From an uncultured bacterium (lineage in GTDB: Bacteria; Patescibacteriota; Dojkabacteria; J137), in the NCBI GenBank assembly GCA_963700155.1, contig OY969472.1, forward strand, positions 517,059-581,058: a DNA stretch of 64,000 nt, in the 5' to 3' direction. Both the position numbers and the translations under genes were made by a program. This document shows, piece by piece, positions 1-64,000 of the stretch. How positions within the stretch are numbered: the stretch's first letter is position 1; each line of letters begins with the position of its first letter. Under the pieces are notes generated by a model. It worked only from the letters and a program-made list of their open reading frames with translations. It did not search any database and was not told where the DNA came from.

Positions 1-1
1 A

Positions 2-250
2 GTTTTTACTGAATTTAAAGAAATTCATGATAAATACGAAAAAGATAATAATAAATATCGAGAAGAATTTAATAGAATTGGCGAACCCGTTGTGGAATTA
101 ATTGATCAATATATTGATGATTTATGCAGAACTTCAGAAGGAGCAGGTTATGGGATGAATAGTACTAAACTTCCAGACTTATTCAGAACAGAAGTCAGAA
201 AAGAATTCCCTTCAATCGATGATGTTGGAATCGAAGTAGAGTATAATTAA
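2..250 (+). CDS. Partial CDS (3' end only), unknown function
   Basis: Open frame 2 runs from the window edge to the TAA at 248-250 (…LPDLFRTEVRKEFPSIDDVGIEVEYN*). No motif recognised. Confidence 0.35.
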   Translation, partial: VFTEFKEIHDKYEKDNNKYREEFNRIGEPVVELIDQYIDDLCRTSEGAGYGMNSTKLPDLFRTEVRKEFPSIDDVGIEVEYN

Positions 251-253
251 TTT

Positions 254-1963
254 GTGAAAAGGCTAAAGAAACTAAAATCACATTTAAATGAATTGTATGG
301 AGATTATGATTTTAGCGAACTATATGGAATATTAGAGCGACTTCCCGATGAAGATAAAAACAATACTGACTGGTATAAGCATTTCAATCTTTACGTTACA
401 TATCCCGACAGTTTTCAAAAAGATAGAAAAAGGAATTTTTCTACATTAAAAGATCAATTAAAAAGAATTAAGTCTTCAGGATTTACAGGTATACATGTTC
501 TCCCATTCCTAGATTCTCCTTTGGTAGACGCTGGATTTGATGTAAGAAATTATGAAAAAATAAGAAGTGACCTTGGTAGTGAAGAAGATTTTGATGAATT
601 TTTAAGAGAAGCGAAAAAACTGAAAATTAAAGTTTTTATGGATATGATTTTAAATCATGTTTCGTATCAGCATACCTGGTTTCAACAAGCAGTTAAAGGA
701 AATGAAGATTATCGGGAATTCTTCTATGCTTTCAAAGAAAAACCGACTTTATTAGGAAAGAGCCAAGACACAAGTGGTCATTTTGTAAAATATAAGTTAG
801 GAAAAAGAATTATAGACATTAGATTAATATTTCCTGAACTTTCAAGTTCACTGCCTAACTTTTATAAAGGAGATGATGGCTATTATTATTTTCATACATT
901 TTATCCTGAACAGATTGATTTAAATTGGAGTAATCCAAAAGTATTTATAGAGCTTTCAAAAATTTTAATTTATTGGGCAAAGAAAGGTGTAAGCTTTAGG
1001 TTGGATGCCATACCGTTTATTGGAAAGAACTTTAAACTTGAAATTTTTGAAAGCTCTCCAAGTGCTCATAAAATTATTCAAGCCCTAAATATTATTATTA
1101 CAGGAATTAATCCTGATGCAGTATTTTTATCTGAATCTTATCAGCCAATTGAAAAAGTAATGCATTATTTTGGGGATAATAAAAATTCAGAATCAAAACT
1201 TGCCTATGATTTTAAAATGATGAATGTTTTATGGGAAGTATTAATAACTAGGAATTTCGGTAAACTAAAAGAATACCTTCAGTTAAAAAAGACTTTTACT
1301 CTTCCAGAAGACGCACAATGGGTAACTCTTTTAAGAAATCATGATGAACTTAGTCTTGAATATGCAGATGAAAATGCTAGAAAAATAATCTTAAAAGAAT
1401 TAACACCTAAAGGAATGGATTTTAAAAAAGGGTATGGAATTTCTGGGAGAACAGCTTCATTCTTGGGTGATAAAAGATTAATCTCAGCTTATGCTTTACT
1501 TTGTTCACTCCCGGGATGTCCTGCCTTAATTTATGGTGACGAAATTGGGAAAAAGAATGATATTGAAAACTTGAAAAAGCTTCAGAAAAGGAAAGAAGAA
1601 ACTATTGGGAAAATTATTGTTGATTCAAGAGATATAAATCGAGGAGTAATTGAAAGTGGTGATTTGAACATGGAAAAAAATATTAAATTACAGAAAGCTA
1701 TTTCTGATATTTTTAACCTAAGATTAAAATTTCCTGAAATGTATACACTAGATCCTATAGTTGAAAACACATTGGATAATTCTATTCATTTGAAATATGA
1801 ATTACAGGATAAGAAAGAGCTACACTGCATTATGAATTTAAGCGATGAAATACTTGAATTAAATTTTGATTATTCCAAGGTACTTTTAAAGGTTAATGAT
1901 GTTAAAATTGACGGCAATAATATTTATTTATCGAAAGATTCTGTTATCTGGATTTTATGCTGA
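254..1963 (+). CDS. Glycoside hydrolase family 13 (alpha-amylase superfamily) enzyme, TreS/amylosucrase/oligo-glucosidase-like
   Basis: GTG start. GH13 conserved regions: DAGFDVRNY, KVFMDMILNHVS, GVSFRLDAIPFI (nucleophile region), LLRNHDELSL (NHD region) and YGDEIG near the C-terminus. Confidence 0.8.
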   Translation: MKRLKKLKSHLNELYGDYDFSELYGILERLPDEDKNNTDWYKHFNLYVTYPDSFQKDRKRNFSTLKDQLKRIKSSGFTGIHVLPFLDSPLVDAGFDVRNYEKIRSDLGSEEDFDEFLREAKKLKIKVFMDMILNHVSYQHTWFQQAVKGNEDYREFFYAFKEKPTLLGKSQDTSGHFVKYKLGKRIIDIRLIFPELSSSLPNFYKGDDGYYYFHTFYPEQIDLNWSNPKVFIELSKILIYWAKKGVSFRLDAIPFIGKNFKLEIFESSPSAHKIIQALNIIITGINPDAVFLSESYQPIEKVMHYFGDNKNSESKLAYDFKMMNVLWEVLITRNFGKLKEYLQLKKTFTLPEDAQWVTLLRNHDELSLEYADENARKIILKELTPKGMDFKKGYGISGRTASFLGDKRLISAYALLCSLPGCPALIYGDEIGKKNDIENLKKLQKRKEETIGKIIVDSRDINRGVIESGDLNMEKNIKLQKAISDIFNLRLKFPEMYTLDPIVENTLDNSIHLKYELQDKKELHCIMNLSDEILELNFDYSKVLLKVNDVKIDGNNIYLSKDSVIWILC

Positions 1964-2658
1964 CATTAATTGGAACACCTTTGGGCAATATTGAAGATAT
2001 TTCTATAAGACAGTTAAAAACTTTATTTTCATTTGAAATTATCTTAGCGGAAGATACAAGAAGCTACATTAAGTTAAGAAACATTCTTTCTGAAAGATTT
2101 TCAGAGATTATCAGCGGATTAGGTCTTGATACTAATCATCGACCTGAACTAATTTCATATAGAGAGCAGAATCATAATAAAGTTTTACCTCAAATATTAG
2201 AATTATTAAAAGAAGAAAAGAAATTAGGTTTAATCACAGATGCAGGGATGCCTACAATTTCAGATCCTGGATATAAATTGGTAGATGAAGTTTTGAAAGC
2301 GGGTTTTGAGGTTGATGTGATTCCTGGAGCTACTGCAATTGAAACAGCTCTTGCGATTTCAGGACTACCAACTGATAGATTCACATTCTTAGGGTTTTTA
2401 CCTAGAACCAAATCTAAAATCCAGAAACTTTTACCTCAAAACCCGCAAAACACAATAATAATTTATGAGTCTCCTTTTAGAGTTATAAAAACTCTTGAAA
2501 TAATTTCTGAAGTTTATCCAGATGCAGAGATTGCTGCTTGCAATGATCTGACAAAAAAATTTCAGAAAGTCTGGAGAGGAAATATTAAAGAGGTGATTAT
2601 TGAACTCAAAAAAATAAAAGTACAGGGGGAATGGGTTTTAGTACTAAAGTGTTACTGA
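1957..2658 (+). CDS. rsmI: 16S rRNA (cytidine1402-2'-O)-methyltransferase RsmI (tetrapyrrole-methylase fold)
   Basis: N-terminal LIGTPLGNIEDISIRQL…AEDTR matches the RsmI signature. Length 233 aa. Overlaps the upstream gene by 7 nt. Confidence 0.8.
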   Translation: MLTLIGTPLGNIEDISIRQLKTLFSFEIILAEDTRSYIKLRNILSERFSEIISGLGLDTNHRPELISYREQNHNKVLPQILELLKEEKKLGLITDAGMPTISDPGYKLVDEVLKAGFEVDVIPGATAIETALAISGLPTDRFTFLGFLPRTKSKIQKLLPQNPQNTIIIYESPFRVIKTLEIISEVYPDAEIAACNDLTKKFQKVWRGNIKEVIIELKKIKVQGEWVLVLKCY

Positions 2659-2669
2659 TTAATATCTGA

Positions 2670-3014
2670 TTAATGTTTATCTTCGGTATTATATCTACTT
2701 AAAACCATAGCAATAAATCGAGCATAATATATATTTCCGTCTTTTCTTTTAGCAAAATCATATTGTCCTATTTCTTTATCTGTCAGATTTACTGAACCAA
2801 CGGCTTTATAAATTGCATCAGTAAGTTCAGAAAAAGTCATTCCTAGTATTTTTTGATCTACAGATTGAATATTTAAAATATGCAATATTGTATCTTCAAG
2901 ATCATGTCCTTCTTCTGTTGTTGTAAACTTCAAGGTATTTGTAATTCCAGGAATTTCTAAATTAATTTCTAGTCCAACTGGTAAATTCTTATCCTTTTCT
3001 AGTTTTTCAATCAT
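2670..3014 (-). CDS. Hypothetical protein (114 aa)
   Basis: Clean ORF with no recognisable motif. Confidence 0.35.
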   Translation of the reverse strand: MIEKLEKDKNLPVGLEINLEIPGITNTLKFTTTEEGHDLEDTILHILNIQSVDQKILGMTFSELTDAIYKAVGSVNLTDKEIGQYDFAKRKDGNIYYARFIAMVLSRYNTEDKH

Positions 3015-3056
3015 ATTAGAAAAATAAAAAAGATATAATAATTTAGTTTCAAATAA

Positions 3057-4571
3057 TTAGTTGACGATGTCAACTCTATAGCTCAAAGCTTCAGCAATAT
3101 GTTTTTCTTCAACTTTTTTTAAACCTTCTAAGTCGGCAATTGTTCGGGCAACCCGAAGAATTCTAAAATATGATCTTGCTGATAAATTCATTTTCCTTAC
3201 AGCCATATCTAACAATTGCCGAGAAGATAAATCTAATTCTATATATTTGAAAATATCTTTTTGCTTAATTTCTGAATTAGAAAAGATATTTTCATTTTCA
3301 AACCTTCTTAATTGAATCTCTTTGGCTTTTTTAACTCTAACTTTAATTTTCTCAGAACATTCAGATTCCTTATTTTCAAATAACTTATTATTTTCAACTT
3401 TTGGTACATTTATTAAAAGATCTATTCTATCCAAAATTGGTCCTGAAATTCTTTTTTGATATTTGATAACTTCACCTTGAGTACAAGTACAATGCCTTAT
3501 TGGGTCACCTCTGTAACCACATTTGCATGGGTTCATTGCTGCAACTAAAGTAAAGCTTGCCGGAAAAGTTAAAGAAGCAGAGGCTCTAGAAATTGTTACA
3601 ACTTTATCTTCTAAAGGCTGTCTTAAAGCTTCTAAAGATTGAGAAGTAAACTCTGGAAATTCATCTAAAAATAAAATACCTCGATGAGCTAAAGATATTT
3701 CTCCAGGGCGGGGGATTGCTCCCCCGCCCACAAGAGCTACTTGAGAAGAAGTATGATGCGGCGACCTGAAAGGTCGCCGCAAAACCAATGGAGAATCTTT
3801 TAAAGTCATTCCCGCAACACTATATATTCTTGTAACTTCAAGTGATTCTTCCAATGTCATATCAGGTAGAATTGAAGGAAGACATTTAGAAAGTAAAGTT
3901 TTTCCAGAACCTGGAACTCCAGAAAGCAAAATATTATGACCACCTGCTGCAGCAATTTCCATGGCTCTTTTGGCATGTTCTTGACCTTTAACTTGTGCAA
4001 AGTCATATTCGTAATTTTCAATAACATTAGAATCAAGATCTTTTACTTTTGGTTTTATTCTAATAATTCCGCTGAAATGAGCAATTAATTCACTAAGAGT
4101 TTCGACTGGATAAATTTTTATTCCATCAACAAGACTTGCTTCATCAGCATTCTCAAATGGTATATACACTTCTTCGAAACCAAGATTTTTTATATGATCA
4201 ACAATAGGTAAAATTCCATGAACAGGCCTAAGCCTTCCATCCAAAGCTAATTCACCAATAAAAAGTTTCTTTTCTGTATCAATTTTTATCTGTTCCGAAG
4301 CAATTAAATATCCAATAGCTAATGGAAGGTCATAACTAGGACCTGTTTTTATTAATTCGGCGGGAGCTAAATTCATTATAATCTGCATAGGTATAAAGCT
4401 CCCGCCAGAATTTTTAATCGCCGAAGGGATTCTATCTTTAGCTTCTTGTATTGACTTATCTGCAAGGCCTACAATAGAGAAGAAGTTTGTACCTTTTCGA
4501 TAATCAACTTCAACTTCTACAATTTTACAGTCTAGACCTAAGAGAGTAGCGGTATATAATTTTGCCAACAT
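3057..4571 (-). CDS. comM: Mg-chelatase-like AAA+ ATPase YifB/ComM
   Basis: N-terminal Lon-like domain, Walker A (GVPGSGKT), conserved RRPFRSPHH…LVGGG…PRPGEISLAHRGILFLDEFPEF block. 504 aa. Confidence 0.85.
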   Translation of the reverse strand: MLAKLYTATLLGLDCKIVEVEVDYRKGTNFFSIVGLADKSIQEAKDRIPSAIKNSGGSFIPMQIIMNLAPAELIKTGPSYDLPLAIGYLIASEQIKIDTEKKLFIGELALDGRLRPVHGILPIVDHIKNLGFEEVYIPFENADEASLVDGIKIYPVETLSELIAHFSGIIRIKPKVKDLDSNVIENYEYDFAQVKGQEHAKRAMEIAAAGGHNILLSGVPGSGKTLLSKCLPSILPDMTLEESLEVTRIYSVAGMTLKDSPLVLRRPFRSPHHTSSQVALVGGGAIPRPGEISLAHRGILFLDEFPEFTSQSLEALRQPLEDKVVTISRASASLTFPASFTLVAAMNPCKCGYRGDPIRHCTCTQGEVIKYQKRISGPILDRIDLLINVPKVENNKLFENKESECSEKIKVRVKKAKEIQLRRFENENIFSNSEIKQKDIFKYIELDLSSRQLLDMAVRKMNLSARSYFRILRVARTIADLEGLKKVEEKHIAEALSYRVDIVN

Positions 4572-4705
4572 GAAGCAATTTTATGAAAGATTTCTTACAA
4601 AGTTCTGACAATTTTAACTCTCTATATTTAATAAATAGCACCTGATTTCCTCAATTAATGAGCTCAACTTATCCGAATTTAAATTGAAATCCCAATAATA
4701 ATCTA

Positions 4706-5347
4706 TTATTTTTTTATAAGTTCATCGCTTAAATAATTCTTGAATAAACAATAATCATAAAATGAATATCCATCTTCGTATAACTCTGGCATCGTAAATC
4801 TTTTTCCAGGATAATGTAAATAGCATCCTTCAAGACAGTACCATAACAAACTTAAGATTCCTCTGTAATCTTCATATAAATAATAACCAACGGCTTGATC
4901 AACAGAAATATTTAAATCTGTTATCTTTACAATCCATTGATTTAAAGGATGTGTTAAATTATGAACTAACACATTTTCTGGTTTTAAATCTCTATGTGCC
5001 ATGTGATTACTATGCAAATATCTAATTCCTTCAATTACCTGACTTAAAATAAAAAACATTCTTTCAGGGTCAATAACTATTTTTTGAAGGTTAGACTCCA
5101 TCAATGGATAAAATTCAACTGTCTTTACTTTATTTCTAAGCCTACCTTTTATTTTAGCTTGAAAAACATCTAGTACCGTAAGAATATTTGGGTGCTCTAG
5201 TGTATAAGCAAGATTATTTTCACCATTAGCACGATTAACAATTCTCATTGCAACTGTTCTACCATTTCTGGGAATAGTATATTCATAAACACTACTAAAA
5301 TAACCTGATCCGATTTTATTTGCCGTACTTAAGTTTATTTTCTCCAT
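4706..5347 (-). CDS. Minimal eukaryotic-like protein kinase domain protein (Bud32/RIO-sized, atypical catalytic residues)
   Basis: Gly-rich loop GSGYFSSVY, β3 VAMRIV (Arg in place of the usual Lys), HPNIL αC region, catalytic loop HRDLKPENVLV, and DLN where DFG is expected. No APE or activation segment. 213 aa. Its start lies 1 nt past the tsaD stop. Confidence 0.6.
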   Translation of the reverse strand: MEKINLSTANKIGSGYFSSVYEYTIPRNGRTVAMRIVNRANGENNLAYTLEHPNILTVLDVFQAKIKGRLRNKVKTVEFYPLMESNLQKIVIDPERMFFILSQVIEGIRYLHSNHMAHRDLKPENVLVHNLTHPLNQWIVKITDLNISVDQAVGYYLYEDYRGILSLLWYCLEGCYLHYPGKRFTMPELYEDGYSFYDYCLFKNYLSDELIKK

Positions 5348-5348
5348 T

Positions 5349-6563
5349 TTAAAAACTTAGCGTTGGGTCTCGATCGATTTGATCAAAATCTTTTAAATAA
5401 ATATTTTCTGAAGGATTATGTTTTATTTCTGAAATTTTTGAAAGCTTAACATTCGCAGCAACTGCAATCATAGCTGCATTATCTCCAGTCAATTTCTTTG
5501 AATATGGGAATCGCATTTTAATATTATTTTCTTTACAAATTACCCTAAATTCAGATCTCAATCTTGAACTAGCTATAACGCCGCCGCCAAGCCAAAGTTC
5601 TTTAGGTTGGTATTTCTGAATTGCTTTTCGAAGCTTGAACTTAAGCTGTTCAAGGGCGGCGGCTTCAAATACTACACACAAATCCATAATTTGTTCTTTT
5701 GTTAATCCGCCTTTTGATTTATCAGAATACAATCCTTCGATTTCTTCTTTGTGGCTTATAGTTTTGTTTAACAATTTCTCTACTAATTGCTTAAATGCTG
5801 TTTTTACTCCTGAATAACTGAAGTTTAAGTCACCAGATCTAATCATCGCTATCGGCAACATATATTCTGCTTTTGTATTTTTATTTGTACACTTTACTGA
5901 AGTACTTAGATTATCTTTAACAATTTCAATTTTCATATTTTTTCTTTGTCTTTTTGCAAATTCAGTAATAATCGGACCTGCAGGATATCCAAGTCCTAAA
6001 ATCCTTCCGCATTTATCATAAGCTTCTCCACATGAATCGTCTAAAGTTTCCCCTAGTTTTTCATATTCACCCCAGTTTTTTACAAGAATTAATTCAGTAT
6101 GGCTTCCAGAAACTAAAAAACCTAATGTTGGAAATTGCTGATCATTAACTTTGGTTTCAAAATCTAACTCTTTTAATTCTGATTTTCTCTCGGCGAAAGC
6201 TGAAAGAAGATGTCCTTCCATGTGATTTATTAAAATAAGTGGTTTATTATATTCAACACTCAAAGCTTTCGCCTTTTTAACTCCAATTTCTAAAGCTATT
6301 GCCAATCCTGGACCAATAGTTACTGCAACAGCATCAATATCCTTCATTTCTAAACCGGCTCTTTTCAAAGCTTCAATAACAACATTATCTATTCTTTCTG
6401 CATGTGCTAATCTTGCAAGATTAGGCACAACACCTCCATATTTTTTATGAAATTCCATTTGAGATGGCTGGACATTTGAAAGTACAGTAAAACCTCGGAC
6501 AACTGAAGCCGATGTTTCATCACAAGATGTATCTATTCCTAGTGTTAAAAAGTCTTTATGCAT
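5349..6563 (-). CDS. tsaD: tRNA N6-adenosine threonylcarbamoyltransferase TsaD/Kae1/Qri7 family
   Basis: LGIDTSCDETSASVV, GGVVPNLARLAHAERI, ASKH-fold metal-binding motifs, C-terminal GDNAAMIA. The likely start is the internal Met (MHKDFLTLGID) at 6563, whereas the ORF track extends to 6599. Confidence 0.85.
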   Translation of the reverse strand: MHKDFLTLGIDTSCDETSASVVRGFTVLSNVQPSQMEFHKKYGGVVPNLARLAHAERIDNVVIEALKRAGLEMKDIDAVAVTIGPGLAIALEIGVKKAKALSVEYNKPLILINHMEGHLLSAFAERKSELKELDFETKVNDQQFPTLGFLVSGSHTELILVKNWGEYEKLGETLDDSCGEAYDKCGRILGLGYPAGPIITEFAKRQRKNMKIEIVKDNLSTSVKCTNKNTKAEYMLPIAMIRSGDLNFSYSGVKTAFKQLVEKLLNKTISHKEEIEGLYSDKSKGGLTKEQIMDLCVVFEAAALEQLKFKLRKAIQKYQPKELWLGGGVIASSRLRSEFRVICKENNIKMRFPYSKKLTGDNAAMIAVAANVKLSKISEIKHNPSENIYLKDFDQIDRDPTLSF

Positions 6564-6579
6564 GGGTGTATTATAGCAT

Positions 6580-7074
6580 TTACTGCCCCAATAAATCATC
6601 TAAAGTAGCTGTAGGCTCTTCTTTGGAAGGTAAAAGATTCAAGTAATTTCCCGTATTACAAAATAAAGCAATCATCTGTTCAAATGCATCTATCATAAAC
6701 CTATTATCTATACCTAAAAAATTATAATCTATATTAAAAAGGCTTAATCTCTGGGAAATTCTGAATATCATCTCTTCGCAGCACTGTATTTCAAAATCAG
6801 TTGAAAAATAATAATCACCACCATGAATATTTAATTCCATTTCTATATTTTTAATTTTTTGTTTTCCTCTTTCAGTTAAATGAAAAGTTTTTAACTCCCC
6901 GTCTTCAGTCGGATTATCGTATTCTATATAGCCATCTCTAACAAAAATGTCTAATCTGGAAAAGAAATTTCTTATAGCTAAAGATTCTCTTTCGATTTGA
7001 ATTTCTGAAGGTTGAATTTTAGGAATCGTGGGAAGTCTTATTCCTTTATATTTTTTATAAAAAAGTTTATCCAT
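6580..7074 (-). CDS. Hypothetical protein (164 aa) immediately upstream of tsaD, same strand
   Basis: ORF with no Walker A or any TsaB/TsaE hallmark. Its 8-nt overlap with the downstream hydrolase gene and 16-nt gap to tsaD suggest one operon. Confidence 0.4.
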   Translation of the reverse strand: MDKLFYKKYKGIRLPTIPKIQPSEIQIERESLAIRNFFSRLDIFVRDGYIEYDNPTEDGELKTFHLTERGKQKIKNIEMELNIHGGDYYFSTDFEIQCCEEMIFRISQRLSLFNIDYNFLGIDNRFMIDAFEQMIALFCNTGNYLNLLPSKEEPTATLDDLLGQ

Positions 7075-7576
7075 TAATGAGTTCTAAAATATCATCTGGA
7101 TACTTATAGACATGATCACTCCTATCTTTTTCAATTAAAGTATAGCTAATATCTTTCAAAAATGATTTTAGAAGATCAATTGATCCATAAGGATCTTTGG
7201 AGTTTTGAATTACTGTAATTGGAGCTGATATAGACTTTAGATTCTGATAATATTCATTTTGCTCTTCTTTATTGAAACCATTTACAGGAATGCCAAGAAG
7301 AATTATCTTTTTTATTTTATCTTTATACTCAGAAATCAGCTTTACAACCACATAAGTCCCAATTGACTTACCTATCAAAATTAGCTCGTCATTTGAATCA
7401 ATATGTGATTTAACTTTTTCAGCTTCAGCATCCCAACCAATCGGTTCACTTTCATTTTTCCAATGATTCCATTGATGAAAATAGACATTACAGCCGGAGT
7501 TATAAAGTGAAGAAGTAATCATTTGACCTTCTTCTTTATTTTTAATTGAGCTACCTGGAAGATATATTATTTTCAC
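7067..7576 (-). CDS. Small alpha/beta-hydrolase-fold serine hydrolase (YdeN/RBBP9-like)
   Basis: GKSIG (GxSxG nucleophile elbow), a late Asp and SDH near the C-terminus. 169 aa. Confidence 0.5.
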   Translation of the reverse strand: MKIIYLPGSSIKNKEEGQMITSSLYNSGCNVYFHQWNHWKNESEPIGWDAEAEKVKSHIDSNDELILIGKSIGTYVVVKLISEYKDKIKKIILLGIPVNGFNKEEQNEYYQNLKSISAPITVIQNSKDPYGSIDLLKSFLKDISYTLIEKDRSDHVYKYPDDILELING

Positions 7577-7578
7577 TC

Positions 7579-8010
7579 TTAAAAAGTCAAATCAAATACG
7601 ACCTCTGGTTTTGACTTCAAATCAGAATACCTTATCCATTTTGGATCTATCACAAACCATCTTTCATCTGGTAAATCAGCATAAACTTTCGATCCTGGAT
7701 TTTTTGTAATATGAATATTTTTAATTCTTTCAACATCATCTCCTTGAACTACATGTGCTTCACCTTCAAATTGAATTGTTATAAATTCATTAAAATCCCA
7801 ACCTAAAACAAATGATACTTTTGGATTTTTCATAAGATAAGAATATTTTCGAGTCTTATCTGAAGTTCCAAATATTATCTTTAAATCATCAGTCTCAGAA
7901 AATGCTAAAACAGCAGAAGTCGGTTGGTCACCATTCACTGTTGAAACAACACAAAGATCATGTGATTTTAGAAAATCTTTTATTAACTGAATCTGATCAG
8001 CCCTATCCAT
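7579..8010 (-). CDS. Pyridoxamine 5'-phosphate oxidase-like FMN-binding split-barrel protein
   Basis: About 140 aa with a pattern typical of the general-stress-protein-26/PNPOx-like family (LCVVSTVNGDQPTSAVLAF…). Confidence 0.55.
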   Translation of the reverse strand: MDRADQIQLIKDFLKSHDLCVVSTVNGDQPTSAVLAFSETDDLKIIFGTSDKTRKYSYLMKNPKVSFVLGWDFNEFITIQFEGEAHVVQGDDVERIKNIHITKNPGSKVYADLPDERWFVIDPKWIRYSDLKSKPEVVFDLTF

Positions 8011-8034
8011 ATATTTAAATGTAATAAATGAACT

Positions 8035-8637
8035 TTATTTATTATATAGTTCTTCAACCATATCCCAGTTAATAACATTCCAGAAAGCATCAATATATTC
8101 CGGTCTTCTATTTTGATATTTCAAATAATAAGCATGTTCCCAAACATCAAGTCCCATAACAGATTTATGATCATGTAGCAAAGTACTATCCTGATTAGGA
8201 AGTTGGTGTAAATGAAAATTTCCTTCATTATCAGCACCTATCATTACCCATCCACTCCCAAAAAGAGTAGATGCTTGTTTTACAAATTCCTCTTTAAAAC
8301 TATTGAAGTCACCCCAAACTTTATTAATCTCTTCGGCAACTCTTCCAATCGGTTCTTTTGAACCATCTTTGCTTAAAATCTGCCAGAATAATGAATGATT
8401 GTAATGTCCGCCACCATTATTCCTAACAGCAGTTCTTATATCTTCGGGAACCGAATCTAAATCCACTAAAAGCTCTTCGATAGTTTTTGACTGCAATTCT
8501 TCATGTCCTTCCAATGCAGCATTGAGTTTTTTAACATATCCTCCATGGTGCAAATCATGATGAATCTCCATAGTTTTAGCATCAATATATGGCTCTAGCG
8601 CGTCAAATGAGTATGGTAATTGAGGTAACTCGAACAT
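8035..8637 (-). CDS. sodA: Fe/Mn superoxide dismutase
   Basis: LPYSFDALEPYID, HHDLHHGGYV, and DVWEHAYYL metal ligands. 200 aa. Confidence 0.9.
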   Translation of the reverse strand: MFELPQLPYSFDALEPYIDAKTMEIHHDLHHGGYVKKLNAALEGHEELQSKTIEELLVDLDSVPEDIRTAVRNNGGGHYNHSLFWQILSKDGSKEPIGRVAEEINKVWGDFNSFKEEFVKQASTLFGSGWVMIGADNEGNFHLHQLPNQDSTLLHDHKSVMGLDVWEHAYYLKYQNRRPEYIDAFWNVINWDMVEELYNK

Positions 8638-8765
8638 ATAGTATTTCCTTAAAAAGTAAACTATAAAAAGTATATCATAGTGAAGTTTTTGAGTCGTAAC
8701 TTCAGTTTGACCTAAATTTAAATTACCACTATAGTGTTAAAATTTTGTAAAGATTAAAAATTTTT

Positions 8766-9641
8766 ATGAACTTAATAACCAGAGATAAAAAATTCATGAA
8801 TACAACAATCACCTTTAAAGTTGTTAAAGGTGATGTAACAACTGTAAAAACCCTAGATTCAATTGAAGCGGCTTTTGGTGAATTTGACAGAATTGTAAAA
8901 CAATATACAAGGTTTGATGAAAACTCTGAACTTTCAAATTTAAATAGAAATAGTGGTAAATGGGTCAAAGTTTCAAGCGAGTTTTTTTGGCTCATAGAAT
9001 ATATGCTTAAACTTGCCAAAAAAACTCGCGGTGCATTCGACCCAACAGTAATAGATTTTCTTGAAGTCTATGGCTATGATAAAAACTATGACTTCTCAAA
9101 ACTTAATAATCCAGAACTTGATAAATTAGTTGAAAAAATCAGTAAAACAAGAAAGTCATGGAAAGATGTTGAATTGAAGAAAAAGAGTAGCGAAGTAAAA
9201 TTGGCAAAGGTCCAAAAAATTGACTTAGGTGGAGTAGGTAAAGGATATGCAATAGATTGTGCTTTTGAAAAATTAAAACAAGTTTCAGATAATTTTCTTA
9301 TTGATGCTGGTGGAGATGTTAGAGCATCTGGCACTAATGAGAAGGGTGAATTATGGAAGGTTGGAATGAAAGATAGAGCAGGAGAAATTGAAGAATTAAT
9401 CGGATATATCGAGCTTAATAATGAAGCCCTCGCATGCTCTGGATCATGGTCTAGAAGAGTGAAACAGTTCCACCATCTTATAAACCCAGCGACTGGAGTT
9501 CCTCAAAATTATTATCGGACAGTTTTTGTTCAAGCTCCTGATGGAATTACTTCAGATTCATGGGCAACTGCAGTTTTTGTTTCGGGAGAAAATGACTTAA
9601 AAATTCCTGAAAATATGAAGATATTCAAAATAACTAATTGA
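8766..9641 (+). CDS. apbE: FAD:protein FMN transferase ApbE family
   Basis: IDLGGVGKGYAIDCAF matches the ApbE signature, and the length fits. The real start may be the Met at 8793. Confidence 0.7.
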   Translation: MNLITRDKKFMNTTITFKVVKGDVTTVKTLDSIEAAFGEFDRIVKQYTRFDENSELSNLNRNSGKWVKVSSEFFWLIEYMLKLAKKTRGAFDPTVIDFLEVYGYDKNYDFSKLNNPELDKLVEKISKTRKSWKDVELKKKSSEVKLAKVQKIDLGGVGKGYAIDCAFEKLKQVSDNFLIDAGGDVRASGTNEKGELWKVGMKDRAGEIEELIGYIELNNEALACSGSWSRRVKQFHHLINPATGVPQNYYRTVFVQAPDGITSDSWATAVFVSGENDLKIPENMKIFKITN

Positions 9642-10338
9642 ATCCTTTTTGGAAGTACAAACTATTTAATCTATAACCGCTCTTAAAAACAGTTTCTATA
9701 AAATAACTCTCACTAGATTCACCTAATTTCTTTCTTAACCTGCTAATCAAAGTATCAACTGCACCATAAGAAACATCACTGTTGTTATAAAAAACTTTAC
9801 TTAAAATCTCATCCCTTGAATAAAGTCTTCCATTCGATTTTAAAAATAACAAAAGTAAATTGAATTCTAATTTCGTAAGATCTATCTGCAAGTCTTTTCT
9901 AAATACAACTTTTGAACACATATCAACTTTGAAATCTCCAACTTCAAATACTTCATTAAAGACTATATTTCTTGTTAGGGCTTTAATTTGAGCTTCGAGA
10001 AGTTTTAACTCAATTGGCTTTTTATGGAAAAGATTTGTTCCACACTCATAACTTTCAATTTCATATTCTAAACTATAATTTTCTGCTGTCATAATTGTTG
10101 GAGTTTCTATTCCTATATTTCTTATTCGTTGAAGTAAAGATAGGCCAGTTCCCTTATCAAGATCCATATCAATGATTATTAAGTCGAATTTTTCTCTATC
10201 AAGAATTCTTAGAGTATCAAGAGCTGAATATCTAACATCAACTTTGAAGTTTTTAAGATTTAAGAATTTCTTAAGCAGAAAAACTAATTTAATATCATCA
10301 TCTATTATTAAAATCTTTGCATTTTTTATTGATTTCAT
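9634..10338 (-). CDS. OmpR/PhoB-type two-component response regulator
   Basis: Receiver domain (ILIIDDD…DLIIIDMDL…K) followed by a C-terminal winged-helix trans_reg_C domain (…YGAVDTLISRLRKKL). No histidine kinase gene adjacent. Confidence 0.8.
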   Translation of the reverse strand: MKSIKNAKILIIDDDIKLVFLLKKFLNLKNFKVDVRYSALDTLRILDREKFDLIIIDMDLDKGTGLSLLQRIRNIGIETPTIMTAENYSLEYEIESYECGTNLFHKKPIELKLLEAQIKALTRNIVFNEVFEVGDFKVDMCSKVVFRKDLQIDLTKLEFNLLLLFLKSNGRLYSRDEILSKVFYNNSDVSYGAVDTLISRLRKKLGESSESYFIETVFKSGYRLNSLYFQKGFN

Positions 10339-10404
10339 GCTTTGGATATTATCAAAGCAAAAAACCTTAAAACAATGTACTGCAATACAAAAATTATGAA
10401 ATAT

Positions 10405-10983
10405 TTATCTGATTATATAATTTTTAATAAAATCCAGAAATTTACCGTAATTTGTATAGATAAGATAAAGATTTGAGAATAAGAGAAGAGGAAAAACAAA
10501 AGAAGTTTCAACTAGTTTTCCAGTAGTTATTCTTAAGCTTTTTAATGGGGGAATTCCGAACCTATATGGGATTGGAAACAGCCAAGGTACACCTTCTTTA
10601 GTAAAAGTATCTAAGACTAAATGCGAAATTAAACCAAACATAAAAGCATTCCAAACTATATTTATGTCCACCAATAAGAATGTTCGCATATATTCTAAAA
10701 TAAACTGTGCCAAGATGCCAAAAATTGCTAATCCTAAAATAGAATGCGAAATAGATCTATGAGCTCCAAAAAATGGATGGAGAATCTTCCCTATTAAAGT
10801 ACCTGCTGGTAACTTTCTCCATAGTTTTCCTGTCGGCTGATCCAAATCCGGAGCAATTCCACCAATCATAGAAGCACCAATTGCAGTAAAAACCGTAGCA
10901 ACACTTACTGTCGGTAAAGGTTGAGTTGCAATAACAAATGTTAGTGTTGTTAATGCTGCTAAATCGTGAGTTCTTCCTGTCAT
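10405..10983 (-). CDS. Membrane-bound metal-dependent hydrolase (DUF457/YdjM-like)
   Basis: Polytopic protein with HDL/His-rich motifs typical of COG1988. Confidence 0.45.
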   Translation of the reverse strand: MTGRTHDLAALTTLTFVIATQPLPTVSVATVFTAIGASMIGGIAPDLDQPTGKLWRKLPAGTLIGKILHPFFGAHRSISHSILGLAIFGILAQFILEYMRTFLLVDINIVWNAFMFGLISHLVLDTFTKEGVPWLFPIPYRFGIPPLKSLRITTGKLVETSFVFPLLLFSNLYLIYTNYGKFLDFIKNYIIR

Positions 10984-11513
10984 GAATTTATTTTATCATT
11001 TTCAACTTTTTCATTAATCTTTTTCATTCTATGTCTTATGAAAGGATTTATTGTTGATATGAATATTATTTCAATAATCAATGCCGAAACTGGTACAAGA
11101 ATGATTACAGAAGATTCAATTACTGATAATCTCATATAGATTACTAGGCCTATTACAGCTGTTATAAGCACGGCCCTTCTTATTGAATTATAAAGAGATG
11201 GTGCATCATAATAACTTTTAAAAAACAACTTATCTAAAAACAAATGAAGGGCCGTGCAAAAACTTAAGATTGCTGCAAGAAATACTCCAAATGCAAGGTA
11301 TGTAACGTTCGTTAAATACTGAAATATCAAACCTTTATCAACTATTCCTCTAATAACTTCATTTAGCTTATCCCAATCTCCGGGATTTATGGCATTAGAA
11401 GTAATAAGTTCGTTAATTTTATTCGCATCGAATGGCGAAAATTCTTTTAGAATATATATTAATATTAAGGTAAAGAATCCTCCTAAAATTGTAAAAATCA
11501 AAGCATTTTTCAT
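10980..11513 (-). CDS. Hypothetical polytopic membrane protein
   Basis: Several hydrophobic helices. Overlaps the downstream gene by 4 nt. Confidence 0.4.
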   Translation of the reverse strand: MKNALIFTILGGFFTLILIYILKEFSPFDANKINELITSNAINPGDWDKLNEVIRGIVDKGLIFQYLTNVTYLAFGVFLAAILSFCTALHLFLDKLFFKSYYDAPSLYNSIRRAVLITAVIGLVIYMRLSVIESSVIILVPVSALIIEIIFISTINPFIRHRMKKINEKVENDKINS

Positions 11514-11607
11514 TATCTGTTATATGAAATGATATACTTAATTGCGATAAAAGGTTTATTTAAAACTAGCAATATTATACATTTTAATAACGATTACATC
11601 TTAAAAT

Positions 11608-12234
11608 ATGGGAGAAAATCTTGGCTGTACATCAATTGGTATTAGAGGGTTAGGGTGTATTATTATGCTTCTTTTTTTAGGATGCTGTTTTTTAACTTTA
11701 TATGTAATTATTAATAAACCAGTCACGTTATGGAATCCAGCTGTTGATATTTTAAACAATGGTTTTGTATATCCAAATTATCAAAAACAACTTTCTACTA
11801 CAATAGAGAGTGAGATTATTTCACAAATTAAAACCGTAGGTGAAAATGATGTATATATTTCAAATGATCAATTAACTTATCTTTTACAAGAAAAGTTGCC
11901 TCAATTTAACGATTTGGTATTTAAATCAGAAGATGGAGTTTTGAAAGCCTATTGGAAATTAGATCAAGGAGAGAAGCCTATTTTCGGAGAAGCAGACATT
12001 CAAGTCTTTGATAAAAATAACTTAGTTATTACAAGATTAGGTACACCTGCAGTAAAATTTCCTAGCGTAATGTATCCTGCAATAAATAATTTATTAGCAA
12101 TTTTTCTAAATCAAGACTTGGTAAAAAAACAATTCGAAAATTTTAAATTGAATGATAATCTAAGAATTGATGAAGTTAGTTTTCTAAAAGATAGGGTATA
12201 TTTGAGTGTAAATGTAGATGTGAAAATATTTTAA
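11608..12234 (+). CDS. Hypothetical membrane-anchored protein
   Basis: N-terminal TM helix. No recognisable motif. Confidence 0.4.
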   Translation: MGENLGCTSIGIRGLGCIIMLLFLGCCFLTLYVIINKPVTLWNPAVDILNNGFVYPNYQKQLSTTIESEIISQIKTVGENDVYISNDQLTYLLQEKLPQFNDLVFKSEDGVLKAYWKLDQGEKPIFGEADIQVFDKNNLVITRLGTPAVKFPSVMYPAINNLLAIFLNQDLVKKQFENFKLNDNLRIDEVSFLKDRVYLSVNVDVKIF

Positions 12235-12235
12235 T

Positions 12236-13159
12236 ATGATAAAAGCATTTGTTGGAAACGATACTTACGATAGTTATATAAAAGCAAAGACAGAGGCTGA
12301 AAAACTTTCGAAATTAAAAAACTCTGAAGTTAAAACTATAGAAGTTGATGAAATAAATGAAGTCAATAATTTTCTAGAGCAGATAGAAGGAATAGACATG
12401 TTTAATCAAGGTTCAGTGATTTTTGCTAAAAGATTGTTGAATAATAAAAAAATTTCTGAGTATTTAACAGATAATTTCAAATCATTAGATAACTTCGATA
12501 TTGTTATCTGGCATGATAATAAACTAGACAGCAAATTAAGAATAGCAAAAGCACTAAAGAACAATGCTTCATTATTTATTTCCGATCTACCAAGAGAGAG
12601 AGAGTTTAACTATTGGATAAATGATCAATTTAAAATTGCAGGAATAAGATTATCAAGTAATCAATTAGAGTATATTTCTGAACACCTGGATAATGATAAA
12701 TGGATAATACTAAATGAATTGGAAAAGATAAAACTTTACTTAAAATCCAAAAAACAAACCATTTTATCTGGCGGTGATTTAAAAATGCTTTTAGGTTTTA
12801 ATATAAAAGGTGACATGTGGGGGTTTCTTGATGCTGTAGGGCAGAGAAATAAGAAAAAGTCTTTAGAAGAATTTGAAAAACTGGTTTTTTATGAAGATGT
12901 ATCTCAACTTATACTCGCTATGCTATTAAGAGAATTTAAACTTTTATCACAAGTTATTTATGCTAAAGAGATGAACTTACAAACTAGTATTTTAGGGATA
13001 AATCCATACGTTTTGAAAAAAACTTTAACAAAAAGCAGATACTTTACTTTCAATGAAATAAAAAATTTTATAAAAAAACTCTTCGATTTGGATCTTGCCA
13101 TTAAAAAGGGTGATATTGATGAAAAATTAGGTTTAACTTTATTTCTTTCAACACTATAA
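12236..13159 (+). CDS. holA: DNA polymerase III delta subunit-like
   Basis: N-terminal (AFVGNDTYDSYI) and C-terminal (LDLAIKKGDIDEKLGLTLFL) patterns resemble HolA. 307 aa. Weak. Confidence 0.45.
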   Translation: MIKAFVGNDTYDSYIKAKTEAEKLSKLKNSEVKTIEVDEINEVNNFLEQIEGIDMFNQGSVIFAKRLLNNKKISEYLTDNFKSLDNFDIVIWHDNKLDSKLRIAKALKNNASLFISDLPREREFNYWINDQFKIAGIRLSSNQLEYISEHLDNDKWIILNELEKIKLYLKSKKQTILSGGDLKMLLGFNIKGDMWGFLDAVGQRNKKKSLEEFEKLVFYEDVSQLILAMLLREFKLLSQVIYAKEMNLQTSILGINPYVLKKTLTKSRYFTFNEIKNFIKKLFDLDLAIKKGDIDEKLGLTLFLSTL

Positions 13160-13201
13160 ATTTTGATTTTTTAATCATCATCTTTAATGTAAAATGTCTT
13201 T

Positions 13202-14431
13202 ATGTACAAAATTAATATGCGAAAAAAAATATTAATAAGCTTTATCTTTTTACAAGTTATTTTAATATTAGGCTCAGGTTTTGTAAGTGCTGATGATATT
13301 CAAAGCTTATCCACTCTTAATATTGACACTTCTATCACAGTAAAAGATACTACTGGTTTTGGAGATCCCACACAGATTATTGTTACTCCTGTTTTTATTA
13401 ATAATGGAACAGAAGTAAACACAGATAAATGGGTTAGAGGTATTTATTATTACACTATCGATAAATTAGGATTTCAAAACATTCCTTTTCATTATTTAAT
13501 TACAGAAGATGGTGGAGTTTTTAAAGGTAACAGCTCAGGTGATGAGAAAAAAATTAACATAGAAGGAATTGGCGATAATGCAGTTGTAGTTGGATATTTA
13601 AGTACAGATGAGGCGGGCGCTATAGCGCCCGCCTCAGAACAACCATTATCAAATCTGCTGCTAAATATAGCTAATCAAGATTCTATAAATCCTGAAAATA
13701 TATCAGCAAGTGGAATAAATTTTATTAAAGATAGTTCAAGCAATACAATAACAATTCAAAAAGCTAAAGTTGGGAGTGAGTGGAGTATAGGTATTAATAA
13801 AATTGTAAATAATATTAAAAATAAGTATTCTCCAATTACAAAAAAATATAGCGTTGAAATAACTCAGGTTACATTACCAACAAACGAAATAACACCTGGT
13901 GATGAAGCTACAGTCTCGATTAAAATAAAAAATACTGGTAAGAATGGATTTTATAGTGGTGCTAATTCTGAAATACTTTTAACAAAAGATAATGGAATTT
14001 CCAGCAACTTCTATATAAATAATACATGGCTCAGCCAAACTCAAACTGGAATAATGTCAGATGGTATATCTCTTCTCCCAGGTGAAGAAAAAGGGTTTGA
14101 TTTTAAAGTCAAAGCTCCACTGGCAACCGGAGATTATTCAGAAAACTTTATTTTGAAAACTGCAGGTGGAACTACTATAAAAAGTAACAAAAATATTGAG
14201 TTAAAAATTAAGTTAAAAAAAACTAATAAACAAATTATTGAGATAAAAACAAGCTATGATTATGTAAATGTAAGAAGCAAACCTTATGATTCAGCCCCTG
14301 TTTTAAGAAAAGTTACTGCAGGAGAAAGATATTTCCTTCTAGATCTAAATGAAGATACCCTTTGGGCAAAAATTGACTTAGGGGGTGGAGTAGAAGGTTA
14401 CCTTCCCGCTTGGGATTTGAAATATATTTAA
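13202..14431 (+). CDS. Secreted cell-wall-associated protein: PGRP/amidase_2-like domain plus C-terminal bacterial SH3 domain
   Basis: Signal peptide. GFQNIPFHYLITEDGGVFKG resembles the amidase_2 core, but the Zn-ligand His is not evident. C-terminal SH3b-like segment (YVNVRSKPY…GYLPAWDL). Confidence 0.45.
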   Translation: MYKINMRKKILISFIFLQVILILGSGFVSADDIQSLSTLNIDTSITVKDTTGFGDPTQIIVTPVFINNGTEVNTDKWVRGIYYYTIDKLGFQNIPFHYLITEDGGVFKGNSSGDEKKINIEGIGDNAVVVGYLSTDEAGAIAPASEQPLSNLLLNIANQDSINPENISASGINFIKDSSSNTITIQKAKVGSEWSIGINKIVNNIKNKYSPITKKYSVEITQVTLPTNEITPGDEATVSIKIKNTGKNGFYSGANSEILLTKDNGISSNFYINNTWLSQTQTGIMSDGISLLPGEEKGFDFKVKAPLATGDYSENFILKTAGGTTIKSNKNIELKIKLKKTNKQIIEIKTSYDYVNVRSKPYDSAPVLRKVTAGERYFLLDLNEDTLWAKIDLGGGVEGYLPAWDLKYI

Positions 14432-14442
14432 TAAAATTCTAA

Positions 14443-15930
14443 ATGCCAAAGGTAAAAATAATACTAATTATTGTTTTTGTGCTTTCTTTTTTTGTTAGTT
14501 TATTGCTTTTTCTAAAGTTTAATACTGTTGGATTTGAACAATCATTTAGGGCATATTTGGCATGGTATAACCCGACTGATGATAATTTAAAAAATTTCTA
14601 TGATATTTCGACTAGTCAAAATTTTTTATCTTCATTAAATTTTGAAAATCAGACTTTTAAAAACGGGACTGAATTGTTTGATTTCTTAAGGAATGAACAA
14701 AAGACAAACAATTCAGTCCCCGCAGTAGCTAAAGATAATCGAGACAGCAAAGTTCCAATTCAATTTGATGAAGAGAATATTGACGATACAAACCTTCCTC
14801 AGAAAATTACTTATGTATCACCTGGAGTTCTTGGATACTATGTATATAATTATGATCTAGTAAGATTCTCTCCTGATAAAAATACTCTTGAAAGCAAATA
14901 TTTAAATTTAAAAGAGAGTACTATTGATCCTATTTCAAAAAAGAATGTTACTGGTACAAAAGATTTAAAAACAGCAAAGACAGAAGTTAATAGTTATTTT
15001 AATAAACTTATAACTGATGTTGGCAATACAAACACATATGATGGCTTAACAAAAGAGAGTTTTAAAAAACTTGAAAACCACGAGGTTCTTGAAAATATTT
15101 CAGTTAATTCAATAAATTTTGTTGAAAAGAACTTTAAAGAAACTGAATTAAAAGATAACAAATTAATTATTGGAACGATAAATATTCACTTAGAAAACTG
15201 TTTTAAAGATTTTTCAGAAGATTTGAGTTTTTCTATCAATACCGGTGACATTCAAATTAATGACTTAAATGATTTTGTAAGTAACTTATGTAAAAAGCAA
15301 TTCGTTAAAGTTAATGGGGTAATTACCGGAACTTGTACTGATTGTACTTATTATCCAGCTGATAAATGGCATGCTTTAAGATCTGACTATACTCCCAAAA
15401 CTCAATTGATTGATTTCGCTCCGGGAGGACAATATATTAATACACAAGCATATAACGACTTTAAAGATTTATACAACGCAGCAAAAGCAGATGGAATATA
15501 TATTTATGTAACTTCAGGCTATCGTTCTTACAATACTCAAGTTGCGACATATCAAGGCTGGGTAAACACTGAACTTGCTGCTGGTTATTCTTTGTCTGAG
15601 GCAGAAGCTATTGCTAATACTTATTCAGCTCTTCCTGGGTACTCAGAGCACCAGCTTGGAACAGCGTTAGATTTAAATGGAGCAGGATGTGAAATTTCTG
15701 ATGGATATTGTTCAACAAACGAAACAATCTGGAACTGGCTTGCGGAAAATGCTTATAAATATGGGTTTGCACAATCATACCCTGAAGGAAAAGAGTCAAT
15801 TACAGGATATACCACCGAAAGGTGGCATTACAGGTGGATTGGGAAAGACTTAGCTGAAGAATATAAAAAAGCTGGAGGAGGAACAAAAATTACTTTAAAT
15901 GTATTTTTATTGAATAAAGGATTATATTAA
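14443..15930 (+). CDS. Membrane-anchored D,D-carboxypeptidase/peptidase M15 (VanY-like)
   Basis: N-terminal TM. C-terminal YVTSGYRSY…GYSEHQLGTALDL…W motifs fit the M15B Zn-peptidase family. Confidence 0.7.
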   Translation: MPKVKIILIIVFVLSFFVSLLLFLKFNTVGFEQSFRAYLAWYNPTDDNLKNFYDISTSQNFLSSLNFENQTFKNGTELFDFLRNEQKTNNSVPAVAKDNRDSKVPIQFDEENIDDTNLPQKITYVSPGVLGYYVYNYDLVRFSPDKNTLESKYLNLKESTIDPISKKNVTGTKDLKTAKTEVNSYFNKLITDVGNTNTYDGLTKESFKKLENHEVLENISVNSINFVEKNFKETELKDNKLIIGTINIHLENCFKDFSEDLSFSINTGDIQINDLNDFVSNLCKKQFVKVNGVITGTCTDCTYYPADKWHALRSDYTPKTQLIDFAPGGQYINTQAYNDFKDLYNAAKADGIYIYVTSGYRSYNTQVATYQGWVNTELAAGYSLSEAEAIANTYSALPGYSEHQLGTALDLNGAGCEISDGYCSTNETIWNWLAENAYKYGFAQSYPEGKESITGYTTERWHYRWIGKDLAEEYKKAGGGTKITLNVFLLNKGLY

Positions 15931-16388
15931 ATTTCGGATTGAACTCTTTGTTTTGCAATTCCAATTATTGCTTTATATGCAAGATAATGTACTGTACCAT
16001 CGTCTAGTAAAACCCCAGCTTCAATTAATTCTTTTATTTCATCATCAGTTATTTGAATACTTTTTGGACTTAGAGCAATAGCTTCAAGTTTTGAATAGAG
16101 ATCTTTATTATTTGCATTCAACATTAATATATCAGCCTCAAGAGATATCTGTGTTTCATTTAAAGCCGCTTGTACTAAATTCCTTGCTTTAGTTGTAAGT
16201 ATAAAAATACCAAGCTTTTCTTGGAGAAAACCAAAAGAAACTAATTTCTCTCCTAATTCTTTTTCTATATGAACAGGTGATTCTGGTAGCCGTCTTGAAG
16301 CTCTTATTACCAACTTATAAACATCTGGAAATTCATCTTCTAAAGATTCAAAAATTGCCAATATACTTTTTTCACGATAATTATCCAT
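15927..16388 (-). CDS. Hypothetical protein with two copies of a ~70-aa repeat (paralog of the next gene)
   Basis: EFPDVYKLVIRA…GIFILTTKARNLVQAAL and a second similar module. Last gene of the femAB-like operon. Confidence 0.45.
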   Translation of the reverse strand: MDNYREKSILAIFESLEDEFPDVYKLVIRASRRLPESPVHIEKELGEKLVSFGFLQEKLGIFILTTKARNLVQAALNETQISLEADILMLNANNKDLYSKLEAIALSPKSIQITDDEIKELIEAGVLLDDGTVHYLAYKAIIGIAKQRVQSEI

Positions 16389-16398
16389 AAATTTTAAA

Positions 16399-16665
16399 CT
16401 AAGATTCCCTTTGATTAATTTTTATACTCTGTAAAGCACCTTCAGTTAATTCGTAAATGCCATTATTCAAAACTATTACTCCTAATCTTTCCAATCTAGA
16501 TTTTAGTTCTTCAGAAAAACTATTTATAATACGGGCTCTAACTTCCTCTGATTGATAGTAACATCGAACCAGTATTCTATAAACTTCAGGAGTTTCTTCG
16601 TAAATATTCTTTAAATGTGTTGAGGTTATAAAATTTCCGATAGCTTCAAAGTACATATCTATCAT
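16399..16665 (-). CDS. Hypothetical small protein (single copy of the same ~70-aa module)
   Basis: ETPEVYRILVRCY…GVIVLNNGIYELTEGALQSI parallels the N-terminal half of the 153-aa neighbour. Confidence 0.45.
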   Translation of the reverse strand: MIDMYFEAIGNFITSTHLKNIYEETPEVYRILVRCYYQSEEVRARIINSFSEELKSRLERLGVIVLNNGIYELTEGALQSIKINQRES

Positions 16666-16670
16666 CTTAA

Positions 16671-17582
16671 TTATCTAAAAATTAAGACTTGTCTAGCTCT
16701 AGCAGCAATTTGAAAGAGTTTATACCAAAAAGGTTCAATGATAAAATCGACTGTTTCTGCATAATTAATAACTCTCCCTCCAAAGCCAACTTTAAATCTT
16801 GAAAATCCATCATAAATTATCTCTCCACTTTCTGATTTACCAACTGATTTAATTCCCCATAAATCTAAACTTTTAAATCCATTTTGTTTTCCCCATTGGA
16901 TAATTTCCCAAACTAATGCATATGGAGCCATAACATTTTTAAATTCATCACTTGAACCTCCATATGGATAATAAATTACTTCTTCATATAAAAATAATAA
17001 CCAGGAGGCTAGTGGTTTTCCTTGAAAATATGCTGTAGCGATTGTTACAATTTTATCCGATTTTAAAGAATTCCATACTGTAGTTATATATTCTTTGCTT
17101 CGTCCATGGTAACCTTGACGAATAACAGTTGCTTCATAAAGTTTTAGGAATTCAGCAAAAGCATCTTCAGAGTCTGATATTTTAACTTCAACTCCTTTTT
17201 TGTGTGCTAAATTTAAGTTGTATCTATGCTTTTGCTTCATAGAGGCTAATAATTCTTCATCACTTATTGTTAAATTAATAGCTGTATTTTCTTGAAGATG
17301 AACTGGAATTCCTGATTTAAATTGATATTGAGAGGGAAGAGTTGCATTTTCAGAAATTAAATTTTCTGGGTCAATTGTTACATAAACACACTTAGCTTCT
17401 TTAGCTTTTCTATGCAGCTCTTCCCAATTTATCTTTGTTAAATCCGGACGTGGCATATATCCAACTGTTTTACCTATCAATGGTAGAGTAGTTGTTTGAA
17501 AAAAGTAACCTCCTACATCATAAACTTGATTTCCAAGACTCCTTTTACATTCCTTCCAGTATTTTGATTGTAAAAAATGCAT
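16671..17582 (-). CDS. FemAB-family peptidoglycan interpeptide-bridge aminoacyl transferase
   Basis: FemAB/GNAT-like pattern: …LDLWGIKS…FKVGFGG. 303 aa. Confidence 0.65.
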   Translation of the reverse strand: MHFLQSKYWKECKRSLGNQVYDVGGYFFQTTTLPLIGKTVGYMPRPDLTKINWEELHRKAKEAKCVYVTIDPENLISENATLPSQYQFKSGIPVHLQENTAINLTISDEELLASMKQKHRYNLNLAHKKGVEVKISDSEDAFAEFLKLYEATVIRQGYHGRSKEYITTVWNSLKSDKIVTIATAYFQGKPLASWLLFLYEEVIYYPYGGSSDEFKNVMAPYALVWEIIQWGKQNGFKSLDLWGIKSVGKSESGEIIYDGFSRFKVGFGGRVINYAETVDFIIEPFWYKLFQIAARARQVLIFR

Positions 17583-17583
17583 A

Positions 17584-18666
17584 TTAATATCTATCCTTTC
17601 TATAACTCCAGAAATCTATAGCTCTATGTAGTAAATATCTTAAATTATCATTATAAATTTCCATTGGACCAACATAATTAATTTCCTTTCCACCAAAACT
17701 TCTCTTGAATTCAGAAACCCCATTCATAGGATTTTTTGCCTTCTTGTTTTCAGGTAAAGATTTAGGCAGAATTCCCCACATATTATATTTTCTGAAACCT
17801 TTTTCTTTAGCATATTTCATTATCTCCCACTGTAAAAAATATGGAGAGCGGAGCTTTGACATAGTTCTATCAGATGTAGAAGCTCCATGAGTATAATAAG
17901 CTGTTTCATTATAGTAATTAATCAAAGCTCCGCTAATATATTTGGCTCTATATCTTGCTAAGAATATATCCGTCATTCCTTTAGGATTCAATGCATCAAA
18001 CTGCTTTTTGAAATATTCAAAATCATAGTTTCCAAAACCTTTTCTTTGAGTAGTTTCATTCATCAAATCTGAAAAGGCTTTAACTTCTTCAATTGTAGTA
18101 GCTTTTACTAATTCTAGTTCACTTCTTGATGACCGATTTATATTATATCTGGTCGAATCGCTCATTTTCGAGCGCAACTCATCCTCATTTTGATCTAAAT
18201 CTAACTCCCAGACATCTTTAGCTTGAGCAGGGGCGAGGGATGTTTTAAAGCCTAAATTCTTTAAATTTTCACTATATTTTTTAGGGAGCAGTGGATCAAA
18301 TCTGAAAAGAGTAAGGAAATTTTGGAATATATAATCCTGCATAAAGTTTTTTAACTGTGTAAAAAAATCTGCAAATTCTTGTTCATTCATAGGATCACCA
18401 ACTATAACTGGTCCATATGGAACATAAGCATATTTTATAAATTTCCTTCTGTAAATTTCTATATATAAAATTCCTATTTCATATTCTCTGTCGCCAACTT
18501 CAAGGATAATAAAATATTGATCAATTTCTTTTCCTAATGATTTTTGAAAATCGATCCAATTAATTGAAGAAAGAAATGAAGAATTTTCTGCTTCTAAATT
18601 TATTTTTTCCCATATTTGTTTTTTATCTTCACTATATTTTTCAAATTTTAGTAGCACAGAAATCAA
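17584..18666 (-). CDS. FemAB-family peptidoglycan interpeptide-bridge aminoacyl transferase (second paralog)
   Basis: YNMWGILP…EFKRSFGG. 360 aa. In tandem with the previous gene. Confidence 0.65.
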   Translation of the reverse strand: MISVLLKFEKYSEDKKQIWEKINLEAENSSFLSSINWIDFQKSLGKEIDQYFIILEVGDREYEIGILYIEIYRRKFIKYAYVPYGPVIVGDPMNEQEFADFFTQLKNFMQDYIFQNFLTLFRFDPLLPKKYSENLKNLGFKTSLAPAQAKDVWELDLDQNEDELRSKMSDSTRYNINRSSRSELELVKATTIEEVKAFSDLMNETTQRKGFGNYDFEYFKKQFDALNPKGMTDIFLARYRAKYISGALINYYNETAYYTHGASTSDRTMSKLRSPYFLQWEIMKYAKEKGFRKYNMWGILPKSLPENKKAKNPMNGVSEFKRSFGGKEINYVGPMEIYNDNLRYLLHRAIDFWSYRKDRY

Positions 18667-18722
18667 AATTTTAAAAATAAGTATAGAAAGATTTTACACC
18701 ATAGCAGAATTAATCAAAAATT

Positions 18723-19349
18723 TTATTCATCATCTAATAAATTTTTCAATTGTCTTGATTTTGCAAAATTTATAAATCCCCAAGATATACCTATCATAAA
18801 CAGAATTATTCCAGTATTTTTAATTAAATCATCAGATAAAGATTGACCTCTCACTTCTTCTGACATTTTTACCTTTGCAATTAAATACCAAATGTTATCA
18901 ACTAGTGTATCCATTTCCTCTTTTGTAAAACTGGGTCTATATTGTGAATTATATAATGGAGTGTTTTGAGCCTCACTAATATACGCATCAACAACTTTTT
19001 CCAAATCATCTTTTATTAATGCGTATTGTTCAAGAACTTTATTAATCTCAACCTCTAAATCATTAGATAAGTTATAAGTTTTAAGATCTTTCAAAGTTTC
19101 AATAATAGTTCTAATTTTCCCACTTGCTATATAAACTTGAGATTCCCTTAGTTCAGGATTATCTATATAGAAAACATTTTGCATATCACTATAAATCCAT
19201 TGGTTTAAATTATTTATACTACTATTAATCCCATAAATAGATATATCATTTGGATATTTTAGAAGTGAAAAAATTATAATAGCTGTGAAGTATAAATATT
19301 CAAATGGACGAAGGATTGATGATTCCGTTTTTTTGAATTTATCCATCAT
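18723..19349 (-). CDS. Hypothetical membrane protein
   Basis: TM helices near the N-terminus and another near the C-terminus. Confidence 0.4.
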   Translation of the reverse strand: MMDKFKKTESSILRPFEYLYFTAIIIFSLLKYPNDISIYGINSSINNLNQWIYSDMQNVFYIDNPELRESQVYIASGKIRTIIETLKDLKTYNLSNDLEVEINKVLEQYALIKDDLEKVVDAYISEAQNTPLYNSQYRPSFTKEEMDTLVDNIWYLIAKVKMSEEVRGQSLSDDLIKNTGIILFMIGISWGFINFAKSRQLKNLLDDE

Positions 19350-19396
19350 TTCTACTTAATATTTAATTATCGGATTATATCATCCAACATTTATTA

Positions 19397-20542
19397 TTAA
19401 GCATCTCTTCTTAGAGGCATTAGAAGGTGAACAAATTTTGAATCATCTTTATCTTTAAAAACTGAAGCTGCCAATGGACCTTTAGTTTCAAAGATTATGG
19501 TGTCTCCTTTTATATGACTGACAACATCAGATATATATCGTAAATTGTAAGAAGCATTCAAATCACTTTCTCCATTTACAGAAGTCACTGGAATTAAAGT
19601 TTGATTTTCACCAACTTCAGCTACTACAGATTGCAACATAACAGTTGCGTTTTCTAGGTTGAGGTCAAAAAGTGTTTTGTATCCTAAATTACTTCTAGCA
19701 AAAGTATTAATGATCCTAATCGCAGATTCCAAATCTGACTTTTTGACCTCAAATGAATAGCTGAAAGAATCAGGCATTATCCTTTTATAATCAGGATAAG
19801 GTCCCTCTAATAATCTTATGCTGAATTCTATCTCTTCAAATTTAAAAATAACTTGGGATTTACTTTGACCTAAATAAACTTCAATACTATCAACATCAAC
19901 ATAATCTTGAATAATTTTAACCAATTCGCTTAAATATCTTGCCGGAACAATAACTTGTTCTGTTGGATATTCATTAACATCTTTTACTTTTGCACTACGC
20001 TTTGAAAGTCTAAAACCATCTAAACCAATAAAATTGATCTCACTTTTTTCTTTATCATATTCAAATAAAATTCCACTTTGCTGTATTTTTCCAGCTGATA
20101 AATCTGTTGATGAAGCAAAAATTACTTTATCCATTGATGCTAAAAATTCCTTTGCTGAAATTACAAACAGTGGAGTTTCTGAAACTTCTGGTAAAACAGG
20201 GAATTCGGTTGCCGGGATAGTAGTAAAATTAGCTTTTGAGTTTTCTGTTACAACATCTACTACATTATCATTCAAACTTAGTTCAACGTTATCTCCTACT
20301 GCTGCTGCAACAAAATCTGCAATGTATTTTGCTGATACAGTAACGCTTCCTTCTTGTTCAACTACTCCAGGTATCCACACATTTATCCCCATATCTAAGT
20401 TTGTTGCTGATAGTTTTAAACCATTCTTATTAACATCTAAAAGAACGTTTGAAAGTACTGGTATATTTGGTTTTAAACTAACAGCTCTACTTGTATATTG
20501 TAATGACTTTGAAAGGTTATCTCTGTTTAGTTTGATTTTCAT
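19397..20542 (-). CDS. dnaN: DNA polymerase III beta sliding clamp
   Basis: N-terminus MKIKLNRDNLSKSLQYTSRAVS…PVLSNVLL is typical DnaN. Three-domain length of 381 aa. Confidence 0.85.
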   Translation of the reverse strand: MKIKLNRDNLSKSLQYTSRAVSLKPNIPVLSNVLLDVNKNGLKLSATNLDMGINVWIPGVVEQEGSVTVSAKYIADFVAAAVGDNVELSLNDNVVDVVTENSKANFTTIPATEFPVLPEVSETPLFVISAKEFLASMDKVIFASSTDLSAGKIQQSGILFEYDKEKSEINFIGLDGFRLSKRSAKVKDVNEYPTEQVIVPARYLSELVKIIQDYVDVDSIEVYLGQSKSQVIFKFEEIEFSIRLLEGPYPDYKRIMPDSFSYSFEVKKSDLESAIRIINTFARSNLGYKTLFDLNLENATVMLQSVVAEVGENQTLIPVTSVNGESDLNASYNLRYISDVVSHIKGDTIIFETKGPLAASVFKDKDDSKFVHLLMPLRRDA

Positions 20543-20856
20543 ATCTAAATATAATTTTTAATAAGTAGTTATTTTTAGTTATAGTGTCTGTTGATATGTG
20601 TATATGTTTTAATAATAGCTTATAGAACTTACATTTTCAATGATTTTGAGGTGTGAATAAGTGATGTGGATTAAAAATTAAGCATTTTCGTTGATCGTTA
20701 ATTAAGTATTTGATTATATCCAATTTTTATTGTGATGAGTTTTTGTAGAACTTTTGGGAAAGTTTTCTAGTATCCTATTTTGTTAAGATTTTTAGCGTGT
20801 GGAAAACTGAATAATATTACTGTACAAGAATTATATTAATATTCTATAATCCATAC
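20543..20856. promoter_or_regulatory. AT-rich non-coding region with DnaA-box-like 9-mers (candidate oriC/DUE or dnaN promoter region)
   Basis: tgtgaataa, tgtggatta and tgtggaaaa each lie within 1 mismatch of TGTGGATAA. The region is 314 bp, extremely AT-rich and non-coding. Confidence 0.35.
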
Positions 20857-21795
20857 ATGTTTAATCCTATAGACAATTTAAAATTAAAAGAAGTTGAAAA
20901 TTCAGAAAATAAAACTATTGGAGAAATTGCACAGAAACTTTCTAATTTAATGAGTAATAAATATTTTTTTTACTTTTTTTCTTCTCATTATCACTCTCCA
21001 CAATTAGATATTCATAGAGTTGATGACTTAAATTCTTTTTTATATAAATTTAAAGGTGTTTTTAGAGACATGAGTTCCTATCTTAAAAAGGATAAGGATT
21101 TTATAAATCTATTTCTTGAATTATTAAATTTTTTAGTTAAAGAAAAAGAATTTTATGAAGCTGTTAAATTACTAGATGAAACATTTGGATTTAATTTTCT
21201 ACACTATGAATGGATACAAGAAATTTATAAAAAAGCAATGGATTCTGAAGAGTATTTCCAAGCTTATTACATAATAAAATTAATTGAAAATAGAATTAAG
21301 TTGTTAATGATTACATTTCCAAATGATTCACCACAAGAACTTTTAGAAAAAGAGTATAGAGAATGTTTAGGAATTTTATTGAATAACTTTCTTGATGATA
21401 CTTCTGCAATAACTGAAAGTGAATTATTCGAAAAAACAAAAACATTACCGAAAATTTTAGCAATATTGAAGAATGATGAAATACTAGGTTTTAATATTTT
21501 GAAATCTCGAGACTATACTCCATATTTCATGGATATAATTTTATATGATTTTATTAAAAGAATTGTAGATTTAACTTGGACATTTAGAGGTGAAATATAT
21601 GATATACAATTTGATTCTGAAAATTTGCCTGACATATATTATCTTTATAATATTTCTACAAATACTAGTAAGTATCTTACATTACCAGAAAATAAAATGG
21701 TTCATATTTCACGAGTGGCTGAATATTTAGAACTAAAATTAAAAGATATTGAGTTCATTTTTATTGAAGATAAAAAGCAAGATGTGGAATCTTAA
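20857..21795 (+). CDS. Hypothetical protein (312 aa) inserted between dnaN and dnaA
   Basis: ORF only. No motif recognised. Confidence 0.4.
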   Translation: MFNPIDNLKLKEVENSENKTIGEIAQKLSNLMSNKYFFYFFSSHYHSPQLDIHRVDDLNSFLYKFKGVFRDMSSYLKKDKDFINLFLELLNFLVKEKEFYEAVKLLDETFGFNFLHYEWIQEIYKKAMDSEEYFQAYYIIKLIENRIKLLMITFPNDSPQELLEKEYRECLGILLNNFLDDTSAITESELFEKTKTLPKILAILKNDEILGFNILKSRDYTPYFMDIILYDFIKRIVDLTWTFRGEIYDIQFDSENLPDIYYLYNISTNTSKYLTLPENKMVHISRVAEYLELKLKDIEFIFIEDKKQDVES

Positions 21796-21800
21796 ACTTA

Positions 21801-22523
21801 TTAATTTTCTAAACTACTATAATATGGTGTTTTTTCTAGTAATTCTGGAGGTAGAATAGATAATAAAGATAAATCATTATTAATTCTATAATCATATAGA
21901 TAAATATTATAGGAATCTGTATTCAAACCGTCTTTTCTGTATCGAATATATATATCAATGTGTGCAAGTTTTAAAGTTCCATCAAGATCAAGTTCTTCTG
22001 TAAAAATAAACTTAACTTGCTCAATATTTTCTTCATTGACTCCTATTTTGTAGTTATCAACAAAAAATTTTTTTACAGCTGGAGTAAATCTGGCTGAATA
22101 TTCTACGACCTTAAAGCCATGTATATTAGTATTATTCTTATCTATAAGCTCATGAATTTGGTTTAAAGTAGTAACATTAATAATAGCTGGCTCGAAAAAA
22201 ACTCCTTCTGTATCTGTTTGTTCAATAATTAATGATCCATTTTCGTCAAATTTAAAAACAGCTAGATTATTTCCAAAATAATACTCAAAATGAATATCAG
22301 AAATTGTTAAATCTGAATTCATCTCGCTCCTAGATAAATTTATTTCTCTATAAAGTATATTAAAAAGGGTATATTGAGTTGTCGGCAGTTTAAAAGATTT
22401 TCGAAAATCTACGCCTGACGAAGCTATTCCAGATAAAATACTTAAAATTAAATAAAGAGATAATATCCTTTTTAGAATAAAAGGACGGTTAAAATTGTTT
22501 TGAATATCATCAATTTTATCCAT
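21801..22523 (-). CDS. Hypothetical membrane-anchored protein immediately downstream of dnaA
   Basis: N-terminal TM helix. Lies 5 nt after the dnaA stop. Confidence 0.4.
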   Translation of the reverse strand: MDKIDDIQNNFNRPFILKRILSLYLILSILSGIASSGVDFRKSFKLPTTQYTLFNILYREINLSRSEMNSDLTISDIHFEYYFGNNLAVFKFDENGSLIIEQTDTEGVFFEPAIINVTTLNQIHELIDKNNTNIHGFKVVEYSARFTPAVKKFFVDNYKIGVNEENIEQVKFIFTEELDLDGTLKLAHIDIYIRYRKDGLNTDSYNIYLYDYRINNDLSLLSILPPELLEKTPYYSSLEN

Positions 22524-22528
22524 TAAAT

Positions 22529-23938
22529 TTATTCTACATCCTCCGTTACAGCGGCATTATCTTGAATATTTGTTATTACTTGTGCAACTTGAGAATTAAA
22601 TCCATCCTGAATCATCATTTTGCTTTTAATCTTATCAAGTGCATGAAGCACAGTTGTATGATCAGTCCTTTTTAAATATTTTGCGACTTCTTCAAGTTTA
22701 TAACTAAATTCTTCTCTTAAGATATACATTGCAACTTGTCTTGCCAAAGCCAACTCCTTTGTTCTTCTCGGACCTTTTAAATCTTTTACAGTAACGCCAA
22801 ATGATTTAGCAACTTCTCTAATAACTTGAGGCACTTTAATCTGGGATCTTTTTGTTTGCGAATCTTTTCCAATTGTATGTGCAACTTCTTCTAATGTTAA
22901 ATCTCCATTCGGTTTCATTTGATTAAATAAAGCTACTTTTTGAAGTGCCCCTTCAAGCTCTCTTACATTATCCGAAATATTTCTAGCCAAGTACTCTAAA
23001 ATTGGCATTTTTAAATTATAGCCGGAGTTTTCAGATTTTCTGTATAAGATTGCAAGGCGAGTTTCATAATCCGGATTTGAAATATCAACTACCATCCCGC
23101 CTTGCATTCTAGTTCTTAATCTACTTTCCATATTTTGAATATCCTCAGGTCTTCTATCGGCAATTAAAATAATTTGTTTACCAGCATTATAAAGTTCATT
23201 GAAAGTATTGAAGAATTCTTCTTGAGTGTGAACCCATTTTGAAATAAGTTGCATATCATCAATAATAAGCATATCCGTTGGTCTATATTTAGCTCTAAAT
23301 TTCTCCATTTGCCCTGTTTTAATTCCTTTTACCATCTCATTCAAAAATCCTTCAGATGGTGTATAAATTATTTTTTTACTAGGATTCCTTTCTAAAATTG
23401 ATCTACCAATTGCTTGTGCCAAGTGTGTTTTCCCAACACCGGTTTTCCCATGAATAAATAAAGGATTGTATGATTGACCAGGTCTTTCAATAATTGCTAA
23501 AGCTGCAGCATGTGCAATTTTATTTGCATTTCCTACAATATAATTTGACATTGTATATTTAGGATTTAATCCGGATTTAGTAACAGCTTCAATTACATTA
23601 CCCATAAATCCATTCTCAACATCAAGTAAAGGTGAGGATGATATATTTTTTGGTTCATTTTCAGCTTCATCTTCTTTTTGTTCATGAGTAACTTCAAAAA
23701 CTGGATTTAAAACATCTCCATAAACATAACTAATTGTGTCTTTAATCATTTTTTCGTATCTATTTTTTATCCAATCAGAAATGAAGGGATTAGGTACTCC
23801 GATTATTGCTTTATTACCATCTATTTTAACTAATCTAGTTTCTTGAAAATATGTTTTAAATTGAGCAGGTGCGTCCAGTTTAATCTCTATTTGAGCTAGG
23901 GTCGTTTTCCAGAGCTGTTTTTCATCTCTAATTTTCAT
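22529..23938 (-). CDS. dnaA: Chromosomal replication initiator DnaA
   Basis: AAA+ Walker A/B (GKTGVGKTHL, DDMQ), C-terminal DnaA-box binding helix. The likely start is the internal Met (MKIRDEKQLWKTTLAQ), whereas the ORF track extends to 23992. Confidence 0.9.
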   Translation of the reverse strand: MKIRDEKQLWKTTLAQIEIKLDAPAQFKTYFQETRLVKIDGNKAIIGVPNPFISDWIKNRYEKMIKDTISYVYGDVLNPVFEVTHEQKEDEAENEPKNISSSPLLDVENGFMGNVIEAVTKSGLNPKYTMSNYIVGNANKIAHAAALAIIERPGQSYNPLFIHGKTGVGKTHLAQAIGRSILERNPSKKIIYTPSEGFLNEMVKGIKTGQMEKFRAKYRPTDMLIIDDMQLISKWVHTQEEFFNTFNELYNAGKQIILIADRRPEDIQNMESRLRTRMQGGMVVDISNPDYETRLAILYRKSENSGYNLKMPILEYLARNISDNVRELEGALQKVALFNQMKPNGDLTLEEVAHTIGKDSQTKRSQIKVPQVIREVAKSFGVTVKDLKGPRRTKELALARQVAMYILREEFSYKLEEVAKYLKRTDHTTVLHALDKIKSKMMIQDGFNSQVAQVITNIQDNAAVTEDVE

Positions 23939-24020
23939 AGGTTTAAAGTAATGGTTAAAGAATATATACTTAAATGAAATAAGTATTTGCAAAAGCTATT
24001 TTTTTAGTGCTGAATTTTTT

Positions 24021-24052
24021 TATTATACACAAAAAATTATCCACGTGGATAA
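24021..24052. promoter_or_regulatory. DnaA-box cluster upstream of dnaA: ttatacaca followed by the palindromic pair TTATCCACGTGGATAA
   Basis: The perfect 16-bp palindrome at 24037-24052 consists of two inverted consensus-like DnaA boxes (TTATCCACg). Confidence 0.55.
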
Positions 24053-24112
24053 CTTATAGTATTTTTTTGTATTAATCTTATTATTATAGACTGGTTTGTT
24101 ATATAATTATTT

Positions 24113-24349
24113 ATGTTTAAATCAATTGCAAAATTTTTAATAAAAACTTACCAGAAATTGTTTTCTTTCGATCACTCTTTTTGGGCGTCTTGGGTTGGAA
24201 TGCCTGTTTGCAGGTTTACACCAACATGCTCACAATATACTTATGAAGCTATTGATAAGTACGGGGTTTTTAAAGGAAGTTTTATTGGGTTTAAAAGAAT
24301 TTTAAGGTGTAATCCTTTTACAAAAGGCGGGTATGATCCGGTTCCTTAA
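24113..24349 (+). CDS. yidD: Membrane protein insertion efficiency factor YidD
   Basis: 78 aa with the conserved …[15 protein letters not shown]…G… pattern. Confidence 0.8.
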
Positions 24350-25131
24350 GAAATTCCTTTAAAAACCCCTACCTCATCATTATTTATAGAAACTATATCT
24401 ACTTTAAATCTTTTAGAAGCTTTTATTAACTCAGTTTTATAAGTTAGTTTTGAAACATAATCTTCTAAAGATTTCAAAATTCCTAAATCTTTACCAATTA
24501 TGATGTATTCTTTTCCATTTATTTTATTATCTGCTGCTCCAAATTTATTTCTTTTCTTATGATCAGGACTTCTTTTTATTAGTAAAGCATTCTTGTTTCT
24601 TAAATTAAATTTTTGATTAAAAAACGAATCACTATCTTTAAATCTAGATTCCCAAGATTGATCACCTTTGGAAACTATGATGTTGGGCAGATTAATTTCA
24701 TAATCCTTTATCTTTTCTTCTGATAAATAATTTTTTAATAATTCAAGAATATACACACTTCTTAAAAAACTTGTATCTAGCTTAAAATTTTTAAGTTTAA
24801 TTATATTTCCGTGTTTTATATCCCCTTTGTAATACTTCCTAATATTAATACCGGATTGGATATTTGTTGGGTTAAATATGTTAGAAAAATACTGGTAAAA
24901 ATCGATATTATATTCTAAAAAATCTATAAACTCCTTTTTAAGATAGATTGGTATATTTGTTTGTGCTGAGTTAAATTTTTCTGCAGATGAATTTTTAACA
25001 TTATGATTTAATTCTGATAAAAATTCATCCAAAATAAAATGAATATTCTTTAAATGTTTTTGCTTTACCTCTTTATTTGTTTTTAATTTTAAAACTCTTG
25101 GGCCAAAATCAATTAAATACTCGTAAATCAT
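24346..25131 (-). CDS. Hypothetical protein (261 aa)
   Basis: ORF only. Confidence 0.4.
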
Positions 25132-25190
25132 TTTGCACAGATTGATAAAATGATAGAATGAAAAAAGTCTAGTTTTATTATACTTGAAAA

Positions 25191-25778
25191 ATGGCCGATA
25201 AAAGGATTTTTAATTTGCTTAAACCTGTCACACCTCCACCAAGTGCATGGGATAAGATATATGAGTGGATTTTAGGAAAAGCTAGAATTGTGGTTTTAAT
25301 TACTGAGATAATAATTGCAGTTGCGTTTGTTTTTAAAGTTATAGAAGATACTACAGCAAAAAATAAAGATAAACAGATAGATCAATTAAATTCTGAGCTT
25401 ACTCTTTACTCTCAGCAATTAGAGCCAGAGTTTAGACAAATACAAAATAAAGCCGGTGATTATATTGTTTTGTGGGATAGCTCTTCTGAATATAATAATG
25501 TAATTAACGAAGTTTTTTCATATATAGAAAATCCTTCTTCAGATGTTTCAGTAAGGGCTGGAAAAGGAACAATATCTATTACAGGATTTGATGACTTATC
25601 TCAATTACAGAAGTTAGAAGATTCAATGAAGAATTCAAAAACTTTTAGTTCTGTCGATATTAGAGATCTAACACTAGAAGGTGAAGAGGTTACAGCAAAT
25701 AAAGGAAGATATTTATTACAAGCAACAATCAATAGTTATACAAGAAGTCCGATTGAGGATGTTCAACCAACTCAATAA
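25191..25778 (+). CDS. Hypothetical bitopic membrane protein (short cytoplasmic N-terminus, TM, coiled coil)
   Basis: Its topology resembles FtsB/DivIC or PilN-type proteins. This is speculative. Confidence 0.35.
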   Translation: MADKRIFNLLKPVTPPPSAWDKIYEWILGKARIVVLITEIIIAVAFVFKVIEDTTAKNKDKQIDQLNSELTLYSQQLEPEFRQIQNKAGDYIVLWDSSSEYNNVINEVFSYIENPSSDVSVRAGKGTISITGFDDLSQLQKLEDSMKNSKTFSSVDIRDLTLEGEEVTANKGRYLLQATINSYTRSPIEDVQPTQ

Positions 25779-25783
25779 TAAAT

Positions 25784-26422
25784 ATGTTACAAATTAATTA
25801 CCAAAAAAAAGTAGAGGAACTTCTTTCAACAGGAAAGAGGAAAAGTTATGCAGTCGCAGCTATTACGGTATTTTTCATTTTATTAATGGCTTTTGCAGGA
25901 ATCATTCCGGCTCTTAGTTCTTTAGGTTACCAGCATGAAGAAAATATAAAAAGAGATGCGATCATAACTAAGCTTCAAAATAAATTAGATATATTAAAAA
26001 GCTTTGTACAACAAAATAGTGACAAGAAAGATGTCATAAATTTTCTAAACGACATGTTCCCTGATAAATTTGCACAAAAAGATATAGTCGATAAAATCGT
26101 AGAATTGTCAGATAAAAATAGTGTAAACATTGTTTCGTTTGGTTTCCAAGATCCGCAACCTGGAGAACAGGATGAACTAGATGCACTAACAACAGGTAAC
26201 TCTAAAATATTAACAACTAGTATTACAGGTGATGGTACATTAGAAAATTTAGAATCATTTGTTAAAGATGTTGAAACTTCAAGAAGAATAATGAACATAA
26301 CTTCAGTTGTTATTTCAAAAAAAGCTGCAGATGAAGTTAATACGATTATAGACGGAAGAGATTTTAATTTAAGTTTAAGTATAGATTTTTATTATTATTC
26401 TACTACGCAAAGTAGTACTTAA
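25784..26422 (+). CDS. Hypothetical bitopic membrane protein
   Basis: One TM then an extracytoplasmic domain. Same operon as the neighbouring small membrane-protein genes. Confidence 0.35.
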   Translation: MLQINYQKKVEELLSTGKRKSYAVAAITVFFILLMAFAGIIPALSSLGYQHEENIKRDAIITKLQNKLDILKSFVQQNSDKKDVINFLNDMFPDKFAQKDIVDKIVELSDKNSVNIVSFGFQDPQPGEQDELDALTTGNSKILTTSITGDGTLENLESFVKDVETSRRIMNITSVVISKKAADEVNTIIDGRDFNLSLSIDFYYYSTTQSST

Positions 26423-26433
26423 AATTATTATAT

Positions 26434-26688
26434 ATGAATAAGTTATTTGTTTATTTAATTATTATTGGAGTATTAATATTATTACTTGTTTCTGGCTGGG
26501 AAGTTTATCAGATTTCATCTGGTGCGAGGTCAACTGGAGAAATTACTGTTATAGAGATAAGCAATGACACATTAATTCCTAGTGCTTTAGAGAATCATCT
26601 AAAGCAAGATCCGGATTATTCAAAATTTATTGTTAGTAACAATACTAATACAAATCAAAACGATCAAAATACACAAGTTACTCAATAA
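26434..26688 (+). CDS. Small membrane protein (84 aa)
   Basis: N-terminal TM helix. Confidence 0.3.
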   Translation: MNKLFVYLIIIGVLILLLVSGWEVYQISSGARSTGEITVIEISNDTLIPSALENHLKQDPDYSKFIVSNNTNTNQNDQNTQVTQ

Positions 26689-26809
26689 AAGCTCTACTGA
26701 TTTGCTAAATCCTGAAACCTTAAATATAATGTACTCAATCAGCGAATCATAAATTAACAAGTGTAAAGAGTTTGAGCTATATTTAATATGACAATTATAA
26801 TATTTAATA

Positions 26810-29023
26810 ATGGCAAGAAGAAAAAAACATATAACTTACGATAGTAAAGAAACACATACAATAGTCGGTTTAATCAGTTTTTTGCTTGGAATATTTTTTA
26901 TATTATCTCTAGTATCAGGGACAGAAAATACAAATAATTTATTTGCTCAGGCAAAAACTCTTTTTGGAGATTCTACAATAATAACTGCTCTATTTTTAAT
27001 TTCATTAGGATTGTCTTTTTTAGGGGTTGAATTACCATTCACAAAAAAAAGCAGTTTAATTTTTCAAGGTGGATTGATTTTTTTGATACCAGCTTTAATA
27101 ACATCACTCTCTTCAACACCAAGAGAATTAGTTAGAAGCGCTGATACTTTAGGTGGAATGGTAGGTTATTTTATTGTAAATACAGTACTTGGTGATACTA
27201 TACCTACTCAACCTGCGACTAAATTTATTCTACTTTCCTTAACTGTAATTTTTGTTCCACTAGCATTATCAATGTCAATAAGTGAATTGATTGACAAGAT
27301 AGCAATGTTTATAGGATGGCTTATTAATTTTATAAAATCAAACTCTGATGTTGAACAAGGAGAAGAAGAACCTAAAGCAACAAATTTTGGTGATTTCAAT
27401 AAATTGTTGAAAGAAAAGCAAATGTTGGAAGAGCAAAACAGGGAATTATTGAAAATGGATAAAAAACCTGAAGAAAAAATGCATCTTCCAGTAAGAGGAG
27501 AAGGCGCTAATATCTCTATCAAAGAAGGTGCAATTGGAGAAGATGGTTTAACACAGACAGCATTAAGATTTTCAAACTGGCAGCTTCCACCACTAAGCTT
27601 ATTGATTCCTTATAAAAAAAGTACAAATAAAGAGCCTGCAATTACTCAAAACGGACAAATTATAGAACAAATTTTATCTAGCTTTGGAATTGAAGCCAAA
27701 GTTGAAGATTCTTATGTAGGGCCATCTGTTATTCAATATGCGTTAAATATTCCACTAGGTGTAAAAGTTGAAAAAATTTCAAACTTAAGTGCAAATGTAG
27801 CACTAGCACTTGGAGTCGATTCGAAAGCAGTTCGAATCGACTCCATTCCAGGTACAACATATTTAGGTATTGAAGTTCCTAGAAGCAAAAGAGATATGGT
27901 AAGGATAAAAGAATTGATGGAATCACCACAGATGATGGATTCTAAAATGGAACTTCCTGCTCCTATAGGTAAAAATATTGATGGATCTGCAGTTATTACT
28001 GATATAAAAAAGATGCCTCATTTGCTTATTGCTGGAGCAACGGGCTCAGGAAAATCTGTTTTGACGAACTCTTTTATTGTTTCACTTTTACTTAAAAAAA
28101 CTCCTGATGAGGTAAGGCTTATTTTAGTTGATCCAAAGCAAGTTGAACTTTCAGACTATAATGGAATTCCACATTTATTAACTCCTGTTATTACAGACAT
28201 GGATCATGTTTTAAATGCTTTGAAATGGGCAGTAGGCGAAATGCAGAAAAGATATAATGTTCTTGCTAAAGAACAGGTAAGAAATATTGAAGGATACAAT
28301 CAAAAAAAAGGTTTTGCTTCAATGCCATATATTGTTATTGTAATTGATGAAATGGCTGATATGATGATGACTGCAAATAGAGTAGAGACTGAGACTGCAA
28401 TAGTAAGATTAGCTCAAAAAGCTAGAGCAGTAGGTATTCACTTAGTTCTCGCTACCCAAAGGCCTTCTGTAAATGTTATTACGGGTATTATTAAAGCTAA
28501 TATTCCAGGCAGAGTTGCTATGAGTGTAGCAAGTAGTACAGATTCAAGAGTTATTCTAGATAGAATTGGAGCAGAAAGCCTTCTTGGTTATGGAGATTTA
28601 TTGTACAAGGCTCCAGATAGTCCTAAGTCTATAAGGTTGCAAGGGTCTTTTGTTGACCAGCAGGAAGTTATCAGGGTTGTTGATTTCATTAAATCACAAG
28701 CTCCTGAGGTTGAATATGTAAATGAGATTATTGAGAAACAGGTGCAACCTGGAGAGGAAGCTATCGGCAATGGTGGTTTAAGTAGTATTTCTGAGGATAA
28801 TCTTCTTGAACAAGCGATTAGAATAGTTGTTCAAAATCAAAAAGGTTCCTCATCTTATTTGCAAAGAAGATTAAATATTGGATTTAATAGAGCAGCTAGA
28901 CTTCTTGAAGAACTTGAAGAGGCCGGGGTGGTTGGTCCTCCTAATGGTAGCAAGCCTAGAGAAGTTCTTGTTAGTGATGCTGATGCATTTATTGCAAGCT
29001 TAAAAAATACTTCACCTGAGTAA
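26810..29023 (+). CDS. ftsK: DNA translocase FtsK/SpoIIIE
   Basis: N-terminal TM segments, motor domain (GATGSGKSV, Walker B) and C-terminal gamma winged helix (…SYLQRRLNIGFNRAARLLEELE…). Confidence 0.9.
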   Translation: MARRKKHITYDSKETHTIVGLISFLLGIFFILSLVSGTENTNNLFAQAKTLFGDSTIITALFLISLGLSFLGVELPFTKKSSLIFQGGLIFLIPALITSLSSTPRELVRSADTLGGMVGYFIVNTVLGDTIPTQPATKFILLSLTVIFVPLALSMSISELIDKIAMFIGWLINFIKSNSDVEQGEEEPKATNFGDFNKLLKEKQMLEEQNRELLKMDKKPEEKMHLPVRGEGANISIKEGAIGEDGLTQTALRFSNWQLPPLSLLIPYKKSTNKEPAITQNGQIIEQILSSFGIEAKVEDSYVGPSVIQYALNIPLGVKVEKISNLSANVALALGVDSKAVRIDSIPGTTYLGIEVPRSKRDMVRIKELMESPQMMDSKMELPAPIGKNIDGSAVITDIKKMPHLLIAGATGSGKSVLTNSFIVSLLLKKTPDEVRLILVDPKQVELSDYNGIPHLLTPVITDMDHVLNALKWAVGEMQKRYNVLAKEQVRNIEGYNQKKGFASMPYIVIVIDEMADMMMTANRVETETAIVRLAQKARAVGIHLVLATQRPSVNVITGIIKANIPGRVAMSVASSTDSRVILDRIGAESLLGYGDLLYKAPDSPKSIRLQGSFVDQQEVIRVVDFIKSQAPEVEYVNEIIEKQVQPGEEAIGNGGLSSISEDNLLEQAIRIVVQNQKGSSSYLQRRLNIGFNRAARLLEELEEAGVVGPPNGSKPREVLVSDADAFIASLKNTSPE

Positions 29024-29031
29024 AAATTATT

Positions 29032-29451
29032 ATGAATACTTTAATTATTGAGACTAAATGCTTTAAAGTATTCTTGAATATTGAAAGCCAATATTACATT
29101 GGTAGATCTGTTGTTGTTCTAAAAAGAGAATGCGGAGAACTTTCTTTGTTAGAAGAAGAAGAGTGGAAAGATTTTGGTAACGTTGTTAAAAAATTTGAAA
29201 ATGCTCTTAAGAAAGCTTTTAATGCAACTATGTTTAATTGGACATGTTTGATGAATGGTGGATATCAAAATAAACCTTATAGTCCACAAATACATTGGCA
29301 TGTTAGACCAAGATACGATTCAGTAGTAAAGTTCGAAGGACTTGAGTGGAAAGATGATGCTTTTGGTGAACATTACGTTAGGGGCAATGATTTATCTTTT
29401 TCTAATAAGATAAATTTAAAAATAATTCATCAAATCCAAAAGTGTTTATGA
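29032..29451 (+). CDS. HIT (histidine triad)-like nucleotide hydrolase/transferase
   Basis: QIHWHVRPRY resembles the HxHxHxx triad. 139 aa. Confidence 0.5.
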   Translation: MNTLIIETKCFKVFLNIESQYYIGRSVVVLKRECGELSLLEEEEWKDFGNVVKKFENALKKAFNATMFNWTCLMNGGYQNKPYSPQIHWHVRPRYDSVVKFEGLEWKDDAFGEHYVRGNDLSFSNKINLKIIHQIQKCL

Positions 29452-30215
29452 AAGTTTTAGACCAAGAAACAAAATTTGCACATTTAGGAAAGCCTGGGAC
29501 AGCTTTTACTCCTGGGTTTCAACGTAGATTGGACATGATAACTAAACTTGTTGATTTTAAAGATAAAAAAATTCTTGATCTAGGTTGTGGTGAAGGGGTG
29601 TGGCTTTCAAAGTTTGCAGAATTTACAAGTCCGGAAAATATTTATGGAAGTGAATATGATGGGGAGCAGGTTCAGTCTTTGAAAGCCACACCTTTAAAAA
29701 CTTCAAAAGGAGAAATCCCTTCAGAAAATATTGTTCAATGTCCAGGAGAAGATTTAGCATTTGAAGATAATTTTTTTGATATAGTTTTTCAAAATGAAGT
29801 TCTTGAACATGTGCAGGATGATGTTCAAACTTTAAAAGAATCATTAAGAGTTTTAAAACCAGAAGGAAAGTTAATAATTTTTACTCCAAATCGGGGCTGG
29901 CCTTTTGAACAGCACGGAATGTTTCTTAATGGAAAATATTATTGGGGTAACATTCCACTACTGCCTTGGATGCCAGCCCCGATTTATAAAAAGTTCGCAC
30001 CTCATGTCCGAAATTATTCTAATGGTGTGTTAAAACAAAAAATAAAAGAAGCTGGCGGAAAGATTGTTTATCATACTCATATATTCCCAGGGTTTGATGG
30101 AGCAGTTAGAAGGTTTGGGATTTTAGGGAAAATTCTTCAGAAATTTTTCTTTGTCCTTGAAAAAACACCTCTAAATTTCTTCGGAATTAGCCATCTCGTT
30201 ATTATCACCAAATGA
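29442..30215 (+). CDS. Class I SAM-dependent methyltransferase
   Basis: Motif I ILDLGCGEGVW, motif post-II, and LKPEGKLIIFTPN. Confidence 0.7.
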   Translation: MFMKVLDQETKFAHLGKPGTAFTPGFQRRLDMITKLVDFKDKKILDLGCGEGVWLSKFAEFTSPENIYGSEYDGEQVQSLKATPLKTSKGEIPSENIVQCPGEDLAFEDNFFDIVFQNEVLEHVQDDVQTLKESLRVLKPEGKLIIFTPNRGWPFEQHGMFLNGKYYWGNIPLLPWMPAPIYKKFAPHVRNYSNGVLKQKIKEAGGKIVYHTHIFPGFDGAVRRFGILGKILQKFFFVLEKTPLNFFGISHLVIITK

Positions 30216-30617
30216 GCTTTCCATCTGTTTTCTTATTTTATACAATTTCATTATATCTTCCTGTATAAGAGTGTCTGTCATTATTTCGCGCAAAGTTCTA
30301 TCTTTCAATATCTCAGCATTTGCTTTTATATAATCCTCTATCACAAAAATAAAATCATTATCATATTGGAAGGGCAAACTTTCTGATGGATTAGAAATTA
30401 ATTGTACAAGAATAAGAATTCTGCTTAAAAGATTTGGGTTATAACCGTGATCATAATCAACGATTTCATTAAGTGGCTGGTCAATATTTGCTAAAACAGC
30501 TCTTTTCTCTGAAAGGAAAGTATCTTTATCATCAATCTTAGGATTAATGTTTTTCATTGCAACATAGAATGCTCCTAGTAAATCAGGTGAGAAAGATAAA
30601 TCTAAAGTATTGGGCAT
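30171..30617 (-). CDS. Hypothetical protein (148 aa)
   Basis: ORF. Convergent 45-nt overlap with the methyltransferase 3' end. Confidence 0.35.
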   Translation of the reverse strand: MPNTLDLSFSPDLLGAFYVAMKNINPKIDDKDTFLSEKRAVLANIDQPLNEIVDYDHGYNPNLLSRILILVQLISNPSESLPFQYDNDFIFVIEDYIKANAEILKDRTLREIMTDTLIQEDIMKLYKIRKQMESSFGDNNEMANSEEI

Positions 30618-30635
30618 TGATAAAATAGGTAATAA

Positions 30636-31016
30636 TTAACTTTCTTTATAAATATATTTTACAGCTTCGACAATAACATCTTTTAAAAGCTTGTCACTAC
30701 AGCTTTCAAGATTATTTTCTATATAATCTAATATTCTTACAGGAAGATTTGAATAAGTACTAAATGTTCTTGGGAAATTAATTTGAATAAGTGTTTCAAG
30801 AGTTGGGTATAGTGTAGATAGTGAATCACTGCTTAAAAGTTCAGAAATCTTTTTTTCAAGATTCTGCATTCGAATATTTGCAATAAGCATCCACTGGACT
30901 CTTCCATCTCGATATCTAATTCGGTCTTTTAATTCATTATAAATTTCATACCAACTCCTGTCTTCTTTGATAATTTTTCCTAAATCTGTTTCAATTTTAA
31001 TTGGTTCTTTGCTCAT
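30636..31016 (-). CDS. Hypothetical protein (126 aa)
   Basis: ORF only. Confidence 0.4.
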   Translation of the reverse strand: MSKEPIKIETDLGKIIKEDRSWYEIYNELKDRIRYRDGRVQWMLIANIRMQNLEKKISELLSSDSLSTLYPTLETLIQINFPRTFSTYSNLPVRILDYIENNLESCSDKLLKDVIVEAVKYIYKES

Positions 31017-31222
31017 ATAATTTTTATTAGATAATTCGGATTATATTTAAAACAATACTTTTAGTCAAAATTTATATGATAATAATATGTTAATATTCTT
31101 TTTATGAATGAACTATCAGTTAACAAGAAGGATATGGCTGATGAAAAATTAAGAGAATATCATTAGATTTAAAGTAAAGTGGGAATTAAGTATAATAAAA
31201 AGTTACATATATTAAAGAACTG

Positions 31223-32569
31223 ATGAAGATAGCAATAATTTCACAATTTAAAGCAGCTGATGAAGGTGGTGGTGAATCAAGAATTACTTTTGAGTTAGCT
31301 AAAGAGTTAAAAATACTAAACCATGAGGTAGTTATTATTAGCCCAGGAGTAAAGACAGAAAGATATTTTAATAAAGCCTCTGGAATCGAATTTATTTCTT
31401 TACAAAGTGCAGGATCAGTTAAAAATCCACTCATCAATTTAACAAAAAATAATCTAGATATTTTTTATAAATATATAAAAGATTTTTCTCCAGACATCAT
31501 TCACTCACATACAAATGGTTTTTTAGGATTAATAGTTCAAATATGGGCAACTTTAAATAAAGTTCCATTTTTATATACTGCACACGAAACTCCCTCAAAA
31601 TTTAATGAATTTGTAAATGGAAATGCAACAGTCACAATTCTATCAAGATATACTATTAATTTTGTTGCAAGTAATTTTATCAACAACTGTAATGGAATAA
31701 TTGCTTTAACGAATTCTATTAAAAGAGATCTCATTAAGATGAAATATAAAGGAAATATCTTCGTTGTTCCAAACGGCAGGTCTTTTATTAAATATTTTAA
31801 GTCAAAAATAAATAATATTAAGTCTAAGAAAAAAGTATTGGTAAATATTGGAGCTATTTGTAGAAGGAAAAATCAGCTTTTCTTGGTAAAAACAATGGCT
31901 AGTTTATCAAATGACTATAATTTAAAACTTATTGGAGAGGTAGCAGAGAAAGATTATTTTCAAAAAATTAAAGACTATATAAAAAAACATAAATTGACTA
32001 ATATCGAAATTGTTGGAAAAGTTGACTACGAGCATATTAAAGATGTACTAGAGGGTTCTTTATTATATGTACATTCTTCTAGGTCAGAAGTGTTTTCTCT
32101 AGCAGTACTTGAAGCGTTAGCATCAGGGACTCCTGTTATGTTATTAGAAGAAGAAAATACTTTAGATTGGATACCAGAAATAGTCCATGTTTTACCATCC
32201 GATACAAAACCTAAGTTATTTGCAAAAGAAATTGAACATTTTTTGAATACAACACAAGAAAAATATACCAAAATTGCTAAGGAGAGTCGAAAAGAAGTAG
32301 AAATTTATACATTAGAAAGTATGGCAAAATTAACTGTAGATGCATATAGTTCGGTAATTGATTACTACAATCATAATGAGGAAAATCACGAAACAAGATT
32401 TTTAAAAAAGCTAAGAACCTTAATATTTGAAGATGAAAATAAAAAAGGAAAAAAGAAAGTATATAATTTAAATAAGAAGACAATCTTAATTGCTTCAACA
32501 ATGATATTACTTTCAGCTTCACTATTCAGTCTATCGAAGTTAAGCTCAAAATTTAAAAACAAGGATTAA
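31223..32569 (+). CDS. Glycosyltransferase family 4 (GT-B fold) with C-terminal membrane anchor
   Basis: N-terminal MKIAIIS…GGGE and C-terminal EX7E-like region (…SRSEVFSLAVLEALASGTPV…). Confidence 0.7.
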   Translation: MKIAIISQFKAADEGGGESRITFELAKELKILNHEVVIISPGVKTERYFNKASGIEFISLQSAGSVKNPLINLTKNNLDIFYKYIKDFSPDIIHSHTNGFLGLIVQIWATLNKVPFLYTAHETPSKFNEFVNGNATVTILSRYTINFVASNFINNCNGIIALTNSIKRDLIKMKYKGNIFVVPNGRSFIKYFKSKINNIKSKKKVLVNIGAICRRKNQLFLVKTMASLSNDYNLKLIGEVAEKDYFQKIKDYIKKHKLTNIEIVGKVDYEHIKDVLEGSLLYVHSSRSEVFSLAVLEALASGTPVMLLEEENTLDWIPEIVHVLPSDTKPKLFAKEIEHFLNTTQEKYTKIAKESRKEVEIYTLESMAKLTVDAYSSVIDYYNHNEENHETRFLKKLRTLIFEDENKKGKKKVYNLNKKTILIASTMILLSASLFSLSKLSSKFKNKD

Positions 32570-32572
32570 GTT

Positions 32573-33685
32573 ATGAAAAAAAAGATATTAATAATAATTG
32601 CTGATATAGGAAATGGTCATAAATCTGCAGCTGAAGCTTTAACTTCAGTGTTTAATAATAAATATAAAGACGACTTCGAAGTAAAAGCTATAGATATTTT
32701 TAAAGAATCAGAGATAGAGCCTTTTGATAGTGCAGATATATCGTATAAATTTCTTTCTCAGAACAGAGCATATGAAAGCATTAGTAATTTAACTTGGAAA
32801 TTTACTAATACAGGACTAGGATTTGATATATATAAAAGTTATTTCTTAGGCAGGATTTTCGCATCAGCAGAAAAAATAATTAAGAGCGAAAATCCTGACC
32901 TTGTAATTTCAGCATATCCATTAACTTGTTCAATAGTTCAAAGAATGAAACTCCTTGGTGCTAATTTTAAATATGCAGTAGTTATTACAGACTTGATGAC
33001 AATTCATAGGTCTTGGGCTGATCCAACCGCAAATTTAATTACTTGCCCAACTTCTGATGCTGTAAGCACTTTAATAAAATATGGAGTAAATATTAATAAA
33101 ATAATATATCCATTATTTCCGCTAAAACCTGAACTAGAAAATTATAGGGCTAAAGAGATTGTAGTTGACGAACTGAAGTTGAAAGCTAGTAAACCAATTA
33201 TATTAATAACAGGTGGAGCATTAGGAACAAAAGCTATAAAAAAGGCAATAGATAAGCTTGCTGAGAATAAAAACTTACAATTGATTGTTGTTGCCGGAAG
33301 ATTAGATAGCTTTAAAACTGAATTAGAAAATAAATATAAGGGTCAGAAAAATATAAAAATCTTAGGTTTTGTAAATAACATGTATGATTATTTGAATGCT
33401 TGTGATATCTTGATCGGAAAGCCAGGTGCAACAACAGTAATGGAAGTTCAGTTGTTTGATAAAAGGGCTATTTTTACTAGATATATTGGAGAACATGATT
33501 CTGGCAATGTTAAATACGCATTAAGAGATCCTAAGATTAGATATATTGAAGATGATTGGGATAAGATTCAGAAATATGTAGATGAGCTTTTGGATTTTAA
33601 TCCTAGAGAAACTGAATTCATCCCTAAAAGAAGTTATGATGAGAGCGAAAAGATTGTAGAGGAGATAGTAAAATTAATAAACTAA
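32573..33685 (+). CDS. GT28 MGDG-synthase/UgtP-like diacylglycerol glycosyltransferase (glycolipid synthase)
   Basis: N-terminal IIADIGNGHKSAAEAL is typical of the UgtP/MGDG synthase family. Its C-terminal domain is MurG-like. Confidence 0.6.
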   Translation: MKKKILIIIADIGNGHKSAAEALTSVFNNKYKDDFEVKAIDIFKESEIEPFDSADISYKFLSQNRAYESISNLTWKFTNTGLGFDIYKSYFLGRIFASAEKIIKSENPDLVISAYPLTCSIVQRMKLLGANFKYAVVITDLMTIHRSWADPTANLITCPTSDAVSTLIKYGVNINKIIYPLFPLKPELENYRAKEIVVDELKLKASKPIILITGGALGTKAIKKAIDKLAENKNLQLIVVAGRLDSFKTELENKYKGQKNIKILGFVNNMYDYLNACDILIGKPGATTVMEVQLFDKRAIFTRYIGEHDSGNVKYALRDPKIRYIEDDWDKIQKYVDELLDFNPRETEFIPKRSYDESEKIVEEIVKLIN

Positions 33686-33720
33686 GATGGTATAGTGATT
33701 ATCTATATAATTTCGGATAT

Positions 33721-34428
33721 TTAATGGTTGCCGTAGCTAAAACGAAATTGAATGTTTGTTTTACCCCAAGACCCATGTGCTATTTCAGGCACATAGAATT
33801 TAAAAAACTCTTTCATTCTTGGATTTAATATTTGTTTAGTTTCTGTTTCAGTCGGAGAAGTATTAATAGTTACAAAATCTTGACCTACGATATAAATTAG
33901 AGAATATCCCTGTATAGGTTTCTCAAGCGCTTCGCCTAGGAGGAAAATTCTTTCTGGATCAGTGATTCTAATAAATAATTTGGCTTGAGAGTAATCATCT
34001 ATTGTTAGAAAGAAATCATCACTTCTTAGCTCAACTCCTTTAAAAAATTTCCTACTTAATTCATTAAGTATAAATTCAGGGGTTTCAATACCTTCTTCTA
34101 AGAGTGTTCCCAATATTGTTTGAAAATATGTTTCAGTTTGAGAGTAAATGTTAACAAAATTAATATTATTTCTAGAAGTCATTCTTACAAATCCAGGCAT
34201 AGAAAGAAAATAGTGTAAAGTTATTATATTCCCAGATTGATCCTCTCCTCTTATTTCTAATGCTGTTAAAGGAAATGTATTGTGTTCAATTGGAACTTTT
34301 ACTAAATTTGGCTCTTCAATATATCCATTCTCTTTCCCGAAAAACTCACGTCCTATATGATCGAGCATCTTGTCTAAAGAATGCTTTGAAAATTCAAATA
34401 AATTTGATCCATCTGGAGTACTATTCAT
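33721..34428 (-). CDS. Hypothetical protein (235 aa)
   Basis: ORF only. Confidence 0.4.
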   Translation of the reverse strand: MNSTPDGSNLFEFSKHSLDKMLDHIGREFFGKENGYIEEPNLVKVPIEHNTFPLTALEIRGEDQSGNIITLHYFLSMPGFVRMTSRNNINFVNIYSQTETYFQTILGTLLEEGIETPEFILNELSRKFFKGVELRSDDFFLTIDDYSQAKLFIRITDPERIFLLGEALEKPIQGYSLIYIVGQDFVTINTSPTETETKQILNPRMKEFFKFYVPEIAHGSWGKTNIQFRFSYGNH

Positions 34429-34485
34429 AGTTTTTAAGGCTAATTATTATATTTGACGATAACATTGAGCCCTGAAACTTGCAAT

Positions 34486-34887
34486 CTATGCCTCTGGAGA
34501 ATCATTTGGCACACTAAAAGCACATGCAATAGTCCCGATTTCTCCTTCTTGGGGTTCATGAATAAGATATTGGCCATCTTGAGGTTCAACTAAAAGATAT
34601 TCCGCATCAGAATCAAGTATGCCGTCATTCTGTACCCAGATTTGTTGACCTGACGGTTTGAATGCTCCATATTCAATAGCTATGGCAAGTTGAACTAACG
34701 AGGGAATTGTTCCATGTATGCCATTTTTAACTCGATTTGAGCAGAATTGGATAGCTTCATCAATCGTTGCTTTTGCTGGTTCTTCTTGGTCGAGTGTTGG
34801 AGTTGGTTGTGGAGCTTTATCTCCTATACATCCTGATAGAATAGTCAAAGTTAATATTGTAGATGTCATTAATTTCATTATTTCCAT
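34486..34887 (-). CDS. Putative lipoprotein
   Basis: Signal peptide with lipobox LSGC. Confidence 0.45.
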   Translation of the reverse strand: MEIMKLMTSTILTLTILSGCIGDKAPQPTPTLDQEEPAKATIDEAIQFCSNRVKNGIHGTIPSLVQLAIAIEYGAFKPSGQQIWVQNDGILDSDAEYLLVEPQDGQYLIHEPQEGEIGTIACAFSVPNDSPEA

Positions 34888-34991
34888 ACTTTATTTATAA
34901 CATAAAAAAGTCAGAATTCTAATTATCACTTTCTAAACCACCCTGCTAAGTGGTAAAATACCAGAGTATTTTTATAAATAGATTTAGATTA

Positions 34992-36116
34992 ATGGCTGAA
35001 AAAAGAGATTACTATGAAGTCTTAGGAGTTACAAAAAGCTCTTCTAAAGATGAAATTAAAAAAGCATACCGAAAACTTGCAAAAGAATATCACCCTGACA
35101 GGAATAAAGCTGCAGATGCGGAAGCAAAGTTTAAAGAAGTTCAGGAAGCTTATGATATTCTTTCCGACCAGCAAAAAAGATCAGCTTATGATCAATATGG
35201 ATTTGCAGGGACTCAAGCTTTTGGAGGCGGAACTCCTGGAGGTTTCGGAAATTTTGGTAACATGCAAGGTTTTTCTTCAGGTGATTTGAATGGTTTCGAG
35301 GATATTTTAGGAAATTTATTTGGTAGTAGCTTTGGTGGATTTGACTTTGGAGGCCTTGGCGGCAGGAGTTCCGCAAGAACTAGAACAGAAAACAATCGAG
35401 GCTCAGATTTAGAATTTGTTCTCCAGATTGATTTTATGGATGCTATATTTGGAGCAGAGAAGACTTTTACTTATGATAGATTTGTAAAATGTGATGTCTG
35501 CAATGGTACAGGTTCTAAAGATGGAAAGAAAAAGACATGTCCTACATGTAATGGAAGAGGTCAGGTAACTCAAGTTCAAAACACTTTCTTCGGAAGAATG
35601 CAGGTGGTAACAACATGTCCTACATGTCATGGGCAAGGTGAAATCATTTCAGAAAAATGTCCGAAATGTAAAGGATCTGGAATAATTCAAACTAAAGAAA
35701 CATTTAAGATGAAAGTTCCGGCTGGAATCCCAGATGGAGTAACATTAAGATTTAAAGAAAAAGGAAATGCCGGAGAACGTGGCGGGAATTATGGAGATTT
35801 GTTTGTAACTATTGAGGTAAGGTCTCATGCAAAACTTGAAAGACGTGGTGACGATATTTATATAGATCAAGAAATTGATGTTGTAACCGCGGTCTTAGGT
35901 AGTGAAATTAAGGTCCCTACAGTCCATGGTGATGTTTTGATGAAGGTTCCAGCCGGAACTCAATCTGAAAAAGTTTTAAGACTTAAAGGTAAAGGTGGAC
36001 CAAAATTCAGAGGTTCTGGAAATGGGGATCAATATGTAAAATTAATAATCAATATTCCAACAAAACTTTCTAAAGAAGAAAAAGATCTCTGGGAAAAATT
36101 AAAAAATTCTAAATAG
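34992..36116 (+). CDS. dnaJ: Molecular chaperone DnaJ (type I, with Zn-finger CxxCxGxG repeats)
   Basis: J domain (YYEVLGV…HPD), G/F-rich linker and four CxxCxGxG repeats. Start taken at [13 protein letters not shown]. No dnaK or grpE nearby. Confidence 0.9.
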
Positions 36117-36239
36117 TCAAATATTAATAACTACTGTGTGATAAGGTATTTGTTGTCAAGCTCTTCTAAGATTTGACAAATCAAAAATTTTGCTCTTATA
36201 ATGAAATCGAAAGCCCCTTTTAAATGCACTTAAAAGTTT

Positions 36240-37046
36240 GTGCTAATAAAAATTAAGACAATCTTTATGATAGACATTGCAGAAATTAATGGATTACCTC
36301 TAAGGTTCGATCTCGAAAATGAGAGATTTGTTCCTAATGAAGACATAGTTTATGACAATGAATCTTATATCCAACTTTCAGACCTCGAACCGATACTTTT
36401 AAATAAATATTTAAGATACCCAGAAAAAGTTTATTGGTATTATAAAAATATTCATGATACTAATGTTCCCCAAGAAAACGATGTTTCTTATGACATTATA
36501 TATTTACCATTCGGACTTTTAGGAATTGAATTTATAAAAACTCATATTTTTTCAAGTAGCTACTGTGAAAATAAATGTGATGCTGTAATTGAGGTTTTGT
36601 ATGGTAATCTAACAGTTGTAATTCAAAAAAATAAAGAAAAAGAAGATCCCTATGAATTTGAAACTTATGTAGAAGCTATAAATATTATAACTTTACGAAA
36701 AGGCGAGAAACTAGTTATTCCTACTGGTGTTTATTATACATTTGTTAATACAGGAGTTGTTCCTGTAATATTTTCTAAAATTGGATCTAAAACCCATATA
36801 CAAACCGATTATTCTATAATGAAAAGAGAGAGAGGTTTAGCATATTTCCTGATTTCTAAGAATGCTAAAATTGAGATTGTAGCAAATCCAAGGTATAAGA
36901 TAGATTGTAAATTAAAATGTGCGTCCCTGAGGAGATTGATGAGTGAAGAAGATTCACCTTATATCATGAAAGAGACACATTCTTCTAGAAACTCGCTATA
37001 TAAACTTTTTGCAGAAAATATACTCTCAGAAGTACTTGCGGTATAA
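36240..37046 (+). CDS. Cupin-domain protein
   Basis: β-barrel-like motif …ITLRKGEKLVIPTGVYYTFVNTG…. Confidence 0.4.
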   Translation: MLIKIKTIFMIDIAEINGLPLRFDLENERFVPNEDIVYDNESYIQLSDLEPILLNKYLRYPEKVYWYYKNIHDTNVPQENDVSYDIIYLPFGLLGIEFIKTHIFSSSYCENKCDAVIEVLYGNLTVVIQKNKEKEDPYEFETYVEAINIITLRKGEKLVIPTGVYYTFVNTGVVPVIFSKIGSKTHIQTDYSIMKRERGLAYFLISKNAKIEIVANPRYKIDCKLKCASLRRLMSEEDSPYIMKETHSSRNSLYKLFAENILSEVLAV

Positions 37047-37114
37047 ATACATTTGTAAATCCCTGTTTTATAAATTAATATTATCTATTATAATTCGCTG
37101 GATTTCTTTTTTAT

Positions 37115-37837
37115 ATGAAAATTGAATTTAGAGTAAAACTAAGTCTTTTTACATTACTTTTGGGAGTAAACTTAATAGTATTTTTATTGGCACTTGTAGC
37201 TCAAAGTACGGTTGGTTTTGATGGAAATCTTTTTTATATCTTCGGAGGACTGGATGCTACAAAAGTCTATTCTGGGAGTCTTTGGCTTTTAATAACCTCA
37301 GCATTTTTCCATATTGAGATCCTTCATTTTGGATTTAATTTTTATGTATTATATAAAGTTGGTCAGGTTGTGGAGAATTTATATGATAATAAAGTATTAT
37401 TTCTGACATATATTTTAGGGGCATTAGGAGGTTCTATCCTTTCTTATGCTACATCATATTTCTGGGGGCAAAATTTATATTCATTAGGTGCTTCTGGTGC
37501 AATTTTTGCACTAATAGGTCTTTTGGTTGGAGGTTCATTAAAAAGGAACAGGTACAGTATTGATTTACCAATTTCAACTAGAGATCTTCTGCCCATAATA
37601 ATAATTGCTTTGGGAGTAGGTCTAATTCCAGGGTCAAATATAAACAACTGGGCTCATATTGGAGGCCTTCTAACAGGTATTGTTTTAGGATTATTAATAA
37701 AACATTCTTTGGGAGGATACAGATTTAAAACTGAAGAGTTAGTAAGAAACATACTTTACTATATTTCGTTAATTATATTTATTGGCTCATATATTGCTTT
37801 GTTATACAATGCATTTAATATAATCTTTATACAATGA
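37115..37837 (+). CDS. Rhomboid-family intramembrane serine protease
   Basis: GASGAIFALIG (catalytic Ser in GxSG), …AHIGGLLTG (catalytic His), and 6-7 TM segments. Confidence 0.75.
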   Translation: MKIEFRVKLSLFTLLLGVNLIVFLLALVAQSTVGFDGNLFYIFGGLDATKVYSGSLWLLITSAFFHIEILHFGFNFYVLYKVGQVVENLYDNKVLFLTYILGALGGSILSYATSYFWGQNLYSLGASGAIFALIGLLVGGSLKRNRYSIDLPISTRDLLPIIIIALGVGLIPGSNINNWAHIGGLLTGIVLGLLIKHSLGGYRFKTEELVRNILYYISLIIFIGSYIALLYNAFNIIFIQ

Positions 37838-37995
37838 AAGGTTTAATAATTTTTGTAGCTTTATTTTTTCTTTGTTTTTTATGTCTTTGTTGTTGTTTAA
37901 TTTCTATTTTTATTCCAGGGAATGGTACTAGTTTGCCAATAAATACTCAACCAGTTGATACAATTCAATATCAAGGAGAGAGTTTAACAACATAA
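37834..37995 (+). CDS. Small Cys-rich single-TM peptide (53 aa) overlapping the rhomboid stop (ATGA)
   Basis: MKGLIIFVALFFLCFLCLCCCLISIF…. Translationally coupled to the rhomboid gene. Absent from the ORF track because it is shorter than 60 aa. Confidence 0.3.
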   Translation: MKGLIIFVALFFLCFLCLCCCLISIFIPGNGTSLPINTQPVDTIQYQGESLTT

Positions 37996-38015
37996 TAAAT
38001 TTTATTATTAATCTT

Positions 38016-38660
38016 ATGATTTTATTATTCATTGGACCATCAGGAAGCGGAAAAGACACTCAAGCAGAATTTCTTGTAAAAGAGAATGCTTTTGAAAGAA
38101 TCTCAACTGGAGATTTAATTCGAGATATTTCAGAAGGAGACCATCCTGCACAAAAAGTTATCAGGCAATCAATGAACGAAGGCTTTTTAGCAGATAATTT
38201 TGTCTTTGGCTTACTTCAAGTTTACTTATCTCATAATGAAAAAGAAAATATTATTCTTTCTGGAGCTGTAAGAAGGGAATCTCAGGTAGAACTTTTAGAT
38301 AGTACTTTATTAAATGTAAAAAGGTCTCTAGATAAAGTAGTTTATTTTGAACTTTCAGATGAAGAAGCTATAAAAAGAATGTCAGGTAGACTTTATTGTC
38401 CAAAAGACGGCTCGAATTATCATTTAATCTTCAATCCGCCAAAACAAGTTGATACTTGCGATATTTGTGGAGGACCTTTAAAGCGAAGAGAAGATGATAA
38501 TCCAGATGCAATTAAAGCTAGACTGTATGATTTTCATAAAGATAACGATAAAATAATAGAGATGTATGAAAAAAGAGGAATATTATTAAAAATAGATGCT
38601 TCAAAAAGTATCGAAGAAGTACATCATGAAGTTGTAACTAGCTTAAATCTTAAAAAGTAA
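38016..38660 (+). CDS. adk: Adenylate kinase (long lid with Zn-binding Cys4)
   Basis: P-loop GPSGSGKDTQ. Lid domain CPKDGSNYH…CDICGG. 214 aa. Confidence 0.9.
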   Translation: MILLFIGPSGSGKDTQAEFLVKENAFERISTGDLIRDISEGDHPAQKVIRQSMNEGFLADNFVFGLLQVYLSHNEKENIILSGAVRRESQVELLDSTLLNVKRSLDKVVYFELSDEEAIKRMSGRLYCPKDGSNYHLIFNPPKQVDTCDICGGPLKRREDDNPDAIKARLYDFHKDNDKIIEMYEKRGILLKIDASKSIEEVHHEVVTSLNLKK

Positions 38661-38662
38661 AA

Positions 38663-40027
38663 TTGAGAGTTTTAAAATATTATTATCGAGTGCTTAGATC
38701 CCTTATAGCTTCACTGCTTTATAGAAATCCATCTTCAAGTTTGATGATAATTGGAGTTACTGGAACTTCTGGAAAGTCTACTACATCAGCAATGGTTTAT
38801 CATATTTTAAAAGAGCAAGGTTTTCGGGTCGGATTAATTTCGACAGTTGGCGTTATAGCAGGAGAAAAGAATATTGATTCAGGATTCCATGTGACGACTC
38901 CGGATCCGATTGCCCTACAAAAATATTTAAAAATGATGGTTGATCAAGGTGTAGAGTATGTAGTTTTAGAAGTTTCATCGCATGCATTGGACCAAGGTAG
39001 GCTGGGTTTACTGAAGTTTGACTTCTCTGTATTTACAAATATTAAAGATGATCATTTAGACTGGCACAAGACATGGGAAAATTATGCAGGAGCAAAATTT
39101 AAATTAGTAGAAAAGCTTAGAGATACAGGAACATTAATAATAAACAAAGATGATAGAAGATCGTATGAGTTTATAAAAAATAAGATAGAAGCAACTGGAA
39201 ATAGAGGTGATGGATTTTCACTTGTTGAATATTCAATTGAGGGAACAATTTCTGATATAAAAGAAAGTTTTAGCGGAATTGATTTCAGCTTTTTTAGCGA
39301 GAATTCTCATTTAAATTTGATTGGGAAATACAATCTTTCGAATTTCTTAGCAGCAGCAGCTGTGGCGCAGGTTTTAGGTATTTCTAATAAAGAAATTTCA
39401 AACTCAATAAAAAACTTTGAAGGTCTTGAAGGAAGAATGCAAGTAATGCAAAACGATCCATTTACTGTGATTGTAGATTTTGCACATAATGCTGATTCGT
39501 TAGAAAAATCTTTAGAATCAATAAGAAGGATTAAAGATGAAGAGTCAAGGGTTATTTGTGTATTTGGATCGGCGGGTCTTCGGGATCGACAAAAACGTTT
39601 TGATATGGGAAAAGTTTCAGGGAATATGGCAGATATAACTATTGTAACTGCCGAAGACCCGCGAACAGAAAGCTTATATGAAATTAACTCTAAAATTATT
39701 GAGGGGGCGGAAGAGTCTGGTGGAACTTTAGTAAAAAGATTTGCAACTCATGAAGAATATCTAGATTATCTTAAAGAAAATGGAATAGACTCTTCCGCCC
39801 AAGTAGATTCTTCTTCGGTTCAAGTTATCGCAATAAGTTCTAAATCAATTTTTGCTTTTGATTATCCTGAAGTTCAAAATAGAATGGATGCGATAGCATT
39901 TGCAATAAAACTCGTAAAACCCAACGATATTGTTATTACTGAAGGGAAAGGTCATGAAAAGTCTTTAGCTTTTGGTACAACTGAATATCCATACACTGAT
40001 CAAGCCGCAGTCCAATCTGCATTATAA
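38663..40027 (+). CDS. Mur-ligase family protein, MurE-like central and C-terminal domains without the usual N-terminal UDP-binding domain
   Basis: P-loop GVTGTSGKSTT at residue ~33, GRMQ, DFAHN, and FGSAGLRDRQKRFDMG…TAEDPRTE (compare MurE GGDRDKGKR…TSDNPRSE). C-terminal GKGHE. The gene starts 3 nt after adk. Confidence 0.6.
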   Translation: MRVLKYYYRVLRSLIASLLYRNPSSSLMIIGVTGTSGKSTTSAMVYHILKEQGFRVGLISTVGVIAGEKNIDSGFHVTTPDPIALQKYLKMMVDQGVEYVVLEVSSHALDQGRLGLLKFDFSVFTNIKDDHLDWHKTWENYAGAKFKLVEKLRDTGTLIINKDDRRSYEFIKNKIEATGNRGDGFSLVEYSIEGTISDIKESFSGIDFSFFSENSHLNLIGKYNLSNFLAAAAVAQVLGISNKEISNSIKNFEGLEGRMQVMQNDPFTVIVDFAHNADSLEKSLESIRRIKDEESRVICVFGSAGLRDRQKRFDMGKVSGNMADITIVTAEDPRTESLYEINSKIIEGAEESGGTLVKRFATHEEYLDYLKENGIDSSAQVDSSSVQVIAISSKSIFAFDYPEVQNRMDAIAFAIKLVKPNDIVITEGKGHEKSLAFGTTEYPYTDQAAVQSAL

Positions 40028-40042
40028 AAACATAAAAAGTTT

Positions 40043-40540
40043 ATGAAATATAATTTAGAAGATCTTCCATATAGAGAATCCACACATGCTGTAATCTTTG
40101 ATTCTGAAAATAATTTATTAATAGTTCATAAAATTAATTATGAACCTGAAGATTGGGCGTTCCCTGGTGGTGGAATTGAACTTGGAGAAGACTCAAAACA
40201 GGCTGTTGAACGTGAGCTTAAAGAAGAGATTGGTTTAGATCAATCAGAATACGAGATCCTTTATAAAAGCAATTATGACTATAAATATGACTGGGATGTA
40301 GATGCAATAGAGCAAAGATTTAAGAAAGATCATAAATATTATCGTGGTCAAATACTTTTTCAATATATAGTAAAAATTAGCAAAGTAAAACCAGAAATTA
40401 ATATTCAGAAATCAGAGCTGAATGAATTTAAATGGATTCCCAGGAATAGTATATCTGACTATATAAGAAATTCTGAAGCCCAAGATATGCTGAAGAAATT
40501 ATTTAATGAGTATGATCAGAAATATTCAGATAGAACTTAA
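40043..40540 (+). CDS. NUDIX hydrolase
   Basis: Nudix box GGGIELGEDSKQAVERELKEEIGL. Confidence 0.75.
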   Translation: MKYNLEDLPYRESTHAVIFDSENNLLIVHKINYEPEDWAFPGGGIELGEDSKQAVERELKEEIGLDQSEYEILYKSNYDYKYDWDVDAIEQRFKKDHKYYRGQILFQYIVKISKVKPEINIQKSELNEFKWIPRNSISDYIRNSEAQDMLKKLFNEYDQKYSDRT

Positions 40541-40695
40541 AAATATATTAACTCCTCGATGGCAACTTTCAACTGGTGTAAGAGATGAATACAAGACGGC
40601 ATTAGAATGTGGAATCAAAATACACAAATATGGATAGTCTTTTTAAATTGACGCACGACTCCCCCAGGTCTAGTATATAGATATAGATAAATTTT

Positions 40696-41625
40696 ATGAA
40701 AATTTTTATGGCTTCATTAAAACATCAACTTAGTAGGTTTAAAACTATAATTATAATTTTAGTCATCGTCGTAATATTACTAGTCATAATACTAGTTAGA
40801 AGATCAAACACACCAATACTAGACCCGTCATTAAATATTGAGACTGTTCAGGTTAGAAACGTACAAAATGTTGTAACAGCGGAAGGTAATTTACATGCGA
40901 ATGATGAAAGATTTGTTTATCTTCCATCTCTTTCTAAGGTAACATCTATAAAAGTTTCAGTAAATGACAAGGTTTCAAAAGATGATGTTTTGGCAGAAGT
41001 TGAAAGTACAAATCAATTAGGAAGTACAACGACTACTGAAATTAAATCTCCAATAAAAGGAACTGTTGTCCAAATTGGATATAAAGAAAATGATATTGCC
41101 AATGCTTCATCAGTCGGCTTTGAAATTGCAGATTTATCTTCATATAAGGTAATCGTATATATCAATGAAACTGATATTCCGAATATTAAAAATAAGCAAA
41201 GTGCTAAGATTAATTTTCCTGCTATTTCATTAGATGACTTATACGATGCAAAAATAACTTTTGTCTCACCCTCACCTATTGATTCAAGTGGTGTTGTAAA
41301 TTATGAAGTTGATCTCTCACCTTCAAAACTTCCTAGTGGAATAAAGCTTGGAATGTCTGTTGATGTAGATATAACAACAGCGGAGGTCGATAATGTTCTC
41401 GCAATTCCAGAAACATATTTAATTGAAAAAGATAATAAAAATTATGTAAAACTTTTAACTTGGACAAATGATCAAAAAACCCAATACGATATATCTGAAG
41501 TTGAAATAACAGTTGGATTAAAAACAAATGAATACGTTGAAGTAAAATCTGGTTTGAAACAAGGAGATGAAATTGTTGAACCATCGTATGTAGCTAAATC
41601 TGGGCTAGGTATTTTCGGTAATTAA
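40696..41625 (+). CDS. Efflux periplasmic adaptor (HlyD/MacA-like membrane fusion protein)
   Basis: N-terminal TM, then lipoyl/β-barrel-like repeats. Immediately upstream of the MacB-like ABC pair. Confidence 0.6.
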   Translation: MKIFMASLKHQLSRFKTIIIILVIVVILLVIILVRRSNTPILDPSLNIETVQVRNVQNVVTAEGNLHANDERFVYLPSLSKVTSIKVSVNDKVSKDDVLAEVESTNQLGSTTTTEIKSPIKGTVVQIGYKENDIANASSVGFEIADLSSYKVIVYINETDIPNIKNKQSAKINFPAISLDDLYDAKITFVSPSPIDSSGVVNYEVDLSPSKLPSGIKLGMSVDVDITTAEVDNVLAIPETYLIEKDNKNYVKLLTWTNDQKTQYDISEVEITVGLKTNEYVEVKSGLKQGDEIVEPSYVAKSGLGIFGN

Positions 41626-41638
41626 TATATATAGAATT

Positions 41639-42343
41639 ATGGAACTTCCGGGAAAAATCGAAAAAAGAATAGATGAAAAGGAGTTGATTGAATTAAGAAA
41701 TATTACTAAAAGCTATAATATTGACAAAGAAAATGAATTCAAGGCACTTAAAGGCATTGATTTAAGAATAAATAAAGGTGAATTTGTAGCAATAATGGGG
41801 CCTTCAGGTTCTGGAAAAACTACCTTAATGAATATTTTAGGTGCATTGGATGTACCAACTTCGGGACATTATCTAATCTACGGAAAAGATATAAGTAAGT
41901 ATACGCAAAATCAACTTGCAGATTTTAGAAATAAAGATGTTGGATTTGTATTTCAACAATTTAATCTTCTTCCAAGAAGAAATGTTCGTGATAATGTTAT
42001 TCTTCCAACTTTATATGGATTTATTCCAGATAAAGAGAAAAAATTATTAGAAGTTATTGAAAAAGTAGGTTTAAGAGATAAGCTGTTAAATAAACCAAAC
42101 GAGCTTTCCGGTGGACAAATACAAAGAGTTGCAATAGCTAGGGCTTTGATGATGTCACCTTCAATTATTATGGCTGATGAGCCTACTGGGAATTTAGATA
42201 CTAAGACCTCAATGGAGATTATGGAGATATTCAAAAGCATTAACGATGAAGGAAATACGATTATTTTAATTACTCATGAAGATGATATTGCTGCATATGC
42301 AAAACGTATAATACATATTAAAGATGGAGAAATAGTTAAATAA
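41639..42343 (+). CDS. ABC transporter ATP-binding protein (MacB/LolD-type)
   Basis: Walker A GPSGSGKTT, Q-loop, signature LSGGQIQRVAIARAL, Walker B IIMADEPTGNLD. Confidence 0.85.
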   Translation: MELPGKIEKRIDEKELIELRNITKSYNIDKENEFKALKGIDLRINKGEFVAIMGPSGSGKTTLMNILGALDVPTSGHYLIYGKDISKYTQNQLADFRNKDVGFVFQQFNLLPRRNVRDNVILPTLYGFIPDKEKKLLEVIEKVGLRDKLLNKPNELSGGQIQRVAIARALMMSPSIIMADEPTGNLDTKTSMEIMEIFKSINDEGNTIILITHEDDIAAYAKRIIHIKDGEIVK

Positions 42344-42348
42344 TAATC

Positions 42349-43566
42349 ATGTCATTAAATGAAATTCTTAAAATATCAATAAATTCAATACTTTCAAATA
42401 AAGTAAGAGCATTTTTAACAATGCTTGGAATTATTATTGGAATAGCAGCTGTGATTGCACTTTTATCACTAGGACAAGGTGCTCAAAGTTCAATTTTACA
42501 ACAGGTAGAAGGTTTAGGGTCTAACACTTTAACGATAGTTCCTGTGGCAAATTTCAGTGGTTTTACTAGCAGATCTAGTTTCGAAGGATTTGTAAATAAT
42601 AAAATAGATTATAAAGTATTGAAGGTGTTAGAAAATCCAGTAACTTTTAGTGAAATTGAAGCAATTTCACCTGAGGCAGGGAAATCAATGAGTGTTAGTT
42701 ATCGATCAAAAGGTGGATCCTATACAGTTGAAGGTGTTGAAGAAACTTTTTTTGATGTGAGAGGAGTAAATATTAATTCGGGGAGGCAAATTACAAAAAA
42801 TGATAATCAAACCTTAGCAAAAGTTGCAATTTTAGGACCTAGTGTATATCAAAAATTGTTTGGTGAAAGTGATCCTATAGATAAAGATATCAAAATTGAT
42901 GGGAAAGTATTTAGGGTAATTGGAGTTGCAGAATCAAAAGGAGCGCAGTTAGATAATAATATCGAAGTCCCATTGAATACAGCGACGAGTTTGCTTTTAG
43001 GAAATAAAAATCTTTCACAGATTGTAGTTAAAGTTAAAGATGAGAACCAGATTGATCAAGTTTCAGGAAAAATAGATACAGAATTTAGAAAATTTTTTAA
43101 ATTACACCAAAATGATGAGGCTAACTATTCAATATTTAGTTCAAAGGACGTTGCGACATTAGCCGAAACTGTAACAGGCATTTTTACGACCTTGCTTTCA
43201 AGCATTGCAAGTATTTCATTAATAGTTGGTGGTATTGGGATTATGAATATTATGCTGGTTTCAGTTACTGAAAGGACAAAAGAGATTGGTTTAAGAAAAG
43301 CTGTTGGAGCGAAACAAAGGGTTATTCTTTGGCAATTCGTTATTGAAGCTGTTGTTCTAACAGTTATTGGAGGGCTGATTGGCATTATATTTGGCTTGAG
43401 TTTAGCATTTATTGTCGGGCACTTTGGGAATATCCCAATTGTTATATCGTTAGGTTCAATAGCATTAGCAACTTCAGTCTCAGCAACAATAGGTATAGTA
43501 TTCGGCTTTTATCCAGCGTACAGGGCTTCAAGATTAAATCCGATTGATGCTTTACGATATGAATAA
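42349..43566 (+). CDS. ABC transporter permease, FtsX/MacB-type
   Basis: MacB_PCD-like periplasmic domain between TM1 and TM2, followed by a C-terminal FtsX 3-TM bundle. Confidence 0.8.
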   Translation: MSLNEILKISINSILSNKVRAFLTMLGIIIGIAAVIALLSLGQGAQSSILQQVEGLGSNTLTIVPVANFSGFTSRSSFEGFVNNKIDYKVLKVLENPVTFSEIEAISPEAGKSMSVSYRSKGGSYTVEGVEETFFDVRGVNINSGRQITKNDNQTLAKVAILGPSVYQKLFGESDPIDKDIKIDGKVFRVIGVAESKGAQLDNNIEVPLNTATSLLLGNKNLSQIVVKVKDENQIDQVSGKIDTEFRKFFKLHQNDEANYSIFSSKDVATLAETVTGIFTTLLSSIASISLIVGGIGIMNIMLVSVTERTKEIGLRKAVGAKQRVILWQFVIEAVVLTVIGGLIGIIFGLSLAFIVGHFGNIPIVISLGSIALATSVSATIGIVFGFYPAYRASRLNPIDALRYE

Positions 43567-43599
43567 ATTTGTTATCATCTGAAAGCAACTTTTATTCGT

Positions 43600-44655
43600 A
43601 TGATTAAGTTAAATAAATTAACAAATTTTGAACTACCAAAAGTAGATACAGTTAAGATTATTCTTAAGGAGCAATCAAGACCATTCAGCTACATTGAAGT
43701 TAATTTTGATATCTCCCAAAAGGGCAGTGTAATGTCATCTAGTTTGTTAAATAATTACTTAAGAAAGGGAGAAGCAGATTTATCTTTAATAGATGTACTG
43801 GATGAAATTGAGAACAAAGTACTGGGTAACGAGAATGATTTATTTTTTGGGAATTTCATATTTCAAATAATAGTTAATAACACTATTGTTGAATTTTCAT
43901 TGTCATCAAATTCTGTTGGTGATCCGATATATTATATTAAAGATATTGACGGATCAAATAATCCTGGGGAGATTCCTCCTAAAATAAAAGCTAAGATAGA
44001 CTGGTACATCACCTTGATTGCAGGTTATGTTTCAGAGCAAAGTGATGATTTTTTTATGAATACTGATACTGATTTAATTTCAGCCGATGGTGATGAATTA
44101 GTTTTGGAAAAAGTTGGAGAAAAATCATTTTTATTAGACTGGATAGAAAAGAAAACAGAAAAGAAGTTTATAAGAGAAGATTATGATGAAGATGAATTAA
44201 CTGAAATGTTATCTGTATATGTATTTAACAATATAGATATATGGGTAGATCAGATGAGGGAGGATATAAAAGAAGATGGTGCAAATGAAGAAATCATTGA
44301 TGATTTGGATGATGATTTTTTGAGTGTTTTCATTCCTGAGCTAATAAGAAGAATTATATCTGGGACAGGGAATACTTTTGGTACTGATAAAATTTCAACA
44401 TTAGCACATGATTATTTAATATATTTTGATATGAATACTACTAATAATGACGGGAAAAAAGTAATTTTTGATAAGTTTTGGAGTGAGGATGATAATCCCG
44501 AGAAAGAAGTATTAAAACACTTATCGAATAATGCAAGATTATATGAAATATTTTTTGGCACAATGATCGATATTTGGAATTTTATGATCTATTTATCAGA
44601 AAGCAATGACAACTATGGTGATGATATGAATCCATCTTTCCCAATTGAAATGTAA
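43600..44655 (+). CDS. Hypothetical acidic protein (351 aa)
   Basis: ORF. Asp/Glu-rich with no motif recognised. Confidence 0.4.
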   Translation: MIKLNKLTNFELPKVDTVKIILKEQSRPFSYIEVNFDISQKGSVMSSSLLNNYLRKGEADLSLIDVLDEIENKVLGNENDLFFGNFIFQIIVNNTIVEFSLSSNSVGDPIYYIKDIDGSNNPGEIPPKIKAKIDWYITLIAGYVSEQSDDFFMNTDTDLISADGDELVLEKVGEKSFLLDWIEKKTEKKFIREDYDEDELTEMLSVYVFNNIDIWVDQMREDIKEDGANEEIIDDLDDDFLSVFIPELIRRIISGTGNTFGTDKISTLAHDYLIYFDMNTTNNDGKKVIFDKFWSEDDNPEKEVLKHLSNNARLYEIFFGTMIDIWNFMIYLSESNDNYGDDMNPSFPIEM

Positions 44656-44696
44656 TATTAGAGACTCTTCGTTTTGCCTGTAGTATAATTCTTCTT

Positions 44697-46424
44697 ATGA
44701 ATGACATTAAATCTGATTTACAAAATAACTTAACAGAAGCTTTAAAAAGTCTAGGTATTAAAGATGTTGAAATTGAAATAGAAAGACCAAAAGATGAATC
44801 ACATGGGGATTTTTCTTCTAATGTATCTATGAAATTATCAGCAGTTCTAAAGAAAAATCCCTTACAAATTGCACAAGAATTAGTAACTGAACTTGATAAA
44901 AACAAATTGGAATCTATAGAAAAAATTGAAGCTGTAAATCCAGGATTTATTAATTTCTATATCAAAAAATCTGCTTATTTAAATATCCTTGAAAATGTAA
45001 TATCACTTTCAGATAAATTCGGAGCAAACAATATTGGAGAAGGAAAAAATGTTATTGTTGAATTTAGTTCCCCAAATATTGCGAAACCGTTTACTATTGG
45101 ACATTTGCGATCAACTATTATTGGTGATTCAATTGCAAAAATTTTAGAGTTCTCAGGATATAAAGTTTTTAGAGATAATCATTTAGGTGATTGGGGAGCT
45201 TCATTCGGTAAGTATCTGGCTGCATTTGAACATTACAATATAGATATTGAAGAGATCAAAAAATCCGATCGTCCAATAAAGCAGCTTGTAGATTTATATA
45301 TAAAATTTACTCAAGACTCCGAAGAAAATCCTGATCTTAAAGAATTAGGACGAGAGTGGTTTAAAAAACTAGAAGATGGAGATGAAAAAGCTAGAAAACT
45401 TTGGCAGGAATGTATAAATATATCATTTATTGAATTTGATAAAGTTTATAAAAAACTTAATGTTTCTTTTACAGAAAATGAAGGTAAAGGTTATGGTGAA
45501 TCTTTTTTTGAAGACAAAATGCCTGCAGTTATAAAAGAGTTAGAAGAAGCAAATGAACAAAAGAGAGTAGATTATCATAAAAGTGAAGGTGCAATGCTGG
45601 TGTTCTTTCCTAAAGAAGAACTCCCCCCAATGATGGTTTTAAAAAGCAATGGGACAACACTTTACTCAACTCGAGATTTGGCAACAGATAAGTATAGAAA
45701 AGAAAATTCGAGATACGGATACCCAAATTTGACTGTAATAAATGAAACTGGAATAGAGCAGAGTCTTTATTGGAAACAAATTTTTAAAACTGAAGAGATG
45801 CTAGGTTGGTACAAAAAAGGAGAACGTATTGCAATAATGCATGGATTGTACAGATTTAAAGAAGGAAAAATGTCTACTAGAAAAGGAAATGTTATTTGGC
45901 TTGAAGATGTGCTAAATGAATCAATCAATAGAGCTGAAAAACTATCCAAAGAAGAAGAGGCTGAATTGCCAGTTAAAATAGGGGTAGGTGCAATAAAATG
46001 GAATGATTTAAAAAGGGATCCTAAACAAGATATTGTTTTTGATTGGGAAGAGATTCTAAATTTAAAAGGTAATTCAAGTCCTTATATTCAATATACTTAT
46101 GTTCGAGCAAATAAAATTGGAAAAACTAATAATTTTGATTTTAATGATATAACTCCAAACGAAGAAGAAGGAAAAGTTCTAGATTTAATATCTCAGTTTG
46201 GTCAAATTATTGAGTATTCAGCACAAAATTATCAATCCAGTACTATTTGTACCTATTTATTTAATCTTTCTCAATCTTATAGCACCTTCTATGAAAAACA
46301 TAGAATTTTAAATGCTGAAGATGAAAAAACAAAAAATTTTCGAATAGCTTTATCTCAGGCAACAGCTCAGGTAATCAAGAATGGTTTAAATCTGCTGGGA
46401 ATTGAAACTGTAGAAAGAATGTAA
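44697..46424 (+). CDS. argS: Arginine--tRNA ligase
   Basis: Class I HIGH-type motif (PFTIGHLRSTIIGD), anticodon-binding C-terminal DALR domain. 575 aa. Confidence 0.9.
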   Translation: MNDIKSDLQNNLTEALKSLGIKDVEIEIERPKDESHGDFSSNVSMKLSAVLKKNPLQIAQELVTELDKNKLESIEKIEAVNPGFINFYIKKSAYLNILENVISLSDKFGANNIGEGKNVIVEFSSPNIAKPFTIGHLRSTIIGDSIAKILEFSGYKVFRDNHLGDWGASFGKYLAAFEHYNIDIEEIKKSDRPIKQLVDLYIKFTQDSEENPDLKELGREWFKKLEDGDEKARKLWQECINISFIEFDKVYKKLNVSFTENEGKGYGESFFEDKMPAVIKELEEANEQKRVDYHKSEGAMLVFFPKEELPPMMVLKSNGTTLYSTRDLATDKYRKENSRYGYPNLTVINETGIEQSLYWKQIFKTEEMLGWYKKGERIAIMHGLYRFKEGKMSTRKGNVIWLEDVLNESINRAEKLSKEEEAELPVKIGVGAIKWNDLKRDPKQDIVFDWEEILNLKGNSSPYIQYTYVRANKIGKTNNFDFNDITPNEEEGKVLDLISQFGQIIEYSAQNYQSSTICTYLFNLSQSYSTFYEKHRILNAEDEKTKNFRIALSQATAQVIKNGLNLLGIETVERM

Positions 46425-46425
46425 C

Positions 46426-47757
46426 TTACATTGCCGGCTCTTCTGAAGGAGTCTCGGTGATTTCTTCTTTTGGAATCTCTAATTTACTAACATCAATATT
46501 TAATTCAACCTCTGCTTCAACTTTTGTATATTTGCAAAGAGCTAAAGTTCCTGCAAGAATAATTAGAAAATCAGCCAAATTAACGATTCCACTTTCATGA
46601 ACAAAACTTCTCAAAACCCAGAAGAACATTGCAAAAAAGAAAAACATAAATTTTCTATCTTTAATTTTAGCTCGTAAAACAACAACAGGTTTTAATAAAA
46701 TCCCTAAAGTAATTCCCAGTCCTAAAACCCCTGTTTGAAAAAGTATATCGAAGAAAAAGTTATGAGCTCGATCAATTAATAATCCCGAGAAAAATTTATT
46801 ATCTTTAAAAACTTCTCCTAATGTATCGAATCCATATCCAAACAAAGTATTCAGATTAAACTTTGAGAACATAATCGTGAGAATATGTTTCCAGATATCT
46901 GTTCGGATATTATAAATTGTGGATGTATACAAATATACTCCTCCAAAGAGTGAGGCTAAAATTACTAAAATGTAAAAGAGATAACTAAAAAACTTCTGTG
47001 GAATAACTTCGTAAATTACAATAGTAATGAATGCTACAGCAGCAACAACGATAGCCCAAATTGATAATGAAAGAAGTAAACTTCCTGTAATAATTAAAGC
47101 ACAAAGGATAAAAACTAATTTTGTAAGTGAGGCAAATTTTATTTTTAGACTTTTCGCTATGTAATATGCAAGAAAGATAAGTGCCATCAGTAATCGACCC
47201 GAGAAAAAATTTGCCTGCCCAAAAGTACCATTAACCCAAAGTCCATCAAGCAACGCTTGTGGATCAGTCTGGGCCAAATTTAAAGCTTGTGAATAACCAA
47301 GAACTGCCTGGATTGTTGCTGATGAAATAAAAGATAAAGCAATAATATGGAAATTCTTATGGTTTACAGATTTATAAACTGAATAAGCCATTCCAATAAG
47401 CAATAGATGGGCAATTAGTCCCTGATCTCGAAAGCTGTTCCCAAATATTGCTGTTTGAAAGTGAGGAGATACTAATGCTGCTAAAATGAATATTATTACA
47501 ACAGCAAGAAATACTATAAAATCTTTACTGAATATAAATTTCCCTTTTTTATAAACTACTGAAATATATTTTACTAATGTGACAATAATTATTAACGCTG
47601 CAAGTGCAATTAAGAAATGTACTTTAGGAAGTTCATATCCTTTAGGAAGATCATTATAATCAACAACAAAAGGTGAAAAGAATATCGCAAGTGAGGCAAT
47701 TATAACAACAATATTTTCTTCTAAATAATTATAAACTTTTATTAATCTGGGTTTCAT
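46426..47757 (-). CDS. O-antigen ligase/polymerase-like polytopic membrane protein (Wzy_C)
   Basis: About 10 TM helices. RAHNFFFDILFQTGVLGL resembles the WaaL/Wzy motif. Confidence 0.5.
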   Translation of the reverse strand: MKPRLIKVYNYLEENIVVIIASLAIFFSPFVVDYNDLPKGYELPKVHFLIALAALIIIVTLVKYISVVYKKGKFIFSKDFIVFLAVVIIFILAALVSPHFQTAIFGNSFRDQGLIAHLLLIGMAYSVYKSVNHKNFHIIALSFISSATIQAVLGYSQALNLAQTDPQALLDGLWVNGTFGQANFFSGRLLMALIFLAYYIAKSLKIKFASLTKLVFILCALIITGSLLLSLSIWAIVVAAVAFITIVIYEVIPQKFFSYLFYILVILASLFGGVYLYTSTIYNIRTDIWKHILTIMFSKFNLNTLFGYGFDTLGEVFKDNKFFSGLLIDRAHNFFFDILFQTGVLGLGITLGILLKPVVVLRAKIKDRKFMFFFFAMFFWVLRSFVHESGIVNLADFLIILAGTLALCKYTKVEAEVELNIDVSKLEIPKEEITETPSEEPAM

Positions 47758-47810
47758 ATTCTTTTATCACTACCATTCAATTGTAAAACAAATAGAAGAT
47801 AATTACACTT

Positions 47811-48800
47811 TTACTGATTTAGGTTTAAGTTAACCCAAGTATTAAAGACATCTAAGGAATTATTTTTTGGATCAATTAACCCAGTGGTTTTAAAGGGTTT
47901 AGGATAATTATTTGAGTCATACAAAAATGGCCAGATAATGAATTTCATATGTAATGATTTTGATAAATTCGGGATCATCTCTACATACTTGATTTGTTCT
48001 TCTGCAGAACTTTCCCATCCAGAAATTCCTTCATCTTTAAACCATGCAGTTTCTGTAATTGCAATTGGCTTATCTGTTTTTGCAGAAATAACGCTCCAAT
48101 AATCTGAAGGAATTTCTGACGGATCTTTATAAATTAATCCTGGATAAGTTGTAAATGCTAAAAAATCAGCATTATCAAATTTTGATAATATTTCCCATTG
48201 TGTTTTTGTTTCATCATTTACTCCACCAAATAATCCGCCGTTTAAGCCTTTAAGATTTTCATATTGAAACACTGTGAATATCTGAGTCTCAGGACTTGTT
48301 GTTTTTACTAATTCATAAAGCTGGTTAAACCATGTGCTGAATCTATCTAAGTCACCTGATAACTCTTTATTAATTTCATTTCCGAATCCAAGATATTTAG
48401 GATTATATGTTTTCACAAATTGAACAATTGCTTTGTTATATTCATTTTCTTGTATAAGTGAAGGGATCTCTTTAACACCGATAATAATTACCGGGGTTAA
48501 GTTGTATGAAGGAGCGGCTTTCATTAAGAAAGCCGCTCCTGAGTTCTCATCTAAAATGTCAGAAATATTTCCTGCCCAAGATACTACTTTGCAGCATTCT
48601 TTTGTTTTTGTAAAGAAATCGTCAATTCCAGATTGACTATAATCATTAGGTGATAAACTAAGTCCTTTTTGAGTTGATTCTGAAGTATTTTGAACTAAAT
48701 TTGAATTTCTGCTATTTAAGAATAATCCAATTATTAAAACAATAATTAGACTAACAACAAGGATTCCAATAAAGATTGAGATTAATAATTTCTTATTCAT
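47811..48800 (-). CDS. Membrane-anchored TIM-barrel glycoside hydrolase-like protein (GH5-like NE…/…TE motifs)
   Basis: GFGNEINKE (candidate acid/base) and ITETAW (candidate nucleophile). Start placed at the internal Met (MNKKLLISIF…) so the gene does not overlap the tRNA. Confidence 0.4.
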   Translation of the reverse strand: MNKKLLISIFIGILVVSLIIVLIIGLFLNSRNSNLVQNTSESTQKGLSLSPNDYSQSGIDDFFTKTKECCKVVSWAGNISDILDENSGAAFLMKAAPSYNLTPVIIIGVKEIPSLIQENEYNKAIVQFVKTYNPKYLGFGNEINKELSGDLDRFSTWFNQLYELVKTTSPETQIFTVFQYENLKGLNGGLFGGVNDETKTQWEILSKFDNADFLAFTTYPGLIYKDPSEIPSDYWSVISAKTDKPIAITETAWFKDEGISGWESSAEEQIKYVEMIPNLSKSLHMKFIIWPFLYDSNNYPKPFKTTGLIDPKNNSLDVFNTWVNLNLNQ

Positions 48801-48887
48801 TTTAGAAAATATGATACTACTAACTATACTCAGTGTGATCTTTAAGATCAAACTTTCACAATGGTATAATCTTTTTGCAGTATTTAT

Positions 48888-48961
48888 GTACCCATAGCTC
48901 AACTGGATAGAGCACTACTTTGCGGAAGTAGCGGTTGGAGGTTCGACCCCTCTTGGGTACA
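48888..48961 (+). tRNA. tRNA-Arg (anticodon GCG by hand-folding)
   Basis: 7-bp acceptor stem gtaccca/tgggtac, D-loop with A20, anticodon stem ctact/agtag with loop ttGCGga, T-loop ttcgacc, discriminator A73. No encoded CCA. Confidence 0.75.
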
Positions 48962-49049
48962 GTTAAGCTTCTGTATCTCCTTAAATATTAAAAATTCCAA
49001 CATATCATATTATAAATGTTAAAATTTTTTAAATATTACACATCTGAAA

Positions 49050-49475
49050 ATGAGAATTGCAGTAATTGATGATAAACCTGATGATAATACAAAATGTATT
49101 TTAAAATTATTATTCAATCGAATAGGAGAAGATGTGGAATTTGTTGAAGCTGTCACTATTACTGAGGCGGAAGAATTGACAAGACAGATTTTGGATGGAC
49201 AAGTTGGAGTTGATTTTATAATTTGCGATAGAGAAATGGATAAGTCTAACTCTAAATTAACAGCAACAAAATTTGCGCGACAATTAAAGGAAAGAAATTT
49301 CCCAGTCATAACCTGGAGCTATGGTATTAATCCGATGCATCAAGATGCTGGTCATTATTTTGTAAATAAATTAAACTTTACAGATTGGTGTGAGTTTTTA
49401 ATTACTCAAGAGTTCTTAGATAAACTATCTGAATTAAAAAGTTTGAGAGAAAATAATGAAGTTAAATTTAATTAA
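49050..49475 (+). CDS. Stand-alone receiver (CheY-like) domain protein
   Basis: IAVIDD…DFIICD… pattern. 141 aa. Confidence 0.45.
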   Translation: MRIAVIDDKPDDNTKCILKLLFNRIGEDVEFVEAVTITEAEELTRQILDGQVGVDFIICDREMDKSNSKLTATKFARQLKERNFPVITWSYGINPMHQDAGHYFVNKLNFTDWCEFLITQEFLDKLSELKSLRENNEVKFN

Positions 49476-49521
49476 TGTCAAAACCACTAACAAACACAAA
49501 AATAAAAGCACTAAATAAAGA
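49474..49521 (+). repeat. 48-bp direct repeat, copy 1 (a duplicated 5' end of the spoU/trmH gene, encoding MSKPLTNTKIKALNK…)
   Basis: Identical over all 48 nt to 51243-51290 (aatgtcaaaaccactaacaaacacaaaaataaaagcactaaataaaga). Read as an ORF it gives 17 codons and then a stop. Confidence 0.85.
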
Positions 49522-50252
49522 TGAATAATCAAGAATTTCTAGAAAAAGATTTTGATTTAAAATATCTTAACATCGCACAATCTAATATCTTAGTGCGTAG
49601 AACACTTGATTTGATAAAATTACATAGAAATTCTCAAGTTTTTATTCTACTTGCTTACAGTGCTTCGCCATTCGAAATCTTAATAAGAAATTTGTGGAAG
49701 AAAGCATATCCTTATATTCAAATTCCCCAATTTATTCATCTTAATATAGGACATAAAACATCAATTGCAATGAGATTAAATGATAAAAGCTCTATAACTG
49801 ATATTGTAGATTATCAATCAAGATATTACTTAGAAGATGAGCTAAAAGATGTAAAGAATGTAACATTTGTTGATGATGTCTCTTATACTGGAGAAACAGA
49901 AGAACTGGTAAGAAACCTTATCAATTTTATCGATTCAAAGATAAATTCTAGTTATTTCCCTTTTATTCATGGTTCCTTATCTGGGTCACCAAGTACTGAA
50001 GAAATAGCTTTCTGGAATGATGATGAAGACTTTTCATCTAGAATTTTTATGCCTTGGAAGAAAAAAACACAGTTTGGTAGTACTAATTATGTTAATTGGT
50101 CCCCAATGGAAGATAGGAAGTATATTTTAAGTCATCAACCTGACTCGACTGATACTGAAAAATACGGGGTTGCTTCGGAAATAGAAGTAGAGTTAGAGAA
50201 AATTTCAAACTTATTAGATACAAATTTGGTTAAAAAATATTTATCTAGTTAA
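49521..50252 (+). CDS. Phosphoribosyltransferase (type I PRTase)-like protein
   Basis: VTFVDDVSYTGETEELV matches the PRPP-binding motif (hydrophobic-DD-x-x-TG-xT). 243 aa. Confidence 0.45.
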   Translation: MNNQEFLEKDFDLKYLNIAQSNILVRRTLDLIKLHRNSQVFILLAYSASPFEILIRNLWKKAYPYIQIPQFIHLNIGHKTSIAMRLNDKSSITDIVDYQSRYYLEDELKDVKNVTFVDDVSYTGETEELVRNLINFIDSKINSSYFPFIHGSLSGSPSTEEIAFWNDDEDFSSRIFMPWKKKTQFGSTNYVNWSPMEDRKYILSHQPDSTDTEKYGVASEIEVELEKISNLLDTNLVKKYLSS

Positions 50253-51241
50253 TGCCATTTATTATGATAAAAGCAGAAAGCTCCTCACCTGGAAAGTTAA
50301 TATTAGCCGGAGAGCATGTTGTTTTGTATGGTTATAAAGCATTAGCATTTCCTATTAATAAAAATACAAAAGTATTAGTTCAAGATTCTAACCATGAAAA
50401 TACAATAAAAATATATCTAAAAAATTTTAATAAAATTCTTCAAGTTACAAAAAGTAGAGTCCATAGAATCAATCTTAAAGATAAGAATACTTTAATAACT
50501 CTAAGGACCCTAAAGTTTTTCTTTGAAAGATTTCATGTAGATATTAATAACGGATTGGATTTATTTGTAAATTCTCAGATCCCTATTGGGGGATTTGGAT
50601 CTTCAACTTCTGTAAGTGCTTCAATTCTTAAAGCGTTTTTCAAAATGTTTAATATTGAAGTTAAAGATAAAGATCTTATAGATTATGTAATAGAGATTGA
50701 ATCTATTAATGGAATAAAGGTTAGCGGATTAGATCAGACAGTTATAGTTGAAAATTCTCCAATCTCTTTCATAAAAAAAGGAGAAATAAATTCATACAAA
50801 AAGATTTATCCCAAAAATAAATATATTAAAAATTGCGTAATAATAGATACGGGAAGACCAAATGAAGTTACAGGAGAAGTCGTAAAATTTATTAAGGAAC
50901 AGTATAATTCTGATTATAGAAATATCAAAATTGTATTTGATAATATTGGTAAGTATTGTTCAATTCTTGAAAGATTCGTTCAAGAGAGTGATACTTTGCA
51001 AATTCTAGATATTATTAGTTCCATTGGAGAAGAGCTAGTGAAATTAAAAATAGTTACTCCTTATTGTCAAGATATAATATCGGATTTAAAAAAACTTGGT
51101 GCAAGTTCAAAAATTTCCGGTGCTGGTGCTATCACTGGTAATGGATGCGGAGCTTTAATATGTTTTACAAATAATACTAGTCCAGTTATTAAATATTTAG
51201 ATTCAAGAAACATTAAATATTTTATTACTAACCTATTTTAA
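50252..51241 (+). CDS. GHMP kinase, mevalonate-kinase-like
   Basis: N-terminal SPGKLILAGEHVVLYGYKALAFPIN (compare MVK APGKVILFGEHAVV) and ATP motif PIGGFGSSTSVSA. 329 aa. TAATG overlap with the upstream gene. Confidence 0.6.
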   Translation: MPFIMIKAESSSPGKLILAGEHVVLYGYKALAFPINKNTKVLVQDSNHENTIKIYLKNFNKILQVTKSRVHRINLKDKNTLITLRTLKFFFERFHVDINNGLDLFVNSQIPIGGFGSSTSVSASILKAFFKMFNIEVKDKDLIDYVIEIESINGIKVSGLDQTVIVENSPISFIKKGEINSYKKIYPKNKYIKNCVIIDTGRPNEVTGEVVKFIKEQYNSDYRNIKIVFDNIGKYCSILERFVQESDTLQILDIISSIGEELVKLKIVTPYCQDIISDLKKLGASSKISGAGAITGNGCGALICFTNNTSPVIKYLDSRNIKYFITNLF

Positions 51242-51242
51242 G

Positions 51243-51290
51243 AATGTCAAAACCACTAACAAACACAAAAATAAAAGCACTAAATAAAGA
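51243..51290 (+). repeat. 48-bp direct repeat, copy 2 (authentic 5' end of the spoU/trmH gene)
   Basis: Identical to 49474-49521. Confidence 0.85.
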
Positions 51291-51774
51291 ATTTTCAAAA
51301 AATATTCCACAAGATTTGGAACTAATTTTTATACTTCAAGATGTAGAAGATCCATATAATGTCGGAAGCATATTTAGAACTGCTGATGCTTGTGGAGCTG
51401 GAATAATATTAACTGGAAATACACCAACTCCAGGAAAAACTCCTGAAATTTCAAAAAATTCTATGGGAATGGAGCGGAAAGTAGATTGGCAGTATTATGA
51501 AAATATTGAAGAAGTAATCGGGAGTTTAAAACAAAATGGTTTTGATATTGTAGGAATAGAAGTTACAGAAGATGCTGTGTCATACGATGAATATGCTTAC
51601 AAACGCAGAACTGCATTAGTACTGGGGAATGAAGCCATTGGGATTTATAAGAAAAATCTGGGCCTTTGCAATAAAATTGTATACATTCCAATGCTGGGCA
51701 AAGGCCCCTCTCTCAACGTAAATATAGCCGGAGCTATTGTAGGGTATGAGATAATTAGTAAGAATAAATCTTAA
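51244..51774 (+). CDS. SpoU/TrmH-family RNA 2'-O-methyltransferase (SPOUT)
   Basis: DPYNVGSIFRTADACGAGIIL…N…IPM…SLNV motifs. 176 aa. Confidence 0.75.
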   Translation: MSKPLTNTKIKALNKEFSKNIPQDLELIFILQDVEDPYNVGSIFRTADACGAGIILTGNTPTPGKTPEISKNSMGMERKVDWQYYENIEEVIGSLKQNGFDIVGIEVTEDAVSYDEYAYKRRTALVLGNEAIGIYKKNLGLCNKIVYIPMLGKGPSLNVNIAGAIVGYEIISKNKS

Positions 51775-51784
51775 TCAATTAATA

Positions 51785-52252
51785 ATGGCTTTAATCGATA
51801 ATCCGCCTGGGAGTTATGAAGCATATAGAAGTGATCTATTAGTCCAAAGATATGAGTTGATTCGAAGGCTTAAAGAACTTAGAGATAAAAGCTATGCTCC
51901 TTCAAAGATTTTAAATTTATTAATAACTAGTCTTTCAGTATTTGTAAAAGATGAGGAACTAATGTCTCGAGATGAGCTAGTAAATTTTCATAAATCATAT
52001 TCGAACGAAGGTTGGGTTGCAGCTTATGTAGAATTATATGTAAAGTTAAGAGTATTGCGTATGAATCTACAGGCTAGGGGATTTCCTTTTAACGTAGAAT
52101 CTGATCTAAGAAAAACTATTGCAGAGTTGATAAAAAGCTCGACTAATACTCCAACACCTAGAACTCGTAACTTTTTCAGGGAGTATAAGCAAAGTTTAGA
52201 TAGTTTATATAAATTAGTGATAATGATCCCAAGAAATTATGATGAGATTTAA
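51785..52252 (+). CDS. Hypothetical protein (155 aa)
   Basis: ORF only. Confidence 0.4.
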   Translation: MALIDNPPGSYEAYRSDLLVQRYELIRRLKELRDKSYAPSKILNLLITSLSVFVKDEELMSRDELVNFHKSYSNEGWVAAYVELYVKLRVLRMNLQARGFPFNVESDLRKTIAELIKSSTNTPTPRTRNFFREYKQSLDSLYKLVIMIPRNYDEI

Positions 52253-52277
52253 TAATCAGGTATAATTCATAGCACAT

Positions 52278-52363
52278 GGAGGGTTGCTGGAGTGGTCTAA
52301 CAGGCCCGTCTCGAAAACGGGAATCCAGAAATGGATACACAGGTTCAAATCCTGTACCCTCCG
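52278..52363 (+). tRNA. tRNA-Ser (anticodon CGA), type II with long variable arm
   Basis: Acceptor ggagggt/accctcc, 3-bp D-stem, anticodon stem cccgt/acggg with loop ctCGAaa, variable-arm hairpin tcca/tgga, T-loop ttcaaat, discriminator G73. Confidence 0.8.
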
Positions 52364-52394
52364 AATAAATCTTACCTGAATAAATATTCTTTAT

Positions 52395-54164
52395 TTGATG
52401 AAATCTAAGTTCAACTTAATTACTAACTTTCTTTATAATCATAAAAAAGGTATTTTATTCATACTTGTAGTATTAACCGTTCTATTTATTTTCTTTAGAC
52501 TTCCAAACAATATTCTTCTAGGAACTTCTGGTGATAGTGGGATTATAAATTACACAATAATTGATAATATCCAGAAAATTAAGAATGGGCAATTTAGCGA
52601 GTTAATTAACAGGTACATTTTTTATCCGGAAAGTAATACTCTTGCTTTCACTGACTCATTTTTGCTGCATAGTTTGATTGGATTACCTTACTACTTATTA
52701 ACAAATAATGTTTTTGGGACATACAATTTCATTTTTATTGTGCAGATTCTAATAGCAGCTAGTGGTTTTTACTTTTTAGCAAAAAAGTTTACAAAAAATA
52801 TATTTTTAATAACTTTTGCAGGTTTGTTTTATCTTTTCCTCCCAGCATTTATAGGAACTCATCCGCAAATTAATTTTTATGGATTTATTCCATGGATGGT
52901 TTTTTTTGTCATTGAGTTTATAGAGCGTAAACAAATTCGCTTTTTATATTTATCTTCTCTGGCATTCTTTTTACAAGCGTTGGTAGGCATTTATTTGCAG
53001 GTATTTATGTTTATTTTTACTCCCGTGTTTTTATTTGGAGCAATTTATTATTTATACCGTAAGAGAATCCTTAAGAAATTTATAAATAAGAAAATACTAA
53101 TAAATATTGGACTTATCATAATAATTTTAGGAATATTGTTTTTCATAATTAATAAACCATACTTAGATTTCAAGTCTGAATACGACACTGTAAGAACTCC
53201 AGAAGAGATTTTGTTTTATGCTCCTCATGCATTATTAAGTTATTTTTTACCAAATAGAACTTCAGCTTTTGGAGATGTTATAAAAAATATATTTCAGATT
53301 CCACAGCCACAAAGCTCAGAAGGCAATTTATTTTTAGGTTTTACTGGAGTTCTTTTGTGGATTGGATCTTTAGTTGTTGTATTAATATCTTTGATAAAAC
53401 CTAAATTGAAAAAAACTTTACCTAACAAAACGATATTGTTTGCTTTAATAGGCTTTATTACTCTTGTTTGGGTTTTGAGTTTAGGAACCTATTTAAAATT
53501 TCCTTTGCCTGGTAATGTGATGATCCCTCTTCCTTATTTGCTTTTATATAATTTAAGTTCTGTCTTTGGAGCTATTCGAGCAACTGGACGAATGGTAGTA
53601 CTTATGGCTTTACCTTTATCTTTACTTATTTTAGTTTGGGGTGAATTTTTGCTTAAGAAAAAATCTAGGCTGGCACATATTATATTAATATTTATATTTG
53701 GTTTAATAATTCTCGATATTTTTAAGATTCATAGTTTACAAACTTTACCTGAACTACCTATTTCTTTATATCAACAAGTTGAAAATCTTCCAGGAAAGAC
53801 TTTTTTAGAGCTTCCAAGTGGATACCAATGTGAAAAGCTGAAAGTTTATAAAAATTGTGATTCAATAGAGGATGATTTTTATATGTTTATGCACATTTAT
53901 CATAATAAATGGCTAATTGGAGGGTATAGCGGATATACTCCGGAAAATACTATTAATATTATGAATAATATTGATCAGTTTTCTGTTGATTCTAAAAAGT
54001 TAGATAAATACTTGGAAAGTATTCCTGTTGATGTAATTTTGATTGATTACTCTAAGATTCCAGATTCTGTAAGAGGTAATTTTAAGAATTTTAATAACTT
54101 GAAAGACTATTCTGTAGTAGAAGCGGGTGATGAAAATTATTTATTATTAACACGAGTTTTATAG
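52395..54164 (+). CDS. Large polytopic membrane protein (possible membrane glycosyltransferase/YfhO-like)
   Basis: More than 10 TM helices. 589 aa. Function unassigned. Confidence 0.4.
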   Translation: MMKSKFNLITNFLYNHKKGILFILVVLTVLFIFFRLPNNILLGTSGDSGIINYTIIDNIQKIKNGQFSELINRYIFYPESNTLAFTDSFLLHSLIGLPYYLLTNNVFGTYNFIFIVQILIAASGFYFLAKKFTKNIFLITFAGLFYLFLPAFIGTHPQINFYGFIPWMVFFVIEFIERKQIRFLYLSSLAFFLQALVGIYLQVFMFIFTPVFLFGAIYYLYRKRILKKFINKKILINIGLIIIILGILFFIINKPYLDFKSEYDTVRTPEEILFYAPHALLSYFLPNRTSAFGDVIKNIFQIPQPQSSEGNLFLGFTGVLLWIGSLVVVLISLIKPKLKKTLPNKTILFALIGFITLVWVLSLGTYLKFPLPGNVMIPLPYLLLYNLSSVFGAIRATGRMVVLMALPLSLLILVWGEFLLKKKSRLAHIILIFIFGLIILDIFKIHSLQTLPELPISLYQQVENLPGKTFLELPSGYQCEKLKVYKNCDSIEDDFYMFMHIYHNKWLIGGYSGYTPENTINIMNNIDQFSVDSKKLDKYLESIPVDVILIDYSKIPDSVRGNFKNFNNLKDYSVVEAGDENYLLLTRVL

Positions 54165-54189
54165 TAATAAATCTGGAGTATAATTATTT

Positions 54190-54393
54190 ATGGCTAGTAA
54201 TTTTAATCTAAACAAAATAGCTCGAATCATTTTGATATTAGGGAACTTAACGTTTCTTCTTTGGATTATTTGGAATGGGATTGATGAAGGTGCACAAGGT
54301 GTAACAATTATTCAATTAGCATCGTACTTAAGTTTAATGACTCTTCTTATTTTGAATATAATTTTTTTAATTTTAGGGAATAAAAATAGTTAG
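54190..54393 (+). CDS. Small 2-TM membrane protein
   Basis: Hydrophobic 67-aa ORF. Confidence 0.3.
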   Translation: MASNFNLNKIARIILILGNLTFLLWIIWNGIDEGAQGVTIIQLASYLSLMTLLILNIIFLILGNKNS

Positions 54394-54488
54394 GCTGCTA
54401 CAATTATTTCTCAATAACCTCTTATAGATGTATTCCTATTTCTTTATTGCTATAATCCCAATATACTAATCTCTAAATTAAATTTTAT

Positions 54489-54911
54489 ATGAGGAATAAA
54501 TTATTAGGTGCATCTCTATCTTTTTTATTTGGTCTTGTTGCAGCAATTCCATGGGTAATTTTAAATTATTTTGGTTGGATAGCATCAATAGCTGCATATC
54601 TAATAGGACTAGCATCTTATAAGGGATATGTTAAAGGAAACGGAAGTTTTGATAGTTTTGGAAAAATTTGTATTATTTTGATCATATTGTTTACAGTCCC
54701 AGGTGCTATTTTAGTCTCTATTTTTATATCTGCATTGCAATATGGCTTTAATTTTACAGAGTCACTAGCAGCTACTTTCTTTGTATTTTTTGAATATTTT
54801 GTAGATTATCTTCCTAGTATTTTAATTGGATATTTTATGGCTGGACTTGGAACTTATGAATTTTTCTTGCCGAATCGAAAACAAAAAGCAAAGACATTAG
54901 AAATAAACTAG
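54489..54911 (+). CDS. Hypothetical membrane protein (140 aa)
   Basis: 4 TM helices. Confidence 0.35.
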   Translation: MRNKLLGASLSFLFGLVAAIPWVILNYFGWIASIAAYLIGLASYKGYVKGNGSFDSFGKICIILIILFTVPGAILVSIFISALQYGFNFTESLAATFFVFFEYFVDYLPSILIGYFMAGLGTYEFFLPNRKQKAKTLEIN

Positions 54912-54920
54912 TTTTATCAA

Positions 54921-55442
54921 GTGAAAATTATGAATGATACCAAGTATATTTTAAAGCAAAAACTGACAGTAAAAAATTTATTCATAGTTAATAACTTATA
55001 TCCTTTTTATAAAACTAGAGTATTTTTAATGATCATCTTATTCTATTTCATTATTATTTCGATAATAATATTTACTGAAATTGATATTAATATTTTTTCA
55101 ACATTAGGGTTAATAGTTGCAGTACTAACACTATTATTACTAAGTATTATATTAACAATCTTTATTGTAGAGGTTAATTTTATAATTGGCTTGATTGCTA
55201 GATTTAAAAATTTGAATACTGAAGATGAAACAATACTGACAGGAAGTGAGGTAATATCAAGAAATGCTTATGGAGAAATGAAGTATAATTATAATTCAGT
55301 TAACAGATTTCAAAGTATAGGTAAGTTTTTCTTTTTAATCCCGAAATCAACATATACTAATTTCCTATACTTTACTGTAGAAGATCGTAGGCTTAGGAAA
55401 GAGGTTAGAAGTTTTTTACAAGATAAGACATCTAATACTTAA
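54921..55442 (+). CDS. Hypothetical membrane protein (173 aa)
   Basis: TM helices followed by a soluble C-terminal domain. Confidence 0.35.
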   Translation: MKIMNDTKYILKQKLTVKNLFIVNNLYPFYKTRVFLMIILFYFIIISIIIFTEIDINIFSTLGLIVAVLTLLLLSIILTIFIVEVNFIIGLIARFKNLNTEDETILTGSEVISRNAYGEMKYNYNSVNRFQSIGKFFFLIPKSTYTNFLYFTVEDRRLRKEVRSFLQDKTSNT

Positions 55443-56014
55443 GGATACTTTATATATTCATCCTCTTTACTTTTTGGAAGATATTCAGAAACCTCAACAT
55501 GCCTACCATGAATCAATCTCATCAATGGATTAAATCCTATTTCCTCTCTTTCACCATAATCCAAATACTGAATCAAAATTTTAAAAATCTCCTTATCATC
55601 ACCATCATTAACAATTAGTGACACCCTCTTTACATAATTTGGATTTTCATCCTCTGCAACCTCAAGATTCAAAAATTTAGTATTTTCTTTCTCAGAAAAC
55701 CAAAAATGCTTTATATTTCTCCATCTAAAAAGCTTATTAAAACTTCGGATTCCAAGAGTAGTAATAGTATGCTCAACAATCTGTGGAGGGATTGCACCTT
55801 GAATAAACCATAAAAACACAAACGCAACAACAGCAACAATCAACACATATTCACTAACTAAAGCTAAAAGTCCGATTATGACAACAAAAAAGAAAGAATA
55901 TGAAACATACCACTGCTTTGTTTTTGGTGACCACATTCTTTCCGGAGACTCCCAAGTAAACAACTTAGTAAAAGGATTCTCAGGATCTATTTCTGTGAAT
56001 AATTTAGGTTTCAT
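55439..56014 (-). CDS. Hypothetical membrane protein (bPH/YdbT-like topology)
   Basis: Two adjacent TM helices then a soluble domain. Confidence 0.35.
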   Translation of the reverse strand: MKPKLFTEIDPENPFTKLFTWESPERMWSPKTKQWYVSYSFFFVVIIGLLALVSEYVLIVAVVAFVFLWFIQGAIPPQIVEHTITTLGIRSFNKLFRWRNIKHFWFSEKENTKFLNLEVAEDENPNYVKRVSLIVNDGDDKEIFKILIQYLDYGEREEIGFNPLMRLIHGRHVEVSEYLPKSKEDEYIKYP

Positions 56015-56070
56015 ACTTTTACAGTATACAGCAAGTAGAAAGTAGTTTACAGAATTAAACTCTTCAATTT

Positions 56071-57948
56071 TTATCCAAATGGAGATTTTAGTTTTATATT
56101 ATCTTCCTCTTTTTCCTTAGTCTTAGTTTTAACATCTTTAACTTCATTCTTTTTATGCTTTCTTTTCCTGACTCGTAAAATAATGAAGATCAAGATTATA
56201 GCGATAGGAACTGCTTCTATTATAGTTTTAACAACACTTCTTAAAGAATTATCAGGAACAATATTAAAGAGAAGAGAATCAATCCTTTGATCAATTGAAT
56301 AAGTAAAGAGGTTTATTGAACTAGTTGCATCTGAAAGAACCTGCCAGATAGAGGTATTTTTTGGATATTTTTGGATTAGGTCATCTTCAGTCATCGCATT
56401 CTTTGTCTTTGTTACAGCACTATCGGCAGGTTCTATATCATCTTCTCTTTGCGGAACATCCAAGCTCCCATAAAATGAAACTTCTGTTGAACTCGGAGTA
56501 TTTGGATCAACCGAAGCTACATGTGTATAAAAATGGTTTAAATCTCCTCCAATAACTGCAGGACCATTTTCACCCCAAGTTGTATCAACCGGAATCCATG
56601 AATTGATTCCAGGAACATAAACTTCTGCCCATTGGTGGTTTATTGTATTGTCCTGAGTTGAGAGATAATCAATTGCTGAATATGCGTGCCCAAAAGCTCC
56701 TCGGGCAGGAACTCCCATTGCACGCATCAATGCAATAAATAAATCCGAATATTCCATACAGACGCCTGAACCGTTTTGCAAAGTTGCTAATGCTCCTTGT
56801 CTTTGATTTAATCCGAACCTTTTAACATTGTCGTAGTCAATTTTATCTACAACAAATTTGTATGTTTTATCCACTAAATTATATACATTAGTCTCTGAAC
56901 CTTTGATAGTGTTTGCAGCTTGTTGGATCTGAATAGCTGCGCTTTCCCAGTATTTAGCATTTGCCAGATCTGTTTGAAATTCAGATTTATTAACATCAGA
57001 TAAATTTCCTGAGTCATTTGGATTTAACTTTAGATTCTGATCTAAAATTCCATATCCTTTAACTTCAATTGTTCCAGATGCATTTGAAGGGACTCTGAAT
57101 TCTGCAATTAAATTCCCATCAGAGTCTTCATAAACAGTTGTTGGTTCTGGATCTAACTTTGTGAAGTACACTTTTTGATTTATATGCCCCGATTTTATAT
57201 TTCTTGGCAGTATTATTTTATATGTATTATATGGGAATGGGATTGTTGTACTTGGTGTGTATGGCTGTTTTAAATCAAAAGAGTAGTATTGAGTTTTTCC
57301 GATTTGGATCCATCCAGTTTCTCCAACAAGCTGCTCCTGATTATAGTCTACGACCCAGAAATTATTTGATTTTTTTATTCCTACTTCCGGTGCAGTAAAG
57401 TTAATCTCGCCAAAATTCGTAGGAATTTTGGCTTCGGTAGTAACAGTTTCTTTAGAATTCCCACTTTCAAAGACATAATCTTTTGAAAAAGCTGGAATAT
57501 AAAAGTCTCGAATTGCTCCGCTTTTTATCAAAAGCCCATAAGAAATATAGCTTAGAGTAACTTTATATGAATTCCCATAGTTAATATTAGAAGGGAATCT
57601 TATAATAATTTGTAAGTTGTCACCTGAGGTTTTCTGTGATTCATAACTAAGCTTTATGCCATAGCTATCAATAATGCTAATAGAGTTCAATGTCTTTTGT
57701 AGTTTATTAGATTGCTTTGGGTCTCCTTTAAAAGGATTGAAAATTATGAATGATTCTTCGGTTCCTGCTGGTATGTACCATGAAGATTGAGTGATATTAA
57801 TCGTTTTGGTTTCAGTAACCTTAACTGAATCATCTTGAGCTTCATAAACTCTATCATATTGCTTATTAATTATCGCAGCTTTTACCTTTATAGAAAAAAA
57901 GGTAAGCATTACTGGAACAGCTAGAATTATGAAAAGATATTTTTTCAT
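56071..57948 (-). CDS. Secreted transglutaminase-like cysteine protease domain protein with C-terminal TM anchor
   Basis: Signal peptide. Core motif GSGVCMEYSDLFIALMRAMGVPAR…HQWAEVYVPG…PVDTTWG gives a Cys-His-Asp triad. C-terminal TM plus a Lys-rich tail. Confidence 0.7.
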   Translation of the reverse strand: MKKYLFIILAVPVMLTFFSIKVKAAIINKQYDRVYEAQDDSVKVTETKTINITQSSWYIPAGTEESFIIFNPFKGDPKQSNKLQKTLNSISIIDSYGIKLSYESQKTSGDNLQIIIRFPSNINYGNSYKVTLSYISYGLLIKSGAIRDFYIPAFSKDYVFESGNSKETVTTEAKIPTNFGEINFTAPEVGIKKSNNFWVVDYNQEQLVGETGWIQIGKTQYYSFDLKQPYTPSTTIPFPYNTYKIILPRNIKSGHINQKVYFTKLDPEPTTVYEDSDGNLIAEFRVPSNASGTIEVKGYGILDQNLKLNPNDSGNLSDVNKSEFQTDLANAKYWESAAIQIQQAANTIKGSETNVYNLVDKTYKFVVDKIDYDNVKRFGLNQRQGALATLQNGSGVCMEYSDLFIALMRAMGVPARGAFGHAYSAIDYLSTQDNTINHQWAEVYVPGINSWIPVDTTWGENGPAVIGGDLNHFYTHVASVDPNTPSSTEVSFYGSLDVPQREDDIEPADSAVTKTKNAMTEDDLIQKYPKNTSIWQVLSDATSSINLFTYSIDQRIDSLLFNIVPDNSLRSVVKTIIEAVPIAIILIFIILRVRKRKHKKNEVKDVKTKTKEKEEDNIKLKSPFG

Positions 57949-58034
57949 CTGTTTATTATCTCATTAAATTATCCTGATAGACAATTATAAAGATAATTTG
58001 TTAACATCCATAGCAAAATAAGATTGATTTTATT

Positions 58035-58445
58035 ATGGAAGGAACAAAACTAACAAATCTTAAATCCGGATTGGTTCAAATAGAAAGATTTAATGATAGA
58101 CAAAGGATAATGTTTATAGAAAACCCAGATCTGTATAGATTTTTAATTAATGTTTGCCAAGATCAATATAAAAGAAAAGACACTATACGATATAAAGATG
58201 AAATAATTTATAGACATTACATTAAAGAAGCTGAGGTTAAATTATGGAGAGTATTGCGATTAATAGAAAATATTCCGAATATTGTAAATTTGAGAGATGA
58301 AGGAATAAAGCAAAGGGATCTTCTTGGAATGTACTTTTCTGAAGCAATTTTACCAATTTTATCTGAAATTAATCCTCTTGTTTTAGCATTTATATGTAGT
58401 AATAGAGAAGAACAAATGGAAAATGTTTTGCAAAAAGAAGCGTAA
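58035..58445 (+). CDS. Small hypothetical protein, tandem paralog family member 1 (136 aa)
   Basis: Shares a C-terminal block with the next two genes: …YFSEAILPILSEINPLVLAFI. Confidence 0.45.
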   Translation: MEGTKLTNLKSGLVQIERFNDRQRIMFIENPDLYRFLINVCQDQYKRKDTIRYKDEIIYRHYIKEAEVKLWRVLRLIENIPNIVNLRDEGIKQRDLLGMYFSEAILPILSEINPLVLAFICSNREEQMENVLQKEA

Positions 58446-58507
58446 AAAGCAGGGAAGAAATTTTGCTTGAGGTGTTAATATTTAAATAGATTTATTAAGA
58501 AAATTTT

Positions 58508-58945
58508 ATGTCAGATACAAGAATGGATGAACAATGTCATGAGAATAGATTGAATTTAGGTCTAACGAATTTTAATGAGTTAAACTCAAATCAAAAGTCA
58601 TACTTAATTAAACATCCAGTTATTTACCAGCAGTTATCTACAATTTGTATCGATGCAGCTATGGGTAATATTGATGAGATTTTATCTATTGAATTCAGAA
58701 AAGCTGCACAAGTATTCGACAGGATTATTGATGCTATAGCTTTTCAATTTACATATATATACTCAAAATACAACCCTGGAGAAGAAAGCTTTGCAGATTT
58801 CTTTGATATAACAATAAGAGATATTCTTGTTAAAGGAAATATATCTCCAGAAGTAATAGAACTATTAAATAGTGACTCTGTATTGGAAAGAATAATTAAA
58901 GCTCTCGAAGATGAGAATCCTGGAACTCAAATTCCTGAGTGTTGA
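58508..58945 (+). CDS. Small hypothetical protein, tandem paralog family member 2 (145 aa)
   Basis: …FFDITIRDILVKGNISPEVIELL. Confidence 0.45.
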   Translation: MSDTRMDEQCHENRLNLGLTNFNELNSNQKSYLIKHPVIYQQLSTICIDAAMGNIDEILSIEFRKAAQVFDRIIDAIAFQFTYIYSKYNPGEESFADFFDITIRDILVKGNISPEVIELLNSDSVLERIIKALEDENPGTQIPEC

Positions 58946-58999
58946 ATATAGCTAAGTATAAATGCTAATATCCCAGTATATTTGTAAAACAATTAAATT

Positions 59000-59440
59000 A
59001 TGGATAATTTTGATCTTGATTGGTTAAAAACAATAACTTTGGAATGGTTCTCATATACTTTGGAACAAAAAGCTTCATTTGTTAAAAATTTTAATTTATT
59101 TCAAGAGCTTTGTATTGACTGTATGCTTATGCATCAGAATCAGGTTAAGCAGTTCAGTGTAAATGAAGGTGAATCTTCAAGTTATTCAAGAGCAGCTGAT
59201 AAATTTAAAGATATTTATCTAAAGTGTAAGGATTTTATGTCTGAAAATAAAGTGTCCGATTATTCTTCACAAGATGAGTTCTATAGAAAGATTTCAAACT
59301 TTTTTGATGAATCGATACTTCCAATAATTCAAGACATTAATAATTTATATCCTGAAGTAGTGAGATTCTTACGTGATAATAATGTTGAAGAATCTATTGG
59401 TGTGAAATTTAATAAACAAAAAGTAAATCAGGAATCTTAA
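59000..59440 (+). CDS. Small hypothetical protein, tandem paralog family member 3 (146 aa)
   Basis: …FFDESILPIIQDINNLYPEVVRFL. Confidence 0.45.
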   Translation: MDNFDLDWLKTITLEWFSYTLEQKASFVKNFNLFQELCIDCMLMHQNQVKQFSVNEGESSSYSRAADKFKDIYLKCKDFMSENKVSDYSSQDEFYRKISNFFDESILPIIQDINNLYPEVVRFLRDNNVEESIGVKFNKQKVNQES

Positions 59441-59559
59441 TACTCTCTATCTTTGTCAGAACTTTGTAAAAACTCTATGGTAAGATGTTACAGCCGGATT
59501 TTAAAAATGAGTATACTTGCTATAGAATAATCTCCGACATATAAATCTTAAACTAAGAG

Positions 59560-61710
59560 TTGATGCTTGATCTAAAAATTCTCAATTCACCACAAAAAGA
59601 TGCGGTAGAAGCTACTGACGGTCCAGTATTAGTTTTGGCCGGCGCGGGAAGCGGTAAAACTAGAGTTTTGACTTATAGAATTGCCTATATTTTAGATTCA
59701 GGACTCGCCGGCCCTGATAATATATTGGCTATGACTTTCACAAATAAAGCAGCCGCAGAAATGAAAGAGAGAATAAAAGCTCTTTTAGAATCAACAGATA
59801 TGCAGTCGCCAATCTCAAATTTGTTCTGGATGGGAACTTTTCATTCAATCTGCGTAAAGATTTTAAAGATGAACGGTCAACTAGTAGGAATTGGACGAAA
59901 TTTTACAATTTATGATTCTGCAGATCAGGTTGTTGCAGTAAAAGAAGCAATGAAGCGATTAGATATATCAATCAAGGATTTTAATCCAAATGCTGTTCAT
60001 TCATATATTTCATCTGCGAAAAATGAGCTTGTTGATGCTGAAATGTACAATTCTTATGCACAAGGATATTTTCAACAGGTAGTTGCAAAGATATATCCTG
60101 TCTATCAAAAGGTTTTGAGGGAAAATAATGCGGTTGATTTTGATGATCTACTTTTTTATACAGTTCAGCTGTTTAGAGAAAATAAGAATATTTTAGAGTT
60201 TTACCAAGATAAGTTTAAATATATTTTAGTTGATGAATATCAGGATACTAATCACGCACAATATATTTTGATTAATATGTTAGCCGAAAAGTATAGAAAT
60301 ATCTGTTGTGTAGGGGACGATGATCAGAGTATCTATGCTTTCAGGGGTGCAACAATAAAAAATATTTTAAATTTTGAAAAAGATTATCCGGAATCAAAAG
60401 TAATAAAGTTAGAGCAGAACTATAGGTCTACTAAAAAGATTTTAGAAGCTTCGCATCAAGTCATTAGCAAGAATAAAGGTAGAAAAGAGAAAAAGCTTTG
60501 GACTGAAAATGATGATGGCGAACAAATAACTTTGTATACAGCATCAAATGAAATTAATGAGGCAAACTGGATTGTTAAAAAGATTATAGAATTGAGCAAA
60601 GATATGGATTTAAGTAATTTTGCAGTTTTATATAGAACAAATGCTCAGTCAAGAAGTTTAGAAGAAGCATTTATTCAAGAAGCTTTACCCTATAGAATTG
60701 TCGGAGGCCTTCGCTTTTATGACAGAAAAGAAATTAAAGACACTCTCTCTTATTTAAAAATTATTTATAACCCAAAAGATAATAAAAGCCTGGAACGTAT
60801 TATCAATGTTCCAAAGAGAGGGGTTGGTGATAAAACTGTTCAAGGTTTCGAAGCGAAGGCCTCCGAACAAAATAAAAGTGCAGTTGAATATCTTTTAGAA
60901 AACTCTGAAGAAATAACGAATACTGGACTCTTAAATTTTTCATTTATAATTCGAGATCTTTTTGAAAAATCCAAAGAATTAAATATTGTTGAACTTATTA
61001 ATTATATTCTTGAAAAAACAGGTTATATAAAAATGCTTGAAGATGGAACTTTAGAGAATGAATCCAGAATTGAAAATTTGAAGGAGCTTATCTCTGTAGC
61101 TTCGGCTTTTGAAGATGAAACACCGGAAGAAGGTTTAGAAAAATTCCTTGATGATGTAAGTCTTCTTGAAGGTGCAGGGGAAGAAGATGTTAATGCAAAA
61201 TCTAGTGTTACTTTGATGACAATTCATGCAGCAAAAGGTTTGGAATTTGAGTATGTTTTTGTAGTTGGAATGGAAGAAAACCTTTTCCCGCATTCGAATT
61301 CACTCATGGATAATAATGAGATGGAAGAAGAGCGAAGGTTAGCTTATGTTGCAATAACAAGAGCTAAAAAAAGATTGTTTTTGACCCATGCAGTAAAACG
61401 AAAATATTTTGGTATTAATCAAAATAATCCTATTTCCAGATTTATTGGTGATATTGATGATGAACTTTTAGAAAAAGATGCAGACTATATGTATGTTGGT
61501 CCAACTGAGGAATATACTTCAAAATCTTATGATGAATCTTATGAATGGATGGATGATCTTCATTTACAAACTGGTGATAAAGTAAAACATGAGTATTTTG
61601 GCAAGGGAACTGTAAAAAGAATTGATGGAACTAATGTTGTTATTGATTTTGGACCTGTTTATGGTGAAAAAGAATTAATGCTTGAATACGCCAAGCTTGA
61701 GAAAATATAA
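59560..61710 (+). CDS. pcrA: ATP-dependent DNA helicase PcrA/UvrD (SF1)
   Basis: Motif I AGAGSGKTRVL, Ia, II (DEYQDTN), III, IV (VGGLRFYDRKEIKD), V and VI (VAITRAK). 716 aa. Confidence 0.9.
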   Translation: MMLDLKILNSPQKDAVEATDGPVLVLAGAGSGKTRVLTYRIAYILDSGLAGPDNILAMTFTNKAAAEMKERIKALLESTDMQSPISNLFWMGTFHSICVKILKMNGQLVGIGRNFTIYDSADQVVAVKEAMKRLDISIKDFNPNAVHSYISSAKNELVDAEMYNSYAQGYFQQVVAKIYPVYQKVLRENNAVDFDDLLFYTVQLFRENKNILEFYQDKFKYILVDEYQDTNHAQYILINMLAEKYRNICCVGDDDQSIYAFRGATIKNILNFEKDYPESKVIKLEQNYRSTKKILEASHQVISKNKGRKEKKLWTENDDGEQITLYTASNEINEANWIVKKIIELSKDMDLSNFAVLYRTNAQSRSLEEAFIQEALPYRIVGGLRFYDRKEIKDTLSYLKIIYNPKDNKSLERIINVPKRGVGDKTVQGFEAKASEQNKSAVEYLLENSEEITNTGLLNFSFIIRDLFEKSKELNIVELINYILEKTGYIKMLEDGTLENESRIENLKELISVASAFEDETPEEGLEKFLDDVSLLEGAGEEDVNAKSSVTLMTIHAAKGLEFEYVFVVGMEENLFPHSNSLMDNNEMEEERRLAYVAITRAKKRLFLTHAVKRKYFGINQNNPISRFIGDIDDELLEKDADYMYVGPTEEYTSKSYDESYEWMDDLHLQTGDKVKHEYFGKGTVKRIDGTNVVIDFGPVYGEKELMLEYAKLEKI

Positions 61711-61755
61711 TAACTTCAAATTGATATAATTATCCATAGATAAAGGAGAAAAATA

Positions 61756-61971
61756 ATGACTGCAAAGCAGTTGACAACAATCTCTGGCTTAATTATAGCT
61801 GGTAGTGGTCTATATATGTTGATTTTGTGGGGCTCAATCCCATACTCAGCCTCAGCATTAATTGCAGGATTAGGATTACTTATAGGTGGGCTGATTATTA
61901 CATTTTTAGATCAGATCATTTGGATTCTAGTCAAAATCGGATTAATCGAGGATGATGAAGATTCTGAATGA
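61756..61971 (+). CDS. Small 2-TM membrane protein (71 aa) with acidic tail
   Basis: Strong RBS aaaggag about 9 nt upstream. A hairpin terminator follows. Confidence 0.4.
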   Translation: MTAKQLTTISGLIIAGSGLYMLILWGSIPYSASALIAGLGLLIGGLIITFLDQIIWILVKIGLIEDDEDSE

Positions 61972-61986
61972 TATTTTGTTCCTTTA

Positions 61987-62010
61987 GGCGCTCCGATTTA
62001 TCGGAGCGCC
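61987..62010 (+). terminator. GC-rich perfect hairpin (10-bp stem ggcgctccga/tcggagcgcc, loop ttta)
   Basis: Lies 16 nt after the ORF stop. The T-tract downstream is weak (…tgttgttagatttt). Confidence 0.45.
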
Positions 62011-62046
62011 AGAACCCTATTGTTGTTAGATTTTGGCAGCAATTAA

Positions 62047-62055
62047 TGATATAAT
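62047..62055 (+). promoter_or_regulatory. Extended -10 promoter element TGaTATAAT
   Basis: tgatataat, with a weak -35-like ttggca at 62033-62038 (short spacing). RBS gaggtg at 62086-62091 lies ahead of the ATG at 62096. Confidence 0.3.
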
Positions 62056-62095
62056 GATTATAGACATTTTTTATTCATGTTCTTTGAGGTGTGTA

Positions 62096-62380
62096 ATGAT
62101 TCGACAGAGTATTGGGAAAGCTTTGGGTATGTTTGGGGCAGCAATGCTGCTGCTTCATTTACTCATAACAGCGATCCTGTTCAATGGTCAAGATGACCCA
62201 TTAGGACATCTTGACTTGTCAGGATGGGTAGGATTAATTCTGCCTGTCATTTTGTCGGTTGGTTTGATGATCTACTCAATCTATCTGGTTGAGTTTCATC
62301 AAACTCGAGTTCTAAATCATGATCATGTAACAAAAATCGACTTCGTGGTCAGGCATCGAACTCATCTGCACGTCAGATGA
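62096..62380 (+). CDS. Small 2-TM membrane protein with His-rich C-terminus, atypical composition (~42% GC)
   Basis: MIRQSIGKALGMFGAAMLLL… ends …HQTRVLNHDHVTKIDFVVRHRTHLHVR. Codon usage (ctg, ggc, gtc) differs from the rest of the window. The ORF track begins it at a TTG (62033). Confidence 0.4.
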   Translation: MIRQSIGKALGMFGAAMLLLHLLITAILFNGQDDPLGHLDLSGWVGLILPVILSVGLMIYSIYLVEFHQTRVLNHDHVTKIDFVVRHRTHLHVR

Positions 62381-62396
62381 GACATTGCTTGATCGA

Positions 62397-62458
62397 GGGC
62401 GCTCGCGAAAGAGCTTGGTGACCAAAAGTCCCAGGTGCGAGCGCCCGAAAGGCTTTTT
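62397..62458 (+). terminator. Long-loop hairpin plus T-tract (stem gggcgctcgc/gcgagcgccc, 30-nt loop, then gaaaggcttttt)
   Basis: Perfect 10-bp GC-rich inverted repeat followed by T5. Confidence 0.5.
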
Positions 62459-62774
62459 GTATTTAACACTCTTTGGACTTAAACCCCCTCATACCCACAA
62501 TATATTGAATAACCTATATAATGATGATATAATTAATTATACTTTTATTACCAGGAATGATTATATGTCGCCACTGGTAATTTGAGGATAGCGTAGTATT
62601 AAAAAATACTACAATTAAGATGTTGTGAGAATATCTGAAGATCTAAAGTCTAAAGATAAACATCTTAAAATTCTTTAAAGATAGCTGCAAATGCCTTGCT
62701 GTGGGATAAGATAATATATAAATGTTGTTTTATTCCATAGCAAGGTTAACCAGCTAAAATGCTAAAATAAAACT

Positions 62775-63437
62775 ATGCAATTTGATATATTAACTACATT
62801 CCCAAATTCGTTTTCATACTTCTCTGAAAGTATTATCAAGCGTGCTCAAGATAAAGATTTAATAAAATTAAAAATTCATGATTTAAGAAATTGGGCTACT
62901 GATAAACATAAAACAACAGACGATCATCCATTTGGAGGAAATCCTGGAATGTTGATGAAAATAGAACCAATCTATAAAGCATTAAAAGATTTAGGTGTTT
63001 ATCCTAAACATGATGAAAAAACTAAGGTTGTTTTAACAAGTGCTAAAGGTAATTTATGGAATCAGAAGGTGGCCGTAGATTATTCTAAAAAATTTGATCG
63101 ATTAGTTATAATCTGCGGCCACTATGAAGGCATTGACCATAGAGTAGAGCAATTTTTGATTGATGAAGAAATTTCGGTTGGTAATTATGTTCTTTCTGGA
63201 GGGGAAGTTCCTTCAATGATTATTGTTGATTCGATAACTAGATTAATTGATGGTGTTGTTGGTAATGAAGAGTCGATTGTTGATGAATCTCATTCTTCTG
63301 AACTTGGTGATACTGAATATCCTCAATATACAAGGCCTGCTTCTTTTACTACTGAAGAAGGTAAAACATGGTCAGTTCCAGATGTGCTTCTTTCTGGAAA
63401 TCACAAAGAAATAGAGAAGTGGAAAAAATCCCACTAA
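62775..63437 (+). CDS. trmD: tRNA (guanine37-N1)-methyltransferase TrmD
   Basis: MQFDILTTFP…, SPOUT trefoil knot motifs (…LICGHYEGIDHRV…), 220 aa. Confidence 0.9.
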   Translation: MQFDILTTFPNSFSYFSESIIKRAQDKDLIKLKIHDLRNWATDKHKTTDDHPFGGNPGMLMKIEPIYKALKDLGVYPKHDEKTKVVLTSAKGNLWNQKVAVDYSKKFDRLVIICGHYEGIDHRVEQFLIDEEISVGNYVLSGGEVPSMIIVDSITRLIDGVVGNEESIVDESHSSELGDTEYPQYTRPASFTTEEGKTWSVPDVLLSGNHKEIEKWKKSH

Positions 63438-63502
63438 TTTAGATATCTATTTAAAATATACCTACGGCTTCATTTATATAATATCCACCTAGCGCCTATT
63501 AC

Positions 63503-63522
63503 GTTACGTAAATTTACGTAAC
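63503..63522. promoter_or_regulatory. Perfect 20-bp palindrome gttacgtaaatttacgtaac (candidate operator)
   Basis: Self-complementary 20-mer in the trmD/ere-like intergenic region, about 165 nt upstream of the next ATG. Confidence 0.3.
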
Positions 63523-63686
63523 ATACTGGTGATTAAGTTGAAAAGTATTGATATTGACTTTTATAGATATTCGTTCTGAATATCATTATCATTGTTAACT
63601 TCTTTAATCCTTTCCTAAATCGGATTTGCTTTATCTTACTTCAATATTCAAATGATATAATAAAAAATAAATTTTTGAGAAAAACA

Positions 63687-64000
63687 TGAATATTTTTAAT
63701 CAAAATCTATATGAAGAATACTTTAGGCATTTAAGAATTTTGGTTCTTAAAATCTTTCCGAATATAACTTTAAATACTCATAAATATGCTTCAAAGGAAT
63801 TTAATGATTATTCAAATTTTAGGCTAGTCTCCTTAGGTGAGTCTTCGCATGGAGTTTCTGAATTTTTCAAAAATAAATCAAAGATCTCACTAAAACTATT
63901 ATCTCTGGGATACAATAAGATATATTTTGAGGACTCTGAAATAGTTATAAGAAAAGTTAATAAGATAATACAAAACGGTACAAATTCGTCTTTAAAAGAA
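63687..64000 (+). CDS. Partial CDS (5' end): erythromycin-esterase (Ere) family-like protein
   Basis: LVSLGESSHGVSEFF resembles the Ere-family ALGEATHGTHEF motif. Runs to the window edge. Confidence 0.45.

What the first reader, a model, noticed from the sequence alone, without database searches (positions are those of the whole stretch)
49474..51290. Two-gene cassette (PRTase-like + mevalonate-kinase-like GHMP kinase) bracketed by a perfect 48-bp direct repeat that duplicates the 5' end of the spoU/trmH gene
The 48 nt beginning at the spoU ATG region (51243-51290) recur exactly at 49474-49521, where they encode only MSKPLTNTKIKALNKDE* before the cassette's first gene begins. The 1.77 kb between the copies holds two translationally coupled genes (TAATG overlap). 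The first has a PRPP-binding PRTase motif. The second is a GHMP kinase with strikingly MVK-like motifs, yet no other mevalonate-pathway genes are nearby. A long perfect flanking duplication is the footprint of a recent insertion or recombination event (cassette capture at the gene start). The PRTase-plus-GHMP-kinase pairing does not correspond to a standard pathway module I can name.
Basis: seen in the sequence. Interest (0 to 1): 0.75.

Follow-up and report, generated by a model that had tools for sequence, protein, structure and literature searches.

The report
Duplicated gene start marks merged operons
A perfect 48-base copy of the start of a tRNA-methylase gene is a recent recombination scar, left where two alternative upstream neighbours of that gene were joined in one small bacterial genome; one of them is a rare kinase-plus-phosphoribosyltransferase gene pair of unknown function.

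Summary
An exact 48-nt direct repeat (49474-49521 and 51243-51290) brackets two overlapping genes. It occurs only twice in the window, and none is expected by chance.

Relatives (Candidatus Dojkabacteria, CPR) show what happened. The stretch between tRNA-Arg(GCG) and spoU/tRNA-Ser(CGA) is a variable slot.
- One relative has the receiver-like gene fused to spoU by the same TAATG overlap.
- Another has the PRTase-like/kinase pair fused to spoU, with no receiver-like gene and no repeat.
- The window carries both in series, joined through a second copy of spoU nucleotides 1-47. Only one junction is new.

The two copies are identical, whereas the same stretch differs by 7-12 nt between species. So the merger is recent, or the copies are kept identical. 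No transposase, integrase or inverted repeats were found.

The upstream copy is now a 17-codon ORF positioned to pass ribosomes from the receiver-like gene into the cassette.

The cassette is a conserved pair. It recurs in L001 and, with reversed gene order, in an unrelated contig. It combines a mevalonate-kinase-family kinase with a type I PRTase-fold protein whose best structural matches are PRPP-dependent O-ribofuranosyltransferases. Its substrates are unknown.

Moderately interesting.

The parts
48887..48962 (+). tRNA-Arg (anticodon GCG). Conserved left border of the variable slot.
   Evidence: ARAGORN and Rfam. The same tRNA lies upstream of spoU in L001, L005, L006/7, L009/10 and L094.
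49050..49475 (+). Receiver-like gene (141 aa), function unverified. Its stop overlaps the ATG of repeat copy 1 (TAATG).
   Evidence: No Pfam, NCBIfam or PDB sequence hit. It is 40-42% identical to the 137-aa protein directly upstream of spoU in L005, with the same C-terminus NEV(K/R)FN*.
49474..49521 (+). Repeat copy 1 (R1): 1 nt plus spoU nt 1-47. Its left flank is the native receiver-like/spoU junction. Its right end is the only new junction (AAAGA|TGAATAA).
49475..49528 (+). 17-codon ORF (MSKPLTNTKIKALNKDE*) made from R1. It starts on the receiver-like gene's stop and ends 5 nt after the PRTase-like ATG (ATGAATAA). Inferred to act as a translational bridge.
   Evidence: Read from the sequence. 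The coupling function is an inference.
49521..50252 (+). PRTase-like gene (243 aa). It has a type I PRTase fold and the PRPP-loop motif VTFVDDVSYTGET (residues 114-126).
50252..51241 (+). GHMP kinase of the mevalonate-kinase family (329 aa). Motifs PGKLILAGEH (13-22), PIGGFGSS (111-118), SGLDQ (158-162), ISGAGA (288-293).
   Evidence: PF00288 at 1.2e-11. TIGR00549 at 138 bits against a cut-off of 163. All 8 PDB hits are mevalonate kinases, best 1kkh at 1e-18 over the full length. Motif positions.
51243..51290 (+). Repeat copy 2 (R2): the true start of spoU. Its left flank is homologous to the kinase/spoU junction of L001.
51244..51774 (+). spoU/trmH-family RNA 2'-O-methyltransferase (176 aa). 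Conserved anchor gene of the locus.
   Evidence: PF00588 at 2.4e-34. Orthologues are 69-74% identical in L005, L006, L008 and L001.
51785..52252 (+). 155-aa ORF between spoU and tRNA-Ser. It is absent from L001 and L005, so it is a further lineage-specific addition to the operon.
   Evidence: Only a weak PHROG hit.
52277..52364 (+). tRNA-Ser (anticodon CGA). Conserved right border of the locus.

Best explanation
The 48-nt repeat is a recent recombination scar.

Background: in this group of Candidatus Dojkabacteria, spoU/trmH sits between tRNA-Arg(GCG) and tRNA-Ser(CGA). The space between tRNA-Arg and the spoU start is a variable slot holding different genes in different species.

The event:
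- Two of these architectures were joined in the window's lineage. One is receiver-like gene then spoU, as in L005. The other is PRTase-like gene, kinase, then spoU, as in L001.
- The product is receiver-like / spoU[1-47] / PRTase-like / kinase / full spoU.
- It needs only one illegitimate join, between spoU nt 47 and the PRTase-like ATG. Homologous pairing on the other side (spoU/tRNA-Ser, or tRNA-Arg) would complete it.
- Possible routes are homology-facilitated illegitimate recombination of incoming DNA, or integration followed by deletion of most of a redundant spoU copy.
- Both parents must have come from the same species-level population, because the two copies are identical.

Consequence: the upstream copy is a 17-codon ORF. 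It starts on the stop of the receiver-like gene and ends just after the PRTase-like start codon. Translational coupling can therefore run through the whole operon.

The cassette is a conserved two-enzyme module:
- an ATP-dependent kinase of the mevalonate-kinase family;
- a PRPP-binding type I PRTase-fold protein, most similar in structure to enzymes that transfer ribose-5-phosphate from PRPP onto a hydroxyl group.

What is shown and what is inferred:
- Shown: the repeat, the junction homologies, the synteny, the folds and the conserved pairing.
- Inferred: the recombination route, the coupling role of the short ORF, and the substrates (mevalonate or a related hydroxy acid for the kinase; PRPP plus an O-acceptor for the transferase).
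For: Repeat and reads:
- The repeat is exact and unique.
- Raw-read unitigs break exactly k-1 into the repeat from both sides, and one of them contains the new junction.

Relatives:
- L005 (spoU 74% identical; syntenic ArgRS and Wzy_C) reads tRNA-Arg ... receiver-like, TAATG, spoU, tRNA-Ser, without the cassette.
- L001 (spoU 69%) reads tRNA-Arg, PRTase-like, kinase, spoU, tRNA-Ser, without the receiver-like gene and without a repeat.
- In alignment A2 the flank left of R1 matches L005's junction and the flank left of R2 matches L001's junction.
- The orthologous 47 nt differ by 7-12 nt between species, against 0 between R1 and R2.
- No relative holds a second copy of its spoU start, even allowing 14 mismatches.
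- Other occupants of the slot are seen in L006/7, L009/10, L094 and L092.

No sign of a mobile element or foreign origin:
- No recombinase or transposase domain in the window ORFs scanned.
- Cassette GC is 27.8%, within the window's 30.2 +/- 2.2%.

The module:
- The overlapping kinase/PRTase-like pair recurs in L001 and, with reversed gene order, in the unrelated contig L097.
- Kinase family assignment.
- PRTase fold.
Against: - Only single relatives represent each parental architecture, and none belongs to the same species. The direction of the event (cassette in, or receiver-like gene in) and the route cannot be told.
- Both the receiver-like gene and the cassette occur in early-diverging branches. 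An old combined arrangement with later losses therefore remains possible.
- A k=31 graph cannot tell one chromosomal copy from tandem copies or a 1769-bp circle.
- The substrates are untested.
- The kinase is as close to a kinase that sits next to a true diphosphomevalonate decarboxylase (32%) as to the other PRTase-linked kinase (30%). It may simply be the organism's mevalonate kinase.
Confidence: 0.55

Rival explanations
1. The structure is old and maintained. The common ancestor of the window, L001 and the L005 clade already had receiver-like / R / cassette / R / spoU. Recombination between the repeats deleted the cassette precisely in the L005 line, and L001 lost the receiver-like gene plus R1. 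In the window the two copies are kept identical by gene conversion.
For: - The receiver-like gene (window, L005) and the cassette (window, L001) are each shared across deep branches of the spoU tree.
- L005's precise receiver-like/TAATG/spoU junction is exactly what repeat-by-repeat deletion would leave.
Against: - It requires 48 nt to stay identical while the orthologous stretch diverged 15-25%.
- L001 has no trace of R1.
- It needs several independent losses.
- The slot is demonstrably exchangeable, with at least six different contents.
Confidence: 0.15
2. The cassette is a small non-autonomous integrative element. A 1769-bp circle (cassette plus the 48-mer) integrates at the spoU start by site-specific or Campbell-type recombination, using a recombinase supplied in trans. 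The 48-mer then acts as attL/attR.
For: - Perfect direct repeats flank the insert.
- The read graph is compatible with a circle.
- The locus is flanked by tRNA genes and is hypervariable.
- L005 has a prophage-like block with a serine recombinase about 3 kb downstream of tRNA-Ser.
Against: - No recombinase in the cassette or among the window ORFs scanned.
- No inverted repeats at the cassette ends.
- L001 carries the cassette at the same place without repeats.
- L097 carries the pair elsewhere, in reversed order, without spoU.
- No match in viral contigs.
- The composition is native.
Confidence: 0.1
3. The linear arrangement in the deposited genome misrepresents a mixture. It could be tandem amplification of cassette plus repeat, or a population in which only some cells carry the insertion.
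For: With k=31 the 48-nt repeat collapses in the graph. Copy number and linkage cannot be read from unitigs L003 and L096.
Against: - The repeat-to-PRTase-like junction is in the reads. A simple two-strain bubble of receiver-like/spoU and cassette/spoU cannot produce it.
- The deposited contig is 1.14 Mb, apparently complete.
Confidence: 0.08
4. A rival for function only. The kinase is simply the organism's housekeeping mevalonate kinase, feeding a standard CPR mevalonate pathway encoded elsewhere. The PRTase-like protein is an unrelated or regulatory neighbour, for example a purine-salvage PRTase or a PyrR/PurR-like sensor.
For: - Dojkabacteria are reported to have mevalonate-pathway enzymes (PMC6107057).
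- A CPR-type kinase next to a true decarboxylase scores about the same on TIGR00549 (151 against 138-140) and is 32% identical to the window kinase.
- The catalytic motifs are intact.
- HGPRT and PyrR are good fold matches.
Against: - The kinase is translationally coupled to the PRTase-like gene in three contigs, with two gene orders, and never lies next to other mevalonate genes.
- Close relatives lack the pair at this locus.
- Only three related kinases were retrieved from 5.8 billion proteins by the word-indexed search.
Confidence: 0.35

Closest known systems
Homology-facilitated illegitimate recombination, and Campbell-type single-crossover integration (general knowledge, not tested here)
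   Same: There is one homologous anchor plus one illegitimate join. This leaves foreign or alternative DNA next to the anchor and can duplicate the anchor's edge as a perfect direct repeat. No element-encoded machinery is needed.
   Different: The route is inferred from a single product. No donor from the same species is available. Microhomology at the new junction cannot be assessed beyond the shared A.
Target-site duplications of transposons and insertion sequences
   Same: Direct repeats of target sequence flank an insert.
   Different: These duplications are typically 2-14 bp, and here the repeat is 47-48 nt. There are no terminal inverted repeats and no transposase.
tRNA-flanked variable regions and genomic islets (att-flanked islands)
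   Same: The locus is framed by two tRNA genes and its content differs between related species. Direct repeats flank one variant.
   Different: The repeat is the 5' end of a protein-coding gene, not the 3' end of a tRNA. There is no integrase. The variants hold only one to three genes.
Mevalonate kinase (GHMP family; TIGR00549, PDB 1kkh)
   Same: It is the best family match over the full length. Motifs I-III and the catalytic Lys and Asp positions align.
   Different: The score is below the curated cut-off (138 against 163). No mevalonate-pathway neighbour is present. The gene is coupled instead to a PRTase-like gene.
PRPP-dependent glycan ribofuranosyltransferases (gPRT domain of 7shg; CriT of Bcs3, 8a0c)
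   Different: The known enzymes work with a HAD-type phosphatase inside polysaccharide gene clusters. Here the partner is a kinase, and no phosphatase or glycan-export genes accompany it. Sequence identity is only 12-13%.
6-oxopurine PRTases and PyrR (type I PRTases)
   Same: The PRPP loop V-D-D-x-S-x-T-G-x-T is present, and the family has a conserved 'PW' motif. The family profile hits S. solfataricus GpT-2 at 8.7e-10, and HGPRT is the best Foldseek match.
   Different: The protein itself gets no PF00156 hit. The Arg of the family's 'SARP' loop is Ser in the cassette subfamily. Only about 120 residues align with these enzymes.

Membership tests
Mevalonate kinase (TIGR00549 equivalog) | Score at or above the curated cut-off (163 bits) | tested here: not met
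   138 bits. The L001 orthologue scores 140, the L097 kinase 116, and a CPR-type kinase next to a true decarboxylase also falls short at 151.
Mevalonate kinase (TIGR00549 equivalog) | GHMP motifs I-III and the catalytic Lys/Asp aligned to solved mevalonate kinases | tested here: met
   Full-length alignment to 1kkh. PGKLILAGEH, PIGGFGSS, SGLDQ and ISGAGA are all present.
Mevalonate kinase (TIGR00549 equivalog) | Genomic company of other mevalonate-pathway genes | tested here: not met
   None in the 64-kb window, in L001 or in L097. The rest of the 1.14-Mb genome could not be read.
Mevalonate kinase (TIGR00549 equivalog) | Phosphorylates mevalonate | not testable with these tools
   Needs an enzyme assay.
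Type I phosphoribosyltransferase | PRPP-binding loop (hydrophobic strand, two acidic residues, x2, S/T-G-x-T) | tested here: met
   VTFVDDVSYTGET at residues 114-126. It is conserved in P0002 and across the family.
Type I phosphoribosyltransferase | Match to Pfam PF00156 | tested here: not met
   The protein itself gets no hit at E<=1. 6 of 36 family members hit, best 2.4e-6.
Type I phosphoribosyltransferase | PRTase fold | tested here: met
   [not shown]
PRPP-dependent glycan ribofuranosyltransferase (gPRT/CriT) | Structural similarity to the gPRT/CriT catalytic module | tested here: met
   [not shown]
PRPP-dependent glycan ribofuranosyltransferase (gPRT/CriT) | Partner HAD-type phosphatase that removes the 5-phosphate | tested here: not met
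   No such neighbour in the window, L001 or L097. No conserved neighbour in 80 loci of the wider family.
PRPP-dependent glycan ribofuranosyltransferase (gPRT/CriT) | Lies in a polysaccharide biosynthesis or export cluster | tested here: inconclusive
   A weak Wzy_C-like gene lies 2 kb upstream, and glycosyltransferase genes lie at 31-34 kb. There is no ABC exporter for glycans and no contiguous cluster.
Transposon or IS insertion with target-site duplication | Short duplication, terminal inverted repeats, transposase | tested here: not met
   The repeat is 48 nt. There are no inverted repeats at the cassette ends. No transposase domain in the ORFs scanned.
Integrase-mediated integrative element (att repeats) | Flanking direct repeats | tested here: met
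Integrase-mediated integrative element (att repeats) | Integrase or recombinase gene in or next to the element, and the same att used in relatives | tested here: not met
   No recombinase in the window ORFs scanned. L001 has the cassette with no repeats.
Response-regulator receiver domain (upstream 141-aa gene) | Match to the receiver-domain family (PF00072) or to solved receiver domains | tested here: not met
   No Pfam or NCBIfam hit at E<=1. A profile of the two orthologues finds no receiver in the PDB. Only the DD/D/T/K pattern is seen by eye.
SpoU/TrmH RNA 2'-O-methyltransferase | Match to PF00588 above the cut-off | tested here: met
   118.9 bits against a cut-off of 29.7.

The most novel reading that the evidence does not exclude
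The mevalonate-kinase-like kinase and the PRTase-fold protein together form an undescribed PRPP-dependent pathway. It would phosphorylate and phosphoribosylate a small hydroxy acid or polyol, or an envelope acceptor. In this genome the pathway would be carried on a cassette that can be lost and regained by recombination between the 48-nt repeats, making it an on/off accessory operon at the spoU start.
Probability: 0.12. Interest if true: 0.7.

Novelty: new variant of a known kind. Interest (0 to 1): 0.45.

Why it matters
- It gives a clean, dated example of how operons are rebuilt in the very small genomes of CPR bacteria. Two alternative neighbours of one anchor gene were spliced together, and the leftover gene start now keeps translation coupled.
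- It shows that the tRNA-Arg/spoU/tRNA-Ser locus is a hotspot of gene turnover in Dojkabacteria.
- It flags a rare conserved gene pair, a mevalonate-kinase-family kinase with a PRPP-transferase-fold protein. It also flags a wider uncharacterised CPR protein family that resembles PRPP-dependent O-ribosyltransferases. Both are leads for new isoprenoid-related or envelope biochemistry in organisms whose metabolism is poorly known.

Tried and rejected
- Paralogy between the receiver-like gene and the PRTase-like gene, suggested by a 33-nt 76% repeat. BLASTP found nothing significant.
- Anti-phage defence system. PADLOC gave only an 18-bit match of the PRPP-loop region to a retron PRTase effector. 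PHROGs gave nothing useful.
- Phage origin. No relative in IMG/VR.
- Foreign composition. Cassette GC is within 1.1 SD of the window.
- Close relatives in GTDB species representatives. Only a 28% Flavobacteriales spoU was found.
- The first structure model, from 2 sequences, was too poor to use (pLDDT 53.6). It was replaced by a 36-sequence model.
- GHMP kinase as a regular neighbour of the wider PRTase-like family. None in 80 metagenome loci, and no conserved neighbour at all.
- A separate clade of 'PRTase-linked' kinases. Not supported, because the three kinase lineages and a decarboxylase-linked kinase are all about 30% identical to each other.
- Promoter and terminator scans were no better than shuffles.
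- Literature search for a described GHMP-kinase/PRTase pair. It found only RFAP synthase and ForT, which are GHMP-fold enzymes that themselves use PRPP. The kinase shows no match to those families.
- An empty-site allele of the same species. Only one sample carries this organism.
Full report
**Observation.** The 48-mer AATGTCAAAACCACTAACAAACACAAAAATAAAAGCACTAAATAAAGA occurs exactly twice in the window, at 49474-49521 and 51243-51290. There are no further matches with up to 3 mismatches, and none in 100 shuffles. The spacing is 1769 nt.

The downstream copy is the base before the ATG plus the first 47 nt of a SpoU/TrmH gene (51244-51774; PF00588, 118.9 bits). The upstream copy starts on the stop codon of a 141-aa gene (TAATG) and reads MSKPLTNTKIKALNKDE*. 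It ends 5 nt after the ATG of the next gene (ATGAATAA).

Between the copies lie a 243-aa and a 329-aa gene that overlap as TAATG.

Unitigs built independently from raw reads of ERR11571143 support the structure. L003 (1781 nt) is the cassette plus exactly 30 nt of repeat at each end. L096 carries the 141-aa gene and stops exactly 30 nt into the repeat. That is what a k=31 graph does at a real 48-nt repeat, and L003 contains the new junction. So the repeat is not an assembly artefact. Copy number and linkage cannot be read from such a graph.

**The genes.**
- The 329-aa protein is a GHMP kinase (PF00288). Its best family by far is mevalonate kinase: TIGR00549 at 138 bits (cut-off 163), with the next family at 36 bits. 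All eight PDB sequence hits are mevalonate kinases. The best is M. jannaschii 1kkh, 1e-18 over the full length, with motifs I-III and the catalytic Lys and Asp positions aligned.
- The 243-aa protein has no Pfam or NCBIfam hit but carries a PRPP-loop motif, VTFVDDVSYTGET.
- The 141-aa 'receiver' has no database support. Only a DD..D..T..K pattern is conserved with its orthologue.
- No mevalonate-pathway gene, recombinase or transposase was found among the window ORFs scanned: all ORFs of at least 100 aa from 35 to 64 kb, and all of at least 230 aa from 0 to 34 kb. A GHMP profile found only the cassette kinase.

**Relatives.** spoU homologues place the organism among Candidatus Dojkabacteria. 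The locus is framed by tRNA-Arg(GCG) and tRNA-Ser(CGA) in the window and in relatives.

| Locus | spoU identity to window | Content between tRNA-Arg and spoU |
|---|---|---|
| L005 | 74% | 77-aa gene (minus strand), then a 137-aa orthologue of the receiver-like gene (40% identical, same C-terminus NEV(K/R)FN*) running into spoU with the same TAATG overlap; no cassette; the same ArgRS and Wzy_C genes lie upstream |
| L001 | 69% | PRTase-like gene, kinase, spoU, tRNA-Ser; no receiver-like gene, no 155-aa ORF, no repeat |
| L006/L007 | 72% | an unrelated 132-aa gene |
| L009/L010 | 56% | a PdaC/DUF3298 gene |
| L094 | 51% | three other genes |
| L092 | 53% | a membrane protein; no tRNA-Arg was found in this locus |

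The stretch upstream of spoU is therefore a variable slot.

**Reading the repeat.**
- In alignment A2 the sequence left of copy 1 is homologous to L005's receiver-like/spoU junction. The sequence left of copy 2 is homologous to L001's kinase/spoU junction.
- The only junction without a counterpart is the right end of copy 1, where spoU nt 47 meets the PRTase-like ATG. That ATG is orthologous to L001's start codon.
- The window is therefore a merger of two native architectures that share the spoU start.
- It can be described equally well in two ways: the cassette plus 47 nt of spoU was inserted into a receiver-like/spoU operon, or the receiver-like gene plus 47 nt of spoU was inserted ahead of a cassette/spoU operon.
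- The orthologous 47 nt differ by 7-12 nt between these species, while the two copies differ by 0. No relative has a second copy of its spoU start, even a degenerate one.
- So the merger is recent, and both parents carried the same spoU sequence, meaning the same species-level population. The alternative is that the copies are homogenised.
- Cassette composition is native.
- I infer one illegitimate join plus homologous pairing in conserved flanks. The route could be homology-facilitated illegitimate recombination, or integration followed by deletion of most of a redundant spoU copy. The route itself is not shown.

**Alternatives for the repeat.**
- An old repeat-cassette-repeat structure with precise loss in L005. 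This fits the deep, patchy distribution of both occupants in the spoU tree, but it needs long-term homogenisation and several losses.
- A non-autonomous integrative circle. Nothing supports it beyond the repeats and the graph ambiguity.
- A mixture or tandem array. This cannot be excluded from k=31 unitigs.

**Consequence.** The upstream copy keeps the initiation context that the receiver-like gene used for spoU, and it terminates just past the PRTase-like ATG. The operon therefore reads as an unbroken chain of overlapping or nearly abutting ORFs: receiver-like gene, 17-codon ORF, PRTase-like gene, kinase, spoU, 155-aa ORF. Termination-reinitiation coupling is an inference.

**The cassette as a module.**
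- The PRTase-like protein is very rare. There is one close relative among 5.8 billion clusters. Only 35 representatives reach E<=1e-3 among 1.84 billion, and most belong to an uncharacterised family of about 240 aa.
- Six of 36 family members hit PF00156. The family profile hits S. solfataricus GpT-2 (8.7e-10), followed by HGPRT, APRT and PyrR.
- With the 36-sequence alignment, AlphaFold gives pLDDT 84.9 and pTM 0.85. Foldseek's best PDB matches are HGPRTs, at probability 1.0.
- In those enzymes the PRTase-like domain transfers ribofuranose-5-phosphate from PRPP to a hydroxyl group, and a HAD phosphatase then removes the phosphate (PMC10299916; PMC11231755). No such phosphatase accompanies this protein.
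- In 80 metagenome loci of the wider family there is no GHMP kinase and no conserved neighbour.
- A distant subfamily member, P0059 on the unrelated 49% GC contig L097, overlaps a mevalonate-kinase-like GHMP kinase (30% identical to the window's; TIGR00549, 116 bits). The gene order is reversed, and there is no spoU and no mevalonate gene nearby.
- A kinase/PRTase-like pair kept in three lineages and two gene orders is good evidence for a functional couple.

**What the kinase acts on is open.**
- It is as similar to a kinase that sits next to a true diphosphomevalonate decarboxylase (P0005, 32%) as to the L097 kinase (30%).
- Dojkabacteria are reported to have mevalonate-pathway enzymes (PMC6107057).
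- It may therefore be a genuine mevalonate kinase with an unexplained partner, or a derived paralogue. I could not read the rest of the genome to decide.

**Verdict.**
An empty site exists and the event is recent. But cassette/spoU is itself a native arrangement elsewhere, and there is no sign of a mobile-element mechanism.
- Both enzyme families and the kind of scar are known. The merger through a duplicated gene start, and the kinase/PRTase-fold pairing, are new variants.
- Interest is moderate.

Noticed in passing
window 48887-52364; L001, L005, L006/7, L009/10, L094, L092: The stretch between tRNA-Arg(GCG) and spoU/tRNA-Ser(CGA) holds a different gene set in every related genome examined, at least six contents in all. 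The downstream side of spoU also varies: a 155-aa ORF here, CYTH in L008, an HD-like ORF in L006. It is a small hotspot of gene turnover around one conserved anchor gene.
   Followed up: partly
L005 11442-16537: The closest relative has a prophage-like block about 3 kb downstream of tRNA-Ser: a large serine recombinase, a terminase and a ParB-N6 methyltransferase. A Schlafen/AlbA_2-HATPase gene also lies upstream of ArgRS where the window has NUDIX, HlyD, ABC and MacB genes.
   Followed up: no
window 44697-46424 vs L005 4005-5726: ArgRS is only 38% identical between the window and L005, although the neighbouring spoU is 74% and Wzy_C 55% identical. This is a strongly discordant rate, or one of the genes has been replaced.
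   Followed up: no
[not shown]
   Followed up: partly
window 19397-23992: dnaN (19397-20542, minus strand) and dnaA (22529-23992, minus strand) lie in the window, and the cumulative GC skew has its minimum near 24-25 kb. The replication origin is probably here, about 26 kb from the cassette.
   Followed up: no
window 48887-48962: The window's tRNA-Arg(GCG) differs in its acceptor and T stems from the nearly identical tRNA-Arg genes of L001, L005 and L006.
   Followed up: no
window 16671-18666: Two adjacent FemAB-family genes, a VanY-type D-Ala-D-Ala carboxypeptidase (14443-15930) and an SH3-domain protein point to a peptidoglycan cross-bridge cluster.
   Followed up: no
window 51785-52252: The 155-aa ORF added between spoU and tRNA-Ser has no family match except a weak PHROG hit (phrog_9275, E 0.0012). 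It is absent from L001 and L005.
   Followed up: no

Follow-up and report, generated by a model that had tools for sequence, protein, structure and literature searches.

Gene organization of the locus

The window (the whole 64,000-nucleotide stretch of DNA analyzed here) contains three short open reading frames, hereafter the triplet, that follow one another on the forward strand directly 5' of pcrA, with the sizes, strand and order that the original prediction had given them. Paralog A (58035-58445, +) encodes a neutral protein of 136 aa (pI 6.6) that is predicted to be all-helical, with neither a signal peptide nor a membrane segment predicted. Paralog B (58508-58945, +) encodes 145 aa with a pI of 4.4 and a net charge of about -12, and paralog C (59000-59440, +) encodes an acidic protein of 146 aa (pI 4.75), the member that links A and B. 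The spacers measure 62 bp between A and B, 54 bp between B and C, and 119 bp between C and pcrA, and no competing ORF of at least 50 aa overlaps the triplet on either strand.

Upstream of the triplet lies an AT-rich divergent intergenic region of 86 bp (57949-58034), which separates A (+) from a transglutaminase-like gene (-) and in which a consensus scan places a putative promoter for the triplet (57978-58007). Downstream, the C-pcrA spacer (59441-59559, +) holds the ancestral upstream region of pcrA and leads into the helicase gene itself (+), which starts at TTG 59560 or ATG 59563 and ends at 61710. Its product is a full-length PcrA/UvrD helicase (Pfam UvrD-helicase, 5e-94; UvrD_C, 3e-81).

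The transglutaminase-like gene is half of a pair (55439-57948, -) that adjoins pcrA in all Dojkabacteria relatives examined. The transglutaminase-core protein that it encodes has 600-627 aa and carries a signal-like segment at the N-terminus and a membrane segment at the C-terminus; the partner gene encodes a membrane protein of about 190 aa, which has two membrane segments and is weakly similar to DUF5673/DUF6161.

Paralogy of the three proteins

Several comparisons establish that the three proteins are related. BLASTP connects A with C (E=5e-5, 25% identity over 134 aa) and B with C (E=2e-5, 27% identity over 114 aa); the direct A-B comparison falls below significance, and these two are tied through C and through leave-one-out profiles. 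In Smith-Waterman alignments the real score stands at z = 7.9 for A-C and z = 7.5 for B-C, equalled by none of 2000 shuffles in either case, and at z = 6.2 for A-B, equalled by one of 2000. When a profile was built from two members, the third was the top remaining match among the 389 six-frame ORFs of the window, at E-values from 9e-7 (A retrieved by B+C) to 7e-5 (B retrieved by A+C). The original prediction had asked for pairwise and profile comparison, and by all three routes the similarity is above chance, as is the shared block on which the prediction was built.

That block, near the C-terminus, aligns in A (YFSEAILPILSEINPLV), B (FFDITIRDILVKGNISPEV) and C (FFDESILPIIQDINNLYPEV), and all three copies fit the consensus (Y/F)F(S/D)xxI(L/R)(P/D)I...N..P(E/L)V. 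An N-terminal (L/F)xxxCxD pattern also recurs in each protein, though its exact spacing, as first described, is only approximate and C needs a register shift to fit it. All paralog pairs are about 25% identical, and a repeat search finds no DNA-level similarity left among the three genes. The proposal of an old tandem triplication in an uncharacterized family is borne out by this significant paralogy at low identity, together with the lack of a match to any known family. A, B and C are almost certainly real paralogous genes, as judged from their sequences.

Coding status

The coding status of the triplet is established by composition as well as by conservation. In-frame codon log-odds of A, B and C (0.24-0.29) lie within the range of the 44 long ORFs of the window (0.32 +/- 0.05, minimum 0.19), and the off-frames score from -0.8 to -1.7. 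GC1/GC2/GC3 values of about 0.40/0.26/0.19 are genome-typical.

It could be supposed that the three ORFs are not genes at all, being instead chance open frames or decayed pseudogenes in intergenic DNA, a reading in line with the absence of homologs from all searches and with the lack of a Shine-Dalgarno-like motif upstream of any of the three. We regard it as barely credible. Three consecutive stop-free frames of 136-146 codons are found here in DNA of 30% GC, where a run of 136 stop-free codons at the base composition of the triplet has a chance probability of about 8e-6 for each; the frame-specific codon bias equals that of bona fide genes; and the copies are alike at the protein level, with hydrophobic core positions kept. 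That similarity survives in the proteins after vanishing from the DNA in its own right speaks for selection acting on a folded product. The missing Shine-Dalgarno motif is normal here, because such motifs are rare across the genome and only 4 of the 44 window genes have one upstream. Such 4-mers are in fact rarer upstream of genes than in random 19-mers of the window (14%), which suggests that translation initiation in this host is largely SD-independent.

Taxonomic distribution

Searches of very different scope agree on the orphan status of the family. Pfam, NCBIfam, PADLOC (at E<=1) and PHROG gave no match for A, B or C, and a profile search of PDB sequences returned nothing better than E=1.4. 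Among 5.8 billion word-indexed proteins, neither C nor the three-member profile retrieved anything but the triplet itself at E<=10, and an exhaustive HMMER search of 1.84 billion cluster representatives likewise found no homologs beyond self. No match emerged from tblastn against phage and plasmid genomes; triplet-motif scans of metagenome and viral contigs, IMG/VR included, produced hundreds of pattern matches of which none was confirmed; and the literature on Dojkabacteria genomes held nothing specific to the family. A, B and C each form a singleton cluster (P0003, P0002 and P0001, respectively) whose source is a single contig of 1,140,724 bp. The same searches would also reveal paralogs elsewhere in the source genome, and as there were none, the family consists of exactly three adjacent genes. 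By this evidence the protein family is new, with no detectable relative, and is known so far from one Dojkabacteria-like (CPR/Patescibacteria) genome.

The neighboring helicase provides a measure of how densely this part of the tree is sampled. The PcrA of the window shares 63-70% identity with its counterparts in Candidatus Dojkabacteria genomes; among the 5.8 billion proteins the nearest one reaches 70%, over 100 further clusters come next at 56-70%, and a scan of metagenome contigs recovered only relatives at 47-51% identity. Judged by this one protein, the window lineage is without a close sequenced relative inside a reasonably well-sampled class. The orphan status of the triplet stems partly from sparse sampling, because the closest sequenced PcrA is only 70% identical and unsequenced members of the same genus might carry orthologs.

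The gap upstream of pcrA in related genomes

The gene order around the triplet is conserved in every Dojkabacteria relative examined, with the membrane protein gene (about 190 aa) and the transglutaminase-like gene (600-627 aa) on the minus strand, followed by pcrA and, farther on, trmD on the plus strand. In 9 of the 11 relatives with PcrA 63-70% identical to that of the window, the gap between the divergent neighbors is empty and only about 30-240 bp long (about 200 bp in L002, about 30-56 bp in L003, 93 bp in L014, 159 bp in L015, 127 bp in L016, 84 bp in L017, 61 bp in L018, 109 bp in L020 and 239 bp in L021). The other two carry unrelated cargo. In L007 it is a 427-aa ORF without assignment on the strand opposite to pcrA (8511-9794, -), and in L019 it is a methyltransferase, a nucleoside-deoxyribosyltransferase-like gene and a 125-aa ORF (1849-3894, +). 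None of the 11 relatives has a homolog of the triplet, nor is there one among the ORFs of the 21 loci compared.

Candidate homologs in these loci were set aside. The length of the L007 ORF equals the sum of the three paralogs (136+145+146 = 427), but as a fused or inverted triplet it scores within the shuffle range in Smith-Waterman alignment and at 0.2% in hhalign, and we treat the agreement as coincidence. The 125-aa gap ORF of L019 and two ORFs of 136 and 125 aa downstream of trmD in L020 all have hhalign probabilities of <=0.3%. The L007 ORF may itself contain an internal repeat, with a Smith-Waterman score of 53 between two of its thirds against 31 +/- 5.6 for shuffles.

Since the gap is empty in nine relatives and holds unrelated cargo in two, its ancestral state was that of an empty divergent-promoter gap. 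As read from these loci, the triplet is a gain specific to the window lineage, set in a permissive gap that has evidently taken insertions at least three times independently.

A site of this kind raises the question of mobile DNA. The triplet might be decayed mobile-element or prophage cargo, for example early-gene or anti-defense proteins binding host or defense proteins, left behind in a permissive site. The gap is a recurrent insertion site, as the other cargo in L007 and L019 attests, and the flank beyond pcrA is also hypervariable. Small acidic helical orphan proteins are common among the products of phage early genes. The expected traces of mobility are, however, absent: there is no integrase, no transposase, no adjacent tRNA (the two tRNA genes of the window both lie >5 kb from the triplet) and no notable direct or inverted flanking repeat, a repeat search around the cluster having returned only short AT-rich chance matches. 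Codon usage and GC are indistinguishable from those of the host, and PHROG, BFVD, phage genomes, plasmids and IMG/VR gave no matches. We consider a mobile origin of this sort unlikely.

The pcrA-trmD interval is even more variable than the transglutaminase-pcrA gap. Across the Dojkabacteria loci L014-L021 its cargo is, by locus, an Amidase_2 gene, a DUF72 gene, a GNAT acetyltransferase gene, or a YdjM gene together with genes for a methyltransferase and a Ser/Thr kinase; in the window it holds a pair of small membrane ORFs. Beyond trmD, at a distance of a few kb, L014, L017 and L018 have a PIN-domain gene next to an ORF of about 155-165 aa, with a toxin-antitoxin-like look. Within the window interval, GC content rises to 43% over the segment 61989-62500, in a genome of 30% GC. 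The segment carries two hairpins, one of them a perfect 10-bp stem (61989-62012) and the other very stable (about 62397-62447; -36.6 kcal/mol, z = -3.5), as well as an ORF for a small predicted membrane protein at about 62096-62380. It has no match in Rfam and may be either foreign DNA inserted recently or a structured RNA not described before.

Relationship of the triplet to pcrA

A short element upstream of pcrA bears on whether the triplet and the helicase gene belong together. The element, TTGTAAAAACTCTATGGTAAGAT, lies at 59464-59486, inside the C-pcrA spacer, and has the form TTGTAAGA-N5-ATGATAGAAT. It also occurs upstream of pcrA in L021 (TTGTAAGAACTCTATGATAGAAT, position 3859), L014 (TTGTAAGAAAGTTATGATAGAAT, position 5948) and L007 (TTGTAAGATTATCATGATAGAAT, position 9885), once per locus and 75-140 nt from the gene in these three relatives, giving a 23-nt consensus of TTGTAA(G/A)A-N5-ATG(A/G)TA(G/A)(A/G)AT. 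In the window it overlaps a promoter-like site found by consensus scan (59453-59481). TTGTAA and the TA..AT hexamer lie too close together to form a standard -35/-10 pair; the element may be an extended -10 promoter preceded by a site for a regulator, such as a damage-response operator.

Because the element is kept between C and pcrA, the insertion lies upstream of the native control region of pcrA, an arrangement that favors transcription of pcrA independently of the triplet. As no terminator is predicted in the C-pcrA spacer, read-through from the triplet may nonetheless co-transcribe the helicase gene.

The original prediction had proposed that the position directly 5' of an SF1 helicase gene may be functional, and had suggested looking for co-occurrence with pcrA. 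The comparison speaks against such a tie: the gap is empty or filled with unrelated genes in all the relatives, and with a homolog in 0 of the 11 the triplet does not behave as a conserved PcrA/UvrD accessory factor would. A narrower version would hold that the three proteins are lineage-specific PcrA modulators, co-transcribed with the gene, which would bind either the helicase or RNA polymerase, its partner, so as to tune unwinding or repair. The shared strand, the location directly 5' of pcrA and the 119-bp spacer without a predicted terminator fit this idea, but the triplet is missing from all 11 relatives despite their full-length PcrA, the conserved element that precedes pcrA is still in place beyond the end of C, and occupancy of the gap is not helicase-specific, as seen from the methyltransferase/deoxyribosyltransferase cassette of L019 and the opposite-strand ORF of L007. 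We judge a modulator role to be quite improbable. As pcrA keeps its own upstream element, adjacency to the helicase reflects position and not a conserved functional coupling, and the gain of the triplet is likely unrelated to any conserved function of PcrA.

Within the pcrA coding sequence, a sub-threshold match to Rfam RF03531, a Clostridioides difficile sRNA located inside a helicase gene, occurs at 61299-61397 (+; 48.8 bits against a cutoff of 65.2). It most likely reflects conserved helicase coding sequence and not an RNA gene.

Immunity and defense readings

A domain survey of the genes between 52.4 and 63.4 kb found no toxin, defense or mobile-element gene near the triplet, whose neighbors are the conserved transglutaminase-like protein, small membrane proteins, pcrA and trmD. 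Toxin domains of known type II toxin-antitoxin superfamilies, such as PIN, RelE, MazF and HipA, are absent from the same genes.

The suggestion that the array serves immunity, antitoxin or defense functions is left unsupported by this survey, with no adjacent toxin or defense gene and no PADLOC or PHROG match; it is a doubtful proposal whose sole ground is the general pattern of small, diverging tandem paralogs. In its most explicit form, the triplet would be an orphan immunity or antitoxin array in which each copy neutralizes a different toxin variant by tight binding, the toxins (e.g., polymorphic ones) coming from neighbors or hosts and the duplication and divergence of the copies tracking toxin diversity. 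Small, diverged, lineage-restricted tandem paralogs are typical hallmarks of immunity arrays, and the triplet has this character: its proteins are small, soluble, helical and partly acidic, they are tandem paralogs at about 25% identity that diverged faster than the flanking orthologs, and the family is restricted to one lineage. Yet the DNA for several kb around is free of toxin genes, toxin C-terminal cassettes and secretion genes, the spacers within the triplet (54-62 bp) leave no room for hidden cassettes, no ORF lies inside any of the 54-119 bp spacers, and neither the immunity and antitoxin families of Pfam, NCBIfam and PADLOC nor solved immunity folds are matched. On balance, an immunity array has a small share of our credence.

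Predicted structure and conserved positions

An AlphaFold model of C, built from the three-sequence alignment, reached pLDDT 74.7 and pTM 0.72. The corresponding model of A was unusable (pLDDT 41), and the structural description uses the C model only. In this model the chain folds into a bundle of seven helices, of which three long ones (residues 32-52, 61-82 and 91-116) form the core. Fold searches with it against the PDB and BFVD returned generic helix-bundle matches and no specific neighbor, although a specific relative in fold may have escaped them; there was no significant PDB fold match and no match to solved immunity proteins.

The three-copy alignment is invariant at L9, Q23, L37, C41, K, F, I, I, N, P, V, E and E, for the most part hydrophobic residues of the core (L/F/I/V) together with a helix-break motif, N-x(0-3)-P-E/L-V. 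Nothing in it points to a catalytic or metal site, since conserved His residues, paired Cys residues and acidic pairs are all missing. The weak fold matches of C included DPS, bacterioferritin and alternative oxidase; a ferritin-like or di-iron four-helix bundle was rejected, as paired ExxH/E ligands on the core helices are not conserved.

Origin and proposed role

The flanking genes give a scale for the divergence of the triplet. Between the window and its triplet-free relatives, the transglutaminase-like and membrane proteins are 37-58% identical and PcrA and TrmD 61-71% identical. Three histories could account for copies that differ as much as A, B and C do. The duplications may postdate the split from these relatives, with the triplet evolving much faster than its neighbors; the cluster may be older and have been lost repeatedly in the relatives; or it may have come from an unsampled donor as a ready-made triplet.

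We lean slightly toward the view that A, B and C are lineage-restricted, fast-diverging, soluble helical-bundle binders in a permissive gap and are not tied to PcrA. On this view the window lineage has gained, in the normally empty divergent-promoter gap between the transglutaminase-like gene and pcrA, a cluster of genes for small soluble all-helical orphan proteins, deeply diverged tandem duplicates whose divergence after duplication would have been rapid. What the copies seem to have kept is mainly the hydrophobic core of the helix bundle and the helix-break motif, the rest having diverged. From the conserved core, the diverged remainder and the lack of a catalytic or metal signature we infer a non-enzymatic binder: the proteins would act stoichiometrically, as binding or adaptor proteins, and the three copies may have diversified in what each of them binds. 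The non-enzymatic role is an argument from the absence of motifs, and we hold it in even balance with its opposite.

A more far-reaching possibility, to which we give little weight, is that a new family arose de novo, or evolved beyond recognition, in one Dojkabacteria lineage and was then tandemly amplified and diversified under conflict-type selection. Its members could possibly be binders serving an episymbiotic lifestyle or acting against lineage-specific phages or toxins. Were this the case, the triplet would be a rare example in which the emergence of an orphan fold and its early expansion can be dated to a normally empty gap.

If the preferred reading of lineage-restricted binders holds, the locus offers a clean, well-delimited, lineage-specific gene gain in a reduced CPR genome, with the empty ancestral state preserved in nine relatives. 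It would be a usable case for the origin and expansion of orphan genes in ultra-small genomes, with a candidate function in conflict or interaction. The triplet reveals neither a new helicase partner nor a new defense system, and its practical impact will be limited until closer genomes or expression data exist.

Comparison with known systems

In predicted fold, the nearest class to the C model is that of generic long-helix bundles, such as the F-BAR core, the vinculin/alpha-catenin tail and designed helical bundles. B and C resemble the Ocr/ArdA anti-restriction DNA mimics of phages in being small, helical and acidic (pI 4.4-4.75), but A is neutral (pI 6.6), the charge density of the triplet is much lower than that of DNA mimics, and the triplet has neither a Pfam or PHROG match nor a phage or plasmid context.

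The tandem arrays of polymorphic-toxin immunity proteins (Imm families) are comparable in layout. Like them, the triplet consists of small, diverged, cytoplasmic tandem paralogs on one strand, with very low identity and a narrow taxonomic range. It differs from them in having no adjacent toxin or cassette and no membership, by sequence or fold, in an immunity family, and in being flanked by conserved housekeeping-type genes.

There is a parallel in setting with the ORFan clusters of CPR/Patescibacteria. Unknowns of this kind make up a large share of CPR genes, and orphan clusters are familiar in these genomes; like them, the triplet comprises unassigned hypothetical proteins, confined to one lineage and placed in a variable gap between conserved genes. 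It differs from such clusters in being demonstrably triplicated, with copies that keep a common core, and this combination directly supports a folded protein under selection and speaks against noise in the annotation.
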